In this document: positions 1-64,000 of the stretch, one piece after another | How the letters are laid out: every line of letters starts with the position of its first letter | How positions within the stretch are numbered: position 1 is the first letter of the stretch | Source of the DNA: Mycoplasma sp. CAG:776 | GTDB taxonomy: Bacteria; Bacillota_I; Bacilli_A; RF39; UBA660 | NCBI GenBank assembly: GCA_000438195.1 | Contig: FR903078.1 | Coordinates: forward strand, 73,845 to 137,844 | Reading direction: 5' to 3' | Length of the DNA stretch: 64,000 nt | Made by a program: the position numbers and the translations under genes | Notes under the pieces: model-generated | What the model saw: the letters and a program-made list of their open reading frames with translations, nothing else | The model's database searches: none | What the model was told of the DNA's origin: nothing

Positions 1-711
1 ATTCATTAATGGTTGCATTAAACCAGATAGAAACTGACTCTTTAAATTGGCATCATATACAGCATCGTTTAAATAATCAAACTCTTTACTAGCTTCTTTT
101 TTACCATTATAGGCTTTTACCACATTTAAAGAGGAATATACTTCTTCAATATGATCGTTTAATCTTCCTAATTCAGTTTGACGTTTATCAAAATATTTTT
201 GAGATTTTAACATAATTACAAACATAAAACTAAATCCTATTAAAGATGCTAAAATTGCCGTTAGAGCCATTATCCAGTTTGTCACAAACATCATAATGAT
301 CGTTCCTATAAATAAAGTAATTGCTCCGATTAAAGCTGCTAAACTTTGATTCATGGACTGACCTATGGTATCAATATCATTCGTTACTCGCGATAATACA
401 TCTCCATAACTATGTTCATCAAAATATTTTAGTGGTAAATGGTTAATTTTTTTAGAAATCTTTTCTCTTAATTCTCTAGCAAATTTATTGGCGATAGTGG
501 CCATAATAAAGCCAGAAATAAAATTAAATAGAGCACTAAATAAATATAGTATTAAAAGAAATAGGGCAATACTAGCAACCGCTTTTAAATCAATTCCAGT
601 TAGTAATCCTTCGGTAATAATATCCGTTAGATCCGATAATTTATTAGGTCCAATAATGGATAATATTGAACTTAAAGCGGAGATAATAAAGGCAATAACA
701 ATTGCTGGCAT
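1..711 (-). CDS. ABC exporter subunit (second of a pair), N-terminal transmembrane domain; partial, continues past coordinate 1
   Basis: Minus-strand hand translation gives ...GNNEKPKDLALGTKKLIQYLRVFMPAIVIAF...LKYFDEHSYGDVLSRVTNDIDTIGQS...LNVVKAYNGKKEA, typical of a type-I ABC exporter TMD. The first in-frame ATG is at 711, but the frame stays open upstream to about 840 with no ATG/GTG/TTG. Confidence 0.6.
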   Translation of the reverse strand, partial: MPAIVIAFIISALSSILSIIGPNKLSDLTDIITEGLLTGIDLKAVASIALFLLILYLFSALFNFISGFIMATIANKFARELREKISKKINHLPLKYFDEHSYGDVLSRVTNDIDTIGQSMNQSLAALIGAITLFIGTIIMMFVTNWIMALTAILASLIGFSFMFVIMLKSQKYFDKRQTELGRLNDHIEEVYSSLNVVKAYNGKKEASKEFDYLNDAVYDANLKSQFLSGLMQPLMN

Positions 712-752
712 AAATACTCGTAAGTATTGAATTAATTTTTTTGTACCTAATG

Positions 753-1706
753 CTAAATCTTTAGGCTTTTCATTGTTGCCGATACACTTGCTCTTGGATA
801 CATAATGAAAATCATAGATAACATTAAGAATGCCATAATTACTTGCATTGCATAACTTGAAAATACAACCATATTACTAAATATGTCTATTTTATCTAAC
901 ATACCAGCTTCATTAATTAAACTCGCTCCTATAAAATAAATTCCTAAAGTTAATAAATTCATGATTAAATACATAACCGGTGACATTATAGACATCATTC
1001 GTTGATTAAACATTTGAATTTTCGTTAATTCTTTATTTTCTTTATCAAATTTCTTCTCTTGATATCCTTCCGCATTAAAAGCTCGTACTACACGAATGCC
1101 TGTTAGTTGTTCTCTGGTTGTATTATTAATTTTATCAATTAATTTTTGAACTTTCTTAAATTTTGGAATTACTAAAATCATCATTAGTACAACCATAAAT
1201 AATAAAACAAATACTGCAATACCTGTTATTAAACTCCATTGCCATCCTTTATTTAAAATCTTAAAAATAGCCCATATTGCGGTAATTGGAGCTTTAATTA
1301 ATAACTGAAGTCCCATAGATAATAACATTTGAACATTCGTGATGTCATTTGTTGTTCTGGTAATTAAACTACTTGTTGAAAATTTCTTAATCTCTTCCAT
1401 CCCAAAATTTTCTACATTATCATATAACTTTTTACGAATATTGGATGAGAATTTTGCTGAAATCATAGAAGTAATGTATCCAACAATTACTGCCGATATT
1501 AAACTTCCTCCAGCACATAAAAGCATATATCCGCCATTTTTTAAGATACCTCCTAAGGCTCCTTCTTCACTTTGGATTAAACTCGTAATATTTGCCATAT
1601 AATCAGGTAATTTTAAATCTAGCCAAACTTGGAAGACAATTAAAATAGTACTGATTAATATTAAAGCATAGTCTTTTTTGGTTAAGTTTTTTAATAATTT
1701 AAACAT
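753..1706 (-). CDS. ABC exporter subunit (first of a pair), transmembrane domain only; ATPase domain missing (truncated)
   Basis: 317-aa ORF with six-TM exporter features (ITRTTNDITNVQ, RVVRAFNAEGYQ). It ends ...YPRASVSATMKSLKI* exactly where the linker into the nucleotide-binding domain should start. No Walker A, signature or Walker B motif follows. Confidence 0.6.
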   Translation of the reverse strand: MFKLLKNLTKKDYALILISTILIVFQVWLDLKLPDYMANITSLIQSEEGALGGILKNGGYMLLCAGGSLISAVIVGYITSMISAKFSSNIRKKLYDNVENFGMEEIKKFSTSSLITRTTNDITNVQMLLSMGLQLLIKAPITAIWAIFKILNKGWQWSLITGIAVFVLLFMVVLMMILVIPKFKKVQKLIDKINNTTREQLTGIRVVRAFNAEGYQEKKFDKENKELTKIQMFNQRMMSIMSPVMYLIMNLLTLGIYFIGASLINEAGMLDKIDIFSNMVVFSSYAMQVIMAFLMLSMIFIMYPRASVSATMKSLKI

Positions 1707-2151
1707 TTTTTTCTCCTCTCATTATCATATTTTCTTCCATTTTTCTTAAAATATTAAAAAAACAAGCTAACTCATGATCTGATATGTTATGAAGCAATTC
1801 TTCGTTGATTGTTTGGAAGTTTTTTTCTAGTTCTTGAAATCTAGTAAGACTCGTATTTGTTAAAACAATTCTTTTTATTCGAGCATCTTCTGGTACGCTT
1901 ACTCTTTTTATTAACTCACTTTTTTCCATCGCAACCAAAACCTCTGAAATTGTTGCTTTACTTACATTTAAATGTTCTTCTAAATCTCTTTGACAAATTT
2001 TTTCTTCTTTATGATCTAAGATATATTTTAACACTTTACCTTGTAAAGGACTTGGTGGTTTTTTTATATCTAATAGTTTTGCTTCTTTAAATAATCTCTT
2101 CCCAATCTGAACCTCTAAATTCTTGATTTCTTCAATCACATTTGGCTTCAT
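1699..2151 (-). CDS. MarR-family transcriptional regulator
   Basis: 150 aa with a winged-HTH pattern (QRDLEEHLNVSKATISEVLVAMEKSELIKRVSVPEDARIKRIVLT). It overlaps the downstream ABC exporter gene by 8 nt, which is an operon arrangement. Confidence 0.8.
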   Translation of the reverse strand: MKPNVIEEIKNLEVQIGKRLFKEAKLLDIKKPPSPLQGKVLKYILDHKEEKICQRDLEEHLNVSKATISEVLVAMEKSELIKRVSVPEDARIKRIVLTNTSLTRFQELEKNFQTINEELLHNISDHELACFFNILRKMEENMIMRGEKNV

Positions 2152-2166
2152 AATTTCTCCTTTTTA

Positions 2167-2180
2167 GTTAGCTACCTAAC
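2167..2180. promoter_or_regulatory. Candidate MarR operator (inverted repeat GTTAG-CTAC-CTAAC)
   Basis: The inverted repeat lies immediately upstream of the marR-like start. The TACCTAAC half is repeated at 2212-2219. Confidence 0.3.
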
Positions 2181-2321
2181 AAATATACTCTTTTTCTTTG
2201 CTATTGTCAAGTACCTAACTATTTTAAAAATAAAAACTAGACACATTAAACATGTCCAATTAATTTATTATATTTATTGCTTAGATTGAATGAATAGTAT
2301 TATCCTTAAAACTTAACTTTT

Positions 2322-2869
2322 TTATTCCTTTTTTCTATATAATCTTTTCTCAAGAGCATATTTCTCAAAAGGAGATAGTTTATCTTCCTTTAAATCTTCT
2401 ATTTGGTACCAGTTTGCTCCCTCTGAATCTAGCTCATCAGTCTCCTCTTTCAATTCGCTATTTTTAATTTCAGCTCTATACAAAATTCCAATATGATGTA
2501 AATCTTCCCATATTTCTTCTTTTAATTATATCCATTCTACTTTATTATGCTCATGGGATAATTTGATTTTTCTTTAGTGGCATCTATCCCAAAACAATGT
2601 TCATAAACTAATCCAATATCGTTCCTCCAAATAAAATCCTTAGTTATATTAGGAACATGAATTGTACTAATTGATTGTAATTCTAACATGGAAGAATCTT
2701 GGCTTATTCCTGCCTCTTCTGAGGCTTCTCTTTTACATGCTTCTAAGAAAGTTTCACCTTCTTCTATCCCTCCAGCTATTCCTTACCATCTTTCGGTTTT
2801 CCTTGTTCGGCAAAAGATAGCATATATTAATTTTCCTTGTTTATCTTTCTTATATAGGAAAGCTAACAT
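2322..2869 (-). pseudogene. NUDIX hydrolase pseudogene (in-frame TAA plus frameshifts)
   Basis: Hand translation gives MLAFLYKKDKQGKLIYAIFCRTRKTERW*GIAGGIEEGETFLEACKREASEEAGI. This is an intact Nudix box (GX5EX7REUXEEXGU) interrupted by TAA at 2783-2785. The C-terminal part (...EWI.LKEEIWEDLHHIGILYRAEI...DKLSPFEKYALEKRLYRKKE*) lies in other frames. Confidence 0.7.
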
Positions 2870-2883
2870 TTGATGTGGTTGTC

Positions 2884-3381
2884 TCACATTTTGTCTCCTA
2901 ATTCTTTTATAATATGATGAGAAAAATATAAATCTTCTTTTAATAATATATTTTTTAAAAATGCTGGTCTAATATCAACACTATTTATTTCTGTTAAGGC
3001 TACCCACTTAAAATTTAATTTTATGATTCTTCCCTTATCATTTTCTATTAAACTAAAATCTTGAGTAGGTAATGGTTCTAAAGGCTCTACTAAATAGTAA
3101 AAAGAGAGTTCATGTACTTTTTCATATTTTTTATTTACAAAATAATTTTCTATAACTCCTAAATATTGCTTTATTTGAAAATTTGTTTCCGTTTCCTCTT
3201 TTAATTCTCTTATTAATGCTTCTTCACTTGTTTCATTCAATTCCACATACCCGCCTGGTAAGCAGAAAAAAGAAGTATCATCTGTACTAACCACTAAAAT
3301 TTGTTTGCCTCTTAAAATAACTGCTGCACTTCTCATTTTAAATTTATTCTCTTGACTACTTATTTTAATACTTTCTCGCAT
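2884..3381 (-). CDS. NUDIX hydrolase
   Basis: 165 aa with Nudix box LPGGYVELNETSEEALIRELKEETE. Confidence 0.85.
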   Translation of the reverse strand: MRESIKISSQENKFKMRSAAVILRGKQILVVSTDDTSFFCLPGGYVELNETSEEALIRELKEETETNFQIKQYLGVIENYFVNKKYEKVHELSFYYLVEPLEPLPTQDFSLIENDKGRIIKLNFKWVALTEINSVDIRPAFLKNILLKEDLYFSHHIIKELGDKM

Positions 3382-3565
3382 ATATTCCTCCTTGTATAAT
3401 TATACCATATTACTCATAAAATTTATTTTTAAGTAAATTATTTTAAGTTGAATAACAAGTTTTGGTTATTATTTTTACTTTTTGTATAATTAGTTTAAAG
3501 AGTATCATAATAATATTATAGTGAAATTATCCTTTACTATTTTTTAAGATAATCTATAAAAACTC

Positions 3566-3594
3566 TTGCAAAAATTAAAAAAATAAGTTATAAT
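3566..3594 (+). promoter_or_regulatory. Sigma-A type promoter for tRNA-Arg
   Basis: TTGCAA (3566-3571), a 17-nt spacer, then TATAAT (3589-3594). The tRNA starts 20 nt downstream. Confidence 0.6.
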
Positions 3595-3614
3595 CATTTA
3601 CAGCTAGTAATTAT

Positions 3615-3691
3615 GACCCCGTAGCTCAGCCGGATAGAGCAATCGCCTTCTAAGCGATCGGTCGGGCGTTCGAATCGCCCCGGAGTCACCA
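3615..3691 (+). tRNA. tRNA-Arg (anticodon TCT)
   Basis: Cloverleaf folded by hand: acceptor GACCCCG/CGGAGTC (one C-A mismatch), anticodon arm ATCGC-CTTCTAA-GCGAT, T-arm GGGCG-TTCGAAT-CGCCC, encoded CCA. Confidence 0.9.
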
Positions 3692-3914
3692 CTTAGTTTA
3701 TAAAGCCTTTACGGGCTTTTTCTTTTGTTTTAAAAACGAACATTTGCTTAAAAACATTAAATTTAGTAACCACTTTAGTAACCACTTTTTTAAAAATAAT
3801 TTAAACTAATTTAATTTTTGAAATGTTTTTAATAAATCCTTATATTTTTAGAGATGTAATTTCTCTAATTATTTGGTTTGTATCAAAAAATGTACTGTTT
3901 AATTTCTAAACGAT

Positions 3915-3975
3915 AGATCGGGCGTTCGAATCGCCCCGAATAACCACTTAGTTTATAAAAGACTTTAGTGGTTTT
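3915..3975 (+). repeat. Partial duplicate of the tRNA-Arg 3' end plus its downstream flank (att-like direct repeat)
   Basis: ATCGGGCGTTCGAATCGCCCCGAATAACCACTTAGTTTATAAA repeats 3659-3706 (TCGGGCGTTCGAATCGCCCCGGAGTCACCACTTAGTTTATAAA) with a few mismatches. It lacks the 5' two-thirds of a tRNA. Confidence 0.8.
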
Positions 3976-4008
3976 TTTATTTAAAAAGAAACATGTATTT
4001 AATGTTTC

Positions 4009-4461
4009 TTATCTTGATTTATTTTTCTCATTTCTATTATTTAGTTCTTGTTCTTTCAATAATTTAAAGTCTATTATTTTTACTCGTAATTCATTTTCTA
4101 AGATTTTTAATTTCTTTAACAATTCTTCTTCTTTTTTCTTTTTTAAAAAAATTTTATATTTATTAATTATGATAGTACGTAAACGAGCTACTTCATCTAA
4201 AGCTAGCATTAAATTCGAACTTGTACTATCATCATCTAAATCGCTGTTTAAGAAAAAGCATTCTACTATTTTTTGATATTTTTTATTGAAGTTATGGCAA
4301 ATTAGATTTGATATAATTTCTGGATTTACAATTATTACTTCTTTTATTTTAAGAAAACTATCTCTATTTGATTTTATTCGATAATGAAATCCTTTAATAT
4401 TATAATCAAAACTTTCTAATTCATAATTAGAATTTAATTTTTTTAAACAATAACTTTTCAT
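4009..4461 (-). CDS. Hypothetical protein, Lys/Glu-rich and probably coiled-coil C-terminus
   Basis: 150-aa ORF. RBS AGGTGAG lies 4 nt after the trmD stop, consistent with co-transcription with rimM-trmD. Confidence 0.55.
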   Translation of the reverse strand: MKSYCLKKLNSNYELESFDYNIKGFHYRIKSNRDSFLKIKEVIIVNPEIISNLICHNFNKKYQKIVECFFLNSDLDDDSTSSNLMLALDEVARLRTIIINKYKIFLKKKKEEELLKKLKILENELRVKIIDFKLLKEQELNNRNEKNKSR

Positions 4462-4464
4462 AAC

Positions 4465-5133
4465 TCACCTACTTAATAAATCTGGCCTTTTTTCCTTTGT
4501 TATTCTTATTTGTTCGCTTTTGCGATATTCTGCTATCTTTTTATGATCGCCATTTAAAAGAACTTCTGGCACTTTTAATCCTCTGAATTCTCTTGGCTTT
4601 GTATAAACAGGATAATCTAATAGATTCTCTTTAAAGGATTCATTTTGAAACGATTCTGCATCAATTACTCCTGGTATAAATCTGGTTATACAATCAGCTA
4701 TTGCCATTGCTGGTATTTCTCCTCCTGTTAAAACATAATCGCCAATACTAATCTCGCCATCGACAAAGTTTTTAATTCTTTCATCAAATCCCTCGTAATG
4801 ACCACATACTAAAATTAAATGTTTTGTTTTTTGATAAATTGCTCCTGCTAATTGATCGTGAAATACTTCCCCGCTTGGAGACATTAAATATACTAATGAC
4901 TGTTCTGTTCTTACAGATTCAATTGCTCTTACTACTGGTTCACACATTAGAACCATGCCACTACCTCCGCCATAGGGAGTATCATCTACTTGACCATTTT
5001 TTAAAAGAGTAAAGTCACGTATATTTATTAGATTTATTTCTACTAAACCTTTTTCAATTGCTCTTTTAATTATGCTTTCATTTATAAATCCTTCAAACAT
5101 TTTAGGAAATAAAGTTAGAATATCAATTTTCAT
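4465..5133 (-). CDS. trmD: tRNA (guanine37-N1)-methyltransferase
   Basis: 222 aa with TrmD hallmarks (IDILTLFP, DDTPYGGGSGMVL, CGHYEGFDERI, ISIGDYVLTGGE). Confidence 0.95.
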   Translation of the reverse strand: MKIDILTLFPKMFEGFINESIIKRAIEKGLVEINLINIRDFTLLKNGQVDDTPYGGGSGMVLMCEPVVRAIESVRTEQSLVYLMSPSGEVFHDQLAGAIYQKTKHLILVCGHYEGFDERIKNFVDGEISIGDYVLTGGEIPAMAIADCITRFIPGVIDAESFQNESFKENLLDYPVYTKPREFRGLKVPEVLLNGDHKKIAEYRKSEQIRITKEKRPDLLSR

Positions 5134-5621
5134 AATATCAAATCCTTAGCATTTTCTGTATCAATTTCTTTTGTTTCTAAATTTACTCGTTTTATATAAT
5201 AATTATTATAAGGAATATAATAGTTTTTGGCAAATGTTATTTGCAATAATTTCCCAGCTTTGTTATCTATAATATCTTTTACAACGCCTAAGTATTCATT
5301 ATTACAAATAATTTTCATTCCAATTAAATCTTCTAATAAATATTCATCTTTTTTTAAATTTAAATCCTCTTTATTAATATATACTTTTTGGCCTTTATAC
5401 TTTAATACCATATTGATATCAAATATTCCTTCTAAAGTAATCATATCAAATCCTTTATGAGGGCGATAAGTATTAATTATGTGTTCTTCTAAATCTTCAC
5501 CTATATATATTTTAAATCCTTTTTTAAAAACAAGATTTTTTTCGGCAAAATCACTTAATAGTCTTACTTCTCCTTTTATACCATGTGTATTTACTATTTT
5601 TCCAATATAAATAAAATTCAT
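5130..5621 (-). CDS. rimM: 16S rRNA processing protein RimM
   Basis: 163 aa; N-terminal IGKIVNTHGIKGEVRL motif. It overlaps trmD by 4 nt, the conserved rimM-trmD order. Confidence 0.9.
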   Translation of the reverse strand: MNFIYIGKIVNTHGIKGEVRLLSDFAEKNLVFKKGFKIYIGEDLEEHIINTYRPHKGFDMITLEGIFDINMVLKYKGQKVYINKEDLNLKKDEYLLEDLIGMKIICNNEYLGVVKDIIDNKAGKLLQITFAKNYYIPYNNYYIKRVNLETKEIDTENAKDLIL

Positions 5622-5959
5622 TTCCTTGCTCGCTTTCTAGAAATCCCATTTTCATATAGTCTAAAATAAACTTCATATCGAATATCTTCTCTAATTATGG
5701 GATTAATATATCGAACGTCATACCCTTTTTCTTTTAAAGCTTGAATTAATATAGTTACATATTCTTTCCAACTTAAATTACTAATTCTTGTAATAGGTTT
5801 TCCATGATACGTTATTTTTTCTAAACACTGATATGATAAAATAATATGATTATCTAAATTTGCAACGATTTCTAGTTCTTCTCCACAGTCAATATGATGT
5901 TGAAGAAATGACTTAACAAGATTATTTGCTTCTCCTTCTGTTATCTTTATTGGTTTCAT
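5618..5959 (-). CDS. Hypothetical protein (occupies the ylqD-like position upstream of rimM)
   Basis: 113-aa ORF translationally coupled (4-nt overlaps) to both neighbours. I recognise no motif. Confidence 0.6.
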   Translation of the reverse strand: MKPIKITEGEANNLVKSFLQHHIDCGEELEIVANLDNHIILSYQCLEKITYHGKPITRISNLSWKEYVTILIQALKEKGYDVRYINPIIREDIRYEVYFRLYENGISRKRARK

Positions 5960-6675
5960 TTTGTTACCTCATAAAAAATAATACTTGCTGCTACACCTGC
6001 ATTTAGACTTTCACAATTAATAGGGATATGAATCATACTATCACATAACATTTTTAATTCTTCTTTCATTCCTTGTCCTTCATTTCCAATTATAATAGCT
6101 GTTTTATCATTGAATGTAATTTCTTTTAGCACTTTTCCTTTTATAACATCTGTTCCATATATCATATATTTTTTTTCTTTAAGTTCTTTTATGGCATCTT
6201 TTAAATCCATACGAATAATATTTATATGAAATAACATTCCTTCACTCGCTCTTATTACTTTATCATTATATAAATCGACCGAATCATTACTTAAAATAAT
6301 TGTTTTAATATCAAAAGCAACAGCGCTTCTTATAATTGTTCCTAAATTTCCTGGATCTTGAATGTTATCTAAAAGACAGACATTTCCACAAATTTCTTTT
6401 TCAGGCAATTTTTTACATACACCAATTACTTTAGTTCCATTTATTTGGTTTGATATTTTTTTTATAATCGCTGGAGTTACTAGATAAAAAGGAATGTCTG
6501 GTATCTTTAGTGTTTCATCAGTAGAAATAATTTCTTTTACTACCCCTTTTACCATTGCACTATTCATTAAATGGTCGCCTTCCACAAGAAAGTATCCTGT
6601 TTCATCACGATATTTTTTTTCTTTTAATTTAGACCATTCTTTTACTTTACTATTATTTAAAGACTCTATTTTCAT
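5956..6675 (-). CDS. TrmH/SpoU-family RNA 2'-O-methyltransferase
   Basis: 239 aa; SpoU motifs LDNIQDPGNLGTIIRSA, IIGNEGQGM, IPINCESLNAGVAASIIFYE. Confidence 0.85.
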   Translation of the reverse strand: MKIESLNNSKVKEWSKLKEKKYRDETGYFLVEGDHLMNSAMVKGVVKEIISTDETLKIPDIPFYLVTPAIIKKISNQINGTKVIGVCKKLPEKEICGNVCLLDNIQDPGNLGTIIRSAVAFDIKTIILSNDSVDLYNDKVIRASEGMLFHINIIRMDLKDAIKELKEKKYMIYGTDVIKGKVLKEITFNDKTAIIIGNEGQGMKEELKMLCDSMIHIPINCESLNAGVAASIIFYEVTK

Positions 6676-7316
6676 TCTTCTCTTAGCTCCTTTCTTGCTT
6701 TTTTATATTCTGGATAATAAATACTTACTAAATTCCAAAAAGAAGAACTATGATCATGATGAGTAAAATGACTAAATTCATGGACAATTACATAATCAAT
6801 AATATCTCTATCGTATTTTATTAATTCTGAATTTAATGTAACTATTTTTTTCATGTAATTACATACTCCCCATCTTGTTTTCATCTTCCTTATTCTTAAA
6901 GTAAATAAGGGAATATTAGGCATTATTTTCAATATTTTATCAATCTCTTCTTGAAATACTTTTCTCGTTAATTCTATTCTATATTTTTCTAAAGTTAATT
7001 TATTTTTGACATAAATAACCCCATTATCTATTACAATATCTTGGTAGGATTCATCTAAGCATATTTCATATTTTAAACCTAGCAATCTTATTTCACCCGC
7101 TTGATCTTGTTTTTTCTTATTTCGCTTCATCAATCTTATTAAAGACTTTTCATTTTCTTTTACTAATTTTATAATCTTTTTCTTACTAATTCTTGGGTGA
7201 ACTGTAATTATTAGATTTCCTTCTGAATCAAAGCGAAAATATATGTTTTTGTTATTTTTGTAAATGATTTTCACTTTTACTAGTTCATCATTTAAATATA
7301 CTTCTAGTTCTTCCAT
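6672..7316 (-). CDS. YgjP-like (DUF45/M48-type) metal-dependent hydrolase
   Basis: 214 aa; RWGVC...VIVHEFSHFTHHDHSSSFW matches the HExxH...H..FW signature of this family. Confidence 0.8.
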   Translation of the reverse strand: MEELEVYLNDELVKVKIIYKNNKNIYFRFDSEGNLIITVHPRISKKKIIKLVKENEKSLIRLMKRNKKKQDQAGEIRLLGLKYEICLDESYQDIVIDNGVIYVKNKLTLEKYRIELTRKVFQEEIDKILKIMPNIPLFTLRIRKMKTRWGVCNYMKKIVTLNSELIKYDRDIIDYVIVHEFSHFTHHDHSSSFWNLVSIYYPEYKKARKELREE

Positions 7317-8461
7317 TAGCCAAACAACACTTTCTCACTTTTATATTGTTTAATAATTACTTTTAAAATTATAGCAATAATAATAATTGTTGATATTAGC
7401 ATTAAAATAATATGTAAATAATTAACCGTACCATTTGTAATATCAGTAAATATTAAAGTGTAATTTAAAAATGGTATTATAGCATATAAATTACTAGAAC
7501 TAATTCCAACCATAAAAGCAATCATTCCTGGAAAAAAAGAAATAAAAGTAAGCGGAGTTAAAGCACTTTGAGCTTCTTTAAAAGTTTTTGATTTACTAGC
7601 AATGGCAATACATAAACCACTAATTAAGAAAGAATACGTTATAATGACTACTATAGCAAAAATTAAACTAGATAATGGTAACATCAAGTTTAGGCCTTCA
7701 TAAATACTAAATATATTGTTAGCTATCTTTAAAGAAATTACTGCGAGAATTAAACTTATGACTCCAGTAATTATAGAAGATAAAGTAACACTCAAAAATT
7801 TACCAATAATAATATCTTTACTTTTTATCGGGAACGTTAAAAGAGTTTCTAAAGTTCCTCTTTCTTTTTCGCCAGCCGTAGCATCTGTTGCGGGATAAGT
7901 TGCCGATACCGTTATAGCCATTATAATAAAGAGAAAACCATAATTCATAACATATTTGGCAAAAAAGTTATCTTGAGCAACAATATTTTTTTCTACAGTA
8001 ATAATATTCATTACTTCTTCAGAATTAACATTGTGAGTTGCTAAATATTCAGTTTGTAAGTATTCTTTATAAGTATTATAAAAATTTTCTACTAAATTTG
8101 CAGCATAAGTAGTTGTATCGGAATCATCACCATTAATTATATAGTTATTATCTTTTTTTGTTATATATAAATTAATTTCACCATTCTCAAATTTTTCTTT
8201 TAAATTTTCTTCCGTATCTTTTATAATATCAATTTCAAAATTTTCGGCAATTAATTCTTCTTCCTTACTTAATTCATAACTAAAGCCAATTTTATTATAA
8301 TCTGTAATTGACATATTCATCTCATTTTCAAATAATGCTGACATACCAATAATTAATAAAGGAATAAAAATGGGTATTACCAGCATCATACTTAATGATT
8401 TTTTATCTCGAAACATTTCTCTAATTTCTTTTTTTAAAATATTCCAAATATTATTTTTCAT
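7316..8461 (-). CDS. ABC-2 type transporter permease (NatB-like)
   Basis: 381 aa with an N-terminal TM, a large extracytoplasmic loop and a C-terminal 5-TM bundle. It is coupled to the upstream ATPase gene. Confidence 0.8.
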   Translation of the reverse strand: MKNNIWNILKKEIREMFRDKKSLSMMLVIPIFIPLLIIGMSALFENEMNMSITDYNKIGFSYELSKEEELIAENFEIDIIKDTEENLKEKFENGEINLYITKKDNNYIINGDDSDTTTYAANLVENFYNTYKEYLQTEYLATHNVNSEEVMNIITVEKNIVAQDNFFAKYVMNYGFLFIIMAITVSATYPATDATAGEKERGTLETLLTFPIKSKDIIIGKFLSVTLSSIITGVISLILAVISLKIANNIFSIYEGLNLMLPLSSLIFAIVVIITYSFLISGLCIAIASKSKTFKEAQSALTPLTFISFFPGMIAFMVGISSSNLYAIIPFLNYTLIFTDITNGTVNYLHIILMLISTIIIIAIILKVIIKQYKSEKVLFG

Positions 8462-9218
8462 TTTTATCCCCCTCTATTAATTTGAAAAAAGCTTCTCTTA
8501 AATTTGTTGTATTTGTATCTTTCTTTATTTTGGCTGGTGTTCCTTCATCAATGATGATCCCTTTATTCATCATAATTACTTTATCACATATATTTTCAGC
8601 TTCTTCCATATAATGAGTAGAATAAAGAATAGTTTTGCCTTTTCTTTTTTCTTCTTTAATAAATTTTAAAATAATCTCACTTGATATAATATCTAAACCA
8701 CTTGTTGCTTCATCTAAAATATAATATTTGGGGTTATGAATTAAACACCTAGCAATATTTACTCTTTGGGTTTGCCCCGTTGATAAAGATCCTATTCGAT
8801 TATATAAGAAAGAATCCATATCTAGTATTCTTGATATTTCTTCAATTCGACTTTCAATTTGACTTTTTTCAACATCATAAATGTTAGCACACATATTAAG
8901 TAATTCATAGCAACTTAACGTATTATAAATCTTTGTATTACCTGATAAATAAGCAATATTTTTCTTAATTTCAGTTTCGTTTTCTTTATAATTTAGATTA
9001 TCAAAAGTAACGATGCCACTAGTTGGCTCTAATATTCCCGCAATAATACGTAAAAGTGTTGTCTTACCTGCTCCATTTGGACCTAAAATACCTATGATTT
9101 CACCATCTTTGGCCTCTAAATTAATTTTCTTATTGGCATAAAATTCTATTTTTTCTTTAGACTTTGTAAACTTTGTAAATTTTTTAGTAATATTTTCTGC
9201 TTTTAACATATTGCCCAC
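8451..9218 (-). CDS. ABC transporter ATP-binding protein (NatA-like)
   Basis: Walker A GPNGAGKTT, signature LSTGQTQR, Walker B YILDEATSGLD. Confidence 0.9.
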   Translation of the reverse strand: MGNMLKAENITKKFTKFTKSKEKIEFYANKKINLEAKDGEIIGILGPNGAGKTTLLRIIAGILEPTSGIVTFDNLNYKENETEIKKNIAYLSGNTKIYNTLSCYELLNMCANIYDVEKSQIESRIEEISRILDMDSFLYNRIGSLSTGQTQRVNIARCLIHNPKYYILDEATSGLDIISSEIILKFIKEEKRKGKTILYSTHYMEEAENICDKVIMMNKGIIIDEGTPAKIKKDTNTTNLREAFFKLIEGDKNEK

Positions 9219-9257
9219 CTCAAATAATATTATACAAGATTATAAGCATGAATTCTA

Positions 9258-9623
9258 TTATTTTTCTTTCTTTTCCATTTCTTTTTTGATCCAGGACATA
9301 ATGATATTCACAATATAATCTAATTCCTCTTTTTTTAAGTCTCTTCCTTTGGGAATTTGATACCATTTATAAAGACAACTTCGGCAACAGGTTGCTGTTG
9401 CATGTTCTGCTATAAAAACGGGATGCCCTCTCATAGGTGTTTGTTTTCCATCATTCACAATATATGCTGGAACGAGTCTTTTTTTTAACAAGTCATAAGC
9501 ATGCGTTTTAATTACTTCTAAACCTTTTTCTTTTACATAATTTTTTTCTTTTTCTTTTAAATGAAAACTGCTTCGAAATTTAGATTTTGATAATTTATAT
9601 AATACTTCTTCTATCTGTTTCAT
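9258..9623 (-). CDS. DUF4186-like protein
   Basis: 121 aa; the HPVFIAEHATATCCRSCLYKWY motif is typical of DUF4186 proteins. Confidence 0.65.
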   Translation of the reverse strand: MKQIEEVLYKLSKSKFRSSFHLKEKEKNYVKEKGLEVIKTHAYDLLKKRLVPAYIVNDGKQTPMRGHPVFIAEHATATCCRSCLYKWYQIPKGRDLKKEELDYIVNIIMSWIKKEMEKKEK

Positions 9624-9652
9624 AATTTTAAAAAGATTATCTTTCGATAACC

Positions 9653-10393
9653 TTAACTTCTTGCTCCCCCATCTACTTGCATAATTTCTCCTGTTATATA
9701 ACTTGCCATATCACTTGCTAAAAATAAACAAGCATTCGCAATATCCTCTGGTAACCCTATTCTTCCTAAAGGAATTGTTTTTATTAATGGAGCTATCACT
9801 TCTTCTGGTAAATTAGCGACCATATCGGTTTTGGTTATTCCAGGAGCAACAGCATTAACTCTTATTCCTACTGGTGCTAATTCTCTTGATAAAGATTTTG
9901 TAAGACCATTTACAGCAAATTTAGTCATTGGATATGCACATCCTGCTGGTTGACCATATATGCTTACCATAGATGAAATACTAATAATGGTTCCTTTCGT
10001 TTTTTTTAAATGGGGAACAATCTCTTTAGAACAAATAAATACTCCTTTCATATTTACATTACTAATTTTATCATATTCTTCTACTGTATAATTCTCTATC
10101 TTAGTACTAGAAGACATACCAGCATTATTTAATAAAATATCAATTTTACCAAATTTATTTGCTATTTCTTTAAAAGTTTCCCTTACTTCTATTTCATTTG
10201 CTAGATTAGGATAAAATCCTATTACTTCAAATTTTTCATTTTCTTTTTGCAATTTTGCTATTGCTTCTTCTACACTTTCTTTTTTAGATCCAAATAAAGC
10301 AACCTTTGCTCCATTATGTAAGAATTTTCTTACTATTTCAAACCCTATTCCCCTTGTTCCACCTGTAACTACAGCTATTTTTCCTTCTATCAT
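9653..10393 (-). CDS. Short-chain dehydrogenase/reductase, FabG-like 3-oxoacyl-ACP reductase
   Basis: 246 aa; TGGTRGIG cofactor motif, NNAG, catalytic S...YxxxK (YPMTK). Confidence 0.85.
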   Translation of the reverse strand: MIEGKIAVVTGGTRGIGFEIVRKFLHNGAKVALFGSKKESVEEAIAKLQKENEKFEVIGFYPNLANEIEVRETFKEIANKFGKIDILLNNAGMSSSTKIENYTVEEYDKISNVNMKGVFICSKEIVPHLKKTKGTIISISSMVSIYGQPAGCAYPMTKFAVNGLTKSLSRELAPVGIRVNAVAPGITKTDMVANLPEEVIAPLIKTIPLGRIGLPEDIANACLFLASDMASYITGEIMQVDGGARS

Positions 10394-10487
10394 TTTATCT
10401 ACCCTTTCTATTTATACTTAATCATATTTTTACGCATTAGTCAATCTTTTCACTTGCTATTTGATATTTCTTTACTTTTTTTTATTT

Positions 10488-10796
10488 TCAAAATAGATGC
10501 GCCATAAAGCAAGAATTTATAACCTTAACAAATATTATAATAAATGCTACTATTAATATTAGTCTCATTATAGTTTCTGCTTTTTTAGTTTTTATGTTTT
10601 TTTTACTTATAATAGTTATCAGAGCAGAAATTAAAACAGAAATAATTATTTTAAATAACCAAGCTGATGTAAGATTAGCAATAAAATAATTTAATGGTGT
10701 GGTAATTATCCCAATTATTAATGAAGGTATGAAAAAACTTAAAATTAAATAGCTCTCAATTAAAACCATCATAAATATAAAAATTGTTTTTTTCAT
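10488..10796 (-). CDS. Small integral membrane protein
   Basis: 102 aa with three or four hydrophobic helices. Confidence 0.55.
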   Translation of the reverse strand: MKKTIFIFMMVLIESYLILSFFIPSLIIGIITTPLNYFIANLTSAWLFKIIISVLISALITIISKKNIKTKKAETIMRLILIVAFIIIFVKVINSCFMAHLF

Positions 10797-10878
10797 TTTT
10801 TTACTCCTATTCTATATTCATTTTATTATTCTAATTCTAACATGAATGAATTAACATTAAATTCAATTATTGCTTCTT

Positions 10879-11337
10879 CTATTGTTCAAATAAGTATAAC
10901 AATGGATTAAAATCTTTATTATTTACATTAATTCCTATAGAATAATCTTCATTTAATAAACAGTGTCCTTCATATTCGGCGATTAAGTTATCATTTCCAT
11001 CATAAAACTGGATTAACTTTCCAATATAATTAGTTTCTATTATAAGCTGTAATGTAGCTTTATTTATGACATTTATTATTTTGGCAATTGTTTCTTGATT
11101 CGTTATTACTTGCTTTTCTTTATAAGTCCAACCATCTAATCCTAAAATTTCACCATTATCGTCGTGAACAGCTAAAACGACTTTTTCTGTATTTTGTATC
11201 TCCTCTTTAAAATTGGTTAATATTTTATCTAGTTCTTCTTCTAAATCTTTTTTATGCGTACTTGTACACCCGCTTAGTCCTATTATAAAAAAAGTTAATA
11301 GCAAAAATATCCCTATTCTTTTCATACCTCTACTCAC
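10879..11337 (-). CDS. Lipoprotein, function unknown
   Basis: Signal peptide with lipobox LLTFFIIGLSGC. Confidence 0.7.
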   Translation of the reverse strand: MSRGMKRIGIFLLLTFFIIGLSGCTSTHKKDLEEELDKILTNFKEEIQNTEKVVLAVHDDNGEILGLDGWTYKEKQVITNQETIAKIINVINKATLQLIIETNYIGKLIQFYDGNDNLIAEYEGHCLLNEDYSIGINVNNKDFNPLLYLFEQ

Positions 11338-11406
11338 TTTCTAGTGTCATTATAGCACGAAAAAAGTAGATTGTATAGAACCTACTCTTAGAACTTGTTA
11401 TGTCTT

Positions 11407-12690
11407 TTACTTGCATGTAAGTTTATCTTTTCCACCCATATATGGTTGCAATGCTTTAGGAATTTTTATGCTTCCATCTTTTTGATAATTGTTTTCTAAA
11501 AAGGCAATTAGTCCTCTTGGTGTTGCTAAAACTGTATTATTTAAAGTAGCTACATATTTATTTCCATGTTCTGTTTTCATACGAATTCCAAGACGTCTTG
11601 CTTGAGCTTCACCTAGAGTTGAACAAGATCCTACTTCAAAATATTTTTGTTGTCTTGGACTCCATGCTTCTACATCACATGATTTTACTTTAAGATCAGC
11701 TAAATCACCACTACAACACTCTAAAGTTCTTACAGGTATATCTAAACTTCTAAAGAATTCTACAGTATATTTCCACATCTTATTATACCAATCCATTGCT
11801 TCTTCTGGTTTACAAATTACAATCATTTCTTCTTTTTCAAATTGATGAACACGATATAAGCCTCTTTCTTCTAAACCATGAGCTCCTACTTCTTTTCTAA
11901 AGCATGGTGAATAGGAAGTTAAAGTAATTGGAAGTTCACTTTCTTTTACAATTTCTCCTTTAAATCTACCAATCATAGAATGCTCACTTGTACCTATTAA
12001 AAATAGATCTTCTCCCTCAATTTTGTACATCATCGCATCCATTTCAGCAAAAGACATTACTCCATTTACCACTTCACTTCTGATCATAAATGGTGGAATA
12101 CAATAGATGAACCCTCTATCAATCATGAAATCTCTAGCATATGTTAACATAGCACTATGAAGCCTAGCTATATCACCAGTTAGAAAATAAAAGCCATTGC
12201 CACTAGTTCTTCCAGCTGCTTCTTTATCTAGTCCATTTAATGCCTCGCAAATGTCAGCATGATAAGGGATTTCATAATCTGGTACTAAAGGATTTCCAAA
12301 ACGTTCTAGTTCTACATTTTCAGAATCATCTTTACCAATAGGAACTGAGTCATCAATGATTTGAGGAATTTTCATCATTTTTTCTTTTATCTCATTTTCT
12401 AGTTTTACTTCTTCTGCTTCTAAGTTAGCAATCTTAAAAGATATTGCTCCAACTTGTTCTTTAATCGCTTGGGCTTCTTCTTTTTTACCATTACGCATCA
12501 GCATGCCAATTTGATCACTTAATTTATTTTTTTCGCTTCTTAAGTCATCAGCTTCTTTCTTTGCATTTCGATATTTTAAATCTAATTCATAAATTTCATC
12601 CACTAATGGTATTTTTTCATCTTGAAATTTCTTTTTAATGTTTTCTTTTACTAATTCTCTTTCTTCTCTAATTAATTTAATATCAATCAT
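11407..12690 (-). CDS. serS: Seryl-tRNA synthetase
   Basis: 427 aa; N-terminal coiled-coil arm and class II motifs (YSPCFRKEVGAHG, RVHQFEKEEM, GSCSTLGEAQARRLGIR). Confidence 0.95.
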   Translation of the reverse strand: MIDIKLIREERELVKENIKKKFQDEKIPLVDEIYELDLKYRNAKKEADDLRSEKNKLSDQIGMLMRNGKKEEAQAIKEQVGAISFKIANLEAEEVKLENEIKEKMMKIPQIIDDSVPIGKDDSENVELERFGNPLVPDYEIPYHADICEALNGLDKEAAGRTSGNGFYFLTGDIARLHSAMLTYARDFMIDRGFIYCIPPFMIRSEVVNGVMSFAEMDAMMYKIEGEDLFLIGTSEHSMIGRFKGEIVKESELPITLTSYSPCFRKEVGAHGLEERGLYRVHQFEKEEMIVICKPEEAMDWYNKMWKYTVEFFRSLDIPVRTLECCSGDLADLKVKSCDVEAWSPRQQKYFEVGSCSTLGEAQARRLGIRMKTEHGNKYVATLNNTVLATPRGLIAFLENNYQKDGSIKIPKALQPYMGGKDKLTCK

Positions 12691-12699
12691 TTTCTTTCC

Positions 12700-12940
12700 T
12701 TCTTTCTAAAATAAAAAAGAATGGTTATCTAAAGGAGTCTTTTAGACGGTACCATCCTTTTATTTGCTTAATTTTAATAACGGCTTATCACCGGGGAGGA
12801 TTAGTCCCGCTAGAAAGGAGATTTCATACCATTATTTACTTATTTCCATCAACCATAAGCTTTCTATTAAAATAAATGATATTACTTATCTTTCTTTTGC
12901 TTTACCTTTATAATATACCATAAAATTTTATTTATGACAA
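12700..12940 (-). promoter_or_regulatory. T-box leader (Ser) with promoter and terminator/antiterminator upstream of serS
   Basis: Promoter is TTGTCA (12935-12940), 17 nt, then TGgTATATT. The conserved T-box sequence AAAGGATGGTACCG lies at 12747-12760 on the minus strand. The terminator is GGATGGTACCGTCTAAAAG-ACTC-CTTTAGATAACCATTC followed by a U-run. AGUA and GAAAUCUCC elements in stem I provide a UCU/UCC Ser specifier candidate. Confidence 0.8.
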
Positions 12941-13006
12941 TTATTAATATTAAAAATATATTTGATTTATTAAGATATCTTTATAACATAGAAGTGATCT
13001 GCTGTT

Positions 13007-14566
13007 TTAAATTCTAATTTTAAATGTCTTGGGAGCTAATTTATAAATTAGAATTAGCGATATTAAACTATAAGTAATGGCAAATAAAATCATAGCTAAT
13101 CCAAAATAAAACGTTGGAAGTTGTACCTTAATCATATAATAACAAATTATATAAGTTAACAAATTTACAATTGTATAAGTTACGTTTTTAGTTTCGCTAT
13201 TTATATTGTAAGGTTGTAATAAATAATAAATTACTAAATGATGTACCGAAAAGAAAATGCTCATAGATATAATTGAAACAAATAAAATAATATAATTTAA
13301 AGGATTAGAAGTTCCACCTGTTATGAAAAGTAATAAAGGTAATCCTACTCCTATAATTGTAGCTGGTAATAAATTAACTAAAATAATACTTTTTAATCTT
13401 TCTTTAAATAATTTAAGAATTGCAGCAGGTGTTCGGTAAAAAGCATAAGTTAACAGAGAATGATCACAATTCATGAACATAGCTTTTGTAACGGACTCAC
13501 CTCTATTAATCAAGTACATAATAAAGACAAAATATGGTAAATAGTTCATAATAAGATCATTTATATCTTTTTTCATACTTTGATTCATTGTAATGATTAA
13601 AAATAAAATCCCAAATATTATCATACTAAACATAGCTACTTTCTTAGAACTTTTTAATAATAATTTACTATGTCTTTTGATAAATAATTCATTTAAGTAG
13701 GCAAAGCCTTTTTTCTTACTTGTTAATTTTTTATCAATGCTTATTTGCTTTAATACTGTTTCATTCGCATCTTTTATAGGATCTATACTAGTATCCGTCA
13801 AGACTTTTTTATACATTTCGCGATATTTATTAAATTTTAAAATATATTTAATTGAAAAAAGGCTTCCTAATATACTAATGATCATTATGATAAGCGATAT
13901 CTTCCAAGAAAGAACCATATTAAAGTATGGTAAACCGTATGCTAAAGCTAGTAACAGAAATGTTAATCCCCATAAATATTTAATCGGTTTATTTTCATTA
14001 ATTACAATTCCTTTTTTCTCATAAAGATATAAAGAATAAGATGTTACCATTATTTTTAAAGCAGCTACAAAGAAAGGAACTAAAATGCATATTCCAATAT
14101 TTAATCCTGATAATAAGCCAAAGATAATTGTAAATGGTAAAAAACCAATTATTATTTTTAATATAGCATAAAAATAATTACTTAATGAATAATTTTTCGC
14201 ATCCATCCTCATAATAAACATCGCATAATATTTATCTTTCGTAGGATTAAACATATAAGTATTTAAAAAGGATCCGATTATTGTTAAACAAATTAAAATA
14301 TGGAGAAATGTAGAACTAGTATTTGTATCATACAACATTGTCATATAAAAGATCATTAGAAAAAGATATAAGAATTTCCCTAAAAATATATCCAATAATT
14401 CAAATAAAATACTTATCAAATTTCCGAAAAATTTTAAAACTCTACTCTGATATAATTTATCTTTTAAAATCTTTTTTAAAAATGGTAGACTTTTTATAGC
14501 ATAAATAAAAGTGTTTACTTTATAAGTGTTGCGTAAACGGAATGATAAAAGAAATGTGTGTAGCAT
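13007..14566 (-). CDS. Polytopic membrane protein, probable permease partner of the upstream ABC ATPase
   Basis: 519 aa with at least 10 hydrophobic helices. Its start is 1 nt after the ATPase stop. Confidence 0.65.
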   Translation of the reverse strand: MLHTFLLSFRLRNTYKVNTFIYAIKSLPFLKKILKDKLYQSRVLKFFGNLISILFELLDIFLGKFLYLFLMIFYMTMLYDTNTSSTFLHILICLTIIGSFLNTYMFNPTKDKYYAMFIMRMDAKNYSLSNYFYAILKIIIGFLPFTIIFGLLSGLNIGICILVPFFVAALKIMVTSYSLYLYEKKGIVINENKPIKYLWGLTFLLLALAYGLPYFNMVLSWKISLIIMIISILGSLFSIKYILKFNKYREMYKKVLTDTSIDPIKDANETVLKQISIDKKLTSKKKGFAYLNELFIKRHSKLLLKSSKKVAMFSMIIFGILFLIITMNQSMKKDINDLIMNYLPYFVFIMYLINRGESVTKAMFMNCDHSLLTYAFYRTPAAILKLFKERLKSIILVNLLPATIIGVGLPLLLFITGGTSNPLNYIILFVSIISMSIFFSVHHLVIYYLLQPYNINSETKNVTYTIVNLLTYIICYYMIKVQLPTFYFGLAMILFAITYSLISLILIYKLAPKTFKIRI

Positions 14567-14567
14567 T

Positions 14568-15266
14568 TTAATTTTCCTCTCTTAACATTTCTATAATTTT
14601 TTCTTTTCTTTCTTCCCCTTTTATTTTGCTATCTACTAAGCTTAGAGTCCCATTTTTTAATATTACTATTTCATCGCACAAACTCAATGCAAGATCCATA
14701 ATATGAGTAGAAAAAATTAGAATATGATCTTTTTTGATACCTCTTAACATTTCTTTCATTTCTTCTGCTACTATAACATCTAAGCTTGTTAAGGGTTCAT
14801 CTAGTAATAGAATATTGGGATTAGCTATAATATTTACTAACATTTGCATTTTATTTTTCATACCATGTGAATAATCTTTTAATAATTTATCACGGTCTTT
14901 TTCCTCAATTTTCATAAATTTAAAATACTCATCTATCTCTTTTGGCTCCTTTATTTTGCCTTCATTGATTTCAAGAAAAAATTTTAAAAATTCTCTTCCT
15001 GTTAAGAATTCTGGTACTACGGGAGTCGATAAAACATACCCGATATCCTCAATTGTTAGTGGCCTTGTTTTTCCTTCTTCTTTGATCGTAAAAATGCCAG
15101 TATCTGGTTTAATATCATCATTTAGGCAATTAAAGAATGTTGTTTTTCCAGCTCCATTCCGACCTAACAAACCATATATTTTCCCTTGTTCAAATGTAAA
15201 ATTAATATTCTTTAAAATTTCTTTATTATCAAAACTTTTCTTTAAATTTATTACTTCTAATTGCAT
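14568..15266 (-). CDS. ABC transporter ATP-binding protein
   Basis: Walker A GRNGAGKTT, signature-like YSHGMKNK, Walker B LLLDEPLTSLD. Confidence 0.9.
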   Translation of the reverse strand: MQLEVINLKKSFDNKEILKNINFTFEQGKIYGLLGRNGAGKTTFFNCLNDDIKPDTGIFTIKEEGKTRPLTIEDIGYVLSTPVVPEFLTGREFLKFFLEINEGKIKEPKEIDEYFKFMKIEEKDRDKLLKDYSHGMKNKMQMLVNIIANPNILLLDEPLTSLDVIVAEEMKEMLRGIKKDHILIFSTHIMDLALSLCDEIVILKNGTLSLVDSKIKGEERKEKIIEMLREEN

Positions 15267-15292
15267 ATAAACTCCTTTTTTCTAACTTTTAA

Positions 15293-15832
15293 TTAACTGC
15301 GTTTTTGGGCTTCATGATTTAAAAAGTTATAGAAACTTAATTCTTCATCCCAATATTTAGCATTTAAAAATTCTATTAGTGTACTTTCTTCATCTAAAGA
15401 TAATGTAATCTCAGGATTAAAATAAATATGGGTTCCATCACTAACCAATAGATTCCCTTCTGATGATGATTTTAACTTAGCAAAACTACTTAAATATACT
15501 TTTTTAATTTCAGGTAAACTTAGATAGGCAAGAAATAACATTTTATTTATTTTATTAGTTCTAAGATTTTTTAGATATTCTATGTGACTTAGTCTACTTT
15601 TTATTTCTTTATTTAAACTATGACAAATTCCTTTTAAATTATTCGCTGTTATTTCACAATATTCTTGAAAACTCATATATTCTAAACAGGTATCTTGATT
15701 TTGATATGCTATATCACTTTCAAAAGTTTTTTGAATCATTTCTAAATAATATTGTTGGATATTTTCTATTTCTTCATTATACTTTGTCATTAATTTATTT
15801 ATTATTTCTATTTCATCAAAAATGTTCATCAT
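15293..15832 (-). CDS. Hypothetical protein
   Basis: 179-aa ORF; no recognisable motif. Confidence 0.55.
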   Translation of the reverse strand: MMNIFDEIEIINKLMTKYNEEIENIQQYYLEMIQKTFESDIAYQNQDTCLEYMSFQEYCEITANNLKGICHSLNKEIKSRLSHIEYLKNLRTNKINKMLFLAYLSLPEIKKVYLSSFAKLKSSSEGNLLVSDGTHIYFNPEITLSLDEESTLIEFLNAKYWDEELSFYNFLNHEAQKRS

Positions 15833-15889
15833 AACTCATCACCTGATAAACTCATTATAAAAGATATATTTTTAAATGGCAAGAAAAAA

Positions 15890-16312
15890 CTATTTTAGTT
15901 TTTCTAAAATAGCTCGTTCTATTCCTTTTAATGGCAAGTTGGCACAGACTTTTCTATTTCCCTGCTTACTAACTTCCTTGTAAGCTACCGCCTCTTTTAA
16001 TATTTCAGAATTAAAGTTATCTCCATTTGTCATTTGATAAAATTCATGGATATAAGCTAAAGCTTCTTCATTAGTTTTATCAATTAAATTTTTAATCATA
16101 ATAGAGGTGGAAGATATCGAAATAGCACAGGCTTCGCCATCAAAAGTGATATCTTCAATTTTATTGTTATTCCATTTAATATATAAATTAATATTATCAA
16201 TACAAGATTCGTTTCGGGTATTTACTTTAACATATCCTTCATGAGGAAAATCTCTATTTACAGGATGAAGATAATTTTCCATAATTATTTTTCTTGACTC
16301 TTCTATATTCAT
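15890..16312 (-). CDS. sufU: SUF-type Fe-S cluster sulfur-transfer/scaffold protein SufU
   Basis: 140 aa with IscU/SufU-like Cys pattern (ESCIDNI..., GEACAISISSTS, RKVCANLP). It lies immediately downstream of sufS. Confidence 0.85.
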   Translation of the reverse strand: MNIEESRKIIMENYLHPVNRDFPHEGYVKVNTRNESCIDNINLYIKWNNNKIEDITFDGEACAISISSTSIMIKNLIDKTNEEALAYIHEFYQMTNGDNFNSEILKEAVAYKEVSKQGNRKVCANLPLKGIERAILEKLK

Positions 16313-17508
16313 TAAATCATCTCTTTTACTATCTTATCATAATTACTTAATAATTCTACTAAATCATCGATTTCTTCATAAGTATTATAAAAATATAAAC
16401 TAATTCGTACTGTATTATTTACACCAACACTTGATTTTAATATTTTCGCACAGTGATTTCCTGCTCTAACACAAATATTATATTTATTTAAGTAATATGC
16501 TACATCTTGACTAAATATATTTGAAACATTAAAGGTTACAATTCCACTATCACTTTCAATATTAATGATATCAATATGCTTTAAAGGGAGTAATTTGTCT
16601 ACCAAATATTTTCTTAAACTCAATTCATATTTATGAATATTATCCATACCTATTTTGTTTAAATATCTAATCGCTTCGCCTAATCCTATTACACCCGCTA
16701 TATTTCTGGTTCCCGCTTCTAATCTAGTAGGTAGTTCCTTTAAATATATTTCCTCTGGATTATCAAAAGATTCATTCATTCCACCTCCTAGAACTGTTGG
16801 TTCTAAGTGTTCTAATAATTCTTTTTTTCCATATAAAATTCCTACTCCTGTTGGACCACACATTTTGTGAGCCGAAAAAGCTAAAAAATCAACATCTAAA
16901 TCTTTTACATCTATTTTCATGTGAGGAGCCATTTGAGCAGCATCTAATACTACAAAAATATTATTTTCATGAGCAAGTTTACAAATTTCTTTTATTGGCC
17001 TAATATCACCAATTACATTGGTAATTCCAGCGATACTTATTACTTTCGTCTTAGGAGTTATCACTTTTTTTAAATTATCTATTGTTAAATAATAATTACT
17101 ATCTAAAGGAATATAATTTATTTCTATATTATTTTTTTTTACCAACCGAAACCATGGTAAAATATTAGAGGCATGTTCACTAGTAGTAAGTAAAACTTCA
17201 TCATTTGCTTCAAATAGATTAGCAAAGAAACCATCTACTATCATATTTAGAGAATCTGTTGTTCCATTCGTAAATATAATCTCTTCTAAATACTCAGCAT
17301 TAATAAATTCTTTCACTAAATTTCTTGTTTCTTCATATTCTTGATCTACTTTATAAGATAAATCATAGTCTCCTCGATGAGCATTTGCCGGATAATTTGT
17401 ATAATAGTCTGTTATTTTATCAATTACGCACTTTGGCTTTAAGCTTGTGGCACTATTATCAAAATATATAATATCCTCTTTTAATAAAGGAAAATCTTCT
17501 CTATTCAT
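16312..17508 (-). CDS. sufS: Cysteine desulfurase, SufS family
   Basis: 398 aa; PLP-lysine motif FSAHKMCGPTGVGILYG, catalytic-loop RAGNHCA. Confidence 0.9.
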   Translation of the reverse strand: MNREDFPLLKEDIIYFDNSATSLKPKCVIDKITDYYTNYPANAHRGDYDLSYKVDQEYEETRNLVKEFINAEYLEEIIFTNGTTDSLNMIVDGFFANLFEANDEVLLTTSEHASNILPWFRLVKKNNIEINYIPLDSNYYLTIDNLKKVITPKTKVISIAGITNVIGDIRPIKEICKLAHENNIFVVLDAAQMAPHMKIDVKDLDVDFLAFSAHKMCGPTGVGILYGKKELLEHLEPTVLGGGMNESFDNPEEIYLKELPTRLEAGTRNIAGVIGLGEAIRYLNKIGMDNIHKYELSLRKYLVDKLLPLKHIDIINIESDSGIVTFNVSNIFSQDVAYYLNKYNICVRAGNHCAKILKSSVGVNNTVRISLYFYNTYEEIDDLVELLSNYDKIVKEMI

Positions 17509-17578
17509 CGTTCACCTCCAGTTTTCTATTGTATTTTATTCCATTTATAAAATAGTACTTATAATATTCGCCTTTTTA

Positions 17579-18385
17579 TTATTCGATATTAATTCTTCTG
17601 CTTCGTTCATATAGCTTATTTATCTCATCTGAAAAATCTATATTTGTTTCCGTTCGATAATTTAAAATATGGATTTCATTTGTTCCATTTGGCACTCCAC
17701 TTATTCTTATAATTAAATTGTTACTTATTGAACTTAGTGTATATCTTTCAACAAAGCCTTCTTTAATTATAAGTTCATCTACTAAAATGATTTTATTCTC
17801 CTCGGTTATTTCCTTTACTGATATATGTGTTAAACATTGTTTTTCGTAAACATTTTGATTTTCAAAAAAACGTCTCATATATAGCCTTTTTAAATCTATA
17901 ATTGTAGTATTTTTATTTATTGTGTTGAAACAATGAGGATCTAAATAGTAATCAATATCATAGGGAATTATAAAACTATAAATTCTATTTTCGATTTCGA
18001 TTTCTATTTTAATTTGATGTGCATCAAGAATTTGGGTTATTGTTCTATCTTTTTCTTTTATTTTATATTTTTCTAACCGAGCAAAGTACTGCCTATCTGT
18101 CCAATCTGTAAAAAAAGTATACTCTTGATTTTCATTTTTAATTATTAAACGTTCATTTAAAATTATTAAAATTAAATTTTTGCTATTCGCAGTTGCTCTA
18201 AATTCAATTTCACCTGTTTTTTCGCTTAATAGCTCTAAATAATAATTTTTACTACCTAAAAAGGAAAGAATAAATTGACTTGCTATTTTTAACATGTTTT
18301 GATAATTTCTTATTATTTCATTTATTTCGCTATTATAAATGAAAGGTAAAAAATCTTGACTTTTAAAAGTATAATCTTTTCTCAT
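17579..18385 (-). CDS. Hypothetical protein
   Basis: 268-aa ORF; no recognisable motif. Confidence 0.55.
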   Translation of the reverse strand: MRKDYTFKSQDFLPFIYNSEINEIIRNYQNMLKIASQFILSFLGSKNYYLELLSEKTGEIEFRATANSKNLILIILNERLIIKNENQEYTFFTDWTDRQYFARLEKYKIKEKDRTITQILDAHQIKIEIEIENRIYSFIIPYDIDYYLDPHCFNTINKNTTIIDLKRLYMRRFFENQNVYEKQCLTHISVKEITEENKIILVDELIIKEGFVERYTLSSISNNLIIRISGVPNGTNEIHILNYRTETNIDFSDEINKLYERSRRINIE

Positions 18386-18405
18386 AATTCACCTAAAAAA
18401 ATATG

Positions 18406-18825
18406 TTACTTTTCTTGTAACATATTTAATAAATCAATTTTAAACTTATCTTTAGAAGCATTCGCTTTTGATATCATTATTCCTTTATATGTTGCAAGTT
18501 CACTCATATGTCCTTCTAACAATATTTCAGTAGGTGTAATTGTATCAAGCATAATTGTTCCTTCTTTTAAATAGACAGTATAATAAAGTTTTACTTCTCC
18601 ATGGACAGCTGCAAACATTTTATCACTTGGTAATTTAAGCTCGTATTTTTCAGTTTGTTCTTTTTTATTTGTGCTAATTAATTCTCCAACAAACTTGCCA
18701 TTTCTAAGCGCTGGATAATAATCAAAATTTAGCTTTTTAAAGGCTAACATATTATACTTTTTTAGCGCTCTTTCTAATTTTTTGAATTCGTTTTCATTAA
18801 TGTAATCTAAAACATAACCTTTCAT
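18406..18825 (-). CDS. Hypothetical protein
   Basis: 139-aa ORF; no recognisable motif. Confidence 0.55.
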   Translation of the reverse strand: MKGYVLDYINENEFKKLERALKKYNMLAFKKLNFDYYPALRNGKFVGELISTNKKEQTEKYELKLPSDKMFAAVHGEVKLYYTVYLKEGTIMLDTITPTEILLEGHMSELATYKGIMISKANASKDKFKIDLLNMLQEK

Positions 18826-18908
18826 AAATTAACCCCCTATTTCAATTACGTTTTAATTATAGCATATTTTAAGTTCTTTGTCAAATTAACGTAAAAATTG
18901 CATCTTTA

Positions 18909-19175
18909 CTATTGATTTTTGTCGATTTTTAACTTTACAATTGTCATCCCAGGATTCCATATGTTTACTTTATAAGAATCTACTAACTTATTTTTCTTTA
19001 ACAATTCGTGAACACGGTTGCGTAATATATTAGAACTTTTTCCATGAATAATTCCTACATAAGCATTTTTTAGTTTTACATTATCTTTTATAAAATCATT
19101 TAAAAAATAGACTACAGTATCCGTTGTTTCTCCATGGACATTTAATACTGGCGAATTACTACTGAACATTTCCAT
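18909..19175 (-). CDS. Smr-domain protein
   Basis: 88 aa; LNVHGETTDTVVYFLNDFI...IIHGKSSNILRNRVHELL fits the Smr (MutS2 C-terminal) pattern LDLHG...HGxG. Confidence 0.75.
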   Translation of the reverse strand: MEMFSSNSPVLNVHGETTDTVVYFLNDFIKDNVKLKNAYVGIIHGKSSNILRNRVHELLKKNKLVDSYKVNIWNPGMTIVKLKIDKNQ

Positions 19176-20256
19176 TGTTATTTGGTTCTATTTTGGGAAT
19201 CGAAGTTACTCCACCAAAAAAACTATTACCTGATTCTATGCTTGCAGTATTGGTAGGAATGACGATTTTACTAGGATCTGGTATGTCTGGTAGTTTTTCT
19301 TCATTATTTACAACCGGTTTTTGCTCTTCTACTGGTGGTGCTTCAACAATTTTAAATTTTTGATTATAGTAATTTATTACTTCTTTTAAGTTAGGAATAG
19401 AAGTCCTACCTCCCATTTTACCAACTGAAAGCCCAGCAGTAATATTAGAATATGTAATTGCTTTTTCCAAATCAAATCCATTTGCTAAGCAATAAACAAA
19501 AGCACCATGGAAAATATCTCCAGCACAACTCGGATCTACTACTTTTGTTTTTATTCCAGGCATAATTTTTATTTCTCCATTATAGGAATACATCGCTCCC
19601 ATATTTTCTAATGTTATAACAATATTATTATTAGGATAACGATCTTTTAATTTTTTATATACTTGAACTAATGTTGCAGAATTGTTATAGTCTATTTTTA
19701 AGCCGCTTACTGTTTCAGCAAATCCTTTAGAACAGACAATATATTTTACATATTTACATAATTCTAATAAATCCCGATCCACTCTTCCTGCATCTAAAAC
19801 ACTAATTGCTTTAGGAAATCTATTTAAAGCATTGATAGTTGCACTATATTCTTTGCCATCAGTAAATATAACATCTGGAGATAAGGTGTATTCATATTTT
19901 TTTAATTGTGGTTGAGTGGCACTTACAATATCAAACCGTGTTCTTGTCCCATTTTTTTTATTTACTAAGATAACAGATACTGGTGTTCCTATTTCATAAG
20001 AATTTTCCATTAGTTCTGTTTTGACCATAGCTTGCTCTAGTTCTTTCCTAATTTGCGAACCATAATCATCCGAACCTACTACCCCAGCAAAATAAGAGGT
20101 TTCTCCCCATTTTCCAAGTAAATAAGCTACATTAGCTGCTGTTCCGCCACCAGATTCAATTTTTTCGTTTAATAAATATTTTGTTCCTTCTATTGGATAT
20201 TCTTCTACAGGGCAAGTAATGTCATAACTCGTTCTACCTATGCTTAGTATTGTCAT
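19159..20256 (-). CDS. PfkB-family carbohydrate kinase with a roughly 60-aa Pro/Asn-rich C-terminal tail
   Basis: 365 aa; GGGTAANVA and DPSCAGDIFHGAF (PfkB signature 2). The tail is ...VEAPPVEEQKPVVNNEEKLPDIPDPSKIV.... Confidence 0.85.
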   Translation of the reverse strand: MTILSIGRTSYDITCPVEEYPIEGTKYLLNEKIESGGGTAANVAYLLGKWGETSYFAGVVGSDDYGSQIRKELEQAMVKTELMENSYEIGTPVSVILVNKKNGTRTRFDIVSATQPQLKKYEYTLSPDVIFTDGKEYSATINALNRFPKAISVLDAGRVDRDLLELCKYVKYIVCSKGFAETVSGLKIDYNNSATLVQVYKKLKDRYPNNNIVITLENMGAMYSYNGEIKIMPGIKTKVVDPSCAGDIFHGAFVYCLANGFDLEKAITYSNITAGLSVGKMGGRTSIPNLKEVINYYNQKFKIVEAPPVEEQKPVVNNEEKLPDIPDPSKIVIPTNTASIESGNSFFGGVTSIPKIEPNNNGNVQ

Positions 20257-20312
20257 CTAATCCACCTCTTCTATAATATTTATCATACCATATTTTTAAT
20301 TAAAAATAAAGA

Positions 20313-22064
20313 CTATTCTAAGATAGCCTTTATTCTTCTAACCCCAGCACTGCTTGCTTCTTCTTTCGTAATTTTAAAGTGTCCTAATACATTCGTGTGT
20401 GAAACATGAGGACCTCCACATATTTCTTTAGAAACATTACCAATTTTATATACGTTTACAATATCAGCATATTTTTCAATAAACATTGCTTCTGCTCCAC
20501 TTTTTATCGCTTCTTCTTTGCTCATTGTTTCCATAGTGACTGGTAAATCTTCTTTAATCCAATTGTTTACTAATTGTTCTACTTTTTCTTTTTCTTCTTC
20601 TGTTAACTTATGATCGCAAGAAAAATCAAAACGCATTCTCTCTTCATTGATATTGCTTCCTTTTTGATGAACATCTTGGCCAATTACTGTTTTTAAGGCT
20701 GCATTTAATAAATGAGTCGCTGTATGATATTTTGTTTCGATCTCACTATGTCCCATTAATCCACCTTTAAATTTTCCTTTAGAGGCCGTACGTGAAAGCT
20801 CTTGATGAGCTTGAAATTTTTCTTGGAACCCTTTTATATCAACTTTTAAATTTTTTTCTTTTGCCATTTCTTCGGTTAATTCGATTGGAAAACCATATGT
20901 ATCATATAATTTAAAAGCGTTATCTTTATCGATTATATCTCCATTTAGATGGTTTAACAGTTTATCAAATTCTCTTAATCCTTTTTCTAATGTACGATTA
21001 AATTTTATATTTTCATTTTTTAATACTTCTAAAACCATATTTTTATTTTCTTTTATTTCAGGATAATAGCTTTCATATTTTTTTAATACTTCTAAAGCAA
21101 TAGGCTCCATCCAGTTTTCAAGTGTATTAATTCCTAAATTTTTAGCATGACGAATGGCTCTTCTAATTAATCTTCTTAAAATATAACCCTGATCTGTATT
21201 ACTTGGTTTAATCCCTGCACGGTCAGCACTAATAAAGACACTGGTACGAATATGATCAGCAATAATTCGCATACTTTTTTCATTTCCTTCATATGGCTTA
21301 CCACTAATTTTTTCTATTGAAGATATAATCTCTTTCCAAATAGAAGTTTTATAGTTATCATTTACCCCTTCTAAAACCGCTACTACTCTTTCTAAGCCCA
21401 TTCCTGTGTCAACATTTTTTTGCGATAATTCAGTAATTTTTCCGTTTTCATCTTTATGAAACTCCATAAAGACATTATTCCATATTTCTACCCAACGATC
21501 ATCTTTCGGATCAAATACTTTAGGAATCTCATCTTCGCTTCGAAAATAAAAAATTTCTGTATCTCCTCCGCACGGACCAGCCTCTCCAGCGATCCAAAAA
21601 TTATCTTCTTCTCCTAAATATGCTATTCTTTCTTCTTTAATTCCTAGACTCTTCCATATTTCAGCCGATACTTCGTCTCTTGGAATATCATTATTTCCTT
21701 TAAATACAGTAACAGCTAAACGTTCTTTAGGAATATTTAATACATTAGTTAAAAAATCAAAACTGTATTCAATACTTTCTTTTTTAAAGTAATCTCCTAG
21801 GCTCCAATTTCCAAGCATTTCGAAAAAAGTATGGTGAGTTTTATCACCTATTTCATCTAAATCAGTTAAACGTACACACTTTTGGGCATCACATAATCTA
21901 TTCCCTTGGGGATGTTTTTCTCCTAATAAATAAGGAATTAAAGGTTGCATGCCTGCAGTATTAAATAACACGGTTGGATCGTTTTCCGGAATTAATGGAG
22001 CACTAGGAATTTCCACATGGTTATGTTCAACAAAATATTCTATAAATTTATCTTTTAAGTTCAT
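20313..22064 (-). CDS. alaS: Alanyl-tRNA synthetase, short form lacking the C-Ala domain
   Basis: 583 aa; class II AlaRS N-terminus (DPTVLFNTAGMQP, FFEMLGNWSLGDYFK) and editing-domain motifs HTATHLL and CGGPHV. The protein ends soon after the editing domain. Confidence 0.9.
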   Translation of the reverse strand: MNLKDKFIEYFVEHNHVEIPSAPLIPENDPTVLFNTAGMQPLIPYLLGEKHPQGNRLCDAQKCVRLTDLDEIGDKTHHTFFEMLGNWSLGDYFKKESIEYSFDFLTNVLNIPKERLAVTVFKGNNDIPRDEVSAEIWKSLGIKEERIAYLGEEDNFWIAGEAGPCGGDTEIFYFRSEDEIPKVFDPKDDRWVEIWNNVFMEFHKDENGKITELSQKNVDTGMGLERVVAVLEGVNDNYKTSIWKEIISSIEKISGKPYEGNEKSMRIIADHIRTSVFISADRAGIKPSNTDQGYILRRLIRRAIRHAKNLGINTLENWMEPIALEVLKKYESYYPEIKENKNMVLEVLKNENIKFNRTLEKGLREFDKLLNHLNGDIIDKDNAFKLYDTYGFPIELTEEMAKEKNLKVDIKGFQEKFQAHQELSRTASKGKFKGGLMGHSEIETKYHTATHLLNAALKTVIGQDVHQKGSNINEERMRFDFSCDHKLTEEEKEKVEQLVNNWIKEDLPVTMETMSKEEAIKSGAEAMFIEKYADIVNVYKIGNVSKEICGGPHVSHTNVLGHFKITKEEASSAGVRRIKAILE

Positions 22065-22591
22065 TTTTCTACTCCTTCTATAAAGCTAATTACACGATTA
22101 TCTAATATTTCAATATTATCATTTACAATTGTTATGTCAAAATTACTATAGTTTTCTAGAGCTGTTTCTGTAATGTGCATTTGTTCTTCTAGTGATAATT
22201 TACTAGGTTCAAATTGATTGATAATATACATTGAATAAACATTATTAAAAGCCTTTTTTAGTTCATCAATTTCAATAGGCAATCTTACATCATCTATTAT
22301 TACAACATCACGATATAAAGAATAGATTTTAATATCTTCAATCATTCTATTTACAAAAAATAATGGCATATCCATATTTTCTTTGATCGTAACGCCTAAA
22401 TCTTGCAAAAATTTTCGAGGTTTTGGCTCGCTACCATCCCAGCCAATTAGTTCTTTCGCATATATTTTTATATATTTACTAAAGCTTGTTATAATTGGTT
22501 TTTGATTTAAGGACAAGTAATATTCTTTTATAATCTTTGCTACTTCTCCTTTACCAGAACCAGATTTTCCCGCTACTAAATATATTTTCAT
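22061..22591 (-). CDS. P-loop NTPase, dNMP-kinase-like
   Basis: 176 aa; Walker A GKSGSGKG. Overlaps the alaS start by 4 nt. Confidence 0.6.
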   Translation of the reverse strand: MKIYLVAGKSGSGKGEVAKIIKEYYLSLNQKPIITSFSKYIKIYAKELIGWDGSEPKPRKFLQDLGVTIKENMDMPLFFVNRMIEDIKIYSLYRDVVIIDDVRLPIEIDELKKAFNNVYSMYIINQFEPSKLSLEEQMHITETALENYSNFDITIVNDNIEILDNRVISFIEGVEK

Positions 22592-22667
22592 TTTATCACC
22601 ACACAGTGATTTAATTATACCATTATTTTATTTAAAAAAAAAGTGTGCTTTTATTATTTGAAAAATT

Positions 22668-22705
22668 CCTAATAAAAAACTCATTTCTTTAAATAAAATG
22701 AGTTT
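22668..22705 (-). terminator. Rho-independent terminator after rplT
   Basis: Stem AAACTCATTT/AAATGAGTTT followed by a U-run on the minus-strand transcript. Confidence 0.7.
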
Positions 22706-22709
22706 CTTT

Positions 22710-23258
22710 TTAATTTAAACTAGCAATTAGTTCATCTTTTTTCATTGCAGAGTAACCTTTAACTCCTTGTTCTTTAGCAATAGCTTTAAGTTCGGTTAAA
22801 GTCATTTTGCTGTAGTCTTTTTCTTCTTTTACTAATTTGCTTGCTTCAGCTTTAACTTCTTTTTTGGGTTCTTCTAATTTTTTAGTTTTAGCAGGTACTT
22901 TACCATTTAAGGCTTCCTTAGAAATTTTAACTAATTCAGCGAAAGCACTAGGATTATCAATAGCCATTTCACTTAACATCTTACGATTGATTTCAATTCC
23001 AGCCTTAGCTAATCCATCCATAAATTTAGAGTAACTAATTTCGTTTTCACGACAAGCTGCATTAATTCTTGTAATCCATAATTTTCTAAAATTACGTTTA
23101 TTTTGTTTTCTGTCTCTAAATGCATAAACTCCACTATGGAATACTTGTTCTTGTGCTGTTTTATATAATCTATGTTTGCTTCCAAAATATCCTTTAGCTT
23201 CTTTTAATACTTTTCTTCTTCTTGTTTTGGAAACACTTCCACCTTTAACTCTTGTCAT
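22710..23258 (-). CDS. rplT: 50S ribosomal protein L20 with a roughly 64-aa C-terminal extension
   Basis: The N-terminal ~118 aa are canonical L20 ([24 protein letters not shown]...). An extra Lys/Glu-rich linker follows, ending in [31 protein letters not shown]. Confidence 0.95.
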
Positions 23259-23270
23259 TTTCTAACCTCC

Positions 23271-23465
23271 TTAGATAACAGATTTTAATCTGCTAGCTTC
23301 TCCTTTTCCTAAAATACCTTTATTTCTTCTTTGACGTACTTGTTTTGCTGAATCTTTGTTTGTCTTATGATTTCCGTTTGATTTTTTGTAAGTTAAAGTA
23401 CCATTCTTTTTCTTTGTTAAAACTTTGCTACTTGCTTTATGTGTTTTTTGTTTGCACTTTGCCAT
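23271..23465 (-). CDS. rpmI: 50S ribosomal protein L35
   Basis: 64 aa, highly basic, located between infC and rplT. Confidence 0.9.
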   Translation of the reverse strand: MAKCKQKTHKASSKVLTKKKNGTLTYKKSNGNHKTNKDSAKQVRQRRNKGILGKGEASRLKSVI

Positions 23466-23482
23466 AATAAATCCTCCTACTA

Positions 23483-23998
23483 TTATTTTTTTGGTGCTAA
23501 TAGCATAAACATTTGTCTACCATCTAATTTAGGCTCAGCCTCAATGCTTGAAACCTCACTTAAACTATCCGCAAATCTTAGTAAAACATCGCGTCCTAAT
23601 TCTGGTCTAGCCATTTGACGGCCTTTAAAACGAATAAATGCTTTAATTCGATGCCCTTTTATCAAGTACTCCTTCGCATTTCTAACACGAGTTTCAAAAT
23701 CATGAATATCAATCGTTGTCGATAAGCGATATTCTTTTAATTCTTTATTTGTTTCTCTTTGTTTCTTTTGCGCTTCTTTTAATTTTTTTTGACGTTCATA
23801 ACGGTATTTGTTGTAGTCCATAATTTTTCCTACAGCTACTTTACCATTATCATTCATTAAAACTAAATCTAAGCCTGCATATCTAGATAAAGTTAAAGCA
23901 TCCTCTATTTTTTTTAGCCCCATTTGCTCTCCATTAGGGCCAATTACCATTAGTTCTTCTACTTTGATTTGCTCATTAATTGGTAACTCTTTATTCAC
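23483..23998 (-). CDS. infC: Translation initiation factor IF-3
   Basis: 171 aa; INEQIKVEELMVIGPNGEQMG and the C-terminal domain. The track start is GTG at 23998; an in-frame ATA at 24007 has better RBS spacing. Confidence 0.9.
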   Translation of the reverse strand: MNKELPINEQIKVEELMVIGPNGEQMGLKKIEDALTLSRYAGLDLVLMNDNGKVAVGKIMDYNKYRYERQKKLKEAQKKQRETNKELKEYRLSTTIDIHDFETRVRNAKEYLIKGHRIKAFIRFKGRQMARPELGRDVLLRFADSLSEVSSIEAEPKLDGRQMFMLLAPKK

Positions 23999-24029
23999 AC
24001 TTGCTATACTTACGCACCTCCATATAATT

Positions 24030-24187
24030 AAAAAGATAGAATAAATTATATTCTACCTTAAAAAACACATTAATAATCTTCACTATTATGGCTTTTTACC
24101 TATGAATATTCTTCATCAGGTGGAATATAATTCACTTTCCTCTTTCAATTTCTATATTATTATATCTTTATTATATTCATTTGTCAA
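24030..24187 (-). promoter_or_regulatory. infC operon promoter plus leader with attenuator hairpin (candidate L20 leader)
   Basis: TTGACA (24182-24187), a 17-nt spacer, then TATAAT (24159-24164). The leader contains the hairpin TAGAATA-TAATT-TATTCTA followed by a U-run (24035-24057) ahead of the infC RBS. Confidence 0.5.
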
Positions 24188-24226
24188 GAAAAAATGTTAT
24201 TTTTGCTTTTCCTTAAATGAAAAAGA

Positions 24227-24661
24227 CTAACTTAGCCTTTCTTTTACCATTTTACTAACCAAAGACATATCTGCATTGGTAATTCTAGTATTTAGTTCTT
24301 TCATAATTAATCCCATATCCTTCATACTAGTAGGATTTATTTCTTTAAATACTTGATCAATTATTTTACTAATTTCATCTGCTGTCATCTCTTCAGGTAA
24401 ATAAACACTTAAGATTTCTATCTCTTGTTCTAGTTTGGCAATTTCTTCATTTTTATTATACTTTGCAAACTCACTAATAGAATCCTTTCTTGTTTTTACT
24501 TGTTTTTTTATTACACTCATTACTTCATCATCATTAAGTTCATGCTTTTTACTTATAGAGTCTAATTGTAAAGCACTTTTTAGCATTCTTAAAACTGATA
24601 GTTTAAATTTATCACCATTTTTCATAGCCGTTTTTAAATCTTCAGCAATTTTACTATTCAT
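24227..24661 (-). CDS. GatB/YqeY-domain protein
   Basis: 144 aa; IAEDLKTAMKNGDKFKLSVLRMLKSAL is the typical YqeY N-terminus. Located downstream of rpsU, as in many Bacillota. Confidence 0.8.
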   Translation of the reverse strand: MNSKIAEDLKTAMKNGDKFKLSVLRMLKSALQLDSISKKHELNDDEVMSVIKKQVKTRKDSISEFAKYNKNEEIAKLEQEIEILSVYLPEEMTADEISKIIDQVFKEINPTSMKDMGLIMKELNTRITNADMSLVSKMVKERLS

Positions 24662-24670
24662 ATGATCACC

Positions 24671-24856
24671 TTAATAATTTCTATGCTTTCTTGCATTTTT
24701 AATTTGTTCTTTTTTTTCATTTCTTCTACGAACGCCTGGTTTTTCATAATGCTTTCTTTTCTTTAACTCTGAAGGGACACCGCTGCGGGCAACTTTTGTT
24801 TTAAATTTCTTTAATGCGCCATCAACATCTCCATTTTTAACTACTACTTTTGTCAT
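24671..24856 (-). CDS. rpsU: 30S ribosomal protein S21
   Basis: 61 aa; VVVKNGDVDGALKKFK...KHYEKPGVRRRNEKKE. Confidence 0.9.
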   Translation of the reverse strand: MTKVVVKNGDVDGALKKFKTKVARSGVPSELKKRKHYEKPGVRRRNEKKEQIKNARKHRNY

Positions 24857-24929
24857 TTACAAATCCCTCCCTTCATTTACTACAAATGATTATATCACCA
24901 AAGAACATGATAAGCAAGTTTTTTAGGCA

Positions 24930-25139
24930 CTAATTCACATTATTTTCTTCAATTTCTGGTATTATTTCTTCTCTTATTTCTAATTTTTGCTCTTTTAAAT
25001 CTTCTTTAATATCATTTTTTAAAATATTTAGAAAATTATTTTTATAATTATTAACTAATAACACTGTTAACATCATTAAAATAAAGATTAAAAATAAAGA
25101 ATAAACCATATAAGTAGCCATAAAACCTTTTTTATTCAT
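24930..25139 (-). CDS. Small single-pass membrane protein with an acidic C-terminal tail
   Basis: 69 aa; N-terminus MNKKGFMATYMVYSLFLIFILMML. It has its own extended -10 (TGaTATAAT) and RBS GGTGA just after the bacteriocin-operon terminator. Confidence 0.55.
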   Translation of the reverse strand: MNKKGFMATYMVYSLFLIFILMMLTVLLVNNYKNNFLNILKNDIKEDLKEQKLEIREEIIPEIEENNVN

Positions 25140-25166
25140 ATTATCACCATATGTTTTTATTATATC

Positions 25167-25196
25167 AAAAAAGGGTTCTAAGAAAAACCCTTTTTT
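25167..25196 (-). terminator. Rho-independent terminator ending the bacteriocin operon
   Basis: AAAAAAGGGTT-loop-AACCCTTTTTT perfect hairpin flanked by T/A runs. Confidence 0.8.
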
Positions 25197-25198
25197 AT

Positions 25199-25342
25199 TT
25201 ATTTTATTAAACGTTGGAGAGAGTATCCGATCATTTTACCTATTTCAATTGCTAAATCTAGTAATCTAGCAAAAGCATTAATTAGCGTTCCATTTATTGC
25301 TCCTCCATAAATTTTAATTAATTCATGATCATTTATTTTCAT
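25199..25342 (-). CDS. Double-glycine-leader bacteriocin precursor peptide 3 (47 aa)
   Basis: Hand translation gives MKINDHELIKIYGG|AINGTLINAFARLLDLAIEIGKMIGYSLQRLIK. RBS AAGGAG lies upstream. The leader matches the consensus at I-12, E-8, L-7, I-4, G-2, G-1. Confidence 0.8.
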   Translation of the reverse strand: MKINDHELIKIYGGAINGTLINAFARLLDLAIEIGKMIGYSLQRLIK

Positions 25343-25343
25343 A

Positions 25344-25481
25344 TTAGTTCTCCTTCGGATAAAAATATCCATAAATAACAGAGGCTATAAAGGTAATAGC
25401 AATAGCTATCCCTCCCAGTATTCCGGCAGCTGAAATTCCGCCATTTATATTATGTAGTTCATAATCATTCAAATGTTTCAT
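25344..25481 (-). CDS. Double-glycine-leader bacteriocin precursor peptide 2 (45 aa)
   Basis: Hand translation gives MKHLNDYELHNINGG|ISAAGILGGIAIAITFIASVIYGYFYPKEN. RBS AAGAGG lies upstream. The leader has L-12, E-8, L-7, I-4, GG. The mature part has GxxxG-type motifs. Confidence 0.85.
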   Translation of the reverse strand: MKHLNDYELHNINGGISAAGILGGIAIAITFIASVIYGYFYPKEN

Positions 25482-25482
25482 T

Positions 25483-25614
25483 TTAACCTCTTAAATTCTT
25501 TAACGAGCAAATGGCTTTTACTAACGAAATTACACTAGATATTAAGTTAGTAACAACACTAAAAAGGCCTCCTCCACTACAGTTTATCAATTCTTTATTT
25601 TCCATTCTTTTCAT
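25483..25614 (-). CDS. Double-glycine-leader bacteriocin/pheromone precursor peptide 1 (43 aa)
   Basis: Hand translation gives MKRMENKELINCSGG|GLFSVVTNLISSVISLVKAICSLKNLRG. A strong RBS (GAGGAGG) starts right after the accessory-gene stop. Confidence 0.8.
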   Translation of the reverse strand: MKRMENKELINCSGGGLFSVVTNLISSVISLVKAICSLKNLRG

Positions 25615-25628
25615 AAGTTCCTCCTCTT

Positions 25629-26039
25629 TTAAAACATTTTATTCTTTATTTTTGTTATAATTCTTTGTTTATTATAATAAAAATTTAAATCTACTATTTC
25701 ATTATTATTTAAATTATTAGAAGTAGATAATACCATTTCATAATATGTTGTATAATTTTGCTCATTTGCTTTTAATTCTTTTTTTATGATTTCATATTTT
25801 AAATTTTTATTATTGATTGTAATTAAAGAAAAATCTAAGTTGGTTGGTATAGCGGTAGTAATTGTACAAATATTGGTACAGCTAACAATTCCTTTAGCTT
25901 GATAGTGATCATAGACTTCTACTTTATTCATATAAGATACTAGAGTCAATAGAATTACAATAATAAAAATGACTATTAAAAATCCCAGTTTTGGTTTTAT
26001 TTTTAAGAATGCTATTTTATTATTAAAAATATCTAACAT
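25629..26039 (-). CDS. Membrane-anchored accessory protein of the bacteriocin exporter (very short, HlyD/LcnD position)
   Basis: 136 aa; one N-terminal TM (LGFLIVIFIIVILLTLVSY) then a predicted beta-rich domain. Overlaps the ABC gene by 7 nt. Confidence 0.6.
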   Translation of the reverse strand: MLDIFNNKIAFLKIKPKLGFLIVIFIIVILLTLVSYMNKVEVYDHYQAKGIVSCTNICTITTAIPTNLDFSLITINNKNLKYEIIKKELKANEQNYTTYYEMVLSTSNNLNNNEIVDLNFYYNKQRIITKIKNKMF

Positions 26040-28087
26040 AACTCTCCTAGACGAATAATCTTTGTAAATTTATCCTCAACATTTTTATGGGTAACATAAA
26101 TTAAAGTATTATTTTTAAAATACGTAAAAATATTGTCTAAAATTTCTTTTTCCATATTAACATTCACTTCACTTAATGCTTCATCTAAGATAATTATCTT
26201 AGCCTTTTTTAGCAAGGCTCTTGCTAGAATAATCCTTTGCTTTTCTCCTCCACTTAAGTTATTTAGAGAAGCATTTATAATAGTGTTATATCGATTTGGT
26301 CTTTTATTTATGATTTCTTCTAATTTACAAATTTTACATACTTGTTTAAATTTTTCATCTGAAATATTTCGGAAGCATATGATATTCTCGCGAATTGTTC
26401 CTGTAAAAAGTTTTTCATTTTGGCCTACATATAGGATATTTTCTCTGATAGCTTTTAAACTATAATCACATTCACTCGTATTATTAAATTCTATATTTCC
26501 AGAATAAGTGCCTAAACTTCGATAAATAAGTTTGCAGATGGTACTTTTACCACTTCCCGATGGACCACTTAACAAAACTTTTTCTTTACTTTTTATAGCG
26601 AAATTCACTTTATTTATTATTTTATTAAATAAATCATAAGAATAAGTTAAGTCTTTTACTTCAATATTTGGATCTATTAAATGCTTTAACCCTCCTTGTT
26701 CTTTTTCTATTTCAGTTGCTAAAAATTCACTTAATTTACTAAATGAGGCTTTTAAATAATTATATTTTGGCATTAAATCAACTAATTTCTTTACTGGATT
26801 AAATAAATAGAGAATAACACTATTAAAAGTAACTAAACTTAATAGTTCTAATTCCCCTTTATAAATTAAATAAATTCCTAAAGTTGTAATCATAAATAAT
26901 CCGACTTCATAAATAAAATTCTTCAATAGTTCAATTATATTTAAAATGCTCATAAAAGAAAAATTGCTTTTTAGCATTAATATTAATTTATTTTCAATTC
27001 GGTATATAAATTCTCGAACTAAATTTAAATTTTTAATACTAAAATTCATGTCTACATTTTCAATTAATGTTGTGTTGAAATTTGTTGTTGTTTCTATATT
27101 CTCTTTTACTTTATGATAGATCACTTTACTAAATAAAAGTCCTACTATTAAATAAATAATAATTATAAAACAAAGAAGAAAAAATAATTTACTATTTATT
27201 AAAAATAGTGTTACTATCGCACCAAATATCAAAATCGTATTTAAAATTAAGGTAGCAAAAATTTCAGAAAATAAATTTTTTGTATTACTTAATTCATCAA
27301 TTCTGGTTACTATTTCTCCAGTTGTACGATTTTGAATAAATTTCAAAGGGAGTTTAAATATATGCTCTAAGAACATAGAAAATAATTCGGTGTCTAGATT
27401 TTTGTTAAGATAATTGAGGTAATAGGTTTTTATATAATTTATGATAATTTTAAAAAGAAGTATAATAAAAAAGAGAATTACGATAAATTTAATGAATTTA
27501 GCTTCTTGCCCTTCTTGAATACAAGATATACTTATTTGAAAATAAAAATTTCCAATTATGGTTAAAAGCATTAAAACAATATTAGTAATTATGATTTTTA
27601 AAAACAAATATTTATGTTTTATTAATAATTTACCAAATAATCCTACTATGGAAAGTTCTTTGGTATATCTTAATATATTATTACTAGGTGTTGCTAATAT
27701 TAAAATGTTATCCCAAATATTCAGAAATTCCTGAATTAACATTTTTACTTTTCCTTTAGCCGGGTCCATAAGATAAACATATTTTTCGTTTGCTTTATAG
27801 ATTACTACAAAATGTTGTAGCCCATTTGTTAGTTGAACATGAGCTATAGCAGGGAAATAAATATTTTCGTCTAAAATGTTTTCTGCTTTTACTCCAATCG
27901 CATCAAATCCATAACCACATAAAGCTTTTATTATATGAAATGCTGTTGTTCCGTTCATATTTGTACAAGTATCATCCCTTACTTTCTCTAATGGAACATA
28001 GCCACCATAATACTTTAAAATGGATTCTATACAACAAGCGCCACAATCTTTTAAATCACGTTGTTTTACTACTTCTATCTTAGGCAT
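26033..28087 (-). CDS. Bacteriocin-processing ABC exporter with N-terminal C39 peptidase domain
   Basis: 684 aa; C39 catalytic Cys in QRDLKDCGACCIESILKYYGG, with His (LQHFVVIYK) and Asp (YLMDPAKG). Six TM helices. Walker A GPSGSGKST, signature LSGGEKQR, Walker B IIILDEALS. Confidence 0.92.
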   Translation of the reverse strand: MPKIEVVKQRDLKDCGACCIESILKYYGGYVPLEKVRDDTCTNMNGTTAFHIIKALCGYGFDAIGVKAENILDENIYFPAIAHVQLTNGLQHFVVIYKANEKYVYLMDPAKGKVKMLIQEFLNIWDNILILATPSNNILRYTKELSIVGLFGKLLIKHKYLFLKIIITNIVLMLLTIIGNFYFQISISCIQEGQEAKFIKFIVILFFIILLFKIIINYIKTYYLNYLNKNLDTELFSMFLEHIFKLPLKFIQNRTTGEIVTRIDELSNTKNLFSEIFATLILNTILIFGAIVTLFLINSKLFFLLCFIIIIYLIVGLLFSKVIYHKVKENIETTTNFNTTLIENVDMNFSIKNLNLVREFIYRIENKLILMLKSNFSFMSILNIIELLKNFIYEVGLFMITTLGIYLIYKGELELLSLVTFNSVILYLFNPVKKLVDLMPKYNYLKASFSKLSEFLATEIEKEQGGLKHLIDPNIEVKDLTYSYDLFNKIINKVNFAIKSKEKVLLSGPSGSGKSTICKLIYRSLGTYSGNIEFNNTSECDYSLKAIRENILYVGQNEKLFTGTIRENIICFRNISDEKFKQVCKICKLEEIINKRPNRYNTIINASLNNLSGGEKQRIILARALLKKAKIIILDEALSEVNVNMEKEILDNIFTYFKNNTLIYVTHKNVEDKFTKIIRLGELC

Positions 28088-28241
28088 CTATTTTCCTCCC
28101 TTCACTACTATTTATTACCCCTTTTTTATTCATTTCCTTTATTTTTTTAGAATATGGGTTCATATTTTAAAAGGAGTTCCACCGTTCGACAATTTTTGCA
28201 TTTTTTTTGGATATACTATACAACTCGAAAGGAGGAATACT

Positions 28242-28691
28242 ATGCAAGATGGCATGTTAATTTCAAAGCTTAGATCAGAGCACAATCTATCACAAAAAGA
28301 TATGGCACGATTTCTTAAAGTAACTTTATCATCTTATAAACTTTATGAAGCCAATATTCGACCAATGAGAATAGAAGAATTAAATCAACTTAGTAATTAT
28401 TTTAAAATTTCTTTAAATACTTTACTGGGATTAAGTAAGAATATAAATGAATTTGGTCCGTTTGATCTTGATTTTAAATATTTGAAGTTTAGTCTAAAAT
28501 ATGTACGTAAAATACATAGAGTTACTCAGCAAGAACTGGCAAAAGAATTTAAAATTTCTATCCCAACTATTCATCGATATGAGAGTAATCCACAGAATTT
28601 AAAAGTAGATTATTTACATTTCTTTGCTACTAAATTTCATGTATCAATTGATTATATTTGTGGTAAAACACTCAAAAAAGAAGTACTCTAA
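28242..28691 (+). CDS. Tandem (double) XRE-type HTH transcriptional regulator
   Basis: 149 aa from ATG 28242 (RBS AAAGGAGG). There are two HTH_3-like repeats (NLSQKDMARFLKVTLSSYKLYE..., VTQQELAKEFKISIPTIHRYE...), each ending in a S(L/I)(N/D)(T/Y).(L/C)G motif. The track ORF from 28020 adds an implausible N-terminus. Confidence 0.8.
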   Translation: MQDGMLISKLRSEHNLSQKDMARFLKVTLSSYKLYEANIRPMRIEELNQLSNYFKISLNTLLGLSKNINEFGPFDLDFKYLKFSLKYVRKIHRVTQQELAKEFKISIPTIHRYESNPQNLKVDYLHFFATKFHVSIDYICGKTLKKEVL

Positions 28692-28693
28692 GA

Positions 28694-29851
28694 TTATTTG
28701 AGTACTTCTTTTAATAAAACTTCATCATCTTTAAATAAATTATATTTTTTTACTATAAATCTAAATATCACTTTTAATAAAGCAATGCATGGTGTTGCAA
28801 TAATCATACCAACAATACCAAAGTAATGCGCAAATACTAGTAACCCAATCATAATTGTTACAGGATGTAGATGAGTTGTTTTGCTCATCACAATTGGTTG
28901 TAAAACATAATTTTCTAATAATTGAACTACTACACAAATGATTAAAACTGCAATTCCTGTAATGGTTCCTTGACTAAAGCCTACAATAACTGCAGCCGCT
29001 CCACCAATGTATGGTCCAATATATGGAATTAAATCGGTTAAGCCACAGAATAATCCGAATAATAACGGTGCATTTAATCCTGTTATTGCAAAACCAATTG
29101 TATCACCTACAAATACCATAAACGCGACTAAAAGAGTTCCACTTATGGTCTTTCTTACTTCTTTGCCAATATCAGTTATTAATACTTCAATTTCATATTT
29201 ATTCTTGTTTGGTACTAATTTTAGAAAATGCTTTGTAATTGCGTCAAAATCAAACAACATATATAGACCAATTACTAAACTTATTAAAATAGTTCCTAAT
29301 CCAGATGCCAGACTTCCTAATATTCCTATTAATGACGTTGGAAGAGAATTAGTAAAGTTAATTAAATAGCCACCTACGCCATCAAATAAATTATCTTTAA
29401 ATCCTGTTAAATCTATGCCACTAATAGATATTTGATTAATAAAATCATCTATAAAAGTACTAAATTTGTCCAAAATAGATGGAAGAGTTGCAATTAATTC
29501 GTTAATTTGCGTATATAAAGTTGGAACTAACATCCTTAAAAAGAAATAAATAAATAGTAAAAATACAGTATATACTAGTAAACTTCCTACGATCCGAGGA
29601 ATTCCTTTTTTATTTAACTTCTTGACAATGGGATTAAATAACCACGCAATGACAAATCCAATAAATAATGGAGCTAAAACTTTAAGAAAGGTCAAAAGAA
29701 TATTCCAAACATTTAAATTTTTTAGAATAATTGTACCACACAAAACAATTGCTACTATCATAACAATATATAATAATTTTAAAATCTTTTTAGTTAATGA
29801 TACAACTTCATTTACTTCTTTATTGTCAATTTCCTTAAAGTTTTTCTTCAT
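28694..29851 (-). CDS. AI-2E family transporter (PerM/YhhT-like permease)
   Basis: 385 aa; 8 TM and the typical C-terminal motif LIPYIGPYIGGAAAVIVGF...LENYVLQPIVMSK. Confidence 0.85.
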   Translation of the reverse strand: MKKNFKEIDNKEVNEVVSLTKKILKLLYIVMIVAIVLCGTIILKNLNVWNILLTFLKVLAPLFIGFVIAWLFNPIVKKLNKKGIPRIVGSLLVYTVFLLFIYFFLRMLVPTLYTQINELIATLPSILDKFSTFIDDFINQISISGIDLTGFKDNLFDGVGGYLINFTNSLPTSLIGILGSLASGLGTILISLVIGLYMLFDFDAITKHFLKLVPNKNKYEIEVLITDIGKEVRKTISGTLLVAFMVFVGDTIGFAITGLNAPLLFGLFCGLTDLIPYIGPYIGGAAAVIVGFSQGTITGIAVLIICVVVQLLENYVLQPIVMSKTTHLHPVTIMIGLLVFAHYFGIVGMIIATPCIALLKVIFRFIVKKYNLFKDDEVLLKEVLK

Positions 29852-29852
29852 A

Positions 29853-30383
29853 TTAAACCCTCATTAATTCTGTTTCTTTTTCTTTAAATATCTCATCTAT
29901 TTTCTTATTATATTCGTTTACTTGTTCTTGTATGTCATTTAAAAATGTTTTTTCTTCATCTTCTGGTAATTCTTGCTTTTTTATTTCAGTATTTGCATCT
30001 TGTCTAATATTTCTTAGAGCTACTTTGGCTTCCTCACATACTCCTTTGGCCATTTTAACATATTCTTTTCTTTTTTCTTCTGTAAGCTCTGGAACCGTTA
30101 AAATAATCATTTCACCATTGTTTACAGGGGTAATACCAATATTTGCTTCATTAATTGCCCTTTCAATTTCTTTTAACGCACCTTTGTCAAACGGTTTAAT
30201 CATTAAACTACGTGCTTCTGGCACAGTAATATTGGCTAGAGATTGAATTGGAGTAGGTACTCCATAATAACTAGCATTAATTCCATTTAACATAGCTGGG
30301 TTTGCTCTTCCAGCTCTAATGTTTAATAGTTTATTTTCTAAACTTTCAATTGTTTTTTTGAACTTTAATTCTGTTTCGTCCAT
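29853..30383 (-). CDS. frr: Ribosome recycling factor
   Basis: 176 aa; IRAGRANPAMLNGI...YYGVPTPI...ITVPE, PELTEEKRKEYVK. Confidence 0.93.
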   Translation of the reverse strand: MDETELKFKKTIESLENKLLNIRAGRANPAMLNGINASYYGVPTPIQSLANITVPEARSLMIKPFDKGALKEIERAINEANIGITPVNNGEMIILTVPELTEEKRKEYVKMAKGVCEEAKVALRNIRQDANTEIKKQELPEDEEKTFLNDIQEQVNEYNKKIDEIFKEKETELMRV

Positions 30384-30458
30384 ATTTTTAATATTCCTCC
30401 TAAAATTGATTTTATACTATCATTATACTTAAGTTCTTATACTTTTACAAGTATAACC

Positions 30459-30962
30459 TTATTCTAAAGTTTCTATATATTCTAAAAAACTGACCATGTT
30501 TTTTTGTTCTACACCTCCTGGTATTCCAGCTATGAATTGATTATTTTTAAAAGCAAGAATAACTGGTGTGAAATTTATATAGTTCGTTATATCAGGATAG
30601 CTAGTAAGTAGATCCTGATAAGCTAGTGTTTTTTCTATACCGCTTTCTTTTTCTAAATAATAAAGATTAAACTTATAAACATCTTTTAAATCGGATAATA
30701 TAGTGCTTATTTTTTTAGTTGCTTCTTCTTCTTCCTTTCCTATAAATATTAGAATAGTTTCTTCTTCCTCTATGATATTTTTTAGTTCTTCTATAGCAAC
30801 CTTTTTGGCATAAGATATATCAAATTCATAAATCTGCTCTATATTTTGCTGTTCCGTTTCTGATGTTTCTACATTTTCTTTAATAAAAAATAATTCATAA
30901 GTTATAAATATTACTATCCCTATTACAATGGTAATTAAGCTAGTTAACAATAATCTTTTCAT
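30459..30962 (-). CDS. Membrane-anchored thioredoxin-fold-like protein lacking CxxC
   Basis: 167 aa; N-terminal TM. Pattern ...ILIFIGKEEEEATKKIS...FTPVILAFKNNQFIAGIPG...MVSFLEY resembles a Trx fold with the redox site replaced. Confidence 0.5.
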   Translation of the reverse strand: MKRLLLTSLITIVIGIVIFITYELFFIKENVETSETEQQNIEQIYEFDISYAKKVAIEELKNIIEEEETILIFIGKEEEEATKKISTILSDLKDVYKFNLYYLEKESGIEKTLAYQDLLTSYPDITNYINFTPVILAFKNNQFIAGIPGGVEQKNMVSFLEYIETLE

Positions 30963-31546
30963 TCTAAATATTCCTCAAACATTGAATTAAATAAATTATA
31001 TTTGGCACCTGCTCTATACTCGTTCCAATAAATTTCTGGTGTTAGATTTCCCCTTATAAAAGCTGTTTCATTATCAAATGCTATTACTTTACCATCTTTT
31101 ACTATTACTAGAGTTGGAGCATATATCTCTTGAGTACCATCATCTAATGTTATTAAATAATTTGATAAATTTAAAACTATGCTTTGATAAGTTGCATTAT
31201 GATTTTCCCGATCTTCATAAAAATCATAATATAATATCTCTTTTATTCCTGCATCTTTGGCAGCCTCATTTAAAATATTGGCATAATAGCCACTCCAAAC
31301 ATTTTCTGGATATCCCATAAAAATAATTGCATCTTTTTTTAATTCGGTAGAAACTTCTACAGCGTTTACATACTTGAATACATTTTCTTTATTTACATTA
31401 ACATAGTCTTGATCAAATTTTTCATTATCCACTACTACTTTTTTGTCAAAATCTCTTGTTCCTATTACAATAAATCCAATTATAATTGCTATGAACGTTA
31501 ATCCTTGTAATACTCTTTTTATTTTCTTCTTCATGTTTTTCACCAC
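30959..31546 (-). CDS. Membrane-anchored thioredoxin-fold-like protein lacking CxxC
   Basis: 195 aa; N-terminal TM. ...AIIFMGYPENVWSGYYANILNE...APTLVIVKDGKVIAF... parallels the CxxC paralog at 52522-53115. Confidence 0.5.
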   Translation of the reverse strand: MVKNMKKKIKRVLQGLTFIAIIIGFIVIGTRDFDKKVVVDNEKFDQDYVNVNKENVFKYVNAVEVSTELKKDAIIFMGYPENVWSGYYANILNEAAKDAGIKEILYYDFYEDRENHNATYQSIVLNLSNYLITLDDGTQEIYAPTLVIVKDGKVIAFDNETAFIRGNLTPEIYWNEYRAGAKYNLFNSMFEEYLE

Positions 31547-31646
31547 ACTTTTATTATAGCATTTTCGTTCTATAAAATTAAGAAAAAACCTTTTCTTCTG
31601 TTAAATAAATGTATAGAAAAAAGAAAAACTCTTCTACCAAAGAGTT

Positions 31647-32519
31647 TTACTTAATTTGATTCATTACTTCTTCAGCAAAGTTTTCATTTCTTTTTTCCAT
31701 ACCTTCGCCTACTTCATAACGAATCATTGTTTTAATCTCACCATTATTTTTTGCAACATAATCTTTAACGCTTACATCGCCATCTTTTATAAATGGTTGC
31801 TCTGTTAAACAGATTTCTTTATAGAATTTTTTAATTCTTCCTTCTACCATTTTTTCAGCTATGTCTGCTGGTTTTCCTTCAGAAATAGCAAGTTCTTTTT
31901 GTACTTTTCTTTCATTTTCAAGTACTTCCTCAGGAACATCTGCTGGAAAAACATAACTTGGGCGCATTGCTGCTGATTGCATAGCAACATCTTTAGCTAC
32001 ACTCTCATTTGCTCCTTTTAATACTGTTAATACAGCTATTTTTCCACCCATATGTAAGTATGAGCCAAATACTTCATCATCATTTTTTTCTACTACTTCA
32101 AGACGACGTAATGATAATTTTTCACCAATTTTGGCTGTTTTAGCAATAACTAAATCTTCAATTGTTCCTTCATCAGTATTTACTTTTAAAACATCTTCTA
32201 AAGACTTGGCATCACTCTTTAAAACAGCATTACCAATTGTATCAATCATACTAGTAAATTCTTCATTTTTACTTACAAAGTCTGTTTCGCTATTTACTTC
32301 TAAAATTACAGCTTTATTTCCATTTATATAGATATTTGCAAGTCCCTCAGCAGCGATACGCGATTCTTTCTTAGCACTTTTAGCAATACCTTTTTCTCTT
32401 AGCCAATCAATACTTGCAGTAATATCTCCATTACATTCATTTAAAGCTTTTTTGCAATCCATCATTCCAGCTCCGGTTTTTTCACGAAGCTCTTTTACCA
32501 TTGCGGCAGTAACTTCCAT
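31647..32519 (-). CDS. tsf: Elongation factor Ts
   Basis: 290 aa; N-terminal UBA-like AAMVKELREKTGAGMMDCKKAL and dimerisation domain motifs. Confidence 0.95.
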   Translation of the reverse strand: MEVTAAMVKELREKTGAGMMDCKKALNECNGDITASIDWLREKGIAKSAKKESRIAAEGLANIYINGNKAVILEVNSETDFVSKNEEFTSMIDTIGNAVLKSDAKSLEDVLKVNTDEGTIEDLVIAKTAKIGEKLSLRRLEVVEKNDDEVFGSYLHMGGKIAVLTVLKGANESVAKDVAMQSAAMRPSYVFPADVPEEVLENERKVQKELAISEGKPADIAEKMVEGRIKKFYKEICLTEQPFIKDGDVSVKDYVAKNNGEIKTMIRYEVGEGMEKRNENFAEEVMNQIK

Positions 32520-32541
32520 AATTATCCTCCTTATTATTTTA

Positions 32542-33486
32542 TTACTTTAATGCACTAATTAATTCATCTTTTTTCATTGTACTATAACCTTTTATACTAC
32601 GTTCTTTAGCTATAGCTTTTAATTCTGTTAAAGTCATATCTTCTAATGCTTTTTCATTTGATTCAGTTACTTCAACTTCTTTTTCTTCTACAACTTCAAC
32701 AGCTTTTGTTTCTTCTTTTCCTTTTGTTTCTTCTTTAATTAACTCATCCATTTTAATCTCTTTTGCTGACTTTTTATCCTCTTCTGTTACATAATCTACC
32801 ATTTCTAAATTACGAGATTCACAAATAGCATTATTAAGTACACCAAGAATTACTTTAACACTTCTAACAGCATCATCATTTCCTGGAATGACAAAATCAA
32901 CATCATCTGGATCACAGTTTGTATCTACAATACCAAATACTGGTATTCTAAGTTTTCTTGCTTCTCTAATTGCATTAATTTCTTTTTTAGGATCTACTAT
33001 AATTAAAGCATTTGGAAGTTTATTCATATCACGAATACCACATAAAATTTTATTTAACTTATCGTATTCTTTCTTTAATCCAATTACTTCTTTCTTTGGT
33101 AAAACATCAAATTTACCATCACGTTCCATATTTTCAATTTCTTCAAGTCTTTTTACTCTTCTTCTGATTGTTCTGAAATTAGTTAGTGTTCCTCCTAGCC
33201 ATCTTTCAGTTACATAATAAGACTTACTTCTTTCTGCTTCTTCTTTGGCAGCTTCTTGAGCTTGTTTTTTAGTTCCAACGAACAAGAAAGTACCTCCGTT
33301 ATCCGCAATTTTTTTCACTTCAACATAAGCTTCTTCAAGAAGTTTTGTTGTCTTTTCAAGATCGATAATATAAATATCTTCTCTTGCTCCAAAAATGTAT
33401 TCTTTCATCTTTGGATTCCATCTTTTTGTTTGATGTCCAAAATGAACACCTGCTTCTAATAAATAACTCATAGAAACAACGGCCAT
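32542..33486 (-). CDS. rpsB: 30S ribosomal protein S2 with a roughly 80-aa C-terminal extension
   Basis: The first ~235 aa are canonical S2 ([19 protein letters not shown]...). An acidic linker follows, ending in [31 protein letters not shown]. Confidence 0.95.
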
Positions 33487-33691
33487 AAATTATCCCATCC
33501 TTTCGTTTTTACCCTCTTAATATTTTCAAACATGATACACCACCACTCTTCGCGGCACTAGGCATATCACTAAATATTAATGTGTATTTGCAATTTATTT
33601 GCCAATAGTATTTTACTATACATTATATAAAAAAACAAGTAAATATTTACCTGTTTTTGATTTATTACAAATTAAAGAATGCTGCTTAACC

Positions 33692-34282
33692 TTAATGAAA
33701 CATCATTTTATCAATTGTATTTATATCAAAACTATTTTCATAAATATCTAAAATTCTACTTATCATTCTCGCTTCCTTTTTTTCTTCATCTGTGCCTGTT
33801 GTTACTTGAACACCATAGATCTTATAACTCGTAAAATTATTTTTACTTAGTTTTCCTAATTTAAATTCTTTTTTTATTAAATTAATTCCTCTTTCATAAT
33901 TTTTTAGTAATCTTGCAAAAGCTTTATCAGGATTGATAAATACTGCATAGCCATATTTGTTAGCTCCAATAGCAAAATCCGGACTTATTGAAATAAACTC
34001 TTCAATATTTATATCACCCTTTATATTACTAGTATTTGGAATATAAAATTGAGTAAAAGCATGATCTTTACTATATTTTGGTTTATTTATTTGCCATACT
34101 AAAAGAAGAGTTCCTAAAATAATTATAAAAATTATGCTAATTATTATCCATGTTGTTTTTCTTTCCATCTTTTGTTTTTTTATATAGATATCAGTAGCAT
34201 TAGATATAGAATTTTTTTCTTCGTTAGGGCTTTTTTCTTTCCCTTTTTCATGAACTAATTTTTTATTACCCATTTTTCTCAC
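33692..34282 (-). CDS. Membrane-anchored hypothetical protein
   Basis: 196 aa; basic N-terminus, one TM (WIIISIIFIIILGTLLLVW), then an extracytoplasmic domain. Confidence 0.6.
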   Translation of the reverse strand: MRKMGNKKLVHEKGKEKSPNEEKNSISNATDIYIKKQKMERKTTWIIISIIFIIILGTLLLVWQINKPKYSKDHAFTQFYIPNTSNIKGDINIEEFISISPDFAIGANKYGYAVFINPDKAFARLLKNYERGINLIKKEFKLGKLSKNNFTSYKIYGVQVTTGTDEEKKEARMISRILDIYENSFDINTIDKMMFH

Positions 34283-34371
34283 TTGCCTCTATTATATGAT
34301 AAATTTTTTCTCATTACAATTGACTTTTAGTAGAGTTTACAATTCTTTTTATGTTACAATAGATTCGTGAT

Positions 34372-34596
34372 GTGACTATGAAAAAATTTTTAATTAAATT
34401 AATTAGGCTTTATCAATCCATTCCTGGTGATATTCATAATCACTGTCGGTATTATCCTACTTGTAGTAATTATGCAATAGAAGCTTTAGAAGTTCATGGA
34501 TTTTTTAAAGGAAGTTTTCTAATGATTAAAAGAATTTTAAAATGCAACCCTTTTTCTAAAGGAGGCATTGATTTAGTACCTCCCAAGAAAAAATAG
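34372..34596 (+). CDS. yidD: Membrane protein insertion efficiency factor YidD
   Basis: 74 aa; LIRLYQ...[19 protein letters not shown]...[14 protein letters not shown] signature. Confidence 0.9.
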
Positions 34597-35034
34597 CTAC
34601 TTTTTATAAATTAGATAATTAGCTAACTCAAAAATTAGTAACATCAAAATAATAATACCCAAAATAATAATACCTAATGTTTCATTTATTCCACTTATAT
34701 ATAATAAAGTTTCTAATATACATAAAATAATACATATGACTATTCCGAATATTAAATTTAAAATATTTTTTCTTCTTTTTATTTTTAATTGTTTGATAAT
34801 TATTTCTTCATTTGTTGTATCCTTTTTTTCTTCTCCAAGCAGTAAGTCTTTTAGTTCTACTTTTAATATATTTGATAAAGGAATTAGTAAATCAATACTA
34901 GGAAGTCCTCTACTAGTTTCCCATTTTGATATTGTTTTATTTGATACATATAACTTTTTAACTAACTCTTCTTGGGTTAGCTTTTGTTCTTCTCTTTTTT
35001 CTTTAATAAAATTTCCTATTTTCTTACTATTCAT
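34597..35034 (-). CDS. XRE-family HTH protein with C-terminal transmembrane helices
   Basis: Likely start is MNSKKIGNFIKEKREEQKLTQEELVKKLYVSNKTISKWETSRGLPSIDLL. Two C-terminal TM helices. The track ORF start at 35124 adds 30 aa of doubtful sequence. Confidence 0.7.
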   Translation of the reverse strand: MNSKKIGNFIKEKREEQKLTQEELVKKLYVSNKTISKWETSRGLPSIDLLIPLSNILKVELKDLLLGEEKKDTTNEEIIIKQLKIKRRKNILNLIFGIVICIILCILETLLYISGINETLGIIILGIIILMLLIFELANYLIYKK

Positions 35035-35157
35035 TTTTCTACCTTTTTTCGAACATAAGAATAGCAAATCTTTTTTCGTTTGTAAATCTACGGAAAGTAG
35101 AAGTCTTATTTTTTCTTTTTCCAAAATAAAAAAACCATATAGGTTTTCATAACTAAA

Positions 35158-35250
35158 TGGCGGAGTAGAGAGGATTTGAACCTCCGCGCCAGCATTCGCC
35201 GACCTAGATCCTTAGCAGGGACCCCTCTTCAGCCTCTTGAGTACTACTCC
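35158..35250 (-). tRNA. tRNA-Ser (anticodon GCT)
   Basis: 93 nt; acceptor GGAGTAG/CTACTCC, anticodon arm GGTCC-CTGCTAA-GGATC, long variable arm, T-arm GGAGG-TTCAAAT-CCTCT, encoded CCA. Confidence 0.9.
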
Positions 35251-35363
35251 ACTTCTTTTCAGTACTCTTTAATATTACACTAATTTTTTTTCTAAGTCAA
35301 TCATTTTTATTTATTTTGTATAGAATTTTAAATTTTTCTAATAATAATCTTAGGTGGAATATT

Positions 35364-36797
35364 ATGGAAAATAAAATTGTAAAAAGAATAAAAAATGAGT
35401 TTCAAAATACACCCGATTTGGTTACTAAAAATATTCGATTATCTTTACTTGATACGGTTACTGTTTTATATTTAGAAACCGTTAGTTCTAGTGATAAGGT
35501 TAATGATTATATTTTAAAAAATTTAAGTAGCTTTAGCAGTTTTAAAAATACCAAGGCAGTAGATATTGCTAGCATTCTTCCAAGTCCTAATACAAAAGAG
35601 ATTAAAAACATTGATGAAGTAGAATACTTTATTACAAATGGATTTACGATTATTGTTCATAAAAATACTATTTTAGCAGTTGAAACAAGAGCAGATATTA
35701 ACCGGGGAATTCCAACTCCTGCTACAGAAGCTGCTCCTAATGGGCCAAAAGACGCTTTTACTGAAAATTATCAAATTAACCTTGGACTAATCAAAAAAAG
35801 ATTAAAGTCCAGCAAACTTAAAACAGATGAATTTACGATTGGTAGAAAAACTTTAACTAAAGTGGGGCTTTTATATTTTCAGGACATTACGGATGAAGAC
35901 ACTATACGTTTAGTAACAGAAAAACTAAATAAAATTGATATTGATGGTGTTTTAGATTCGAGTAGTATTGGGCAATTAATTACCGAGGAAGATAAAACAC
36001 ATTTTCCAACTTATCAAGTAACCGAACGTCCTGATTTTGTGGCACGGGCTTTATTAGAAGGAAAGATTGTTTTGGTTGTAGATACTACTCCTTTTGCGAT
36101 TATTCTTCCAGCTTTCTTTATTGACTTTATCAATCCAGGTATGGATAATTATCATAAAAGTAAAAATATTAATTTTCTAAAAATTGTACGTTTTGCTTGC
36201 TTTTTTCTATCTATGACTGTTCCAGCTATTTATATTGCTTTAGTTAATTATAATCAAGAAACTATTCCTACTAACTTACTTGTTAGTTTTAGTATTCAAA
36301 GAGATGGGGTTCCCTTCCCCTCTATCGTTGAAGTTTTGATTATGCTTTTTGTTTGTGAAATGCTTAGAGAAAGTGATCTTCGATTCCCTAATACTTATGG
36401 TAGTGCTATTTCTATTTTAGGAGCTTTAGTCTTAGGAGATGCAGCTGTATCCGCAGGAATTGTATCCCCTATTACCATTATTATTATTGCTCTTACCTTT
36501 ATGGCTAGTTTGATTTTTACCGAAATTGAAGTATCAAATGCCTTACGAAATTTACGTTTTATCTTTTTATTTGCCGCAGCTTTTTATGGTATTTTAGGTC
36601 TTGTCTTTGCGACATTTTATTTCCTTATTCGTATCAATAAAATGCATTCTTTTGGTAAACCCTATTTTTATCCTCTTGTGCCTTTTGATAAAACTTACTT
36701 TTTTAAAACAGCTCTTAAAGCACCTCTTAGGAAAGATAAACATCGTAGTTCAATCCTTTCACAAAAAAATCAAACAAAACAAGGAGGAAATATATGA
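35364..36797 (+). CDS. Spore germination protein, GerA/GerK A-subunit family
   Basis: About 477 aa from ATG 35364; typical motifs (GFTIIV..., RGIPTPATEAAPNGPKDAFTEN, C-terminal TM cluster). Confidence 0.88.
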   Translation: MENKIVKRIKNEFQNTPDLVTKNIRLSLLDTVTVLYLETVSSSDKVNDYILKNLSSFSSFKNTKAVDIASILPSPNTKEIKNIDEVEYFITNGFTIIVHKNTILAVETRADINRGIPTPATEAAPNGPKDAFTENYQINLGLIKKRLKSSKLKTDEFTIGRKTLTKVGLLYFQDITDEDTIRLVTEKLNKIDIDGVLDSSSIGQLITEEDKTHFPTYQVTERPDFVARALLEGKIVLVVDTTPFAIILPAFFIDFINPGMDNYHKSKNINFLKIVRFACFFLSMTVPAIYIALVNYNQETIPTNLLVSFSIQRDGVPFPSIVEVLIMLFVCEMLRESDLRFPNTYGSAISILGALVLGDAAVSAGIVSPITIIIIALTFMASLIFTEIEVSNALRNLRFIFLFAAAFYGILGLVFATFYFLIRINKMHSFGKPYFYPLVPFDKTYFFKTALKAPLRKDKHRSSILSQKNQTKQGGNI

Positions 36798-37870
36798 AAA
36801 AATTAATTTTAATTTTTATTTTGCCTATCTTACTTAGTGGGTGCTATGATTATAATCAACTAGATGACTTAGCAATTATTTCGGGAATTGGAATTGACTA
36901 TGAAGATCAAGAATATCAAGTTACTTTTGAAATTATCAGTACTAAAAAGGAAGGAGAAACATCAGCTTCTAGTAGTACATATACTGTGACTTCTAAAGGT
37001 GATAATCTCGTTTATGCCTTTACTAAAGCAGCAAACCAAATGGATAAGGTTCCCTATTTTGAACATGTGGAAGTAATTGTATTTAGTAAAGATGTGGCAC
37101 TTCATCATTTAGAAGAATGTGTTGATTATTTGATTCGTAGTGAACGACTTCGAAATGAATTTTATGCCGTTATTGCAGAGGATTCAGCAAAAGACTTGAT
37201 TAGTGCCTCCTCTCGTGAACATCCTATTGTCAGCTCCTTTCTAGTACAATTATTAGAATATAATTTAGAAACTTATAACTCGGCTTATTATATTCAATTT
37301 ACAAAGACTTTAAATAGCATTTTAAGTGAGGGGCAGGATGCGATGCTTCCTATCTTTAAAGTAGATGATAAGAAAATTGCATTAGATGGTTTAGGGGTTT
37401 TTAAAGATTATGAACTCGTTATGACTTTTAATAATGAAGAAGCAAATATTATTAATATGTTAAATAATTTTAATGTAGAATCCATTCACTTTAAAACAAC
37501 TTGTGGTAATGACCAAGACGTTGTGATTGCTGATTATAAAAGTGATTTTAAAATCGAACCAGGAAAAGATCAACTTCTAGTTAAGGGAACGATCAATGCT
37601 AGAATTAGCGAAAATAATTGTGAGTATAATTTAAAAGATCCTGATACTTATATTGAACTTGAAAAAGAATTTACAAAAGTAATTGAAAAAGAAATTGATC
37701 AAGTTTTAAAAAAATTGCAAGCTTCCCAATCAAATGCTTTAAATATCGGAAGAAGTTATTATAGTAAATATCGGGTAAAAGATTTTCTTAAATGGACTAA
37801 GCAAGATATTTCGTATGATATTGATTTAAAAATTAATAAAAAGGGATTAACTTTTGAGGTGAAATCATGA
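36794..37870 (+). CDS. Spore germination lipoprotein, Ger(x)C family
   Basis: 358 aa; lipobox LLSGC followed by YDYNQLDDLAIISGIGIDY, typical of GerAC/GerKC. Confidence 0.88.
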   Translation: MKKLILIFILPILLSGCYDYNQLDDLAIISGIGIDYEDQEYQVTFEIISTKKEGETSASSSTYTVTSKGDNLVYAFTKAANQMDKVPYFEHVEVIVFSKDVALHHLEECVDYLIRSERLRNEFYAVIAEDSAKDLISASSREHPIVSSFLVQLLEYNLETYNSAYYIQFTKTLNSILSEGQDAMLPIFKVDDKKIALDGLGVFKDYELVMTFNNEEANIINMLNNFNVESIHFKTTCGNDQDVVIADYKSDFKIEPGKDQLLVKGTINARISENNCEYNLKDPDTYIELEKEFTKVIEKEIDQVLKKLQASQSNALNIGRSYYSKYRVKDFLKWTKQDISYDIDLKINKKGLTFEVKS

Positions 37871-38892
37871 AAAAAGAAAATGCTACAATCTTATTTTTTC
37901 TAACTAGAAGTCTATTTTTTGGACTAGGAATTTCTTTAATTTGTAAATATACAAATAAAGATACTTATATTGGAGCTATTATTGGGATGTTTTTAGGTTT
38001 ACTAATCATTTTGGGATATCGTCATATTATTCGAAGTAAAAAAGATAAATCGTTATCGCAAATTTTAAGTGAAAATAAAATTATAGGGATTGTTACCCGA
38101 ATCATTATTCTTCTTGGAAGCGTATGTTTACTGCTTTATACTTTGCTCATCTATGAAATTTTTGTTTCTAGTTTTCTTCTTCCTACTACCCCTGTATTTA
38201 TGATTTTAATTCCTTGGATTTTGCTTTCTATTTATTGTGCTTGGGGTGGACTTACACTAATTCATCGGGTTGCTTCTTCCCTATTTCCTATAGGATTAAT
38301 TTTATCTATTCTCTCTATCGTTAGTATTGTAGGAAATTTTGATACTTATAATTTTTTACCTATTTTAACTGCTAAACCAACAAGTTTATTTTTAACTATT
38401 ATTTCCTTTGCTGGTATTAGTTCTTTTCCAGGTATATTAACTCTTCATTTTCCTAGTACGGTTAAGAACTATGCTAAATATTATTTATTGTCAACATTTT
38501 TAGTTGTTTTAGCGATTTTTTGTATTAATGGTGTTTTTGGTGAAGTTTTAGTTAATGTCTTTCGTTTCCCTGAATACATGGTTTTAAAGCAAGTTATTCT
38601 ACTTGATTTTATTGAAAAAGTAGAAAATATTTTATCTATTGCTTGGGCTTTTGATCTATTTATTACCGCTACTTTTAGTATTTATTCCATTAAAACTTTA
38701 GTTCCTCAAAAGCATTCTTCTGGTATTACTATTGGTATTATTGCAATTATTGCTATTTTAATTGATCGTTTATTTGATTTTAACTATATTAATGAATTAT
38801 TTATATATTATGCCCTTCCGTTTGTTTCTTTGGGATTTTCTATCATTACAATTTTATTATTTCTTTTTATATTACGAAAAAAGAAAACTTAA
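37867..38892 (+). CDS. Spore germination permease, GerAB/GerKB family
   Basis: 341 aa; about 10 TM helices; third gene of an overlapping A-C-B operon. Confidence 0.8.
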   Translation: MKKENATILFFLTRSLFFGLGISLICKYTNKDTYIGAIIGMFLGLLIILGYRHIIRSKKDKSLSQILSENKIIGIVTRIIILLGSVCLLLYTLLIYEIFVSSFLLPTTPVFMILIPWILLSIYCAWGGLTLIHRVASSLFPIGLILSILSIVSIVGNFDTYNFLPILTAKPTSLFLTIISFAGISSFPGILTLHFPSTVKNYAKYYLLSTFLVVLAIFCINGVFGEVLVNVFRFPEYMVLKQVILLDFIEKVENILSIAWAFDLFITATFSIYSIKTLVPQKHSSGITIGIIAIIAILIDRLFDFNYINELFIYYALPFVSLGFSIITILLFLFILRKKKT

Positions 38893-38935
38893 TTTAGATC
38901 AAAGTATGTTATAATGTTATTAGTAGGTGTAGTTT

Positions 38936-40139
38936 ATGAAAAAGCAGTAGTATCACTTGTTATTCTATTAGGATTAGGAATAATGAGTGGTATTTTTTTC
39001 TTGCAATTCCACGCTTCAAAAAAGAAAAGTATAGAACACCCAAAAGATACTCCTGTATATCAAGAACAAGAAAATATTCAAAAGCAAAATTAACATTAGT
39101 TGGAGATTTGCTTTTTGAAACAGCTTATTATAAGGCGATTAATCATGAGGAAGATAAAAATTTTTATTTTCATGCTGTTAGAGATTACTTTTTAGAAGAT
39201 GATTTATCTATTGGAAATATGGAAGTAGTAATTGGTAATGATGCTTTAGAAGTAAATGGCGGAGATAACTATAGTTTTTGTGCTCCTTCTTGGGTTGGTG
39301 ATTTAGTAGCAAGTCTCGATTTTGAAGTATTATCGACTGCTAATAATCATGCTTTTGATGAGGGAATTGAGGGTATTTATTCTACGATTGATTATTTTAA
39401 AAATCATTCTGATATTTTAACCGTTGGTACTTTTAAAACACCCGAAGAAACAGAAAAATTACATATTTTAAACATTAATGGAATAAAATTTGGTTTTCTA
39501 GCTTATACGATGGGGACAAATAAAAAAATAGATTTACCTCATGAATATATGGTAAGCTTATATAAAAATAGTGCTTCTCCAGAAGTAACGGATAGTGATA
39601 AAGAAAGAATGCAAAACCAAATTGAAGTATTAAAAAAAGAAGTAGATGTTACTATTCTACTTATGCATTGGGGTCAAGAATACACTTTTATGCCTAATCA
39701 AACGCAAAAAGATTTGGCTCATTTTTTTAATTCTTTAGGGGTTGATATTATTGTCGGAAATCACTCTCATAACATCCAACCTATTGAATGGATTGGAGAT
39801 AAACACAAAACTTTAGTTTATTATTCTTTAGGAAACTTTGTTAGTGCTGATGGAGATATTCCTAGAACCAATAATACTTTTAATAATGCTTATCAAATGG
39901 GTTTATTATCTCAATTAAATATTACTAAAAAAAATAATGAAATCACTATCTCTGATATCACAACTGAGCTTATTATTAATTATTATGATAAAGATTTACG
40001 TAACTTTAAGTTAATTCCTTATCATTTATATACTCCAAATTATGAAACGAGTCATTATCGGTATCAACAGGGATTTGATAGAAAATTTATTCTTGATACT
40101 TATCATCAAGTAATTCCAAAAGAATTTCAAAGTTATTAA
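38936..40139 (+). pseudogene. CapA/PGA-synthesis-family metallophosphatase-like protein; N-terminal signal anchor separated by two frameshifts
   Basis: The main ORF is 39108-40139 (LFETAYY...NNHAFDEG...GNHSHNIQPIEW...). Upstream, MKK (38936) / VVSLVILLGLGIMSGIFFLQFHASKKK...QKQN* / KAKLTLVGDLLFE lie in three consecutive frames. The breaks are at A-runs near 38939-38943 and 39080-39083. Confidence 0.65.
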
Positions 40140-40720
40140 TCATCTACAATATAATAAACATCTTTAAATAAATATTTATCTTTTTTATTTAAAGCATATA
40201 AAAATACCTCTATATTTAAATCTTTTAAACTATTTATCATATGAGTTGTTGCAACATCATAAAGAATTCCTATAAAATCATAATGATACTCTGAAGTACT
40301 ATTTAAAATATAGTTTAATACTCCAACTTTAAAGGTTGGATTTTTAAATTTTTTTATTACACTATTAAAAAAGGACATAACATAAAGTTTTTTGTTTTGA
40401 TATTTATTTAACAACTTTGTAAATTTTTCTATATCTAAATGAATATCTTTAATTTCTATTAAAATAATTTTATCCGTATTTAATTTTAAAACATCATTTA
40501 ATTTTATAATTCCCTTTTTTCTTAATTCTTTATAATTATAATTCCAAATAAATTTACCATTTATTAAAGGGTCATGATGAACTACAAAAATTCCATCTTT
40601 ACTTGTATATACATCTAATTCAAAACCAGTATATTTTTTGCTTTTTATCGCTCCTAAAAAAGCTTGCAAAGTGTTTTCTTTTATTCCTTCTTTTACTAAT
40701 CCTCGATGAGCAATTAACAT
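40136..40720 (-). CDS. Glycerophosphodiester phosphodiesterase family protein (short)
   Basis: 194 aa; N-terminal IAHRG...ENTLQAF...GFELDVYTSKDGIFVVHHD matches the GDPD catalytic motifs. Confidence 0.8.
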   Translation of the reverse strand: MLIAHRGLVKEGIKENTLQAFLGAIKSKKYTGFELDVYTSKDGIFVVHHDPLINGKFIWNYNYKELRKKGIIKLNDVLKLNTDKIILIEIKDIHLDIEKFTKLLNKYQNKKLYVMSFFNSVIKKFKNPTFKVGVLNYILNSTSEYHYDFIGILYDVATTHMINSLKDLNIEVFLYALNKKDKYLFKDVYYIVDD

Positions 40721-40765
40721 TTAAAACCACCACTAAAATATATTAGCGATGGCTTTTTATTATGT

Positions 40766-42058
40766 TTAAGTTTCCTCCACTTGATAAGGATTAGATATTG
40801 TTCCAGTCCCTGTTAATGAAACATTTCCTTTTAAATTGATGACTGGTTTTATATAACACGTATCACTTGTTATCCAACCATACATATAATCAATATACCC
40901 CCCACTTCCAACATGATACATATAAGGCCTTATACCATTAAAAGAATCTACCCTATGTGGCGATATCGTCCAATAATTATATCCAGTAAATAAATAATAG
41001 AGAGAATTACTTCCTTTTGAACCTGCAAACATTACTTCATCTATGGTAATTAGTCCAATTAACACGTTATATATATCCTTTTTGTTATTACATTTAAATG
41101 TAGGAGTATTATTATTCATTCTTGTTGTTGCTGCATAGTAAAAGGCACTTGAATTAGACCACAATGTACCATCTGTTTCTCTATCATTACAAAATCCAGT
41201 ATCTGAAATATAATCGTTAAAATTACTTAAATTTTCTTTATACCAATCATCTAGAGTTGTTTTTATTGTGGCAGAAATTTCTGAATTAGAAGATGTCGGT
41301 CTTTGAATATTTGGCTCATAGGTAAATCCAACATAATAGCTCCCGTTTCCAACATAGTTATATTGGCTCTTCATTAGTACTCTATCAATAGAATTATCAC
41401 CATTAGTATGAGCAGTTGTTCCATCATAAATAAGTCGTAATGTTCCATCTCCATTCACTCGAATAATTCGCCAATAGTATCCAGCAAAATAAACATAATT
41501 ATTATTTACATCCCCTCTATAATAATATGTTTTTCCATAATCATCTTCATTTTTGTATAGTCCAACAGTATTTTCTCCACATCCACTACTACAACTTGTT
41601 TGTGAAAAATCTGGAATGTCTTTTTCCACCTCTGTAAGTCTTAATATGTATTCTTGAGCAAGAAAATTATTTATTTTATCAAAATATAAATAACATTTTG
41701 TTCCAGATGTAGTTAAATTATCTATTCTGATTTTTCCGTCTATATATTCTAAATTAATATCGCTAATTTTGGTTTCTTCTATTTCACAATAGCTCATTCT
41801 TTGATTTAAATCATAGCCTTCACTAGGTACAGTTTTTATATTTTCATATTCTCCATTTTCATTTGCTTGATACATGGCTACCATTTTTAGATCATAAGGT
41901 GTATATTCGATCGTTCCATTTACTAACGGTATCGACTCAGTAGTTCGATACTTTGCTCTCGTAAAATTTAGTACTACTGTACTAATTACACCTATCACTA
42001 GTATTCCTATTAAAACATTTCTTTTTAGATGACTTCTTTTTAATACTTCAAATTTCAT
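40766..42058 (-). CDS. Membrane-anchored/secreted protein of unknown function
   Basis: 430 aa; N-terminal TM (VLIGILVIGVISTVVL), Tyr/Asn/Gly-rich beta-type ectodomain. The C-terminal YWTISP...IKPVINLK motif is reminiscent of surface-protein repeat domains. Confidence 0.6.
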   Translation of the reverse strand: MKFEVLKRSHLKRNVLIGILVIGVISTVVLNFTRAKYRTTESIPLVNGTIEYTPYDLKMVAMYQANENGEYENIKTVPSEGYDLNQRMSYCEIEETKISDINLEYIDGKIRIDNLTTSGTKCYLYFDKINNFLAQEYILRLTEVEKDIPDFSQTSCSSGCGENTVGLYKNEDDYGKTYYYRGDVNNNYVYFAGYYWRIIRVNGDGTLRLIYDGTTAHTNGDNSIDRVLMKSQYNYVGNGSYYVGFTYEPNIQRPTSSNSEISATIKTTLDDWYKENLSNFNDYISDTGFCNDRETDGTLWSNSSAFYYAATTRMNNNTPTFKCNNKKDIYNVLIGLITIDEVMFAGSKGSNSLYYLFTGYNYWTISPHRVDSFNGIRPYMYHVGSGGYIDYMYGWITSDTCYIKPVINLKGNVSLTGTGTISNPYQVEET

Positions 42059-42237
42059 AGTTATTCTCCTTTATGAAGCTATACTTCATTTTTTAATTTA
42101 TGTAAGCTATGACAAGTTTCCTAGCTTATAGATAAATTATAATTTGAGCTAGTTTAAAAGTCAAGAAAAAGTTTTTTATTTTGCACACTTAGTTAAATTT
42201 AATTAGGATAAATGAGAAAATTTGTTTGGTGATAAGT

Positions 42238-42693
42238 ATGGAATATAAACTTAATTTAAAAAAAATTCGTGAGATTAATAGCATGAGCCAAAAAGATTTT
42301 GCGGACATTCTTGGAATTGACAGAACAGTTTATAATAAATATGAGAATGAATATGAATTAATTCCTATTAAACATTTGATCTCTCTTTCTAATTTTTTTA
42401 ACTTTTCTCTTGATTATGTTCTCGGGATTAAAGATTTAAATGATAATAACTTAAAATATAATAGAGAAACAGATTTAAAAATGATAGGTGCAAGAATACA
42501 AACGTGGCGTAAAAGTAATAAATTAACGCAAGAAAAATTAGCCAAAGAATTAAATACCAATAAATCAGTTATTTGTAATTATGAGAAAGGAAGGAATTTG
42601 ATTGCTACTCCTTTCCTTTATCAAATTTGTAAAAAATATCATGTTTCTGCTGATTATCTTTTAGGAAGAATAGATAAAGACCCTCACAAATGA
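42238..42693 (+). CDS. Tandem (double) XRE-type HTH transcriptional regulator
   Basis: Two HTH_3 repeats (MSQKDFADILGIDRTVYNKYE...SLDYVLG; LTQEKLAKELNTNKSVICNYE...SADYLLG). Paralog of 28242-28691 and 49750-50196. Confidence 0.8.
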   Translation: MEYKLNLKKIREINSMSQKDFADILGIDRTVYNKYENEYELIPIKHLISLSNFFNFSLDYVLGIKDLNDNNLKYNRETDLKMIGARIQTWRKSNKLTQEKLAKELNTNKSVICNYEKGRNLIATPFLYQICKKYHVSADYLLGRIDKDPHK

Positions 42694-42729
42694 GAGTCTT
42701 TTAATTTTTTTATTTCTTACTATTTGATA

Positions 42730-43860
42730 TTATATATCTAACTTTATAACAATATCACTATCAGGAAAAGCTACACATGGATGAATATAGTCATTTAGAG
42801 ATTCTGCTTTTTTTAGAGCAGCTCCAATCATTTTTACTTTTCCTTCTAATAGAATACTACGGCAATAGCCACATTCTCCTACTCGACATAGAGATGGAGC
42901 TTTAATTCCCGCTCTTTCCATAGCAACCAATAAGGTTTCATCATTTCGACAAGATATTTTTTCTACCTTATCTTTCATTATTACTTTTAAATCATATGAC
43001 TTTTTTTCTTCCGGTTCATATTCTACAGAAAAATTTTCATAATGAACTGATTTTCTAGGGATATTAAATTCGTTTAAAACTTCATTCATTCCTCGATATA
43101 ATTCTTTAGGTCCACACATTAGAACTGTATTGAATTCTTTTATATAAGGTTCTAATGTTTCTTTAGATAAACGTTCATGTAAGTATCCATCTTTCTTTTC
43201 TCTAGTCAATGTTAAAATAAATTTTACTTTTTTTGATTTTTTACTAATTTCTTCTATTTCTTTTTTAAAAATAATATCATCATATGTTTTTACACTATAA
43301 AATATAGTTAAATTACAATCATATATTCCTTCTATAATTGCATGGGCTAAAGACATAAATGGTGTTATTCCGCTTCCACCTGCAATAGCAATTACATTTT
43401 CTTCATCTCTTATAGGATTAAAACCAAAATCACCAGCAGGATTACTAACATCTAGATGATCTCCCACTTTTATCTCATCTAGCATATAATTGCTTACTAA
43501 CCCACCTTCTACTCTTTTTATAGTAATTTTATAAATATCCTTATTTGCCAAGCTTGGGCTAGAACTTATGGAATAAGCTCTGGTAACAGAAGATGAATTT
43601 ATGGTTACATGAATTGTAATATACTGTCCAGCTTTAAAAGGCGCTAAGTGTGGAGTGGAAGAATTTTTATTGGCTGTTAAAGTAAAGGTTTTTACATCTG
43701 GTGCTTCTTCCACAATATCTGTTACAATTACATGATAAATATCAGAAAATTTTGACACTTCCTTATCAATATAAGTATCTTCAATTGTTTTTTTACTAGA
43801 ACTTTTAATAATATCTTTTCTTTCCTTTTTTATTTTTTCTATCTTTTCTATGGGTTCCAT
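42730..43860 (-). CDS. FNR-type flavin reductase fused to a C-terminal 2Fe-2S ferredoxin domain
   Basis: 376 aa; FAD motif RAYSISS, NAD(P) motif GGSGITP, C-terminal CRVGECGYCRS...C cluster ligands. Confidence 0.8.
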   Translation of the reverse strand: MEPIEKIEKIKKERKDIIKSSSKKTIEDTYIDKEVSKFSDIYHVIVTDIVEEAPDVKTFTLTANKNSSTPHLAPFKAGQYITIHVTINSSSVTRAYSISSSPSLANKDIYKITIKRVEGGLVSNYMLDEIKVGDHLDVSNPAGDFGFNPIRDEENVIAIAGGSGITPFMSLAHAIIEGIYDCNLTIFYSVKTYDDIIFKKEIEEISKKSKKVKFILTLTREKKDGYLHERLSKETLEPYIKEFNTVLMCGPKELYRGMNEVLNEFNIPRKSVHYENFSVEYEPEEKKSYDLKVIMKDKVEKISCRNDETLLVAMERAGIKAPSLCRVGECGYCRSILLEGKVKMIGAALKKAESLNDYIHPCVAFPDSDIVIKLDI

Positions 43861-45348
43861 TTAAATCTCCTTTCTTTCTTCTTCTAATAATTTTTCTGTT
43901 ATATAATATCCACTATAAAAGGCATTGTCTACTCCACTACCAAAAAGAGAACTGCCACCAACAAAACTCAAATTTGGATCTTTTTCTTCTTCATAAGATA
44001 AAAGGCGATGAATACTATTATCATATCCTAAGCGCATTGCTCCAAATATACACCCGTTTATATTATTAGTAAAGCGCTCAAATGTAAAAGGAGTTGCAAT
44101 CTCAATTTCTTCAATATATTCTTTTATATCTATACCAAAAGTAGATTCAAATTCTTCTATTAACTCATTTGCTAATATTTCTTTTATTTGATAATAGTTG
44201 CTTTTATTTACACTATTCCATACATCACCATAATATAGAGTTTTTAAAACTAGTATCGTAGTATTCTTTGGACTAGCAGATTCATTTACAATATTAGGAA
44301 CTATTGCTTCTATTGTATGATGAGAAAACTTCTTCATATTTTTGATGTTTATTTCACTGTTTAAATTATCAAATTCATAATAGCGATAATTATATAGTTT
44401 TAAATCTTGATATGATTTATTTAAACCTAAATAAACCACTAAACCATTCATTGATAATGTTCGAGCATTTTCTTTTTTTATAGCAAAATCATTAGTTTCT
44501 TTTACTAAATTTTTATATACATAGCGTTCTGATAAGTTACAGATAACTTTTTTAGCATAATATTTTGTGCCATCTTCTAAAACAACTTCTTTTTTATTTT
44601 CTTTATCTATTATTTCTTTTACACAAGAACGATAATATATCTTTCCTCCTAATTCTTCATATCTTTTTACCATTTGTAGTACAAAATCAATATTTTTATT
44701 TTTTAGAGCTACTGGTCTTTTAAATATATATTTATACATATATTCTGCAAAATCGATGAAATTTAATTTATTTAAAGGGCTTCCTATCTCTATCCAATTA
44801 TATCCTAATATATGTATAGTATCATTAGGTAGGTTTAAATCTACTAATGCTTCATAAACATTTTTATCTAAATACTTTATAAAATTAGGAAAATCCTTTT
44901 CAACGTTATCTCTTCCTTTTTTTATAGCACCTAATGCCTCATGAATTTCTTTTAATACTGGTAATAAACTTCTAAAAGTGCTTATTGAGCCACTATGTAA
45001 TTCTTCTAATTGCAGTACCCAATCATCAATTTCTCCCTTAATATTTTCTTCAAAGTTATTTTCTCTACTTTTTATTTTGATATTATAAGGAATGGGTAAA
45101 GTTTCTATTTCTACACCATACTTTTTCAATATTCGTTGTAATGAGCCAATATGTTCTTCATTACCATAGTCCATTAAGTCATATAATGACACATCAAATT
45201 CAAATCTTCCTCTTTTAAAAGTTGTTACATATCCTCCCGGTAAACTATTTTTCTCTAATATTAAAACCTTTTTATTATTTGACACTAAATTTAGACCAGC
45301 ACTAAGCCCTCCTATTCCTGCACCTACAATAATGTAATCATAATTCAT
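43861..45348 (-). CDS. FAD-dependent oxidoreductase, phytoene-desaturase (CrtI)-like family
   Basis: Dinucleotide fold DYIIVGAGIGGLSAGLNL...LILEKNSLPGG. Start chosen at MNYDY (45348); the track start is 45378. Confidence 0.75.
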   Translation of the reverse strand: MNYDYIIVGAGIGGLSAGLNLVSNNKKVLILEKNSLPGGYVTTFKRGRFEFDVSLYDLMDYGNEEHIGSLQRILKKYGVEIETLPIPYNIKIKSRENNFEENIKGEIDDWVLQLEELHSGSISTFRSLLPVLKEIHEALGAIKKGRDNVEKDFPNFIKYLDKNVYEALVDLNLPNDTIHILGYNWIEIGSPLNKLNFIDFAEYMYKYIFKRPVALKNKNIDFVLQMVKRYEELGGKIYYRSCVKEIIDKENKKEVVLEDGTKYYAKKVICNLSERYVYKNLVKETNDFAIKKENARTLSMNGLVVYLGLNKSYQDLKLYNYRYYEFDNLNSEINIKNMKKFSHHTIEAIVPNIVNESASPKNTTILVLKTLYYGDVWNSVNKSNYYQIKEILANELIEEFESTFGIDIKEYIEEIEIATPFTFERFTNNINGCIFGAMRLGYDNSIHRLLSYEEEKDPNLSFVGGSSLFGSGVDNAFYSGYYITEKLLEEERKEI

Positions 45349-47707
45349 ATTGATCCCTTCCTTTAAAATCAAATTCAAATTCTGTAACTTCTTTCATGTC
45401 TATACCAAATTCTTTAATATATTTCTTATGCTTAGCTAGCATAATATCACAATAATCATTTAATTTAATTGCTTCTATAGAATTGATTTTTAAATGCTTA
45501 ATGGCTAATTTTACTAAATTGTATCGATCTATTTTATTTAAAACACGCATATCAAATGATGTTGTGATCGCTCCTTCTTCTACATATCCTCTTACATGTA
45601 AATTATTATTTGTCCTTTTATATGTTAGTTCATGAATTAAATTAGGATATCCATGAAAAGCAAAGATGATAGGCTTATCCTTTGTAAATAATTTATCATA
45701 TTCTAAATCACTTAAGCCGTGAGGATGATCTTCCTCTGAAACCAAACGCATCAAATCAATTATATTTACTACTCTTACCTTTATATTTGGAATATTTTTT
45801 CGTAATATTACAGAAGCAGCTAAAATTTCAAGATTTGGAGTATCCCCCGCACTTGCTAAAACAATATCGGGATTTCCCTCATCATTGCTAGCAAAATCTA
45901 GGATCCCTATTCCCTTTCGACAATGCTCAATTGCTCTATTTTGATCTAACCATTGATATGATAAATGTTTACTAGCTACAACAACATTTACATAATTCTT
46001 TGTTCGTGTAATATGATCAAAAGTAGAAAGTAAAGTATTTGCATCTATTGGTAGATAAATTCGTACTATTTCTGGTTTCTTAGTAACAATATGATTTAAA
46101 AATCCAGGATCTTGGTGTGTATAACCATTATGATCTTGTTGCCAGACATGACTTGATAAAATAATATTTAAACTAGATATCGGAGAACGCCAAGGTAATT
46201 CTTTACATATTTTTAACCATTTTGCATGTTGGGAGACCATCGAATCAATAATACGGCTAAAAGATTCATAGGTATGAAGAAAACCATGTCTTCCTGTTAA
46301 TAAATATCCTTCTAGCATTCCTTCACATGCATGTTCAGATAAAATAGTATCAATAATTGCTCCATTAGTATTTAAATATTCATCTGTTTCTATCGTCTCA
46401 CCATTCCATTTACGGTTTGTTACTTCAAAAACATGGCTTAGACGATTACTTAAAGCTTCATCTGGTCCAAAAATACGATAATTATTAGGATTTAATTTAA
46501 TAATATCACGAATGAAAGCGGATAATATCGTCATATCGCTTTCTTTTCTTGTTCCTGGTGTTTCAACATCTATTGTATAATTGCGATAATCAGGAATATT
46601 TAATTCTTTTAATAATAAACCACCATTTGCATGGACATTAGCACCCATTCGTAACTCTTTTTTAGGAATTAATTCTTGTAATCCTTTTTTTAAAGAACCA
46701 GTTTCATCAAATAATTCCCATGGACGATAGCTTTTTAGCCATTCTTCTAGAATTTCTAAATTCGTTTCATGTTCTTTATCAACTGCTACAGGTACTTGAT
46801 GAGCTCTAAAAGTTCCTTCTACGATTTTTTCTTCCACAATTTTAGGTCCTGTCCATCCTTTAGGGGTTTTTAAAACAATCATCGGCCAAAACGGTCTAGT
46901 TTGATCTTTTTGAGCTTTCTTTTTTATTTCTTGTACTTTCAAAACAATACTATCTAAAACCGTAGCCATTCTTTCATGAATTTGAGATTCATTTTCATAT
47001 TCTACAAAATACGGTTCCCATCCCATTCCTTCTAAATACATGGTTAATTCTTCTTTACTAATTCTTGCTAATATAGTTGGATTAGCAATTTTATATCCAT
47101 TTAAATGTAAAATAGGTAGAACTACACCATCAGTCAAAGGATTTAAAAATTTATTTAATTGCCAACTAGTAGCTAGCGGTCCTGTTTCTGCTTCACCATC
47201 CCCGATAATACATGTGGCCCAAAGGTCTGGATTATCTAAAACAGCTCCAAAAGCATGGGATAAACTATATCCTAGTTCTCCACCTTCATTTATACTTCCA
47301 GGTACTTCTGGTGCTACATGGCTTGATGTTCCTCCAGGAAAACTAAATCTTTTCATAAGTTTTTTTAATCCTTCTTCATCATATGTTATCTCGGGATAAA
47401 TTTCACTATATGTTCCTTCTAAATAAACATTCGAATAAGCTGCTCCACCACCATGACCAGGTCCAGAAATAAAAATCATATTCAAATCATTCTTTTTAAT
47501 AATTCGATTTAGGTGAACATAGCAAAAATTTTGACCAGGCGTTGTTCCCCAATGGCCAACTAATTTATTTTTTATATGTTCTAGTTTTAGTGGCTCTTTT
47601 AGTAAAGGATTATCCTTTAAATAAAGCTCACCCGCAGCTAAATAATTGGCTGCTCTAAAATAAGCATCTATTTTTTCTAATTCTAATGCACTTAATGTTC
47701 TTTTCAT
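45338..47707 (-). CDS. xfp: Xylulose-5-phosphate/fructose-6-phosphate phosphoketolase
   Basis: 789 aa; signatures EGGELGYSLSHAFGA, GDGEAETGPLATSW, HGFLHTYESF. Confidence 0.93.
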   Translation of the reverse strand: MKRTLSALELEKIDAYFRAANYLAAGELYLKDNPLLKEPLKLEHIKNKLVGHWGTTPGQNFCYVHLNRIIKKNDLNMIFISGPGHGGGAAYSNVYLEGTYSEIYPEITYDEEGLKKLMKRFSFPGGTSSHVAPEVPGSINEGGELGYSLSHAFGAVLDNPDLWATCIIGDGEAETGPLATSWQLNKFLNPLTDGVVLPILHLNGYKIANPTILARISKEELTMYLEGMGWEPYFVEYENESQIHERMATVLDSIVLKVQEIKKKAQKDQTRPFWPMIVLKTPKGWTGPKIVEEKIVEGTFRAHQVPVAVDKEHETNLEILEEWLKSYRPWELFDETGSLKKGLQELIPKKELRMGANVHANGGLLLKELNIPDYRNYTIDVETPGTRKESDMTILSAFIRDIIKLNPNNYRIFGPDEALSNRLSHVFEVTNRKWNGETIETDEYLNTNGAIIDTILSEHACEGMLEGYLLTGRHGFLHTYESFSRIIDSMVSQHAKWLKICKELPWRSPISSLNIILSSHVWQQDHNGYTHQDPGFLNHIVTKKPEIVRIYLPIDANTLLSTFDHITRTKNYVNVVVASKHLSYQWLDQNRAIEHCRKGIGILDFASNDEGNPDIVLASAGDTPNLEILAASVILRKNIPNIKVRVVNIIDLMRLVSEEDHPHGLSDLEYDKLFTKDKPIIFAFHGYPNLIHELTYKRTNNNLHVRGYVEEGAITTSFDMRVLNKIDRYNLVKLAIKHLKINSIEAIKLNDYCDIMLAKHKKYIKEFGIDMKEVTEFEFDFKGRDQYEL

Positions 47708-47865
47708 GTTATCACACTACCCTATTATTTATTATAACAAATTACATTTAAAAAAACCATATTAACTTATGGCTATCTGTCAATTATTTAAAAATGTTAC
47801 GTAATTGTTACGTAAATTAAAAACAAGTATTAAAAAATCCCGTAAATACGGGATAAATTACATAT

Positions 47866-47942
47866 TGGTGGAGAATGTGGGACTCGAACCCGCGACCCTC
47901 ACGGTGCAAGCGTGATGCTCTAGCCAACTGAGCTAATTCCCC
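47866..47942 (-). tRNA. tRNA-Ala (anticodon TGC)
   Basis: Acceptor GGGGAAT/ATTCTCC including the G3:U70 pair, anticodon arm TCACG-CTTGCAC-CGTGA, T-arm, encoded CCA. Confidence 0.9.
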
Positions 47943-48001
47943 AAAGAACATAACTATCTTATCATATGAGATAGTTAAAATCAAGAGTTTTTTTAAAAAA
48001 A

Positions 48002-48205
48002 TTAATTTTTTATTTTAACTAATCCTTTTTCAATCTCTTCTAAAGCTCTCCCTAGTTCTTTTTTATTTACATATTCATTTTCTTTCATTTGAAAATGTCT
48101 ATTTTCAAGCATTTGTTTACTTCTTCTTGAAGCAACATGTACTAGGATATACTTTGAATCTACAATATTTAGTAGTTTGTCTATTGATGGATATAACATA
48201 TTCAC
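48002..48205 (-). CDS. rpoZ: DNA-directed RNA polymerase omega subunit
   Basis: 67 aa; MLYPSIDKLLNIVDSKYILVHVASRRSKQM is the typical RpoZ N-terminus. Confidence 0.85.
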   Translation of the reverse strand: MNMLYPSIDKLLNIVDSKYILVHVASRRSKQMLENRHFQMKENEYVNKKELGRALEEIEKGLVKIKN

Positions 48206-48286
48206 CGCTCCCTTTTATATTATTATCATACTAAATATTTACACATTTATGAAGATAAATTGTCAATTATTGACATAATTTTACAT

Positions 48287-49006
48287 TTAAAACAAACGCA
48301 TTTGACCGTCTAGTTCTTCATTTTTTCTAGATTCTAACTCTTCTAAATGAAAGTATTCTGGATCGTCTTCATTTATCCTTTCTCGAAATGAGCTTTTCAA
48401 ATCTGCTTTTTTCTCCACCTTTATCTTCTCAGCCTTTTCATACTCTTCTAAATTTGAAATTAGCATTCCTAAGTCATATAATCCTTTATAGTTTATCTTT
48501 TTCTTGCCATTTACCTCTCGAAAGCAAACTTTATCTACAAACCGTCTCACTACATCGTAAAATTTATAATCAGCATAAGGATTAGACAAATATCCTCTAA
48601 ACGAATACATTTCACTAAATAAATTTTGGTAATTGCTGTAATGGCTGATAATTACTTGTAAAAAACCCGGTTTTTTAGCTATTCTGTAAATTATTTCCTC
48701 TAAATTTTTAAAATTTAAAAACTTAGAATTTTTCGCATATGGGATTTTTATGTATCGGTTGTATTCTCTATAATAAGTGATTATTAAACCATTTCCTACA
48801 TCTTTTAATTCCAATAGTCCTTTTGCTTGCAAAAATGTTTTTAATTGGGCTTCATTTTCAAATGCAGTTGTGAAAGTACATAATGCTTGCAAATTATTAT
48901 TTGAAGCCAATTTGTTATCAATTGTCTCTAAATTTATTCTACTAAATCGTAAACTGTTTTTAAAAATTTGCCCTTTATCTATTGCTAAAAAATATTTCAT
49001 AATCAT
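48287..49006 (-). CDS. Hypothetical protein
   Basis: 239-aa ORF; no recognisable motif; acidic C-terminus. Confidence 0.55.
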   Translation of the reverse strand: MIMKYFLAIDKGQIFKNSLRFSRINLETIDNKLASNNNLQALCTFTTAFENEAQLKTFLQAKGLLELKDVGNGLIITYYREYNRYIKIPYAKNSKFLNFKNLEEIIYRIAKKPGFLQVIISHYSNYQNLFSEMYSFRGYLSNPYADYKFYDVVRRFVDKVCFREVNGKKKINYKGLYDLGMLISNLEEYEKAEKIKVEKKADLKSSFRERINEDDPEYFHLEELESRKNEELDGQMRLF

Positions 49007-49036
49007 ACCTCATTGACTTTTATTATACACATTTTT

Positions 49037-49633
49037 TTAAATATAATCAATTAATAACGTTTTTAATAAAGCTTTATTCTTATTATCTTTAGTTAACTCT
49101 ATTATTTTTAATAGAAACGCAATATCTTTTTCAGGCTGTTCTAAATACATTTTAATCACATTTTTTAGAAAAAACTCTTCATCAAATATAAGCTTATTAA
49201 GATTTTTACTATAATTTAAAATCAATTTAATTTCCAGAAATATTTGATTATTATTTTTCATTTTATCATTTATTAGATTTTTCAAATATTGGTTAATTCC
49301 ACTATTTAAATCAAAAACATTAAAAAATTGGTCTTTAATTAATTGTTGATTATTAAGTGGTAAAGGTTGCAGAATCTCAAATATTTTTTTAATAGAATTA
49401 TTTTTTAATACTTCTACTATAAAATCTGTTACTAAGGGCGAAAAATCTATGTCTTTATTTAATTTATTCCATTTATATTTTGTCATTATGAAAATCCAAT
49501 TATTTATGCTTTTATTTTCATCTATTTTTATAAGCTCTTTTAAAATTGAAGATAAAGCTCTTATATCTTCATCAAATTCTATATCATCTTTTAAATCATG
49601 ATATAATTGTTCAATGAATGATGCTTTATCCAT
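49037..49633 (-). CDS. Hypothetical protein
   Basis: 198-aa ORF; predicted all-helical; no recognisable motif. Confidence 0.55.
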   Translation of the reverse strand: MDKASFIEQLYHDLKDDIEFDEDIRALSSILKELIKIDENKSINNWIFIMTKYKWNKLNKDIDFSPLVTDFIVEVLKNNSIKKIFEILQPLPLNNQQLIKDQFFNVFDLNSGINQYLKNLINDKMKNNNQIFLEIKLILNYSKNLNKLIFDEEFFLKNVIKMYLEQPEKDIAFLLKIIELTKDNKNKALLKTLLIDYI

Positions 49634-49749
49634 ACTATCACCTAATATAATTTTATCATATAAAGGTCTTATTGTAAAACATTATACATTTAAACTCCAA
49701 ATTGTTAATAATTACGTATTTTTTGAGAAAATTATTACTGGTGATATAT

Positions 49750-50196
49750 ATGAATTTTCCAAGAATGAAGGAAATCAGGGAAAATGCTGGTTTAAAGCAA
49801 AAAGATATTGCAGAAGCAATGAATGTTTCTAAAGGAAGCTATAGTATGTGGGAATGTGGAACAGATACTATTCCTCTAAAGAGATTAAATCAATTCTGTA
49901 ATTATTTTGATGTTTCTATTGATTATGTAGTCGGATTTAATGACAAAAAGAAATACGCAAATCAAAAACCAGATATTAAAATAAAGGTCACTGGTGAAAA
50001 TTTGAAAAAGATAAGACAAAAGAAAGGCTTAACTCAAGTGCAAATTTCTAATGAACTAAATATTAATCAACCAACTTGGAATCGTTATGAAAATGCTAAG
50101 AATTTAATTCTTACCACTACACTTTATGAGTTAGCTAAAAAATATCATTATTCTATAGATAAAATACTCGGAAAGGATAAAGATAGTGAGGAATAA
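49750..50196 (+). CDS. Tandem (double) XRE-type HTH transcriptional regulator
   Basis: From ATG 49750: LKQKDIAEAMNVSKGSYSMWE...SIDYVVG and LTQVQISNELNINQPTWNRYE...SIDKILG. Third paralog of this architecture. Confidence 0.8.
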   Translation: MNFPRMKEIRENAGLKQKDIAEAMNVSKGSYSMWECGTDTIPLKRLNQFCNYFDVSIDYVVGFNDKKKYANQKPDIKIKVTGENLKKIRQKKGLTQVQISNELNINQPTWNRYENAKNLILTTTLYELAKKYHYSIDKILGKDKDSEE

Positions 50197-50436
50197 GACT
50201 GGGATAAACCGGTCTTTTTTTATATTTTTTGGCATTTTGATAAACTCTTTTTAAATAGATTATTCTATTTTAGCTATCTTAATTATTTTATTGTTAAGGT
50301 AAAGTTCTAATTTTCATTTATAAAGCTATTTTATCGCCTTCATTTTTTATAGAAAAATGTAATAAAATACTTGATTTTTATATATAAATATAATATAATG
50401 AATATGCATTTTAAAAGTGCACTAACTAATGGAGAT

Positions 50437-50513
50437 GCGCCCTTAGCTCAATTGGATAGAGCGTTAGACTACGGATCTAAAGGTTAGGGGTTCGACTCCC
50501 TTAGGGCGCACCA
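50437..50513 (+). tRNA. tRNA-Arg (anticodon ACG)
   Basis: Acceptor GCGCCCT/AGGGCGC, anticodon arm TTAGA-CTACGGA-TCTAA, T-arm AGGGG-TTCGACT-CCCTT, encoded CCA. Confidence 0.9.
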
Positions 50514-50517
50514 TTAT

Positions 50518-50594
50518 CGAGAAGTAGCACAATTTGGTAGTGCACTTGGTTTGGGACCAAGGGGTTGCAGGTTCAAATCCTGTCTTCTCGACCA
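50518..50594 (+). tRNA. tRNA-Pro (anticodon TGG)
   Basis: Acceptor CGAGAAG/CTTCTCG, anticodon arm CTTGG-TTTGGGA-CCAAG, T-arm GCAGG-TTCAAAT-CCTGT, encoded CCA. Starts 4 nt after tRNA-Arg. Confidence 0.9.
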
Positions 50595-50715
50595 TGATTG
50601 AAAGAAATCTCATCTTATTGATGAGTTTTTTTATGCCTGCAATTCCCCTTGGTCTAAACAAGTGCTTCAAATATAAATTCGTTCAAATAATTTATAAAAA
50701 TTTTTAGCCTCTAAT

Positions 50716-51194
50716 TCAAAACTGATATAAATCTTTTTTAGTCCTACTTTTAAAAAAGCCTATTTTAAAACTTATTCGAATAGTTCCTTGTTCTATTAAT
50801 TCTATAAATTTATTAAAATTCTTTAATTTATAGTATTTTATTTGATAATATTTGTAATATTTCTTGTTATTCCTAGCTGTTGGCCAATCATATAAAATAT
50901 TTTTATTTGTTTCTTTATCTGGATATCCATATCTCATACATAACTCTTTCATTTCTATTCCGCTTGGTTTTAAATTAAATAATATAGTGTAAGAATTTGT
51001 ATATCCTAATTTTGTTTTGATTTCAATTCCGTTATAATCTGGCATATCTAAATTATCTTCTTTTTTTCCTAGAAGATCTTCTAAAGTCTTCCCTACTCCG
51101 GTATAACCTTTTCTTGTAGATTTTACATATCCAAGTCCAAGTGCTCTTATTTTTTAAATTCTTCATTTAATAATTCTAAATTTTTTGTTTGCAT
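50716..51194 (-). pseudogene. MvaI/BcnI-like restriction endonuclease remnant (frameshifted, probably C-terminally truncated)
   Basis: ATG 51194 (RBS GGAGGAAAA) gives MQTKNLELLNEEFKK*. After a shift in the A6 run (51150-51155) it continues IRALGLGYVKSTRKGYTGVGKTLEDLLGKKEDNLDMPDYNGIEIKTK.... This parallels the BcnI N-terminal G.vGq.lE..fG...D....E.K catalytic region. Confidence 0.55.
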
Positions 51195-51313
51195 TTTTCC
51201 TCCATCAGGAAATTATACTACAATATTTATTTTCTTTATGTCGAAGTTTGTCTATCTGTTTTTTAAACATTTAAAAAGCAAGAAATCATTTTTAATTCTT
51301 ACTCTATGTTTTC

Positions 51314-51652
51314 TTATTTAATTAATAAATATTTTTCTAAGTTTTCACAATAAATTTTTAAAATGTAATTATTCTCTGTTTTTAAATAATTTATGTTATC
51401 CTTAAATTCAAAGCCTCTTATTTGACTTTTATCTAATTCATAAACCATTTCATATTTAGGTTTGTAGGAACTCATTATGATAGGCCAGTATCTAAAATCA
51501 AATCTATTTATATCTTGAAATAAAAGAAGCCTTTTATTTGTTATACATATAGCTAAAGTGTACTTATTATCTTCAGCATAAACTAATATATCTTCTAATG
51601 TGATAATAATATGTTCATTTTCTTTTAATTCTATATTGGCTAAATTTATAAT
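51314..51652 (-). CDS. Hypothetical protein, ORF without canonical start (possible ATT/ATA start)
   Basis: 113 open codons by hand translation: (I)INLANIELKENEHIIITLEDILVYAEDNKYTLAICITNKRLLLFQD...YILKIYCENLEKYLLIK*. AGAGGTG lies 7 nt upstream of ATT 51652. No ATG/GTG/TTG near the 5' end. Confidence 0.35.
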   Translation of the reverse strand: MINLANIELKENEHIIITLEDILVYAEDNKYTLAICITNKRLLLFQDINRFDFRYWPIIMSSYKPKYEMVYELDKSQIRGFEFKDNINYLKTENNYILKIYCENLEKYLLIK

Positions 51653-51681
51653 AAAAGAGCACCTCTTCTTCTTACTTTTTA

Positions 51682-51985
51682 CTATAAAATTATAAAATAT
51701 AAAACGATACTCATAATTAAAAAAATAATATAAGATCTAGCAGAATTCTGGATATTAATATTTTCATCTTTACTAAATGCAAAAACTAATAATATAATCC
51801 ACCCTATTATAGGAATTGAGAATACAATTTGGTATCCTAAATATCCCCACATAGTAATTGGCTTATATTGCTCAGGAATATTTTCTTCGCTTATTAAATA
51901 ATTCCATATTTCTCTTTTGATTTCCACAATTATAGCAAATATTAGACCCTTTTCTTATCTTTTCTCCGCATTTCTCACAATACAT
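51682..51985 (-). pseudogene. Zinc-ribbon membrane protein, apparently frameshifted
   Basis: ATG 51985 gives MYCEKCGEKIRKGSNICYNCGN... (CxxC...CxxC zinc ribbon), stopping after 37 aa. The TM part (track ORF 51682-51927, ...MWGYLGYQIVFSIPIIGWIILLVFAF...) is in another frame that is open from 51954. Confidence 0.45.
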
Positions 51986-52011
51986 ATAATCCTACACTCA
52001 CTTTCATTTGT

Positions 52012-52437
52012 TTATTCTTCTTTAAATTCTATTATTTCTAATAAGTCTTCAGCATCAATTTTATGCATCTTTTTATCACTATCAAAAGAAATATATCCTT
52101 TATTTTCTTCATAGTAATAAAAAGCAATACTAGTTATTATTTTATTTTTCTTATCTAATAGCTTTAAACGATATTCTGGAAGTCCTTCATATGTAATGAT
52201 TTCTTCTGACTCTGACTCTTTATAATTTGAAATAATTTCGATTATATTATCAATGTCTTTTTTATTGGTAATTTCTTTTTCTTTTTTGGGATTTTTTATA
52301 GGATCACCTGTAGTTATTTCATTCACTATAATTTTTTTAGTTTTGGATAATTCATCTGTTTTAATAAATGTTAAAAAAAGAATGATTGCAATAATTAAAA
52401 CAATACAAATTATTGATATCAATATTTTCTTTTTCAT
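52012..52437 (-). CDS. Membrane-anchored hypothetical protein
   Basis: 141 aa; N-terminal TM (ILISIICIVLIIAIILFLTF) plus a small extracytoplasmic domain. Confidence 0.6.
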   Translation of the reverse strand: MKKKILISIICIVLIIAIILFLTFIKTDELSKTKKIIVNEITTGDPIKNPKKEKEITNKKDIDNIIEIISNYKESESEEIITYEGLPEYRLKLLDKKNKIITSIAFYYYEENKGYISFDSDKKMHKIDAEDLLEIIEFKEE

Positions 52438-52521
52438 AACTCCTCCTATTTCTTAGTTTCATTATACCATACAGAAAATTTATTTTCTATTAAAATAAAA
52501 AAATAGAGCATCACTACTCTA

Positions 52522-53115
52522 TTATAAATATTTTTCTAACAATTCTGTTAAAGTTTCGGCATTTCTATAACCAAAGAAGCCTTCTACTACTTTTCCGTCT
52601 TTAATAACAATTGTTGCTGGTGTAAAGCCATTTTCCACAAATAAATCTCCTAATTTACCTTTTTCGCCATTTGCTGTTGCTTCAATTGTTATTTTATCTG
52701 TTAATTCTTTTACTTGTTTTAATAAAGCTTTTCCTTCATCTGTATTTTTCTTTTGACTATTCCAAATATTAGCAATTGTATTAACATCTAAATAGTTAGT
52801 AGTAAATCCTAAATCTTCTTGTACTTCATTTAATACTGGTACAAATTGGCGACAATAAGTACAAGCACTACGTCCCATGTATAAAACATGTGTTCCTTTT
52901 TCATCAAATAATGCTACTGCTTCTTCTAAATCTACTTCATTCATTTCACTTACATCATATTCTGTATCACTTGTTGCACTTCCACCTGATGTACCTTTAT
53001 TAGTAGTTTCAGTTGTAGTTGTTCCATCTTTAAAATATAAACCAATGATTAAAATAAACATAATGATAAAACCTAGTATCACAATAAATGTTAAATTTTT
53101 AATTTTTTCTTCCAT
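52522..53115 (-). CDS. Membrane-anchored thioredoxin-family protein with CxxC (bacteriocin-transport-accessory-like)
   Basis: 197 aa; N-terminal TM, Thr/Ser linker, then THVLYMGRSACTYCRQFVPVL...TPATIVIKDGKVVEGFFG, a Trx fold with CTYC. Confidence 0.75.
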   Translation of the reverse strand: MEEKIKNLTFIVILGFIIMFILIIGLYFKDGTTTTETTNKGTSGGSATSDTEYDVSEMNEVDLEEAVALFDEKGTHVLYMGRSACTYCRQFVPVLNEVQEDLGFTTNYLDVNTIANIWNSQKKNTDEGKALLKQVKELTDKITIEATANGEKGKLGDLFVENGFTPATIVIKDGKVVEGFFGYRNAETLTELLEKYL

Positions 53116-53188
53116 ATTTGTTCCTCCTCATAAATACGTAAAGTATTATACCTTTATTTCTTAAAAAAAGCAAGTCTTTTCCACTTGC

Positions 53189-53557
53189 TTAGTCCACTAC
53201 TGTTGCTGTAACATTATTTTTTTTCTCATCGTATTCTAGTTTTACTTTTTTATCATTAAAATTTTTAGATGAATCAGTTGGGTCTGTTAAAACACCTGAT
53301 TCATTTCCTGCTAAATATCCAGCTTCTATCAAATCATCTACACTAATATATGTTGTATTTGTTTCTTCAAACAATGTTGTATTTGCTAAAGCATAGTCCT
53401 CTGCTTGTACTTCAATTAAATATTCTACCTCTTCTATTGCTTCATTTTTATCTATTGCAAAAGCATATGACGTATGATTAATTGTTATAAATGCTACTAT
53501 TCCTAATAATACAATTACTACTAATATCTCTATTTTTGAATATCCTAACTTATTCAT
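53189..53557 (-). CDS. Prepilin-type N-terminal cleavage/methylation domain protein (ComGC/pseudopilin-like)
   Basis: 122 aa; MNKLG|YSKIEILVVIVLLGIVAFITI has a class III signal with Glu at +5. Confidence 0.75.
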   Translation of the reverse strand: MNKLGYSKIEILVVIVLLGIVAFITINHTSYAFAIDKNEAIEEVEYLIEVQAEDYALANTTLFEETNTTYISVDDLIEAGYLAGNESGVLTDPTDSSKNFNDKKVKLEYDEKKNNVTATVVD

Positions 53558-53648
53558 TCCTTTACCACCTTGTTAAGTATAACATATGTCTATTTATTTT
53601 TAAAGAGTTTCTAAGGACACTTTCTTTTATTTTTTTATATATTTGACA

Positions 53649-54119
53649 TTATTTTGTAAACTTAGCGATAACTTGATACTCTTTAGTTAATTTTTCTAAA
53701 TTAAAAGTTGCATTTGCAGGGCTTGTACTTGGAAGAACTACAGATGGAATTTTAATGTCTTGCATATATTTTTTGTATAAGTTCGCTGCTGTTTTCCCGT
53801 TTAAAAATATTATTTTTATTTCTGATGACTTTAAAATTTCGCTAATATCATTAGGCACTACTTCTTTTATTGAAGCATCACTAGATCCTTTTATTTCGCA
53901 GGAAGCACACACATCAAATAAAGCAATATGATTTTTCTTTAAAAATTCTTGCTTATTTTCAATCGTTTCATTAAAAATATTACTTAAAACTTTCCAAAAG
54001 CGATTTTGTGGATGAGCATAATAAAATCCGGCTTCACGTGATTTGATACTAGGAAATGAACCTAATATTAATATTTTTGAATCCTTATTATAAAAAGGTT
54101 TTATTGTGTGATATTCCAT
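53649..54119 (-). CDS. Uracil-DNA glycosylase superfamily protein, family-6 (hypoxanthine/deoxyinosine glycosylase)-like
   Basis: 156 aa; ILILGSFPSIKS...FYYAHPQNRFW motif. Confidence 0.75.
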   Translation of the reverse strand: MEYHTIKPFYNKDSKILILGSFPSIKSREAGFYYAHPQNRFWKVLSNIFNETIENKQEFLKKNHIALFDVCASCEIKGSSDASIKEVVPNDISEILKSSEIKIIFLNGKTAANLYKKYMQDIKIPSVVLPSTSPANATFNLEKLTKEYQVIAKFTK

Positions 54120-54139
54120 AACATTTTAAAAAGATAAGA

Positions 54140-55027
54140 TTATTTCTTATCTTTCATAACCTCCATTAAAGTAGTACCAAAAGTTGCTATATCTTGTAAA
54201 TTAGCTGGAATAATTAATTTAGTTGATTGTCCATCAGCTACTTTTCCTAAAGCTTCATAGCTTTTTAGAGTTAATACTGCTCCATCAGCTTTCGCATTTT
54301 TTAAAAGTTCAATACCTTTTGCTTCTGCCTCTTTTATTTTTAACATTGCTTCGGCTTTTCCTTCGGCTATTCTAATAGCACTTTCTGCCTCCGCTTCCGC
54401 TCTTAAAATAGCGCTTTCTTTTTCTCCTTCAGCAATTAAAACACTAGATTTTTTCTCACCTTCTGCTTGTAAAATCTTTTCTCTTCTTTCTCTTTCGGCA
54501 CGCATTTGCTTTTCCATCGCATCTTGAATATCACGAGGTGGTAAAATGTTTTTTACTTCAACACGATTTACTTTAATGCCCCATGGATCAGTTGCTTCAT
54601 CTAATATAGCACGCATTTTACCATTAATGATATCTCTACTTGTCAAAGTTTGATCCAATTCTAATTCACCAATAATATTTCTAAGTGTCGTTGCGGTCAA
54701 ATTTTCAATCGCACTTACAGGAGCATCTACTCCATAGGTGTATAATTTAGGATCCGTTATTTGATAATAAACAACTGTATCTATTTGCATAGTTACATTG
54801 TCTTTTGTAATTACTGGTTGTGGTGCAAAATCCTTTACAGTTTCTTTTAAACTTACTACTTTTGAAACCCGATCAACAAATGGTATTTTTACATGCAATC
54901 CATTTTGCCATGTTGCATGATAACTCCCTAATCTTTCAATAACATAAGCTTTTGCTTGTGGTACAATTTTAATATTTGGTATGATTAAAATAACAATTAA
55001 AACTAAAATGGCAATTAAAAATTCCAT
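54140..55027 (-). CDS. SPFH/band-7 (stomatin-like) protein
   Basis: 295 aa; N-terminal TM, SPFH core (VIERLGSYHATW...TKDNVTMQIDTVVYYQI), Ala/Glu coiled-coil region. Confidence 0.9.
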   Translation of the reverse strand: MEFLIAILVLIVILIIPNIKIVPQAKAYVIERLGSYHATWQNGLHVKIPFVDRVSKVVSLKETVKDFAPQPVITKDNVTMQIDTVVYYQITDPKLYTYGVDAPVSAIENLTATTLRNIIGELELDQTLTSRDIINGKMRAILDEATDPWGIKVNRVEVKNILPPRDIQDAMEKQMRAERERREKILQAEGEKKSSVLIAEGEKESAILRAEAEAESAIRIAEGKAEAMLKIKEAEAKGIELLKNAKADGAVLTLKSYEALGKVADGQSTKLIIPANLQDIATFGTTLMEVMKDKK

Positions 55028-55455
55028 TATTCTTCACCCTTTCTTACAATTAGTTTTACGCCATCAATACGTTCAATGATGACTTCTTCACCTGCTTTTA
55101 TTAATTCATTACTGATGGCACTCCATCTTTTACCATCCACTTTTACTTCCCCTATTTTCGTTTTAGTGATTTCCTCAGTTACTATTCCTTCCATACCAAT
55201 CACACGATCTAGGTTTGTACTTTCTTTTTTGTTTGTTAATTTCTTTACTAGATATGGTCTTGTTAGCAACATTAAAACAATACCTAGACATACAAATATC
55301 GCAAATTGGATATAAAATGAATCAATTACAAAAGATGTAAATAAACTTACGATGGCACTCATAACAAACCAAACGCTTACTAAGTTTACAGTTGCTACTT
55401 CTAGAAATGTTAAAAGAATAATAATGATTAACCACGCTACCCACATATACTTCAC
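55027..55455 (-). CDS. NfeD-family membrane protein
   Basis: 142 aa; three TM helices plus a C-terminal OB-fold (GMEGIVTEEI...GEVKVDGKRWSAIS). Classic NfeD-SPFH operon pair. Confidence 0.85.
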   Translation of the reverse strand: MKYMWVAWLIIIILLTFLEVATVNLVSVWFVMSAIVSLFTSFVIDSFYIQFAIFVCLGIVLMLLTRPYLVKKLTNKKESTNLDRVIGMEGIVTEEITKTKIGEVKVDGKRWSAISNELIKAGEEVIIERIDGVKLIVRKGEE

Positions 55456-55539
55456 CTCTTTTATTTCATTATACGTTAAGATATCTAAAAATACAATCTA
55501 TTTTCTTAAAATATGTTATAATCTTTTTAGGTGAGATTT

Positions 55540-56571
55540 ATGTTTGGACGTATGTTATTCATTGGCTTAAGTACAAATGATAGGAAGGTAATTAAAAAAT
55601 TGATTCAAGAGTGTCATATTGGTGGATTTGTTCTTTATTCTAAAAACTATCATAATTATGAAGAAATGGTCGACTTAATTCATTTTATTAAGCACTGTGC
55701 TTCTTTAGAAAATTATGTTATTTTAATTGGAATTGATCAAGAAGGATACCGAGTAAATCGCCTTCCTAAAGATTTTATTAATTTAAGAAGTCCCTATTCT
55801 TTACACAAAGACTTAGACGGATTGAAAACACATGCTAAAATTATTGCAAATATTCTTTCCTCTTCTGGTATACAAATAAATTTTGCTCCTGTCTTAGATA
55901 TTAAAAGATTTTCTGATCAACACTCTATAGGAGATCGGACTTTTGGCGATGATTATCAAACTGTTACTCAAAACACGATTCCTTATTTTAAAGAATTTGA
56001 AAAAAATAATGTCTTAGCTGTTGTTAAACATTTTCCTGGTCATGGCGCAACTTCAATTAATTCGCATTATTTTTTTCCTATTATTTGGAATACTAATCAG
56101 TTATTTAAAGAAGACGTTATACCTTTTAAAGAAGCTATTGACAATGATATTGACGCTATTATGGTAGGACATTTTATTATTCCTAAATTTAGTGGATTAG
56201 TTCCTTCTTCTCTTTCTTGGCGTACAGTTCAATATTTAAGAGACGATTTACATTTTGAAAAGTTAATTGTGACAGATGATTTTCAGATGGGATTATTTAA
56301 ATTTTGTAATAAAGCTAAAGTTATAAAAAAGGCTATTAATAGTGGTTTTAATTTAATTTTAATCAAATATTATGATCGATTCTTTCTTGATTACAACAAA
56401 CTTTTAAACTATCAAAAGAAAAAGAAATTAAACGATGATTTTGTTCAATATTCTGTTCAGTTAATTCAAAATATTATAAATAAATATCATATTACCAATG
56501 AATTATACCCTTCTACTTTGGATATTTCTAAAATAAATGAACAGATTACTCAATTAAATAAAAGGATGTAG
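55540..56571 (+). CDS. Glycoside hydrolase family 3 N-terminal domain protein (beta-N-acetylhexosaminidase NagZ-like)
   Basis: About 343 aa from ATG 55540 (RBS AGGTGA); IDQEGYRVNRL, NFAPVLDI, KHFPGHGAT, VTDDFQM motifs. Confidence 0.85.
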   Translation: MFGRMLFIGLSTNDRKVIKKLIQECHIGGFVLYSKNYHNYEEMVDLIHFIKHCASLENYVILIGIDQEGYRVNRLPKDFINLRSPYSLHKDLDGLKTHAKIIANILSSSGIQINFAPVLDIKRFSDQHSIGDRTFGDDYQTVTQNTIPYFKEFEKNNVLAVVKHFPGHGATSINSHYFFPIIWNTNQLFKEDVIPFKEAIDNDIDAIMVGHFIIPKFSGLVPSSLSWRTVQYLRDDLHFEKLIVTDDFQMGLFKFCNKAKVIKKAINSGFNLILIKYYDRFFLDYNKLLNYQKKKKLNDDFVQYSVQLIQNIINKYHITNELYPSTLDISKINEQITQLNKRM

Positions 56572-56608
56572 CATATAAAATACTGGATTTTTTTCTCCAG
56601 TATTTTTT

Positions 56609-57358
56609 TTAATTTAATTTTAACAAATGTTGCCAAGTATACATTTTGGCAGATACTTTTCCATCTTGATATTTACTAGCTAGACCTACATCACTCTGAT
56701 ACTTTTTAATGCAGGCTTTCATGTCCTTACCAAACTCACCATCTACTCCACAGCTTCCTAAATCATAGCCTAGACTTTGTAAGTAAATTTGAAGTGGTTT
56801 TACTGCTTTATGATTCCAACCTGTTCCGGTGGAAATCGTTGGGGTTTTTGATAAGGTTTCGGCCCCTGCAATACCATCAACATTTGCACCAATTACACTT
56901 TGTAAATCTCTAACAAAAGTAGTGTAATTATCATTAACTTTATTAAAAGGATTTTCATTTGTTAAATATGGTAATGGATCTACATATCCGTTTTTATAAA
57001 TGGCAAAATGTAAGTTATTTCCTGTAGCATTTCCTGTTTTACCCATAGTAGCTATTACTTCTCCTTTTACTACATTATCACCTTTTTTTACTTTAATTGA
57101 TCCTTCTTTTAGATGAAAATAGCGATGCTCTATTCCGTTAGTTGTAATAGCAATCCAATAGCCACCGCCACTAGAGTCATATCCAACATAAGTTACTGTT
57201 CCGTTTTCAATCGCTACAATATCATCTACCCCATTTGCTCCTACTAAATCCATTCCATTATGGGTACTTCGATTTTCATTTCTGGTTTTATAATCACTAG
57301 TTACATAGTGCTTTCCACCTTTTAAAACATTATTCTTCACGTTCAGTAGTGCCATCAA
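56609..57358 (-). CDS. M23 peptidase fused to a PG_binding_1 domain (peptidoglycan hydrolase, endolysin-like)
   Basis: 249 aa; M23 motifs HNGMDLVG and GNNLHFAIY. C-terminal KPLQIYLQSLGYDLGSCGVDGEFGKDMKACIKKYQSDVGL is a peptidoglycan-binding repeat. No signal peptide is evident. Confidence 0.85.
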   Translation of the reverse strand: MMALLNVKNNVLKGGKHYVTSDYKTRNENRSTHNGMDLVGANGVDDIVAIENGTVTYVGYDSSGGGYWIAITTNGIEHRYFHLKEGSIKVKKGDNVVKGEVIATMGKTGNATGNNLHFAIYKNGYVDPLPYLTNENPFNKVNDNYTTFVRDLQSVIGANVDGIAGAETLSKTPTISTGTGWNHKAVKPLQIYLQSLGYDLGSCGVDGEFGKDMKACIKKYQSDVGLASKYQDGKVSAKMYTWQHLLKLN

Positions 57359-57722
57359 TATCCTCCTCTCCTATAATTCCTTCTAATGTTTCATAGATTT
57401 TCTTTGGTAGAGGAAGACCCATTTTACACCAACATTTTAAAATAATTAATCCTTCATGAGCAATAAAGAAATAAATTACTAATGTTCTTATTGCTTCACT
57501 ACTTCCCATGATATTATCTAATAATACGGATAATGATACGACCATTAAATAACCTAGACTACGTATTAATCCTTTTAAGCCTACTAATTTATTCATCTTA
57601 TGACAAAATATCACTTTACACCAACCTGTAATATAAACATATAACATTACAATTAATAAAACAATAATTGGCTTATCTATTCCTCCTAATAAGTAAGAGA
57701 AAACATTATATATATGTTCCAT
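57330..57722 (-). CDS. Holin (Phage_holin_4_1 / TcdE-UtxA-like family)
   Basis: 130 aa; three TM helices. YVYITGWCKV...LVGLKGLIRSLGYLMVV...FFIAHEGLIILKCWCKMGLPLPKKI parallels the family pattern DYITG...SK.G.KG...ANE.lSIlEN...GvPiP. Overlaps the hydrolase gene by 29 nt. Confidence 0.75.
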   Translation of the reverse strand: MEHIYNVFSYLLGGIDKPIIVLLIVMLYVYITGWCKVIFCHKMNKLVGLKGLIRSLGYLMVVSLSVLLDNIMGSSEAIRTLVIYFFIAHEGLIILKCWCKMGLPLPKKIYETLEGIIGEEDIDGTTEREE

Positions 57723-57978
57723 AATTCTTCCTCCTACTTATTATATGAACTTTATTATAGTAACGAGTTGGCGTTTGTACTATATTTGATATTGATATGT
57801 GTTCTTGAATTCATAATAAAAAGAACTAGCATAATTCAATTGCGTTAGTTTTTAAAATTAGATAAATCTTCTTGTTCTTAAAAATATAATTTATTCTCCA
57901 ATATTAAATCCTATTTTTATTTTACCATCAATTACTATATTTTGTTTAATTTTGCATATTTTTTGTCTGTTTTAATAT

Positions 57979-58554
57979 TTAATCATAGGGAATATTTGAA
58001 AAAACACTACTCCAATTTTCATTTATTATATTTTCTTCAATTATTCCATAATCATATTTTATATATTCATTTTTTGATGATATAAAATAGTAATTGTAAT
58101 AAACATCATAGTATGTTGTTATATATAAGTAAAATGCAATATAGTCATTTCTTCTACCAACAATTGAAAGATTTGTTTTTACAAAAGTTTCCACAATATC
58201 TTTGATTGGTAGATTTTCTATCTTTTTAGAAGTACACACTTCCATTCCATGATAATCATATTTATGATCATTAGCATTAGAACACCAAATATTTTTTCCT
58301 ATTCTATCTAATTCTGGATATTCTATAAAATAATTTACTAATTCATTTAAATATTCTTCATTTTCTTGAAAATACTCTAAACGTTTTTCTTTGCTTTCAT
58401 ATTCCATAGCTTTTTTATCAATAATATTCTCTTTAAGACCATCACCTAAAAATATCACTATTATTGTTATTGGAAATATAAGTAATGCAATTATTAGAAT
58501 TATTATACTAACAATTATTATTTTCTTTCTATTTATTTTTAAAAATTGCATCAT
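57979..58554 (-). CDS. Membrane-anchored hypothetical protein (candidate immunity/orphan module)
   Basis: 191 aa; one N-terminal TM then a Tyr/Asn-rich domain. 4-nt ATGA overlap with the upstream gene. Confidence 0.55.
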   Translation of the reverse strand: MMQFLKINRKKIIIVSIIILIIALLIFPITIIVIFLGDGLKENIIDKKAMEYESKEKRLEYFQENEEYLNELVNYFIEYPELDRIGKNIWCSNANDHKYDYHGMEVCTSKKIENLPIKDIVETFVKTNLSIVGRRNDYIAFYLYITTYYDVYYNYYFISSKNEYIKYDYGIIEENIINENWSSVFSNIPYD

Positions 58555-59345
58555 CTTTTATTGCCTTTATTTTCTAGTTCTAAAATTATTTTTATTTCTT
58601 TTTTTAATTGATTAAACTGCATTAAGCCAAATCCTTCTATTTCATTTGGTATATACATTTTGTTTCCTCCAAAAGATACCCCTATTGGTAATTTGTAATA
58701 TCTTTTATCTTGATCTAATGTATTAATAAAGCGATTAAACATGGAACTCATTCTATCTACACTGATTATAATTGTTATAAATAATTCATACCTCATACTT
58801 TTCTTCGCCTGATTAAAATCTTGTTCTATTATAGGAAATATCTCTTTCTCATACAATTCATTGAAGTTTTCTTCGGTTAATTCTTCTAATCGAGCATCAA
58901 TTATATAATAATTTTTCCTTTTTATCACTTTATGATATATTTTTAAGCTATCATTTGTATATTTTTCTTCATAGTTAAATATTTTTATTCTTTTATTTAG
59001 ATGATTACTAAAATCAAGATAATTATCTTGTTTTAATAAATACTTATCTGGCTTGGGTGGTTTAATGTTGCCATATACTATTAAAAAATAAAATAGCGAA
59101 GTGAAATAAAAAAAGCTAAAAATTATTGAATATAATACAATGGATAAATTATTTAATTTGCTATCAAAAAAGAAAATTATAATAATTAATGTAATAAACA
59201 AAATTGAAGATAGTAACACAAAAAATTTAATTAAATTTAGTTTTTGAATACTTTTTAATCTATTATCGATAATTTTAAAAGTTATAAAACTTGTAAATAA
59301 TATTAAGAATATGATTAATAATATATAAAACTTATTAATGGTCAT
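58551..59345 (-). CDS. Polytopic membrane protein (candidate cognate immunity protein of the Rhs toxin)
   Basis: 264 aa; 3-4 N-terminal TM helices plus a cytoplasmic domain. It is the first gene downstream of the Rhs C-terminal toxin domain. Confidence 0.55.
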   Translation of the reverse strand: MTINKFYILLIIFLILFTSFITFKIIDNRLKSIQKLNLIKFFVLLSSILFITLIIIIFFFDSKLNNLSIVLYSIIFSFFYFTSLFYFLIVYGNIKPPKPDKYLLKQDNYLDFSNHLNKRIKIFNYEEKYTNDSLKIYHKVIKRKNYYIIDARLEELTEENFNELYEKEIFPIIEQDFNQAKKSMRYELFITIIISVDRMSSMFNRFINTLDQDKRYYKLPIGVSFGGNKMYIPNEIEGFGLMQFNQLKKEIKIILELENKGNKR

Positions 59346-59399
59346 ATATTTTCACCATTTAAAATATAACATATATTATTTTAAATGTAAAATATTTTA

Positions 59400-59438
59400 T
59401 AATAATAAAAATGAAATCTTTTATGTTTTGATTTCATT
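59400..59438 (-). terminator. Rho-independent terminator after the Rhs gene
   Basis: Stem AAATGAAATC/GATTTCATTT followed by a U-rich tract on the minus-strand transcript. Confidence 0.6.
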
Positions 59439-59448
59439 TTATTTTGCA

Positions 59449-62400
59449 TTAAGAGAAAAGCTTTTTAAAGAATGATTTTACTTTTTTCTTTACAGAATTA
59501 TATGTTTTCTTTACAAAAGACGCAGCTTTTTTTACTGTTTTTCCTATATCTGTAGCTATACTTGTTGTTGTTGAGACTATTGTGTTCTTAGCAATTTTCT
59601 TTGTATAGTTACCTGTAAATGAAGTTTTAATTTTTGTAGGTCTTATCCATCCCTTATTTAATGGAACTATTTTATCTGCAAATTTTCCTGTTGCCATTCC
59701 AATTGTTCCATTTACTGCTGTATCCACTGCAATTTCTTTTAATGAATTTCCTGAAATTGTACTCTCAATAAATGAACTTCCATAATTACTTAGTATAGTC
59801 CCTCCAACAGTAAAACCTAATGGTGTGGTTGCAATTAATCCTGAAAATGCTCCACCTAAAGCAGAGGCGCCTACTTCTTTCCAATAATCTGTACCACTTG
59901 CAGAACTCGTAAGCATAGTAGACAAAGCAGATATTGCTCCACCTATAAGTGCTCCAGCTATCTGGAACCAAAATTCCCCTTCTACATCTATCCTACTTGT
60001 TGGGTTATTTCCTGTATAAGCATACATATTGCTAGAATTAACATCTTGTTCTGTATCTATGTAAATATCGGCACTAATAAATCTTCCCCACTCTGGATTA
60101 TAGTATCTACTATTTAAATAATATAACTTTGTTTCATTATCATAATAGTATGATCTATATCTAAATGGATTAATATATCCTATATGAGATGTATCAGTAA
60201 TAATAGTGTTGTTATTATCTTTAATAGATATTAATTTTCCCCATGAGTTATATTCATAACTACATAATAAATTATAATTACTATCTGTTATTCCTATGAT
60301 ATCTTCTTGCATATTCTTAATATAATAATATATTGTATCATTATATTTAAATCCTATTAATTTGTTGTTATTGTCTCTAATATAATATGTTTTATTATTT
60401 CCAGTTGTTTCAAAGATTATATTTCTTGCTTCATAATAATAATTTGTTATTATGTTATTAACTGTCTTTCCTAATCTTAAACTTTCATTATCATATCTAT
60501 ATGTAATATTTAAATTATTATCATAATCATTATAACTTCTCATCTCTTTGGCATTACCCCAAGTTAGTGTTTTGTTTCCTATGGTTAATGGATTACCTAA
60601 TTCATCATAAGTAATTGTTTCATTGTTATATTTTGTTAATTGATCTTCCCAATTAGTGTTATTATATTCATAAGTATCAGTATGTAAGAGATTATAAGTA
60701 TTTAATTCATATTCTTGTTTCTTTAAGATATTTCCCGCATTATCATAAGTATATCTTATTGTTTTATTTAAACTATAGTTATCTTCTTTAATCAGTTCAT
60801 TAAAGTTATCATATTCATAATGATTGATTAATTTTTTATTTATATAAATATTGGTGATATTATATAAATTATCATAATCATATTCATATAAATCATTATT
60901 TATCTTCATTGATTTTAATACTGTAGATGTTTTATTACCGTTTGTTATGTAGGTATATTCTACTTTGTTATTACCGTTTATATCTTTACTTATTAACCTT
61001 CCTAGATAATCATAACTATAATTTAGATTATTATTATCAAATGTTACTTTGGTTATTGCATCATCTTTGTTGTATTCGAAAGTTACTGTTTCTTTATCAT
61101 TTAATGTATAATCTTTTTTAATAATATTATTATTTGCATTATAATCATATTCAATCATAAAATCATTCGCTACGTATTTACTTATTCTGGAAGATAAGTC
61201 ATAATAAAAATCATAGTTTTCAGCATTACTTGTTATTTTAGCTAAATTTCCTAAATTATCATAATGATATGTATAAATTGTATCATCATTATTAATTGAT
61301 TTAAGTCTATCTAATTCGTCATAAGTATAGTTTGTTATATCCCCATTTCCAAAAGTTGTTTTGATTAAATTTCCGTTTTTTTCTTCATACTCATTACTAA
61401 CTAAATTGTTATTGTTAATATTAATTGTTAAAGTATTTAAGAAATTGTCATAAGTAAAATTATATTCTTTATTATTCGATGTAATTTTCGTTAGTGCATT
61501 ATTGTCATTATAAGTATAGTTTACTTCTTTTTCTTCTTTCTTTACTTTGGTTATTTGCTCTTTATCATTATAAGTATAGTAAGTTGTTATGTTATTAGCG
61601 TCTGTAACACTATTAGTAAGTCCATTTATTTCATTAACATCGTAACTTGTTTCTTTACCTAAAGAGTCAATTGTTTTAGTTGTAAATCTACCATCATTAG
61701 TATATTCAGCTTTTGATTCAATAAATAAGCGTGTATCATTATCTTCAAAGTAGAACTCTTCATCTGATTTAGATGTATCTGTAGTTTTTATTGTTATTTT
61801 ATCATTTATATTCGCTAAATTATAGTTTTCTAAATCAATTGATGTTCCTCCTTCTTCATCTGTTTTGATATATTTTAGTTTTGGTGTAATTAAATAACTA
61901 TTATTATCATTTAGATGTAAGTTAAATAATGTTTCCTCTCCTGTTTGTTTTGTTAAACTAATATTATTGTTTAAATATGTTAAATATTTATCTCCTGTTT
62001 TAATACGGTAATATTCTCCTTCTTTTAGTAAAGTAAAGGCATCATGACTACAAGTATTTTCTTTTAAATTAATTTCATTGGTTAAAAAATCACAATCCCA
62101 GTATTTTTTAGAACCTTTTAGGCGAATATAATAGTTTTTTTGATCTATAATATCTTGATCGGGATTTACATTATTAATGAGTGTTTTGATTGGGTTACCA
62201 AATTCATCATATTCAATTTCATTTGATATTCCTGATGGTGATATTCCTTTTAATATACGGTCTGTAACATTATTATCATATTCAAACTTAAAATTATTAC
62301 CTAAAGGATTAAACATACTAATTAATTGATTATTTTCGTCATAAGTAAAAGTTGTATTCGTTCCATCTGCATTCCTAATCTTATCTAAATTACCAGTTTC

Positions 62401-64000
62401 ACTATTATTATAATTATAATTTTGCTCTATATCTTTTGATAAAGATATATTAGCTATATATAAATTATTAGCATTATAATTTGAAAAGAAAGTTAAAGCA
62501 ATGGTATCATAGTTATATAAGCTATCAGCAGCAAAAGGCGCAGAAAAATATTGCCATTCATCATTGTGAGCTGGAAGTCCTGATGGAACTAACCCATATC
62601 CTTCTTCTTCGGGTATATTGTTATAATAGAAACTTAATAAGACTGAGTTATTATATTCGGTTCCTGTTCCTCCTTTGGATAATCCTTCATTTTTATACCA
62701 AAATGATAAATTATATAAATCTCCTATTCGATCTTCTGATAAATCTCCTATACCGTTTACTTTTAACTTTGTAGATACTGCAATATCGTAATCAGGATTA
62801 GAAGATATTTTTAAAGCTTTTACACCATTATTTAATGTTACTACATCAATAGCTGTTGAGGCATCATTTCCATTTCTATCTGTTGCTGATACTTCCCAGT
62901 CTGTTAAATCATTATGGAAATCTCCATTATCAAGCATATTATAGTAATTAGCTATTCTTCCTTCTTCTAATTGAACATCATCTAAGTATGCTGTAGTGTC
63001 TTTATCTCCATAAATACTAATAGACATGTGCCCTGTTTCTCCATCTGTTGGATACTCTCCTGTTACGCTATATCTAGTAAATTCTTCATTTGGTGGTATT
63101 ATTATGCTATCTAAAACGTAAGTCTTGTTTACTCCCCTCTTTTCTAAATCCATTGTTAGAGGTTTATCATTTTTAAAATAACCACTAAAAGTATAAGTTT
63201 TACCACTTGGTGGAAAATTTAGTTGTTCAAAATAGCAATAGTTACTAAATTTCAAACTATAGTTTCCTGTCCTTTTTTCTTCCGTTGTTCTTGTACCCCA
63301 AAATGGTGTATTTTCTTCTTCAAAGCTACTATTTTTCAATAAATTTTTAGTATATTTTACTGCTAGAATTTCATTTTTTATTTTATTGTTTGCTTTATTT
63401 ATATCTTCAAAATAATTTCCATTACTTTCTTTATATACGGTATTATCTTCATAAACTGTTCCTTTACCATAAGCTTTATTTAAATCAGCTTCACTACTTA
63501 AATTAGTTATTCCTATAGTATTTCCTTGTTCATTAAAAAGATAAGTATTATATCTTTCTTTATTATCTTTTACTCTTGTTACTAAAAAACCATATTCAAA
63601 TTCTAAGGAAGTTCCTTCTTCACTATTTAATCCATATTCTGTTATTTTCTTTATTTTATATGGACTTACATCATAATATGTAAACCCTTTACTTAGGCCA
63701 TTTACATCTGTTATTTTTTCTAATAAATTATTACTATTATAAGTAAAACTTGTTGTACCATTTTTCGTTATCATATTCATTATCTTATTATTAGAATAAT
63801 TTATAGTAGTAGTTTTACTATCACTCGTAATTACCATATTATTATCATTATAAGTAATATTAATATTAGAGTTATTGGCATCTGTTACCTTATTAATTCT
63901 ATTATTTGTATCATAAGTAATTGATACTGTATCTTCATTAGTATTAATTAATTTAGTTAAATAATAAATATTATTATTTAATGTAAATATATATTTATTA
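59449..64000 (-). CDS. Rhs/YD-repeat polymorphic toxin (WapA-like), partial: N-terminus lies beyond the window end
   Basis: More than 1500 open codons. The frame stays open from 63837 to 64000 (…ITYDTNNRINKVTDANNSNINITYNDNN-MVITSDS). There are dozens of YD repeats (Y.YD..GN), CBM-like inserts, and the Rhs core end RYYNPEWGRFISAD...YAYTGNNPTSRIDVEGEF, followed by a 173-aa C-terminal domain. Confidence 0.9.
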   Translation of the reverse strand, partial: NKYIFTLNNNIYYLTKLINTNEDTVSITYDTNNRINKVTDANNSNINITYNDNNMVITSDSKTTTINYSNNKIMNMITKNGTTSFTYNSNNLLEKITDVNGLSKGFTYYDVSPYKIKKITEYGLNSEEGTSLEFEYGFLVTRVKDNKERYNTYLFNEQGNTIGITNLSSEADLNKAYGKGTVYEDNTVYKESNGNYFEDINKANNKIKNEILAVKYTKNLLKNSSFEEENTPFWGTRTTEEKRTGNYSLKFSNYCYFEQLNFPPSGKTYTFSGYFKNDKPLTMDLEKRGVNKTYVLDSIIIPPNEEFTRYSVTGEYPTDGETGHMSISIYGDKDTTAYLDDVQLEEGRIANYYNMLDNGDFHNDLTDWEVSATDRNGNDASTAIDVVTLNNGVKALKISSNPDYDIAVSTKLKVNGIGDLSEDRIGDLYNLSFWYKNEGLSKGGTGTEYNNSVLLSFYYNNIPEEEGYGLVPSGLPAHNDEWQYFSAPFAADSLYNYDTIALTFFSNYNANNLYIANISLSKDIEQNYNYNNSETGNLDKIRNADGTNTTFTYDENNQLISMFNPLGNNFKFEYDNNVTDRILKGISPSGISNEIEYDEFGNPIKTLINNVNPDQDIIDQKNYYIRLKGSKKYWDCDFLTNEINLKENTCSHDAFTLLKEGEYYRIKTGDKYLTYLNNNISLTKQTGEETLFNLHLNDNNSYLITPKLKYIKTDEEGGTSIDLENYNLANINDKITIKTTDTSKSDEEFYFEDNDTRLFIESKAEYTNDGRFTTKTIDSLGKETSYDVNEINGLTNSVTDANNITTYYTYNDKEQITKVKKEEKEVNYTYNDNNALTKITSNNKEYNFTYDNFLNTLTININNNNLVSNEYEEKNGNLIKTTFGNGDITNYTYDELDRLKSINNDDTIYTYHYDNLGNLAKITSNAENYDFYYDLSSRISKYVANDFMIEYDYNANNNIIKKDYTLNDKETVTFEYNKDDAITKVTFDNNNLNYSYDYLGRLISKDINGNNKVEYTYITNGNKTSTVLKSMKINNDLYEYDYDNLYNITNIYINKKLINHYEYDNFNELIKEDNYSLNKTIRYTYDNAGNILKKQEYELNTYNLLHTDTYEYNNTNWEDQLTKYNNETITYDELGNPLTIGNKTLTWGNAKEMRSYNDYDNNLNITYRYDNESLRLGKTVNNIITNYYYEARNIIFETTGNNKTYYIRDNNNKLIGFKYNDTIYYYIKNMQEDIIGITDSNYNLLCSYEYNSWGKLISIKDNNNTIITDTSHIGYINPFRYRSYYYDNETKLYYLNSRYYNPEWGRFISADIYIDTEQDVNSSNMYAYTGNNPTSRIDVEGEFWFQIAGALIGGAISALSTMLTSSASGTDYWKEVGASALGGAFSGLIATTPLGFTVGGTILSNYGSSFIESTISGNSLKEIAVDTAVNGTIGMATGKFADKIVPLNKGWIRPTKIKTSFTGNYTKKIAKNTIVSTTTSIATDIGKTVKKAASFVKKTYNSVKKKVKSFFKKLFS

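Follow-up and report, generated by a model that had tools for sequence, protein, structure and literature searches.

Genetic composition of the rplT and rpsB regions

We analyzed a 64-kb stretch of DNA, here referred to as the window, in which the two ribosomal protein genes rplT and rpsB end in the same short coding module. The gene rplT (ribosomal protein bL20) is the third gene of an operon, and the gene order infC-rpmI-rplT with infC and rpmI directly upstream of rplT was confirmed. The features of this region were:

24159-24187, minus strand: operon promoter TTGACA-17-TATAAT (12/12 consensus), found upstream of infC by a promoter scan
24022-24143, minus strand: possible divergent L20 leader (Rfam L20_leader, sub-threshold)
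23483-23998, minus strand: infC, clear Pfam matches to IF3_N and IF3_C
23271-23465, minus strand: rpmI, Ribosomal_L35p with 28.1 bits, just below the cutoff of 28.9
22710-23258 including the stop codon, minus strand: rplT, ribosomal protein bL20, ORF of 182 aa, Pfam Ribosomal_L20
22905-23258, minus strand: canonical core of bL20, residues 1-118, based on Pfam match, conservation and AlphaFold
22806-22904, minus strand: Lys/Glu-rich linker of bL20, residues 119-151, of variable sequence and low pLDDT
22713-22805, minus strand: C-terminal Rho_N/HeH module of bL20, residues 152-182, Rho_N with 41.5 bits

The Rfam model L20_leader matched over its full length and at the expected position with 16.1 bits (E 1.4) versus a gathering score of 58.7, and this sub-threshold match may represent a divergent L20 autoregulatory leader.

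The Pfam domain Ribosomal_L20 (PF00453) covered residues 3-109 of bL20 with 155.5 bits (profile positions 1-107 of 107), and the match to Rho_N began at residue 150. In the full-length AlphaFold model the pLDDT was approximately 76-91 over most of the core, dropped below 50 at linker residues 124-145 and was approximately 82 in the module. The linker carried a net charge of +4 (residues 119-147). The extension comprises 64 residues past the 118-aa core, which exceeds the criterion of >20 residues used for ribosomal protein extensions (PMC9534751). An earlier note on this DNA had described L20 as unusually long, with a Lys/Glu-rich linker between core and module. The linker is indeed seen at residues 119-151, and the 182 aa represent a real extension, since related L20 proteins without a tail measured only 117-125 aa among 80 fetched genome loci.

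The second gene, rpsB, is located in a different operon and is followed by tsf:

32542-33486 including the stop codon, minus strand: rpsB, ribosomal protein uS2, ORF of 314 aa, Pfam Ribosomal_S2
32638-32817, minus strand: Glu-rich linker of uS2, residues 224-283, net charge -10, based on composition
32545-32637, minus strand: C-terminal Rho_N/HeH module of uS2, residues 284-314, Rho_N with 42.3 bits
31647-32519, minus strand: tsf (EF-Ts, by inspection of the translation), co-oriented and 22 bases downstream of rpsB

The gene order rpsB-tsf was confirmed and tsf is preceded by a Shine-Dalgarno sequence AAGGAGG. Ribosomal_S2 (PF00318) matched residues 9-223 of uS2 with 324.2 bits (profile positions 1-215 of 216). 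The extension of approximately 90 residues past the end of this Pfam domain is likewise longer than the 20 residues of PMC9534751, and its linker differed in sequence and length between relatives.

Domain identity of the shared module

Comparison of the last 31 residues of L20 and S2 showed 24/31 identical amino acids and 72/93 identical bases, by which the values that the earlier note gave for the module translations at 22713-22805 and 32545-32637 were reproduced exactly. An HMM built from both modules and used in a six-frame scan recovered only the L20 and S2 ORFs (E 1.2e-24 and 7.4e-23, respectively), and no third copy was found in the 64-kb window. As the next best score in the window had an E-value of ~1, a chance match of the two modules is excluded.

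The Pfam domain Rho_N (PF07498, cutoff 24.9 bits) matched L20 with 41.5 and S2 with 42.3 bits, and the isolated modules with 44.3 and 43.4 bits, respectively. SAP (PF02037) stayed below its gathering score of 23.9, with 18.7 bits for L20, 16.7 for S2 and 23.1 for the S2 module alone; on the level of profile scores, this is as expected for a sister family of Rho_N. A profile search of the PDB with 22 module sequences found Rho of two bacteria (7oqh, 2.8e-6; 8hsj, 4e-6), the SAP domain of Ku70 (1jjr, 2e-4) and Thermotoga Rho (3l0o).

The AlphaFold model of a 36-residue module alone reached a mean pLDDT of 88.7 and showed a helix-extended loop-helix arrangement with helices at 8-18 and 28-35. The net charge of the module was only +1 to +3. 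With Foldseek, the top PDB matches of this model were Rho N-terminal domains (TM 0.82, rmsd 1.0 A over 34 residues), with E >1 for the very short query; the SAP domains of Tho1 and FAN1 followed, also with non-significant E-values for the short query. The Rho_N/SAP-type relationship proposed in the earlier note thus holds, both tails lying above the Rho_N cutoff and the sequence and fold matches being Rho N-termini and then SAP domains.

Judged from the profile matches and the predicted fold, the module is a stand-alone C-terminal version of the N-terminal subdomain of Rho, a domain of ~33 residues from the Pfam family Rho_N, of which SAP and HeH are sister families. Neither the OB-fold RNA-binding domain of Rho (PF07497) nor any ATPase family, including the RecA type, was matched on L20 or S2 by Pfam, and nothing but the stop codon follows the module. 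L20 and S2 were therefore rejected as Rho proteins.

Conservation of the tails

Among the matches listed, PF07498 was present together with PF00453 in 120/120 L20 relatives and together with PF00318 in 120/120 S2 relatives, so that the survey of rplT and rpsB in relatives that had been suggested earlier found both tails conserved. Other public assemblies also encode proteins identical to the S2 of the window, one of which (P0124) was found on 193 contigs. For several relatives the number of independent contigs, taken from several sources, exceeded 100; P0048, for example, was found on 182.

An alignment of 39 L20 relatives was used to compare the three regions of the protein. The core had a mean pairwise identity of 88% with 1% gaps and the module of 83% with 0% gaps. 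For the linker the identity was 46% with 34% gaps, and indels were nearly confined to it. Furthermore, S2 proteins whose cores were just 67-97% identical to that of the window still carried the module. Because the module is conserved like the core and lacks indels, because the linker drifts and because the module persists on diverged S2 cores, the sequences indicate that the folded domain itself is under purifying selection and would be kept on a flexible tether.

Could the tails be an artefact, either of chimeric assembly, of a sequencing frameshift or of a small ORF that is translated separately? Certain singleton metagenome proteins with these tails do appear chimeric. However, uninterrupted ORFs were found in every relative among the matches listed, on many independent contigs and in several databases, and mis-assembled or chimeric tails, one of the conditions under which the earlier note would have been wrong, are refuted by this conservation on hundreds of independent contigs. 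A separate translation of the module is unlikely as well, because the Met of the module has no Shine-Dalgarno sequence, in contrast to tsf with its AAGGAGG, and because more distant relatives have Lys or Leu in place of this Met. An internal start at this Met was rejected for the same reasons, and we regard the probability of an artefact as practically negligible. On the basis of the conservation, we regard both C-terminal tails as genuine and as vertically inherited.

Distribution in related genomes and alternative L20 tails

The closest genomes were assemblies of uncultured gut Bacilli/'Tenericutes' from humans, rabbits, goats, chickens and mice, including Clostridium sp. CAG:609, Candidatus Ventrenecus, Ca. 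Onthocola and Ca. Caccenecus. We take them to be the RF39-type group.

The L20 C-terminus was classified in 80 fetched genome loci with L20, two of which were truncated by contig ends. Core, linker and module were present in 44/80 loci and a canonical L20 of 117-125 aa in 12/80. In another 22/80 loci (L029, L031-L037, L041-L045, L049, L055-L059, L061-L063 and L066; among the genomes CAG:302, CAG:956 and CAG:914) the module was absent and L20 ended in a strongly positive tail of 37-80 aa rich in Lys, Thr and Ala (KKTTTAKK...). The mean charge of the basic tails was approximately +10, a mean which takes in five tails with a divergent module.

A further search started from a module-bearing L20 of Breznakia (Erysipelotrichia). 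Here, L20 proteins with cores 86-90% identical to it carried PAAKK repeats resembling histone H1/HC2 instead, one of them from the cultured Breznakia sp. PFB2-8. Further relatives in this search had the module, the module and a basic tail, or almost no tail. Basic tail and module occurred together in P0411 and P0417, whereas the close relative P0427 was almost tailless with 128 aa. Taking the 22 loci together with the sister-lineage proteins P0425, P0428, P0429 and P0432-P0434, of which P0432 is found in Breznakia isolates, the H1-like basic tails measured ~40-125 aa. The Pfam family HC2 matched the basic tails with 31.9-35 bits, below its cutoff of 40, and 'H1-like' therefore refers to composition only. 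Taken from these sequences, the C-terminus of L20 seems to be a hot spot for appendages.

The earlier proposal of domain shuffling is supported by these data in that related L20 cores differ in whether they bear the module, a basic tail, the two together or none; the event is old, however, and not a recent duplication.

A scan of metagenomes for the DNA pattern encoding KGYSxMKK(D/E)(D/E) yielded at least 119 loci and, among those listed, 80 were S2 and 10 were L20. Where both genes were present in one fetched locus (n=10), the module was found on S2 in 10/10 and on L20 in 8/10, and the other two L20 proteins had basic tails. By these counts the module appears to be more widespread on S2 than on L20. 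No other protein than L20 and S2 carried the module in ~1.2 Mb of related genome loci, a sample that is biased to the neighbourhood of L20.

In several related lineages, among them those with both genes in one fetched locus, rpsB is located directly downstream of rplT (L038, L046, L050, L051, L053, L059, L060, L092, L127 and L192), while the two genes are ~9.3 kb apart in the window.

Origin and other carriers of the module

For the 24 residues shared by the two modules of the window, 18 codons were identical versus 14.6 expected from the AT-biased codon usage, and 64 bases matched versus 61 expected, so that the similarity of the DNA only slightly exceeds the prediction. Each module type also had its own signature among the listed relatives. 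At module position 13, Q was found in 100/120 L20 and R in 118/120 S2 proteins, and the junction before the module read YSK in 95/120 L20 and LED in 86/120 S2 proteins. The identity of L20 and S2 modules within a genome was in no clear excess over that across genomes. A recent duplication or gene conversion was therefore rejected. Since the distinct signatures hold across 120 relatives each, the sequences argue for an old acquisition, after which the L20 and S2 modules descended separately within the clade.

A profile of the module found 3784 cluster representatives with E<=1e-3 among 1.84 billion searched. The best 150 of these 3784 relatives were all assigned to Rho_N by Pfam, 74 of them also to SAP and 20 also to HeH. 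Judged by this spread of matches, the Rho_N domain is highly promiscuous. The motif KGYSxMKK(D/E)(D/E)L was also located N-terminally in genuine Rho proteins on metagenome contigs, and restriction-modification-like proteins of 900-1017 aa (L115, L161, L172 and L176, by sequence inspection) end in the same module subtype. In addition, a module with 55-76% identity to the L20 tail is encoded in 91 phage records, mostly of Staphylococcus and Streptococcus phages (e.g. Staphylococcus phages 29, 80 and 52A and Streptococcus phage IPP24). The respective genes were annotated as 'transcriptional terminator', 'Arc-like repressor' or hypothetical. From these similarities, phages may move the domain between proteins, and both phages and Rho itself are plausible donors of the module.

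Fusions of the tail to membrane anchors, DnaJ, Hsp20 and the SRP54 N domain were considered as clues to function and rejected as probable chimeras. All 10/10 small tail-fusion proteins that were checked were singleton clusters on contigs of 0.5-4 kb.

Putative function of the tails

In established ribosome structures, the cores of bL20 and uS2 end on solvent-exposed surfaces of the 50S and 30S subunits, respectively. The globular C-terminal domain of bL20 is found on the 50S surface, and uS2 faces the solvent on the 30S subunit, close to the mRNA exit and the docking site of S1. Each tail would consist of a disordered, charged linker (~30 aa in L20, ~60 aa in S2) that ends in the folded helix-extended loop-helix domain. 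Since both C-termini are exposed, each subunit would display one module on a flexible arm. We propose that the module binds nucleic acid while tethered and with low specificity, that single-stranded RNA (mRNA or nascent RNA) would be favoured and that DNA is a possible ligand. Binding could enrich RNA locally at the ribosome surface or hold the subunits on transcripts or the nucleoid.

Several points favour this reading. The helix-extended-helix domains of this family are associated with nucleic acids, and Rho itself, restriction-modification-like proteins and phage genes annotated as Arc-like repressors are among the other carriers of the module. The site at the end of L20 alternates or combines the module with histone-like basic tails, which would be explained most simply if the binding of polyanions were the selected property. 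Nucleic-acid binding is also favoured by the case of Arabidopsis RHON1, whose last 40 aa form a C-terminal Rho-N domain after an acidic stretch. In gel shifts this domain bound single-stranded RNA, including 16S and 23S rRNA fragments; single-stranded RNA was preferred and double-stranded RNA was not bound, and RHON1 associates with RNase E as well (PMC3458557). With ribosomal subunits of both kinds carrying the module, a shared ligand is plausible.

On the other hand, the modest charge of the module (+1 to +3) counts against binding, and the acidic linker of S2 (-10) would oppose the binding of nucleic acid nearby. The main RNA-binding site of Rho is the OB fold and not the N-terminal helix bundle. 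These three points leave room for a role in protein docking or in cis. What the sequences and models show is to which family the module belongs, how it is predicted to fold, how conserved and widespread it is and that basic tails can take its place; that it is displayed on the surface, binds nucleic acid and has a role in the cell is inferred. To the complete proposal, genuine inherited tails with surface-displayed modules for tethered nucleic-acid binding of low specificity, we would give about an even chance.

Alternatively, the module might be a docking unit for proteins, which either recruits a common partner such as an RNase, a helicase, RNA polymerase or a chaperone to each subunit, or organises polysomes or hibernating ribosome pairs by module-module or module-ribosome contacts. 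The module consensus of L20 and S2 differs at ~6/31 positions despite separate descent, which fits a shared ligand of any type, and the HeH/LEM group includes protein binders; HeH, SAP and LEM domains can mediate protein-protein contacts. RHON1, too, associates with a protein, RNase E (PMC3458557). But the swap with compositionally simple, Lys-rich tails at L20 is hard to square with the recognition of a specific protein, and the fusions of the module to chaperones and membrane anchors that might speak for docking come from singleton clusters on 0.5-4 kb contigs and are probably chimeric. We consider a docking unit rather unlikely. The reading in which the module is a SAP-like binder of double-stranded DNA, anchoring the subunits to the AT-rich nucleoid so that translation proceeds beside transcription, overlaps with the main proposal and differs from it just in the preferred ligand. 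It agrees with the weak SAP matches of the tails and the HeH scores in some relatives, with the SAP domains of Ku70 and FAN1 among the sequence and fold matches and with the G+C content of the window of 27%. Moreover, the module is also found on restriction-modification-like enzymes and on phage genes annotated as repressors, and H1-like tails are classic DNA binders. Against these points stand a Rho_N score clearly above that for SAP, which stays under its cutoff, and the preference of the RHON1 Rho-N for single-stranded RNA, with double-stranded RNA left unbound (PMC3458557). Double-stranded DNA as the main ligand is in our opinion unlikely.

Finally, the tails might have no ligand at all and serve as aids for solubility or assembly in cis or as entropic bristles, or they might be the tolerated accretion of a promiscuous mobile domain. 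Extensions of bacterial ribosomal proteins are common and mostly without known function (PMC9534751), the domain is both promiscuous (3784 representatives, E<=1e-3) and phage-borne, and certain close L20 relatives such as P0427 with 128 aa are almost tailless. Yet the module is conserved like the ribosomal core and free of indels while its linker drifts, and it persists on S2 cores 67-97% identical to that of the window, which indicates purifying selection on the module, and we find a ligand-free tail quite improbable.

Returning to tethered nucleic-acid binding, it can be extended to the more speculative idea that the C-termini of bL20 and uS2 are evolutionary sockets for interchangeable nucleic-acid-binding arms, either of the Rho_N/HeH or of the H1-like type, which in these gut Bacilli would tether the ribosome itself to nascent transcripts or the nucleoid. 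If so, free subunits would be retained where transcription takes place by the single arm that each of them carries, or the arms may instead replace mRNA capture of the S1 type or the factor-mediated coupling of transcription and translation. In this general form the idea is a long shot.

Comparison with known systems

The module resembles the N-terminal helix bundle of Rho (PF07498) in its profile score above the cutoff, the predicted helix-extended loop-helix and the motif KGYSxMKK(D/E)(D/E)L. Unlike in Rho, it stands alone at the C-terminus of ribosomal proteins, with no OB fold and no ATPase. With RHON1 it shares the location of Rho-N at the extreme C-terminus, and in both RHON1 and the S2 tail a negative stretch precedes the domain. 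However, RHON1 is a plant-specific, non-ribosomal chloroplast protein and partner of RNase E whose RNA binding was assayed, while the L20 and S2 tails are known from sequence and model. SAP (PF02037) and HeH/LEM-like domains (PF12949; Ku70, Tho1, FAN1) have the same helix-extended loop-helix fold and gave weak sequence and fold matches, but the SAP scores of L20 and S2 were below the cutoff and the SAP/HeH families are mainly eukaryotic binders of DNA or chromatin.

The ribosomal protein extensions of the type described for Mycoplasma pneumoniae are terminal, longer than 20 aa, largely disordered, of unknown function and widespread in bacteria (PMC9534751). The L20 and S2 tails are likewise terminal, >20 aa and largely disordered, but they end in a conserved folded domain and are found on one protein of each subunit. 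The Lys-rich tails resembling histone H1/HC2 occupy the same C-terminal position of L20 in sister lineages, sometimes together with the module. They are low-complexity basic repeats, in contrast to the folded module and to the L20 linker of the window, which is of mixed Lys/Glu composition (+4).

Rho_N as a mobile domain and extensions of ribosomal proteins are already known, and in public protein collections the L20 and S2 proteins bear the two domains as automatic Pfam labels. In our literature searches we found no account of ribosomal proteins fused to Rho_N. What is new is that a folded, promiscuous domain, and not a mere disordered tail, is located on one protein of each subunit. In our analysis the tails are a conserved, lineage-specific decoration of the ribosome whose module probably binds nucleic acid.

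This is an unusually clean case of an extension, with a defined folded domain, one per subunit, that can be swapped with histone-like tails at L20. The module is conserved over hundreds of sequence clusters from uncultured human and animal gut Bacilli, and it offers a concrete, testable hypothesis for such extensions, namely the tethering of ribosomes to nucleic acid. A peptide of ~35 aa is short enough to be produced and tested with no need for a culture of the organism. Confirmation of the function would reveal a new way in which ribosomes are specialised in a prevalent lineage of gut bacteria.

Other genes in the window

Some further genes of the window deserve mention:

20313-22064, minus strand: alanyl-tRNA synthetase-like ORF, 583 aa
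22061-22591, minus strand: deoxynucleotide-monophosphate-kinase-like gene, 176 aa (Pfam DNMK, 31.5 bits), directly after rplT
26033-28087, minus strand: ABC exporter with C39 peptidase domain, of the bacteriocin-export type
35316-36797, plus strand: spore germination protein of the GerA family, 463.9 bits
56609-57722, minus strand: phage-type holin adjoining an M23 peptidase with peptidoglycan-binding domain
59449-63837, minus strand: 1462-aa protein with RHS repeats

The DNMK-like gene, whose last four bases are shared with the start of the alaS-like ORF, is an unusual neighbour of a core translation operon. Alanyl-tRNA synthetase typically has ~870 aa. By inspection, the N-terminal region and the editing motifs are present in the alaS-like ORF and the C-terminal domain is apparently missing. 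The ABC exporter is located between both ribosomal operons.

The GerA-family gene is the first of three co-oriented ORFs that extend to 38892. From the gene content, this row suggests that the small gut bacterium with 27% G+C forms spores. The holin and the M23 peptidase may represent a lysis cassette or a prophage remnant, and the protein with RHS repeats is possibly a polymorphic toxin.

Follow-up and report, generated by a model that had tools for sequence, protein, structure and literature searches.

The locus analyzed here, from Mycoplasma sp. CAG:776, a member of a group of human and animal gut Bacilli that are uncultured and have reduced genomes, probably encodes a class IIb-like two-peptide bacteriocin made up of the peptides P2 and P3, together with a later-acquired third exported peptide, P1. 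Judged by sequence comparison, P2 and P3 are an old co-evolving pair that forms the core of the cassette, and P1 is a clade-specific later addition to this older pair. We regard the locus as a credible new member of the known class IIb kind with putative activity. If active, P2 and P3 would represent a synthesisable, unmodified two-peptide antimicrobial from an uncultured group of gut Bacilli and would serve as reference members of a family that has at least 103 clusters but no curated model. Furthermore, the unusually stable core-genome position of the cassette would bear on the question of how long vertical descent can keep a bacteriocin system. In the literature that was searched, no bacteriocin was found to be described for Mycoplasma sp. 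CAG:776 or the related order RF39, nor was there any report on the peptide motifs GSSIRR, GTLINAF, and IDGYVRP.

Organization of the peptide locus

The window, i.e., the whole 64-kb stretch of DNA that was analyzed, originates from a genome with a GC content of approximately 26% and carries on its minus strand, in this order, a promoter, a PCAT exporter gene, a gene for a 136-aa membrane protein, P1, P2, P3, and a terminator (Table 1). Within about 6 kb on either side, frr, a gene for an AI-2E family transporter, the XRE gene, rpsU, yqeY, infC, rpmI, and rplT are located. In a preliminary description of this DNA, the coordinates and translations of the three peptide genes had been derived by hand, and both matched exactly upon re-reading. 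The genes had also been referred to as unannotated, which has to be corrected: GenBank already lists identical sequences under CDF12264.1, CDF12263.1, and CDF12262.1 as 'unknown [Mycoplasma sp. CAG:776]', and the exact P1, P2, and P3 sequences were called by gene callers on 303, 312, and 524 metagenome contigs, respectively. As proposed there, all three are real coding genes with a Shine-Dalgarno sequence each (GGAGG for P1, AGAGG for P2, and AAGGAG for P3), whereby the gap from the preceding stop codon is 14 nt for P1 and 1 nt for both P2 and P3. For P3, the mechanical ORF list gives a product of 57 aa, which starts from an upstream ATG at 25372. Since this extension overlaps P2 and is closed by stops in several relatives, the ATG at 25342, which has the AAGGAG 8 nt upstream, was taken as the P3 start. 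A genetic code with TGA as Trp was considered and rejected, as table 11 gives clean readings of all genes and TAA is the stop codon of all three peptides.

Table 1. Coordinates of genes and signals of the peptide locus (positions refer to the window)
Feature	Position	Strand	Description
XRE-type regulator	28242..28691	+	149 aa, divergent; two HTH domains (HTH_3 4e-16, HTH_19 8e-14)
Promoter-like site of the exporter-peptide operon	28164..28192	-	TTGTCG, 17 nt, TAAAAT
5' untranslated leader	28088..28160	-	Lineage-invariant blocks AAAAATAAAGGAAA and GGTAATAAATAGTAGTGAAGGGAGG (includes SD) in a six-lineage alignment
PCAT exporter	26033..28087	-	684 aa; C39 peptidase, six-helix membrane domain, ATPase
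136-aa single-pass membrane protein	25629..26039	-	Overlaps the exporter stop codon by 7 nt
P1 precursor	25483..25614	-	43 aa; 15-aa GG leader and 28-aa cationic hydrophobic peptide GLFSVVTNLISSVISLVKAICSLKNLRG
P2 precursor	25344..25481	-	45 aa; 15-aa GG leader and 30-aa neutral membrane-helix-like peptide
P3 precursor	25199..25342	-	47 aa; 14-aa GG leader and 33-aa amphipathic cationic helix
Intrinsic terminator	25167..25196	-	11-bp stem and T-run, directly after P3
Extended -10 element of the 69-aa gene	25159..25167	-	TGATATAAT
69-aa single-pass membrane protein	24930..25139	-	Acidic tail, own promoter

The predicted leaders of all three peptides agree with the double-glycine (GG) leader consensus, as had been claimed, with a hydrophobic residue at position -12, E at -8, L at -7, C or I at -4, and the terminal GG. 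A six-frame scan of the window for this pattern yielded only P1, P2, and P3, in comparison to no ORF in each of 30 shuffles. The stated position of the peptide genes was likewise confirmed: They have the same orientation and follow closely upon one another downstream of a full-length ABC exporter with a peptidase domain, with the 136-aa gene in between. The exporter shows the Pfam domains Peptidase_C39 (5e-33), ABC_membrane (2e-28), and ABC_tran (3e-28) and shows full-length homology to PCAT1 from Clostridium thermocellum (4RY2, E 2.8e-98) and ComA from Streptococcus (8HF4, E 4.5e-84), with which it has the domain order in common. Its DCG, HF, and DP motifs align with the active-site motifs of PCAT1, and the ATPase motifs, as read from the sequence, are intact (Walker A GPSGSGKS, signature LSGGEKQR, Walker B ILDEA). 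The NCBIfam model TIGR01193 is matched with 359.9 bits, which is below the curated cut-off of 523.85; among the near alternatives is the Mycoplasma 'Mbov_0121' type with 314.6 bits, where the cut-off of 500 is not reached. Since TIGR01193 is the best-scoring model and aligns from end to end, the exporter is considered to be member-like, though outside the curated subfamily. Apart from this score below the TIGR01193 cut-off, it differs from PCAT1 and ComA in being paired with the 136-aa protein instead of an HlyD-like partner.

The 136-aa protein is a putative mini accessory protein or, alternatively, an immunity protein. A counterpart of 137-163 aa is found at the same place wherever the region is covered, except for one lineage (L031), where no such ORF is listed. 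Neither the 136-aa protein nor six distant counterparts gave a Pfam or NCBIfam match at E<=1. The AF2 single-sequence model of the protein (pLDDT 73) comprises an N-terminal TM helix, a beta domain, and a C-terminal helix. In a Foldseek search with this model there was no match at E<=0.001, and membrane-fusion proteins appeared at E 0.075-0.3, with Spr0693 as the best match of this type (E 0.075). We do not claim that the protein is a reduced HlyD, given that this single-sequence model gave no significant Foldseek match.

The sequence TTGTCGAAC at the promoter-like site is invariant in six lineages, and it is this cross-species conservation, not the consensus scan, that supports the site, since the scan performs at chance level in AT-rich DNA (30 sites in comparison to 33 expected); the scan also gave no basis for an internal promoter before P1. 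No Rfam match was obtained for the 5' untranslated leader, nor at E<=1 for the region 24000-29000. A hairpin with T-run follows P3 in 11 of 11 lineages of the clade to which the window belongs (window clade), and in three distant modules that were checked the terminator is located after P3 or, in L037, after the next small ORF, with changed stem sequences. The XRE gene is divergently oriented in all window-clade loci and absent from distant modules. Its product, which has two bare HTH domains without a TPR peptide-binding domain, is a candidate for an operon regulator in the window clade only.

Downstream of the terminator, the 69-aa gene is found in just those genomes that have P1 and is absent from distant modules. 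Two transcripts are predicted, one running from about 28160 to 25167 and another that starts near 25150. The motif TGnTATAAT in front of it is kept in 11 of 11 lineages shown, nine of which have the window's variant and the other two TGTTATAAT and TGCTATAAT. The N-terminal 45 aa of its product have a dN/dS of 0.055 in the clade. The protein belongs to no Pfam or NCBIfam family, and in hhalign comparisons with the small TM ORF of relatives, P1, P2, or P3 it gave background scores. It is a weak candidate for an immunity or sensor protein and may or may not be part of the system. A recognizable immunity gene that is co-transcribed with the peptides was not found, and P3 is directly followed by the terminator. 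Candidates for producer protection are the 136-aa protein and the 69-aa membrane protein, which has a transcription unit of its own. In a mirror-tree analysis, neither of them co-varies with P1, P2, or P3 once the exporter divergence is removed.

The P2/P3 pair and the additional peptide P1

P2 had been described as a hydrophobic peptide with AxxxG/GxxxG motifs, which is consistent with its net charge of 0, its GRAVY of 1.13, and the motifs A4xxxG8, G5xxxG9, G9xxxA13, and S19xxxG23 in the mature peptide. The P2 family is characterized by the motif [G/S]xxxG-Y-x-x-P, in which the second glycine and the proline each reach a conservation of at least 90%, and the GG of the leader is invariant across the P2 and P3 families. 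In the family-HMM check, P2 reached 26.3 bits with NCBIfam TIGR03949 (lactobin A/cerein 7B class IIb), which is above the curated cut-off of 21.5; P1 and P3 showed no match to this model. TIGR03949 was the best match for all 11 P2-family peptides tested and was above the cut-off in 7 of them. The match of P2 is shallow, since it is limited to residues 2-33, which comprise the leader and the Gly/Ala-rich N-terminal stretch, and the model lacks the conserved C-terminal motif [G/S]xxxG-Y-x-x-P-x-K-C of P2. Lactobin A and cerein 7B are longer (approximately 50 or more residues) and far richer in glycine than P2. The earlier statement that the mature peptides are unlike any known bacteriocin therefore applies to P1 and P3, which have no family match, but not to P2. 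In accordance with the preliminary description, there is no YGNGV pediocin box in any of the three mature peptides and no Pfam Bacteriocin_II match; a lanthipeptide Ser/Thr/Cys pattern is also absent, the Cys of P1 is not conserved, and none of the genes called in the syntenic loci has a modification-enzyme domain. A PDB sequence search with mature P1 and with the P2 and P3 precursors gave chance-level matches only.

P3 has a net charge of +2 and a helical hydrophobic moment of 0.50, in line with the cationic amphipathic helix that had been suggested, and in the AF2 prediction residues 5-46 form a continuous helix, the mature portion of which has a pLDDT of about 92. Across 82 aligned family members, a GxxxG motif stands out as the best-conserved feature of the mature peptide (mature G21 and G25; in precursor numbering, G39 is invariant and G35 is kept in at least 90%). 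The P3 family comprises at least 103 representative clusters at 50% identity (E<=1e-3) and is covered by no Pfam or NCBIfam model; thus, annotation pipelines currently label its members 'hypothetical'.

P2 and P3 are encoded on one strand, 1 nt apart, with one terminator, and are adjacent in all window-clade genomes and in the examined distant lineages except L031, where a 154-aa ORF is located in between. The pairwise divergences of mature P2 and P3 co-vary with r 0.93, a value that is dominated by a single split between type A and type B and thus does not reflect many independent events. In at least 10 lineages both P2 and P3 have a C-terminal Cys, among the cysteine-bearing loci being L011 and L014, which are of type B, as well as L029, L033, and L037, and it is missing from both partners in two independent lineages, namely the type A clade of the window and L040/L041. 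An exception to this joint occurrence is pair 2 of L042, where the P2/P3 pair is duplicated in tandem.

P1 carries a net charge of +3, as expected from the claim that it is cationic, and contains the small-xxx-small motifs S11xxxS15 and S15xxxA19. It is present in all 12 window-clade genomes, with a near-invariant C-terminal SLKNLRG within this clade, and in none of the distant modules; the homologue in L021 is divergent. Searches against Pfam, NCBIfam, and PDB sequences gave no family match for P1. The possibility that P1 is unique was discarded: The word-indexed protein search, which reached close relatives only, had yielded one cluster, and the syntenic loci revealed diverged homologues in every clade member. 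The divergence of P1 tracks that of the exporter and the species background (r 0.6-0.7) and not that of P2 and P3 (r 0.20-0.27, with negative partial r). In hhalign comparisons, there is a weak resemblance between P1 and P3 (probability 16%, E 0.0016), and background scores were obtained for P1 against P2 and for P2 against P3. The earlier proposal of a new two- or three-component bacteriocin is accordingly upheld for the class IIb hallmarks of P2 and P3 but not for the three peptides as a single evolutionary unit.

For such a two-peptide bacteriocin with an additional peptide, the C39 domain of the exporter would recognize the double-glycine leaders of 14-15 residues and cleave after the GG, i.e., after G15 in P1 and P2 and after G14 in P3. 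Unmodified peptides of 28, 30, and 33 residues would then be exported, for which the monoisotopic masses are predicted to be 2930.70, 3131.70, and 3628.09 Da, respectively. The neutral P2 helix and the cationic amphipathic P3 helix may constitute the complementary halves of a class IIb-type bacteriocin, which would form a helix-helix pair in the membrane of related competitors and cause leakage, probably by way of a conserved membrane receptor. P1 most likely acts alone, as a second membrane-active peptide that was added to the two-peptide cassette in the window clade only.

Distribution and inheritance of the module

Twelve genomes at species level and additional metagenome contigs have the P1-P2-P3 locus with identical gene order. 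Since these genomes were found through the accessory gene itself, the presence of the module in 12 of 12 describes retention and not universality. Across the 12 species, the synonymous divergence of the peptide genes is 0.7-1.7 and their dN/dS 0.06-0.24. Purifying selection is stronger on the mature parts (dN/dS 0.18 for P1, 0.055 for P2, and 0.058 for P3) than on the leaders (0.22-0.59), and the window-clade peptides diverge faster than their housekeeping neighbors. In distant low-GC gut Bacilli there is a module of exporter, small membrane protein, P2-like peptide, and P3-like peptide without P1, which is usually located directly upstream of rpsU. A module at a fixed site upstream of rpsU-yqeY is present in both deep lineage groups, spore-formers included. 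The exporter groupings match those of S21 and YqeY, which indicates long vertical inheritance, and in a comparison of two lineages, the identity amounts to 70% for mature P2 and to 49% for S21. A tblastn search of 72,556 plasmids with P2 and P3 gave no match, to which the low-complexity filter may have contributed.

Comparison with class IIb systems and alternative explanations

The definition of class IIb bacteriocins (PMC2850506) comprises double-glycine leaders of 15-30 residues that are cleaved after the GG and a dedicated ABC transporter that carries a peptidase at its N-terminus. It further calls for helix-helix motifs of the GxxxG type (or AxxxA/SxxxS-like ones) in each of the two peptides, for an immunity gene that belongs to the operon of the peptide genes, and for antibacterial activity that needs both peptides in approximately equal amounts. 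Concerning the sequence features, P2 and P3 have adjacent genes, GG leaders of 15 and 14 residues, a C39 exporter, and GxxxG-type motifs. The co-variation of mature P2 and P3 and the C-terminal cysteines, which mostly occur or are missing jointly, are indirect support for a need for both peptides. Adjacent peptide genes, GG leaders, and a C39 ABC exporter plus an 'accessory' gene in the operon are shared with the class IIb example lactococcin G (lagA-lagB-lagC-lagD-lagE; PMC2850506), and the combination of a hydrophobic and an amphipathic cationic helical partner, here predicted with 30-33 residues for P2 and P3, is class IIb-like as well. In contrast to lactococcin G, the exporter gene comes first and the peptide genes last. 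Further differences to class IIb systems are the third GG-leader peptide, the lack of a recognizable co-transcribed immunity gene, an accessory protein of 136 aa that is unrelated in sequence to the HlyD-type proteins of about 450 aa, and the lack of sequence similarity of mature P3 and P1 to any characterized member. Moreover, the cassette is chromosomal, part of the core genome, and vertically inherited, unlike class IIb systems on a plasmid or island.

The paired cysteines of the relatives suggest a covalent two-peptide form, which to our knowledge has not been described for class IIb bacteriocins. The window might contain a derived version of an ancient, so far undescribed two-peptide system of low-GC gut Bacilli, a tentative reading that we consider doubtful as a whole, i.e., including a covalent heterodimer and decoy immunity. 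Such a system would comprise a PCAT exporter with a mini membrane partner and two peptides, a hydrophobic one that ends in ..GxxxGYxRPLKC and an amphipathic one that ends in ..GRxxGSSIRR....NxC, and would have descended vertically, fixed upstream of rpsU, across at least two deep lineage groups. The ancestral peptides would be joined by their single C-terminal cysteines to a covalent heterodimer, and the small membrane protein, the C-terminal half of which would mimic the amphipathic peptide, would serve as a decoy-type immunity factor. In the window clade, both cysteines and the mimic would have disappeared, and P1 and the 69-aa protein would have been acquired. The function of the system could be conserved and non-antagonistic.

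A core-genome, vertically stable position is unusual for antagonistic toxins and thus leaves room for a non-killing role. It might be that the peptides are not weapons but serve the physiology of the producer as a surface or membrane pair, in signaling, or in host interaction, which we regard as unlikely. For this speak the fixed place upstream of rpsU-yqeY in both deep groups, the agreement of the exporter with the S21 and YqeY groupings, the strong purifying selection, the higher identity of mature P2 than of S21 between two lineages, the lack of a recognizable immunity gene, and the retention of the module in all 12 species genomes (found through the accessory gene). On the other hand, all recognizable features are class IIb-like, with TIGR03949 as the top model for P2, and the peptides of the window clade diverge faster than the housekeeping neighbors. 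Type switching, the duplication of the pair in L042, and the gain of P1 represent typical behavior of a toxin locus, and core-genome bacteriocin loci do exist, an example being streptococcal blp.

It is quite improbable that P1, P2, and P3 are all obligatory parts of one three-component bacteriocin. The back-to-back arrangement within a single operon, with gaps of 1 nt that speak for equimolar production, the preservation of all three genes in 12 of 12 window-clade genomes, the small-xxx-small motifs of P1, and its weak hhalign resemblance to P3 would fit such a bacteriocin; however, the P2/P3 module is conserved without P1 in many distant lineages, and P1 remains unchanged when P2 and P3 switch between type A and type B. 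Furthermore, the known multi-peptide unmodified bacteriocins, such as garvicin KS and aureocin A70, are leaderless and do not have GG leaders.

The preliminary description had alternatively considered a peptide pheromone, and P1 could then be a secreted inducer of P2/P3 production comparable to plantaricin A or EntF, for which we see little probability. Class II induction peptides are cationic, have GG leaders and about 19-27 residues, and use a common exporter with the bacteriocins, and P1 matches them in its leader, charge, and exporter. Its near-invariant C-terminus SLKNLRG resembles a recognition element, and the clade-specific XRE regulator and the small membrane protein co-occur with P1, an arrangement which we take to resemble CylR1/CylR2 of the enterococcal cytolysin. 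Plantaricin-type loci (PlnA) also have several GG-leader peptides per exporter, one of them possibly a signal. Unlike in these loci, P1 is located in the transcription unit of the exporter, i.e., inside the operon that would have to be induced, without a separate regulatory unit, and the regulator is an XRE protein with a double HTH and no TPR domain for peptide binding. Genes for a histidine kinase or response regulator are absent from the conserved neighborhood, which speaks against the earlier suggestion. P1 also gave no match to the NCBIfam pheromone models and is conserved across species without a pherotype split.

Finally, the explanation of the three ORFs as chance open frames in AT-rich intergenic DNA, which could be invoked for genes of 43-47 codons since short ORFs are common at about 26% GC, has a vanishingly small probability and is already refuted by the comparative data, as frames, lengths, and order are conserved in 12 species with a dN/dS of 0.06-0.24, each gene has a strong SD sequence, the leader motif occurs three times in comparison to zero in shuffles, and the P3 family comprises more than 100 clusters.

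The P1-P3 genes and their conservation

The preliminary description had read three back-to-back minus-strand ORFs between 25614 and 25199, each with its own Shine-Dalgarno (SD) sequence and with leaders that match the double-glycine (GG) consensus, and our reading agrees in each of these points, the translations being identical. When the whole window was scanned in six frames, the GG-leader pattern was matched by P1, P2 and P3 only, with no hit in 30 shuffles. P3 appears in the mechanical ORF list with an earlier start at ATG 25372. Because the added stretch runs into P2 and contains stop codons in several relatives, 25342 was taken as the start. The genes had been called unannotated, which is true only of the ORF track used there, since the exact sequences are already public as "unknown" proteins of Mycoplasma sp. 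CAG:776: CDF12264.1 has been called on 303 contigs, CDF12263.1 on 312 and CDF12262.1 on 524.

Features of the window and of related loci (L numbers), with dN/dS values (Nei-Gojobori, across syntenic lineages)
Feature	Position	Strand	Properties	dN/dS
P1	25483-25614	-	43 aa; SD GGAGG; starts 14 nt past stop of preceding gene	0.18 (mature)
P2	25344-25481	-	45 aa; SD AGAGG; starts 1 nt past previous stop	0.055 (mature)
P3	25199-25342	-	47 aa; SD AAGGAG; starts 1 nt past previous stop	0.058 (mature)
P1-P3 leaders				0.22-0.59
Terminator-like hairpin and T-run	25167-25196	-	directly 3' of P3
TGATATAAT element	25167-25159		belongs to 69-aa gene
69-aa gene	24930-25139	-	single-pass membrane protein, acidic tail
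136-aa gene	25629-26039	-
Exporter gene	26033-28087	-	684 aa
5' leader	28088-28160	-
XRE regulator gene	28242-28691	+
L20 gene	22710-23258	-	182 aa
Alanyl-tRNA synthetase-like gene	20313-22064	-	583 aa
55-59-aa membrane ORF	L028 375-542; L029 4153-4332; L032 150-317; L038 2614-2787; L035 ~5153-5323
P2-like genes	L033 4849-4992; L029 3854-3988
Tandem pairs	L042 3056-3641
DDE transposase	L006 8087-9805

An identical gene order (frr, AI-2E transporter, divergent XRE regulator, C39-ABC exporter, 136-aa protein, P1, P2, P3, 69-aa protein, rpsU, yqeY) was found in syntenic metagenome loci and in 12 species-level genomes, including uncultured Tenericutes UMGS1172, several "Bacilli bacterium" MAGs and the chicken Candidatus Caccenecus avistercoris. 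Synonymous divergence among the syntenic lineages amounts to 0.7-1.7. P1, P2 and P3 are protein-coding and the constraint falls on the mature parts. A reading of P1-P3 as chance ORFs is refuted. In L006, the yqeY region and infC are separated by an inserted DDE transposase, which lies beside an extra S11-like gene and shows that the otherwise stable neighbourhood is open to disruption.

Exporter, flanking genes and operon ends

The C39-peptidase ABC exporter proposed for the locus was recovered with the domains Peptidase_C39, ABC_membrane and ABC_tran, and its alignments with PCAT1 (4RY2, E 2.8e-98) and ComA (8HF4, E 4.5e-84) run over the full length. Its motifs at the catalytic Cys, His and Asp line up with those of PCAT1, and it has intact Walker and signature motifs; the TIGR01193 score of 359.9 lies below the curated cut-off of 523.85. 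The 136-aa gene begins within the end of the exporter gene, with a 7-nt overlap at the stop codon. Its product, a single-pass membrane protein, matches no Pfam or NCBIfam family. A single-sequence AlphaFold model of it (pLDDT 73) has a beta domain between a TM helix and a C-terminal helix, for which Foldseek gave no significant match (best membrane-fusion-protein-like, E 0.075). By position only, it is a putative mini accessory protein. Neither modification enzymes nor kinases or response regulators are encoded in the P1-P3 neighbourhood.

A hairpin with T-run follows P3 in 11/11 lineages of the window clade (the close relatives) and, with changed stem sequences, in three distant lineages, where it stands after P3 or, in L037, after the next small ORF. 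Since in the window clade a conserved TGnTATAAT lies directly 3' of the hairpin, followed by the 69-aa gene, the latter constitutes a separate transcription unit. The 69-aa protein is strongly conserved (N-terminal dN/dS 0.055), its gene is limited to genomes that also carry P1, and its exact sequence was not found in a 15-billion-protein collection. At the other end, TTGTCGAAC is invariant at the -35 position of the XRE/exporter intergenic region, as are the blocks AAAAATAAAGGAAA and GGTAATAAATAGTAGTGAAGGGAGG of the 5' leader across six lineages, with saturated synonymous sites near the blocks. The leader matched no Rfam family; these elements may function as operator sites or as an RNA element of the leader. 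The XRE protein comprises two HTH domains and nothing more.

Elsewhere in the window, the ribosomal protein L20 carries a C-terminal Rho_N/SAP-like tail, and its syntenic counterparts match Pfam Ribosomal_L20 and Rho_N. The alanyl-tRNA synthetase-like product is short, the usual bacterial enzyme being well longer; its syntenic counterparts contain tRNA-synt_2c and tRNA_SAD.

Distribution and co-variation of the P2/P3 pair and P1

Loci from farther lineages were found by way of P3, and module content was judged where the contig covers the region. With the exception of L031, the distant module consists of an exporter (681-699 aa), a small membrane protein (137-163 aa), a P2-like and a P3-like peptide, mostly immediately upstream of rpsU-yqeY (in L035 at another genomic place). 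Its carriers include organisms with SpoIIIAH, YabP and YqfD. Exporter identities form the same two groups as those of S21 and YqeY, which indicates inheritance by vertical descent. Between L033 and L029, mature P2 is 70% identical, compared to 49% for S21 and 35% for the exporter, an evolution that is unusually slow for a presumed toxin. P1 was not found in the distant loci examined; L021 carries a divergent homologue. As the nearest outgroups, L033 and L042, lack both P1 and the 69-aa gene, the two genes occur in the same genome set.

Within the window clade, pairwise divergence of mature P2 and P3 correlates with r 0.93, a value that rests mostly on one split between two versions of the pair, type A (that of the window) and type B. 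P1 divergence correlates with that of the exporter, 136-aa and 69-aa proteins at 0.6-0.7, but not with that of P2 or P3 (0.20-0.27). Both partners have a single terminal Cys in type B, L028-L031, L033, L035, L037 and L042 pair 1. Neither partner has it in the type A clade or, as an independent case, in L040/L041. The spore-former L042 has two tandem pairs with four GG-leader peptides in total, whereby the second pair is shortened and discordant, with Cys only in the P2-like member. By these comparisons, the P2/P3 pair is old and P1 was added to it.

Class assignment and alternative roles

The mature peptides had been considered unlike any known bacteriocin. This holds for P1 and P3, which gave no sequence match in Pfam, NCBIfam or PDB, but not for P2, which passes NCBIfam TIGR03949 (class IIb, lactobin A/cerein 7B family; 26.3 bits versus a cut-off of 21.5), although the match spans only the leader and the Gly/Ala-rich start. 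The same model ranked first for 11/11 P2-family peptides tested, seven of them above cut-off. P2 carries no net charge, has the character of a membrane helix and conserves [G/S]xxxG-Y-x-x-P; P3 is predicted as a single long helix (hydrophobic moment 0.50). A profile of P3 relatives retrieved 103 clusters at E<=1e-3 from 1.84 billion representatives, nearly all GG-leader peptides of 46-59 aa with the mature consensus aISgTlINAxxRxxxxxxxxGRxxGSSIRRxxxxNxC. The GxxxG in it varies little or not at all, and at least 90% of members carry the C-terminal Cys. This family is covered by no curated model and named in no source searched.

Class IIb features are adjacency, GG leaders, a dedicated exporter, GxxxG motifs, an immunity gene and the requirement for both peptides (PMC2850506). 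As the class defines, P2 and P3 are adjacent, both carry GG leaders and GxxxG motifs, and a dedicated exporter is present at the locus. The best-supported reading is that P2 and P3 represent a class IIb-type two-peptide bacteriocin, which their own peptidase-containing exporter would process and export, and that P1 is a later-acquired third exported cationic peptide. The exported peptides may instead have a conserved non-antagonistic role, for which the unusual stability of the cassette and its place in the core genome speak. An obligatory three-peptide toxin and a role of P1 as inducer are disfavoured, since P1 evolves independently of P2/P3 and sensor genes are missing, respectively.

The P1-P3 system is of a kind already well known; the literature searched describes no bacteriocin from Mycoplasma sp. 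CAG:776 or RF39 and does not contain the P3/P2 family motifs. On a further reading, for which few independent events speak, the two-peptide system would be ancient, vertically inherited and possibly disulfide-coupled, and relatives would have a membrane partner that mimics the peptide. The P3-like gene of distant relatives is overlapped at its stop codon by a membrane ORF of 55-59 aa, which is missing from the window's clade. The C-terminal halves of this ORF and of P3 are similar, final Cys included (YGTYVGSFIRNIGTNICP versus LGRSVGTALRRIISRNICPL; hhalign probability 55%, E 1.2e-4), and the ORF could be a membrane-anchored mimic and candidate immunity factor.

Follow-up and report, generated by a model that had tools for sequence, protein, structure and literature searches.

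A probably old, inherited Rho_N-type tail on ribosomal protein S2 of Mycoplasma sp. CAG:776, most likely a tethered nucleic-acid-binding domain

The N-terminal helix bundle of transcription termination factor Rho assists RNA binding (PMC11347177). A motif of the same kind occurs in the Arabidopsis protein RHON1, where the last 40 amino acids (the Rho-N motif) bind fragments of 16S and 23S rRNA and regions of mRNA in gel shift experiments (PMC3458557). The SAP, LEM and HeH motifs of eukaryotic chromatin and inner-nuclear-membrane proteins are likewise small two-helix motifs that bind nucleic acids. In the literature on Rho_N and helix-extended-helix domains and on ribosomal extensions of Acholeplasma or Mycoplasma, we found no paper on Rho_N tails of bacterial ribosomal proteins, and the architecture is already known as an automatic database listing (PF07498 with PF00318, and PF07498 with PF00453). 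Here we describe such a tail at the C-terminus of ribosomal protein S2 in Mycoplasma sp. CAG:776, a feature that constitutes a conserved ribosome decoration made from a known domain family. On balance we favor the view that the S2 tail is an old, inherited Rho_N addition that has undergone no recent copying and that most likely acts as a tethered binder of RNA or of nucleic acid more generally.

The genome under study (labeled G000) is a draft assembly of 1.3 Mb in 33 contigs with an estimated completeness of 94% and a GC content of 27.5%; the window, meaning the whole stretch of DNA that was analyzed, covers 64,000 nucleotides of it. The rpsB gene lies on the minus strand at 32542..33486 and encodes ribosomal protein uS2 with 314 amino acids plus a stop codon. 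Residues 9-223 match positions 1-215 of the 216 positions of the Pfam profile Ribosomal_S2 (PF00318) with 324 bits. An ORF of 290 amino acids (tsf; 31647..32519, minus strand), identified from sequence as EF-Ts by its typical N-terminus, starts 23 nt downstream of rpsB and thereby gives the gene an ordinary rpsB-tsf operon context. Based on the full-length profile match and this context, the rpsB product is a bona fide uS2. Its conserved core comprises residues 1-234 (32785..33486, minus strand), is covered by the Pfam match, and has pLDDT values mostly between 75 and 96 in an AlphaFold2 model built from a 15-sequence alignment. Residues 235-314 constitute an extension of 80 amino acids, in which a 45-residue acidic linker precedes a 35-residue module. 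The linker (residues 235-279; 32650..32784, minus strand) is rich in Glu, Lys and Val, carries a net charge of -7 and is predicted to be disordered, with pLDDT below 50 for residues 243-278. An acidic C-terminal extension of about 80 amino acids ending in the same way as L20 had been described in the sequence-only reading of this DNA, and that description is accurate: the ORF has exactly the sequence quoted, is 314 amino acids long and is supported by Pfam.

The terminal module (residues 280-314; 32545..32649, minus strand) has a helix-extended-helix character of the Rho_N type. Residues 281-313 of S2 match Pfam Rho_N (PF07498) with 42.3 bits and residues 150-180 of L20 do so with 41.5 bits, the curated gathering threshold for this family being 24.9 bits; judged by these profile scores, both tail modules are bona fide members of Rho_N. 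The AlphaFold2 prediction places helices at residues 286-295 and 306-313, separated by a short turn (pLDDT 85-88), giving a predicted helix-extended-helix fold, and the closest solved chains by sequence match are the N-termini of Rho factors (PDB 8hsj and 7oqh). In a 15-sequence alignment of S2 the columns of the core are mostly invariant, and within the module the invariant residues (n = 13) are L286, L289, K290, A293, K294, K299, G300, Y301, S302, M304, K305, K306 and L309; the linker retains almost no invariant residues and differs in both length and sequence among the congeners in the alignment and at their loci. Two other identities were considered for the module and rejected. The SAP domain (PF02037) scores 16.7 bits for S2 (E 0.006) and 18.7 bits for L20 (E 0.001), below its threshold of 23.9 bits, and these weak matches cover the first helix only. 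Neither protein is a transcription termination factor Rho: apart from Rho_N, each has just its ribosomal domain, without the OB fold PF07497 and the RecA-type ATPase that follow Rho_N in that factor.

The partner copy within the window terminates ribosomal protein bL20. The rplT gene (22710..23258, minus strand) encodes 182 amino acids plus a stop codon, of which residues 3-109 match Pfam Ribosomal_L20 with 155 bits, and infC and rpmI lie upstream of it. Its Lys-rich linker (residues 119-147; 22818..22904, minus strand) has a net charge of +4 by charge count and a sequence that differs among congeners, and its Rho_N-type module occupies residues 148-182 (22713..22817, minus strand). The rplT and rpsB tails are located on the same strand at a distance of 9.8 kb. 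The interval between infC-rpmI-rplT and rpsB-tsf (24227-31546) contains unrelated genes, all but one of them on the minus strand, including an ORF of 684 amino acids at 26033-28087. In several other genera of the family (G141:C3:55058-56170, G169:C5, G098:C1, G086:C1, G073:C3 and G148:C25), ORFs of the size of L20 and S2 that end in Rho_N are located on one strand at a distance of about 1 kb; going by ORF sizes, rplT there appears to be directly upstream of rpsB. The two genes have the opposite order in the studied genus, where they are separated by the 9.8 kb mentioned above.

A six-frame Pfam search of the genome recovered exactly three copies of Rho_N, with 46.7, 44.3 and 32.9 bits. The third and lowest scoring of these forms the C-terminus of FtsH on another contig, outside the window (G000:C32:114579-114680; locus L003, 1501-1605). 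Its tail has the sequence KTVTELREEAKAKGIKGYSKMTKEELEEALKEE, a more acidic module than those of S2 and L20. The sequence-only reading had correctly seen that S2 and L20 have a module in common and had suggested looking for more copies elsewhere in the genome; the search added one, on FtsH, which that reading had not recognized, nor had it assigned the module to the Rho_N family.

Beyond this genome the module is found on a wider range of proteins. Twenty other Rho_N matches were fetched from a sample of the class, and their hosts, named from sequence, again include S2 and L20. Others are a membrane protein with an EAL-like appearance, a membrane AAA protein, proteins of 425-564 amino acids with internal copies of the domain and a C-terminal membrane helix, and small proteins of 104-145 amino acids. 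A recurrent host type is a multi-pass membrane protein of approximately 255-305 amino acids that ends in Rho_N (loci L076, L079, L087, L089 and L090), in which the domain is borne on a cytoplasmic, Lys/Glu-rich, coiled-coil-like stalk. A protein of 518 amino acids in another family of the class (L082; G083:C2:23500-28400) has, by eye, S1-type repeats with Rho_N at its end, so that the tail would there be attached to a third ribosome-associated protein. Taken from these sequence assignments, the module appears to be a promiscuous terminal add-on of ribosomal and membrane proteins.

Two proteins with which such a tail might be connected were also sought in the studied genome. No match to the Rho OB fold PF07497 was present anywhere in the 94%-complete assembly, and no multi-domain ribosomal protein S1 (rpsA) was found in it; S1 domains occur there only singly, in proteins of about 720 amino acids and in one of 115 amino acids. 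The idea that the tail is left over from a lost rho gene or stands in for it was rejected, since family f4 includes relatives in which a true Rho coexists with a tailed L20, which makes the two independent. A simple replacement of S1 by the S2 tail is unlikely because the same tail is present on L20, on FtsH and on the S1-like protein of G083.

These results can be assembled into a mechanistic proposal. S2 in this organism would be an ordinary uS2 with a C-terminal addition acquired long before the species arose, consisting of an acidic, disordered tether of 45 residues and a Rho_N (SAP-like) helix-extended-helix domain of 35 residues. The same domain would also end bL20, there on a Lys-rich tether, and FtsH, at its cytoplasmic C-terminus. 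Small-genome gut Bacilli and Acholeplasma-like bacteria would have inherited all three tails throughout their lineage, and in some congeners of the studied species, as well as in a further family, gene conversion would episodically overwrite those of S2 and L20. On the ribosome, the domain may serve as a small binding head that extends on its tether from the solvent side of both subunits. By analogy with the characterized Rho-N motifs we infer both ligand and role, and the most likely ligand of this head is RNA, either rRNA or mRNA, or nucleic acid more broadly. Charge is a point against a nucleic-acid binder: the net charge is only about +1 per module and the linker of S2 is acidic, values which are unusual for a protein that binds nucleic acids non-specifically. 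The presence of the module on many membrane proteins also counts against it, being equally compatible with a protein partner or with an address function.

These same two features lead to the strongest alternative, which we regard as possible although unlikely, namely that the module acts in protein-protein contacts, as a docking or address tag, through which a common partner or self-pairing would co-locate FtsH and several membrane proteins with the two ribosomal subunits. Ribosomes might for example be brought to the membrane or to a quality-control protease. Such a function would suit the mixture of hosts, in which S2, L20 and the S1-like protein occur alongside membrane proteins that bear the module on a cytoplasmic tail (FtsH, the EAL-like protein, the AAA protein and the multi-pass proteins of about 280 amino acids), and it would suit a module that is nearly neutral. 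The equivalent helices of Rho pack against its OB fold, a precedent for contact with protein, and the resemblance of S2 and L20 tails within individual genomes is what would be expected if both had to fit one evolving partner. However, experiments on a C-terminal Rho-N motif in isolation exist only for RHON1, where it binds RNA (PMC3458557), and the FtsH tails form a separate and more acidic clade that may not share the ligand of the ribosomal tails.

A more far-reaching possibility, and one that we consider improbable, is that the Rho_N tails represent a lineage-wide addressing system in which S2 and L20, their tails held identical through gene conversion, would bind a single common ligand together with FtsH and the membrane proteins. 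Candidates for this ligand are a specific feature of RNA or DNA, the domain itself, or an OB-fold protein with which a Rho-like RNA-binding site would be reconstituted in trans. If such a system exists, translation, membrane insertion and proteolysis would be physically organized together in small-genome bacteria that lack Rho and S1.

The DNA-level resemblance of the S2 and L20 tails calls for a different explanation from the one first offered for it. The module stretches 32545-32637 and 22713-22805 are identical at 72 of 93 nt, or at 78 of 99 nt when the preceding codon and the stop codon are added. The 93-mer from S2 was slid across both strands of the whole genome, with 2.6 million positions giving a mean of 28.5 matches (sd 4.7), and at least 58 of 93 matches were obtained at three places only; besides the S2 stretch itself, these are the tails of L20 (72) and FtsH (61). 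The nucleotide likeness of about three quarters over 93 nt on which the sequence-only reading was built is therefore genuine and above chance. From it, that reading had proposed a duplication or gene conversion between rpsB and rplT, 10 kb apart. Taken as a recent event in this genome, in which the L20 tail was copied onto S2 or converted its tail, this origin now appears very unlikely. It would account for the two stretches being the best mutual nucleotide matches in the genome and lying on the same strand at the distance given above, and relatives do show conversion between these very genes. The same codon is used at 16 of the 22 degenerate positions with an identical residue, which slightly exceeds the number expected from codon usage, taken either genome-wide (12.4 +/- 2.2) or from five translation genes of the window (13.0 +/- 2.2).

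A cross-species control, in which every S2 tail was compared with every L20 tail among 20 species of the genus, removes most of the force of these points. Tails of S2 and L20 taken from different species have a mean nucleotide identity of 78.1% (sd 5.4), and the pair within the studied genome, at 77%, is no different; its own L20 tail ranks only 8th of 20 in likeness to its S2 tail. The same-codon fraction of 0.73 compares with 0.717 (sd 0.106) between species, i.e. z = 0.07. In the 60 nt upstream of the module the pair is 42% identical vs a background of 48%, and the likeness thus ends at the module without extending into the linker. The two modules moreover differ at 7 of 31 residues, among them diagnostic S2-type residues that are common to the seven related species described below. 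With identity, codon sharing and linker all at background, recent conversion between rpsB and rplT in this genome was rejected.

The pattern of diagnostic residues is informative with regard to descent. The studied species and seven close relatives have a common, S2-specific type of tail with the junction LED, with KERG or KTRG, and with the ending ISALK or INALK, whereas the L20 tails of the same eight species are mostly of the DYS, KEQG type, the exception being G009 with DYD and KEKG. The tree of S2 cores is compatible with these eight species forming one clade (61/90 support; 60% of bootstrap trees). From this S2-specific signature, the sequences indicate vertical descent of the S2 tail in the group, apparently without overwriting. 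At greater depth, codon sharing between species is 0.72 for S2 and L20 tails, 0.64 for S2 and FtsH and 0.61 for L20 and FtsH, the expectation from codon usage being 0.57-0.59, and the higher value for S2 and L20 hints at an older homogenization inherited by the whole genus. The likeness of the two tails in the studied genome would then be the product of conserved residues, strongly AT-biased codon usage and possibly an old homogenization that predates the species group.

Gene conversion between the two genes is nevertheless real in some relatives. In G001 the 3' ends of rpsB and rplT contain a tract of 164 nt with 91.5% identity, of which 68 nt belong to the linker, and the codons are identical at 23 of 23 positions. 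Corresponding tracts extend over 170 nt with 85% identity in G004 and over 142 nt with 86% identity in G013, the linker again being included in the latter, and in G030, a member of another family, approximately 125 nt of the two tails are nearly identical. The tail of a genome's own L20 ranks first for its S2 tail in G001, G004, G017 and G020. Across the genus, the mean same-codon fraction within a genome is 0.763 vs 0.717 between species (permutation p 0.0018), and this excess persists when the five clearest cases are left out (p 0.018). The proposal of a duplication or gene conversion linking rpsB and rplT thus survives in part: the tails are homologous copies of one module, so that a duplication or domain transfer took place at some time, and conversion is documented in relatives, but the DNA likeness in the studied genome is at background level and does not serve as evidence for either.

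A phylogeny of the module separate from the ribosomal cores, which had also been suggested, was constructed and agrees with this history. The FtsH tails form a clade of their own (100/98 support) with the S2 and L20 tails intermixed, and the S2 and L20 tails of G030 are sisters (100/97). The tail and S2-core trees comprise 105 and 405 columns, respectively, and are poorly resolved; the 105-nt tail tree is mostly unresolved, and only its well-supported parts, i.e. the FtsH clade and the G030 pair, are used here. FtsH tails of the congeners remain in their separate clade and show no exchange with those of S2 and L20. The repeated exchange between the S2 and L20 tails suggests that these two are functionally interchangeable.

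The tails are also widespread. Tailed S2 is present in 22 congeners, that is in all those with an assembled rpsB 3' end, and the tail is in frame and intact; each of these species also has a tailed ORF of L20 size, and many have a tailed ORF of FtsH size. In a class-wide sample, Rho_N matches were recovered from 15 of the 15 sampled genera of the family and from families f4, f7, f11, f13, f14, f16, f17 and f19, with many of them on ORFs of the size of S2, L20 or FtsH. The host was confirmed as S2 in f2, f7, f13, f16 and f17 and as L20 in f4, f6, f7, f11, f13, f14 and f16, the L20 tail alone being confirmed in f4, f11 and f14. Precomputed Pfam architectures list 710 database proteins that combine PF07498 with PF00318 or PF00453. 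The identical S2 protein of 314 amino acids is on record from hundreds of contigs, with clusters that were seen on 193 and on 66 of them. Among the named carriers are uncultured 'Tenericutes' and 'Bacilli' gut MAGs, Acholeplasma sp. CAG:878, Clostridium sp. CAG:1193, Candidatus Fimihabitans and the cultured Paracholeplasma vituli 92-19. In a relative with a genome of 0.6 Mb (L071; G040:C2:7300-9000), the S2 gene contains in-frame TGA codons, which probably encode Trp as in the Mycoplasma-type code, and the Rho_N module is in frame downstream of the S2 core.

This wide distribution, together with an invariant module next to a drifting linker, points to S2, L20 and FtsH tails that are old, lineage-wide fusions maintained under purifying selection, as far as can be judged from sequence comparison. 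An assembly artefact, the condition under which the original observation would have lost its meaning, or else a gene-calling artefact or a decaying and functionless appendage, can practically be dismissed given the identical protein on hundreds of independent contigs, a tail that is in frame and intact in all relatives with an assembled gene end, module residues that stay invariant across species while the linker drifts, and a module that is confidently folded in the AlphaFold2 model.

The significance of these tails lies in a putative folded and tethered binding domain that is present on one protein of each ribosomal subunit as well as on the FtsH protease, and that is conserved through the gut Bacilli and Acholeplasma-like lineage; its conservation through the whole lineage implies that it is under selection. 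Identification of the ligand would show how RNA is recruited, or ribosomes are positioned, in small-genome bacteria that here have neither Rho nor multi-domain S1, and the cultured carrier Paracholeplasma vituli makes this question testable. For the studied genome the value of the analysis is mostly corrective, in that the nucleotide likeness of the two tails is what selection and codon bias provide. What is new is the specific negative for a recent conversion between S2 and L20 in this genome, and older exchange may have occurred in the ancestry of the pair.

Comparison with known systems places the S2 and L20 tails nearest to the Rho N-terminal helix bundle in family and to RHON1 in arrangement. 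With the Rho bundle they have in common the Rho_N family, the predicted helix-extended-helix fold and the signature G-x-S-x-M-K-K-x-E-L-I; unlike in Rho, the module is C-terminal on unrelated proteins, follows a long disordered tether and is unaccompanied by the Rho OB fold or ATPase. SAP, LEM and HeH motifs are alike in having been recruited widely to the ends of diverse proteins, membrane proteins among them, but the S2 and L20 tails fall below the Pfam cut-off for SAP and the likeness is at the level of clan or fold only. The ribosome extensions seen in cells of Mycoplasma pneumoniae (bioRxiv 10.1101/2021.12.18.473270) are similarly clade-specific terminal enlargements of conserved core proteins in small-genome, Mollicutes-like bacteria. 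The S2 and L20 tails would differ from extensions of that type in ending in a recognizable folded domain, in having this domain in common between one protein per subunit and FtsH, and in its exchange by gene conversion. By analogy, Arabidopsis RHON1 is the best functional counterpart of the ribosomal Rho_N tails: it too carries a Rho-N motif of about 40 amino acids at the extreme C-terminus of a non-Rho protein, following an acidic, highly charged stretch (PMC3458557). RHON1 is a plant chloroplast protein that partners with RNase E and is not ribosomal, so the comparison does not imply orthology and its binding data are not simply transferable, but it provides the closest functional model for a Rho_N domain at the end of S2 and L20.

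Follow-up and report, generated by a model that had tools for sequence, protein, structure and literature searches.

The PaLoc of C. difficile comprises TcdR, TcdB, the holin TcdE, TcdA and the endolysin remnant TcdL, in that order, and is thought to be derived from a prophage (PMC6200909, PMC3369941, PMC12485765). Both PaLoc and the related LCT loci (TcsE, TpeE) resemble the locus examined here in placing a Gram-positive holin of the PF05105/TIGR01593 type beside very large toxins that lack a signal, and PaLoc also shares with it an endolysin-type gene and a small regulator, which in our locus is a candidate one. However, the PaLoc toxin is a glucosyltransferase whereas ours is an antibacterial-type Rhs/YD protein accompanied by immunity genes, TcdL is a fragment whereas the hydrolase here is a complete M23 plus PG_binding_1 protein, and the candidate regulator, p121, lies outside the TcdR family and belongs to a module with a tail-fibre-like partner.

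Tc toxins, with the lysis cassettes YenLC in Y. entomophaga and Tc-PAI in Y. enterocolitica, are released by the lysis of a specialised subpopulation (PMC10847048, PMC9718411). The type 10 and Tc lysis cassettes, Serratia ChiWXYZ and Salmonella TtsA all place a holin and a PG hydrolase beside signal-less cargo, as is the case here, and the Tc toxins further share a cocoon of Rhs repeats (TcB/TcC) and a separate receptor-binding component. Those systems are Gram-negative, need spanins, use a muramidase or an L-Ala-D-Glu endopeptidase and are directed at insect or host cells, whereas the present locus is Gram-positive, with no spanin and an M23 endopeptidase, and its immunity array points to bacterial targets. 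Judged by its predicted genes, the locus fits the type 10 layout of holin and hydrolase with signal-less cargo outside a functional prophage, but it departs from type 10 in that the cassette is not reserved for the cargo beside it, the pair being found without Rhs in at least eight species.

Colicin and S-pyocin operons resemble the locus in the order toxin, immunity, release and in their strain-variable pairs and, if the reading favoured below is right, in suicidal release and the protection of kin. They differ in that release here would depend on a phage holin and endolysin rather than a lipoprotein, the toxin is an Rhs cocoon of 2000 aa, and the regulation looks, from sequence motifs, phage-late-like and not SOS/LexA. 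The overlap of a holin gene with that of a signal-less modular endolysin, made up of a catalytic and a wall-binding domain, is shared with the cassettes of Gram-positive temperate phages, but the pair here is at a fixed chromosomal site, under host-like purifying selection and with no phage structural, packaging or integrase genes around it in the window. In Stx prophages and in the APSE phage of Hamiltonella, the latter carrying a YD-repeat toxin cassette (PMC8579659), a toxin likewise lies beside phage lysis genes and is freed when those fire, whereas here, and at most of the loci surveyed below, the phage is missing and candidate regulator, tail-fibre-like, toxin, immunity and lysis genes are left. 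Finally, WapA and the T7SS-associated Rhs proteins have the same YD shell, Rhs core, polymorphic C-terminal toxin and downstream immunity; S. suis WapA also includes a DNRLRE domain (PMC12704120), and the WapA route uses a Sec signal and a wall anchor. The known routes in Gram-positive bacteria are Sec/WapA and T7SS, and recent papers acknowledge the delivery machinery of signal-less YD-shell toxins as a gap in knowledge (PMC13018210, PMC12704120). Our literature search found no paper combining an Rhs toxin with a lysis cassette, and the holin/endolysin route is absent from the 2012 survey of polymorphic toxins.

The features of the locus within the window (the whole 64 kb stretch of DNA that was analysed) are as follows.

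56577–56606, neither strand in particular: bidirectional intrinsic terminator, common to the M23 gene and the convergent nagZ, with an 11-bp stem then a T-run
56609–57355, minus strand: predicted PG hydrolase without signal peptide, M23 plus PG_binding_1, 248 aa (PF01551, PF01471)
57330–57722, minus strand: predicted holin, Phage_holin_4_1, TcdE/UtxA-type, 130 aa, with an acidic C-terminal tail (PF05105, TIGR01593, phrog_199)
57730–57735, minus strand: AGGAGG ribosome-binding site of the holin, directly after the promoter-like element
57739–57780, minus strand: promoter-like bipartite element of the holin-M23 operon, GTACAAACGCCAACTC - N17 - CATATAATA, conserved in at least 13 species
57979–58554, minus strand: immunity-like membrane protein, 191 aa, one N-terminal TM segment (hydropathy)
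58551–59345, minus strand: immunity-like polytopic membrane protein, 264 aa, three or four N-terminal TM segments (hydropathy)
59449–64000, minus strand: Rhs/YD-repeat polymorphic toxin, C-terminal 1516 codons (PF05593, 1.2e-19), frame open to the window end

By the curated cut-offs, the holin is a member of the Phage_holin_4_1/TcdE-UtxA family (PF05105, E=3.6e-24, 85.5 bits with a cut-off of 22.2; TIGR01593 'toxin secretion/phage lysis holin', 53.9 bits with a cut-off of 40.2), and it also matched the phrog_199 holin (8.9e-15). An earlier reading of this DNA, made from the sequence only, had given the protein three TM segments as well as the correct family; hydropathy yields two strong segments (residues 19–37 and 77–99) and a weaker middle one (approximately 52–72) that falls just below the threshold. 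The C-terminal tail, EEDIDGTTEREE, is strongly acidic.

The hydrolase ORF (56609–57358) matched PF01551 Peptidase_M23 (E=9.7e-22, 77 bits, residues 32–126) and PF01471 PG_binding_1 (E=1.2e-12, residues 183–235), together with PHROG endolysin and metallo-endopeptidase families, and no hydrophobic segment was found at its N-terminus by hydropathy, in agreement with the signal-less M23–PG_binding_1 fusion described earlier. The overlap of the two genes is likewise real, but its length is 26 nt and not the 29 nt given there, because M23 starts at the ATG at 57355, which is preceded 6 nt upstream by a GAGGAGG Shine-Dalgarno sequence. Gene callers agree on this start (248 aa), and an exact look-up matched both the 248 aa ATG-start protein and the holin, with no match for the 249 aa TTG-start version. 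A holin that overlaps a signal-less modular hydrolase had been recognised as the architecture of a phage lysis cassette, and in a related organism (L089) a genuine prophage ends in the same layout, Holin_4_1 then an M23/PGB gene. The wall-binding PG_binding_1 module is also joined to other catalytic domains (M15), with 79–88 % identity.

M23 residues H32, D36, H116 and H81, the last being the second catalytic His, are invariant in 14 homologues, and the HxxxD motif and the Zn-binding His are present. The HxH motif is incomplete (N114-L-H116), its first His, which is catalytic, being replaced; close relatives have Asn or Cys at this position, and an intact HLH is seen in PDB homologues, in relatives further away and in lysins from other Rhs modules. 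On sequence comparison the fold and family assignment stand despite N114, but the replacement may alter activity and full catalysis is not assured. Since the missing His could soften wall damage, and the holin is in the TcdE/UtxA 'toxin secretion' family, a strictly non-lytic, type 10-like export may be envisaged in which the holin frees M23, a local gap is made in the wall, Rhs passes and the producer survives, as has been put forward for TcdE and Serratia ChiWXYZ; non-lytic holin-dependent export is supported in clostridia (PMC9527704, PMC11344133). We consider this improbable, as real prophages, where lysis is required, end with the same gene pair, other Rhs modules have ordinary HxH M23, amidase or M15 endolysins, and a cocoon of approximately 240 kDa with its partner would be hard to move across an intact membrane. 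Moreover, the closest studied Rhs-type case, the Yersinia Tc toxin, exits by lysis of a subpopulation (PMC10847048).

The Rhs gene runs past the end of the window, and contigs with an identical holin gave a full-length protein of 2078 aa that comprises a conserved N-terminal region, a DNRLRE domain (residues 235–421), YD repeats and an Rhs_assc_core (1812–1903), followed by the C-terminal domain seen in the window, which is hydrophobic, rich in Gly and ends in a Lys-rich tail. In contrast to WapA and the T7SS-associated Rhs proteins, no signal peptide, LXG, WXG, LysM or wall anchor was found in the 2078 aa and no EssC in the neighbourhood, so the check that the sequence-only reading had proposed, for a Sec, LXG or WXG-type N-terminus, came back negative. 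An N-terminal hydrophobic segment or T7SS domain was found in none of Rhs, the tail-fibre-like protein and M23. Among strain variants, the 264 aa immunity-like protein is present in one to three paralogous copies, the copy number of the 191 aa gene also differs, and another Rhs C-terminal domain (Tox-WTIP) occurs with different immunity arrays; the 191 aa protein matched no Pfam, PHROG or NCBIfam family. With its repeats, core, variable C-terminus and downstream immunity genes, the locus is, by these sequence features, an Rhs/YD polymorphic toxin system, and the holin is indeed, as had been noted, the third gene after the Rhs ORF on the same strand.

The full unit, in the contigs with an identical holin, is ileS - spx - tail-fibre-like - p121 - Rhs - immunity array - holin - M23 - nagZ. 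The tail-fibre-like gene is two genes upstream of Rhs, beyond the window end (PF21939 Gp10_C, 7e-15; phrog_2097 tail fiber, 1e-19), and between it and Rhs lies p121 (121 aa), which is related to a phage late-region protein. No capsid, terminase, portal, tape-measure or integrase genes were found in the 64 kb window, the rest of which is housekeeping chromosome, and structural and packaging genes were found neither there nor in the 10 kb beyond, where the tail-fibre-like gene and p121 are all there is; an intact prophage is thus ruled out for the window and the 10 kb beyond. The Rhs island is bounded by ileS and spx. The earlier statement that the visible flanks contain no phage structural genes is correct for the window; the tail-fibre-like gene lies just beyond its end. 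Nor is the cassette simply detached from a phage, as had been supposed: the whole unit appears to be prophage-derived, and two IMG/VR phages (L198 and L199) carry this Rhs unit immediately behind their tail genes and lysis cassette. The same reading had allowed that the cassette might be the edge of a degraded prophage unrelated to Rhs, of which the prophage origin is supported and the lack of relation to Rhs is not.

Could the locus then be a functionless remnant of a decayed prophage, with its deletion still pending? The tail-fibre-like protein, p121, holin and endolysin all have phage relatives, and loss has been uneven among species (Rhs is gone in some, the holin in one lineage), but the ORFs are intact in approximately 25 species with dN/dS of 0.13–0.37, the promoter, ribosome-binding site and terminator of the holin-M23 pair are all conserved, and 505 metagenome blocks carry a protein identical to the window holin. 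We regard a remnant as very improbable.

In approximately 25 species representatives the holin-M23 pair is fixed between ileS and nagZ/NfeD-SPFH, and on this synteny it is vertically inherited at a fixed chromosomal position. The dN/dS values (holin 0.36, M23 0.19) are similar to those of neighbouring host genes, with ranges across relatives of 0.26–0.37 for the holin and 0.13–0.19 for M23. At least eight related species have holin-M23 immediately after ileS and lack Rhs, the tail-fibre-like gene and p121 at this site, and here too selection on the pair is purifying (holin 0.37, M23 0.19), though the search for Rhs in these species covered the ileS–nagZ locus and Rhs may be present elsewhere in the genome. 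A cassette specific to Rhs is ruled out by this synteny, and the pair must therefore have, or have gained, a use beyond the Rhs cargo; on these comparisons, Rhs release cannot be its sole role unless the Rhs-less genomes carry Rhs elsewhere. One lineage has kept p121-M23 and is missing the holin. Related MAGs have a further M23/PGB gene, a 'solo' one, at a fixed position elsewhere in the chromosome.

These observations raise the question of whether the pair is a host-domesticated autolysis device unrelated to Rhs, serving, for example, mother-cell lysis at the close of sporulation, programmed lysis that frees DNA or vesicles, or wall remodelling, with the Rhs island merely inserted between ileS and holin as a permissive site. 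The pair directly after ileS in the Rhs-less species, with selection like that of its neighbours, the conserved promoter that the pair has of its own just behind the ileS terminator and the fixation of the solo M23/PGB gene would all suit this explanation, as would the spore-forming lineage (the window includes a gerA operon, and a relative has spoIIGA-sigE-sigG). The -10 block of the holin element, CATAnnnTA, also equals the sigma-K-type consensus. However, the -35-like box is spaced at 19 nt, as against 16–17 nt for sigma-K, the motif precedes no other gene in the window, p121-Rhs is preceded by the same promoter type, and in other, unrelated settings Rhs is linked to lysis genes that are non-orthologous, with ORFs that overlap. 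Furthermore, p121 is found only at the ileS–nagZ locus, even where Rhs is missing, which suggests that the ancestral insert was the whole module and that parts were later lost. Domestication for autolysis thus seems unlikely to us, and a sporulation-sigma promoter, whose -10 fits but whose -35 box and spacing fit neither sigma-K nor sigma-E, is only a minor rival.

Linkage was also surveyed from the Rhs side, at loci that share the Rhs N-terminus with an identity of 36 % or more. A Gp10_C tail-fibre-like gene is directly upstream of Rhs in 36 of 39 loci, and holin and/or PG-hydrolase genes lie within approximately 2.7 kb of Rhs in 22 of the 27 that could be assessed. The lysis genes are non-orthologous (M23+LysM, M23+SH3, M15+PGB, Amidase_2 and NlpC/P60-like, with four holin types), and the packing can be tight: at one locus (L150) Rhs, immunity, M23 and holin overlap one another in a single operon, and at another (L141) the gaps are no more than 20 nt. 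The modules are found in islands, ICEs and two real phages, most of them outside prophages; that of L125 is among host genes and that of L150 within an ICE, together with genes for a T4SS coupling protein and a serine recombinase. A distant Rhs subfamily (24–33 % identity) has neither feature, with lysis genes at 1 of 10 loci, a figure that is biased low because the search seeds came from the close subfamily. The linkage of Rhs with lysis genes recurs on the Rhs side (22/27), with different holin and hydrolase families, and is broken on the side of the pair, in the eight or more species without Rhs. A moron can come to lie beside a phage lysis cassette through the layout of phage genomes alone, with no functional dependence.

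The promoter-like element before the holin is kept in its 13 or more species irrespective of the upstream gene, and in Rhs-less species it directly follows the ileS terminator. It occurs once in the window, and in 1.6 Mb of loci GCCAAYTC-N16/17-CATAnnnTA was found solely before the holin and before p121 (0–1 hits in shuffles). A second motif, TCTAGTGAAAGTCTAGTA, gave 40 hits compared with 0–6 in shuffles and precedes tail-fibre, Rhs, M23 or holin genes in approximately ten lineages; in phages it is directly after p121-like genes, ahead of terS. The canonical TCTAGT motif was not found in the window, where only the variant element ties the holin to p121. An Rfam search of the holin leader matched no family, a simple sigma-70 scan gave promoter-like sites no more often than in shuffles, and no terminator was found in the interval that separates the holin from the immunity gene.

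Searches of Pfam, PHROG and NCBIfam placed p121 in no family. When its AF2 model (pLDDT 89) was compared with the PDB, the top matches were all sigma region 4 but non-significant (E 0.2–3). An hhalign comparison with the small sigma70_r4 proteins of other modules was negative, and p121 is for these reasons not called a sigma factor; assignment as a group-5 sigma-70 of the TcdR/UviA type, with regions 2 and 4, was rejected. Its position in the module and the non-significant sigma region 4 matches make it a candidate that may have a regulatory role.

The module is supported by the genes present, their conservation, the selection on them, their linkage and the cis motifs that they share. On balance, we think it somewhat probable that holin-M23 is a functional phage-type lysis cassette and acts as the release arm of an Rhs toxin module of prophage origin. 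The holin and M23 probably let the signal-less Rhs exit, a predicted export route that would be new for Gram-positive bacteria. The release route put forward in the sequence-only reading is partly retained, with the signal-less Rhs, the recurrent linkage and the shared cis motifs in its favour, for a cassette that is not reserved for Rhs. A phage-late-type switch would turn on the p121-Rhs and holin-M23 operons in a fraction of cells, the two presumably being co-expressed, and Rhs, the tail-fibre-like protein and the hydrolase, having no export signals, would build up in the cytoplasm. The holin would then open the membrane, M23, held by PG_binding_1, would cut peptidoglycan cross-links, and the Rhs complex would exit, most simply by lysis of the producer in a colicin-like or Stx-like manner and less probably by a non-lytic, type 10-like passage, with the immunity genes shielding sibling cells.

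More tentatively, and with doubts that weigh more than they do for the release arm itself, the survey may point to a widespread, self-contained 'tail-less bacteriocin' of gut Firmicutes, in which the cell would make a phage receptor-binding, tail-fibre-like protein together with a signal-less Rhs cocoon in its cytoplasm, release them through a dedicated holin/endolysin pair and control both by a co-opted phage late-gene circuit (a p121-type protein and the operator TCTAGTGAAAGTCTAGTA). The survey provides candidate cis elements and a candidate regulator. If true, this would be lysis-dependent Rhs export in Gram-positive bacteria and their equivalent of colicins and Tc toxins, and a conserved toxin–immunity–lysis module would be a concrete answer to how signal-less Rhs proteins leave Gram-positive cells. 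The module would also account for the persistence of phage-type lysis cassettes in phage-free chromosomes. Holin/endolysin release would then extend from the clostridial glucosylating toxins and the Tc toxins to interbacterial Rhs toxins, and would be present in abundant uncultured Bacilli of the human gut.

The holin and hydrolase genes picked out in the sequence-only reading lie on the minus strand of the window, next to a terminator:

56577–56606: strong bidirectional terminator, separating the pair from the convergent nagZ
56609–57355, minus: M23 hydrolase, 248 aa, PF01551 (E=9.7e-22) fused to PF01471 PG_binding_1 (E=1.2e-12)
57330–57722, minus: holin, 130 aa, PF05105 Phage_holin_4_1 (E=3.6e-24)

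The holin also passes the NCBIfam model TIGR01593, 'toxin secretion/phage lysis holin' (53.9 bits, cut-off 40.2), and its hydropathy profile shows two hydrophobic segments clearly and a third more weakly; the hydrolase has no N-terminal hydrophobic segment. The cassette exists as described, and its genes do overlap, though by 26 nt and not the 29 nt proposed, since a GAGGAGG Shine-Dalgarno ahead of the M23 ATG at 57355 sets that protein at 248 aa. No phage structural gene was found in the rest of the 64-kb window, in agreement with the same reading of the flanks, and this remainder is ordinary chromosome of a spore-former at 27 % G+C (trmD, serS, infC, rpsB, tsf, a gerA-type operon, phosphoketolase).

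Elsewhere in the window, 25629–28087 (minus) encodes a 684-aa ABC transporter with an N-terminus resembling a C39 bacteriocin-processing peptidase. A gene for a small membrane protein lies downstream of it and XRE-type regulators are close by; judged by eye, this may be a bacteriocin export locus. The proteins at 53189–53557 and 40766–42058 (minus) each begin like a prepilin, with a short charged leader and then a hydrophobic helix, and may be pseudopilins of a competence or type IV pilus system. At 50437–52500, tRNA-Arg and tRNA-Pro precede a strain-variable stretch containing an MvaI/BcnI-like restriction-enzyme fragment (50716–51045); the window lacks the 479-aa ORF that other strains (L001) have at this site.

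Public metagenome assemblies, mainly from human gut, contain the identical holin protein in 505 blocks, and these contigs supplied the full locus: ileS – spx – 383-aa protein – p121 (a 121-aa protein) – Rhs (2078 aa) – immunity array – holin – M23 – nagZ (convergent) – NfeD – SPFH – UDG. The 383-aa protein is tail-fibre-like (PF21939 Gp10_C, 7e-15; phrog_2097 tail fiber, 1e-19) and shares, over residues 217–342, 49–52 % identity with Blautia and Faecalimonas phage tail proteins. The full-length Rhs is polar at its N-terminus and contains a DNRLRE domain (235–421), YD repeats and an Rhs-associated core (1812–1903). When its N-terminus, which lies beyond the window, was checked for a Sec signal and LXG/WXG domains, none was found in the 2078-aa protein, an outcome that favours an unconventional export route.

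The C-terminal toxin domain of Rhs (59449–59990), for which no family match was found, is Gly/Ala/Ser-rich, hydrophobic and glycine-zipper-like with a Lys-rich tail; this composition, and the fact that both immunity proteins are membrane proteins, suggests that it targets membranes. The immunity region between Rhs and holin (57979–59345) varies among strains of one species (window versus L001–L010), with two to six paralogous membrane-protein genes and in some a NUDIX gene, and L002 has an Rhs with a different C-terminal domain (Tox-WTIP) and DUF2691. Despite this variation, the holin is identical throughout.

An M23 alignment, searched against one genome per GTDB species, gave 78 loci; the hosts are uncultured Bacilli of the gut that go under the labels 'Tenericutes' or 'Bacilli bacterium', Candidatus Caccenecus among them. 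In about 25 species an orthologue (59–87 % identity) occupies the same site, upstream of (nagZ)–NfeD–SPFH–UDG. The proposed linkage to Rhs stood in part: Rhs and/or immunity genes lie between ileS and the holin in the window species and in L011, L012, L014, L016 and L030, but in eight loci (L013, L017, L018, L024, L026, L032, L033 and L035) the holin directly follows ileS. A single ORF intervenes in L020 and L031, p121 and a 442-aa gene lie upstream of the pair in L025, and p121 is followed by M23 without a holin in L028, L029 and L114. Median pairwise NG86 dN/dS values, which are rough because dS is close to saturation, were 0.36 for the holin and 0.19 for M23, and 0.31, 0.17, 0.27 and 0.05 for the neighbours nagZ, NfeD, UDG and SPFH. 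They were 0.37 (holin) and 0.19 (M23) in species lacking Rhs and 0.26 and 0.13 in those bearing it. Judged by these ratios and the fixed position, the pair is clearly maintained and vertically inherited, not a fresh prophage scar, and against this evidence an inert remnant is very improbable. Nor is the pair strictly tied to Rhs, and continued constraint in the Rhs-less species shows what is probably an additional or acquired role there.

The architecture is, on comparison with phage genes, truly phage-like. In L089 a holin_4_1 gene and, after it, an M23/PGB gene of 48 % identity close a prophage tail module, a second phage tail region (L023) contains a copy of 78 % identity, and the PG_binding_1 module is 79–88 % identical to that of Peptidase_M15_3 lysins. 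Residue 114 of the window hydrolase is Asn where the HxH motif has its first His; this position is Asn or Cys in every close orthologue (Cys in L023), and HLH is retained by remoter relatives, by PDB homologues and in lysins from other Rhs modules. With N114, catalysis in this subfamily may be altered or attenuated. Rabbit-gut Bacilli MAGs (L038–L058, L091) have a second, holin-less M23/PG_binding_1 gene, 44–50 % identical, fixed at another site after spoIIGA-sigE-sigG-lspA-rluD-rhomboid, which would mean that this endolysin type was domesticated there independently.

A metagenome scan by alignment of the N-terminal 620 residues of Rhs yielded 80 loci, whose mechanically called ORFs were annotated from HMM and phmmer seeds and spot-checked against Pfam and PHROG. 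Of the 39 loci in the close subfamily (≥36 % identity), 36 have a Gp10_C tail-fibre-like gene directly upstream of Rhs, and several include p121. Holin and/or hydrolase genes were found within about 2.7 kb downstream or about 2 kb upstream of Rhs in 22 of the 27 assessable loci; many loci are redundant strains within a lineage, and roughly 17 distinct lineages have lysis genes against 4 without. The lysis genes are of several types:

L125, L134, L141, L150, L166: holin_4_1 with M23+LysM or M15+PGB
L120, L128, L142, L149, L152: 99-aa phrog_4105 protein, small holin and M23
L121, L126: holin_4_1-like and M23/SH3
L124: holin and Amidase_2
L151: holin_5_1-like and NlpC/P60-like
L118, L123, L130, L153: XhlA-like, holin and M23, placed upstream

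The Rhs, immunity, M23 and holin ORFs overlap in L150, and intergenic gaps in L141 are ≤20 nt. Flanks are mostly non-prophage: L125, whose module starts with a sigma70_r4 protein, is surrounded by UmuC, radical-SAM and truncated PBP genes, and L150 lies within an ICE (T4SS coupling protein, large serine recombinase). In the distant subfamily (24–33 % identity) no tail-fibre-like gene was found, and lysis genes were seen in one of ten loci, a figure biased low by seed choice. Two IMG/VR contigs (L198, L199) carry the unit inside a real phage, in the order major tail protein, tail proteins, XhlA-like, holin, M23-like endolysin, 200-aa tail-fibre-like protein, Rhs (2089 aa) and immunity.

The genes also share upstream motifs. 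In the close group, at least 13 species have GTACAAnCGCCAAYTC-N17-(T)TCATAYAATAArTAGGAGG ahead of the holin, kept whether ileS or an immunity gene lies upstream and, after ileS, directly 3' of its terminator. Across 1.6 Mb of fetched loci, GCCAAYTC-N16/17-CATAnnnTA is confined to sites ahead of the holin and of p121 (0–1 in shuffles), with a one-base variant in L012; Rhs begins 8–30 nt after p121. A second motif, TCTAGTGAAAGTCTAGTA, sought with ≤3 mismatches in 2.65 Mb, gave 40 matches against 0–6 in shuffles, every one in gene orientation, at these places:

before tail-fibre-like genes: L122, L125 group, L128
before M23: L125 group; L028, L029, L114–116
before the holin: L025, L030
immediately before Rhs: L007 2009–2026 (in the last p121 codons); L012, L111, L117, L136/137
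in IMG/VR phages: directly after p121-like genes

The window has no copy of TCTAGTGAAAGTCTAGTA, its holin promoter being the GCCAAYTC variant. Just past the window end (L007 2009–2026), 12 nt 5' of the Rhs start, TCTAGCGAAATTCTAGTT is encoded by the conserved final p121 codons (SSEILV), and a putative regulatory site thus seems to be embedded in p121 directly ahead of Rhs.

The p121 family (44 proteins) is limited to this lineage and this locus. Its relatives (30–52 % identity) are 160–170-aa proteins of IMG/VR phages, encoded between primase/helicase genes and terS-terL-portal, the place of late-gene activators. An AF2 model (pLDDT 89) has a long helix and a three-helix bundle, and every one of its top PDB matches is a sigma region 4 domain, at non-significant E values of 0.2–3; a regulatory role is likely but unproven. 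Many Rhs modules (L118, L121, L125–L128, L142, L149, L152) are accompanied by genes for 158–161-aa proteins in which a 'KRRKxKDNPYTL' motif is N-terminal and a Sigma70_r4_2 domain C-terminal; these genes have a conserved upstream box of their own, TAGAGGTCCACC, and no similarity between these proteins and p121 was detectable.

The closest known systems are colicin operons, the YD-toxin cassette of APSE phage (PMC8579659), the C. difficile PaLoc, which has a holin of the same family and an endolysin remnant, TcdL (PMC6200909, PMC12485765), and Yersinia Tc toxins, released by a lysis cassette (T10SS) and with TcB/TcC forming an Rhs cocoon (PMC10847048). In Gram-positives, Rhs proteins are known to leave the cell by Sec/WapA and T7SS (PMC12704120), and export of signal-less YD-shell toxins has been stated to be unknown (PMC13018210). 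We found no literature tying Rhs toxins to lysis cassettes in Gram-positives.

That the lysis genes would serve the toxin is argued by their recurrent linkage, non-orthologous replacement, operon fusion and shared cis motifs, and by the fact that no export signal is present in Rhs, in the tail-fibre-like protein or in the hydrolase. On this comparative evidence we lean towards taking the pair as part of a release module for Rhs, along the lines that the sequence-only reading proposed. An Rhs-independent autolysis function, for which persistence of the pair without Rhs leaves room, is unlikely beside that linkage. The most economical mechanism would be suicidal release of Rhs by a producer subpopulation, colicin-like or Stx-like; non-lytic passage is possible but less likely, and strictly non-lytic secretion is quite doubtful. 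In the window family, the simplest history would be that the complete module entered between ileS and nagZ and that species then lost different parts of it, which would explain the p121–M23 remnants lacking Rhs. More broadly, the tail-fibre-like/Rhs/immunity unit is, on these gene arrangements, a phage-associated cargo travelling with a lysis cassette, and in many lineages, including the window species, the phage has been lost while regulator-like, tail-fibre-like, toxin, immunity and lysis genes were kept.
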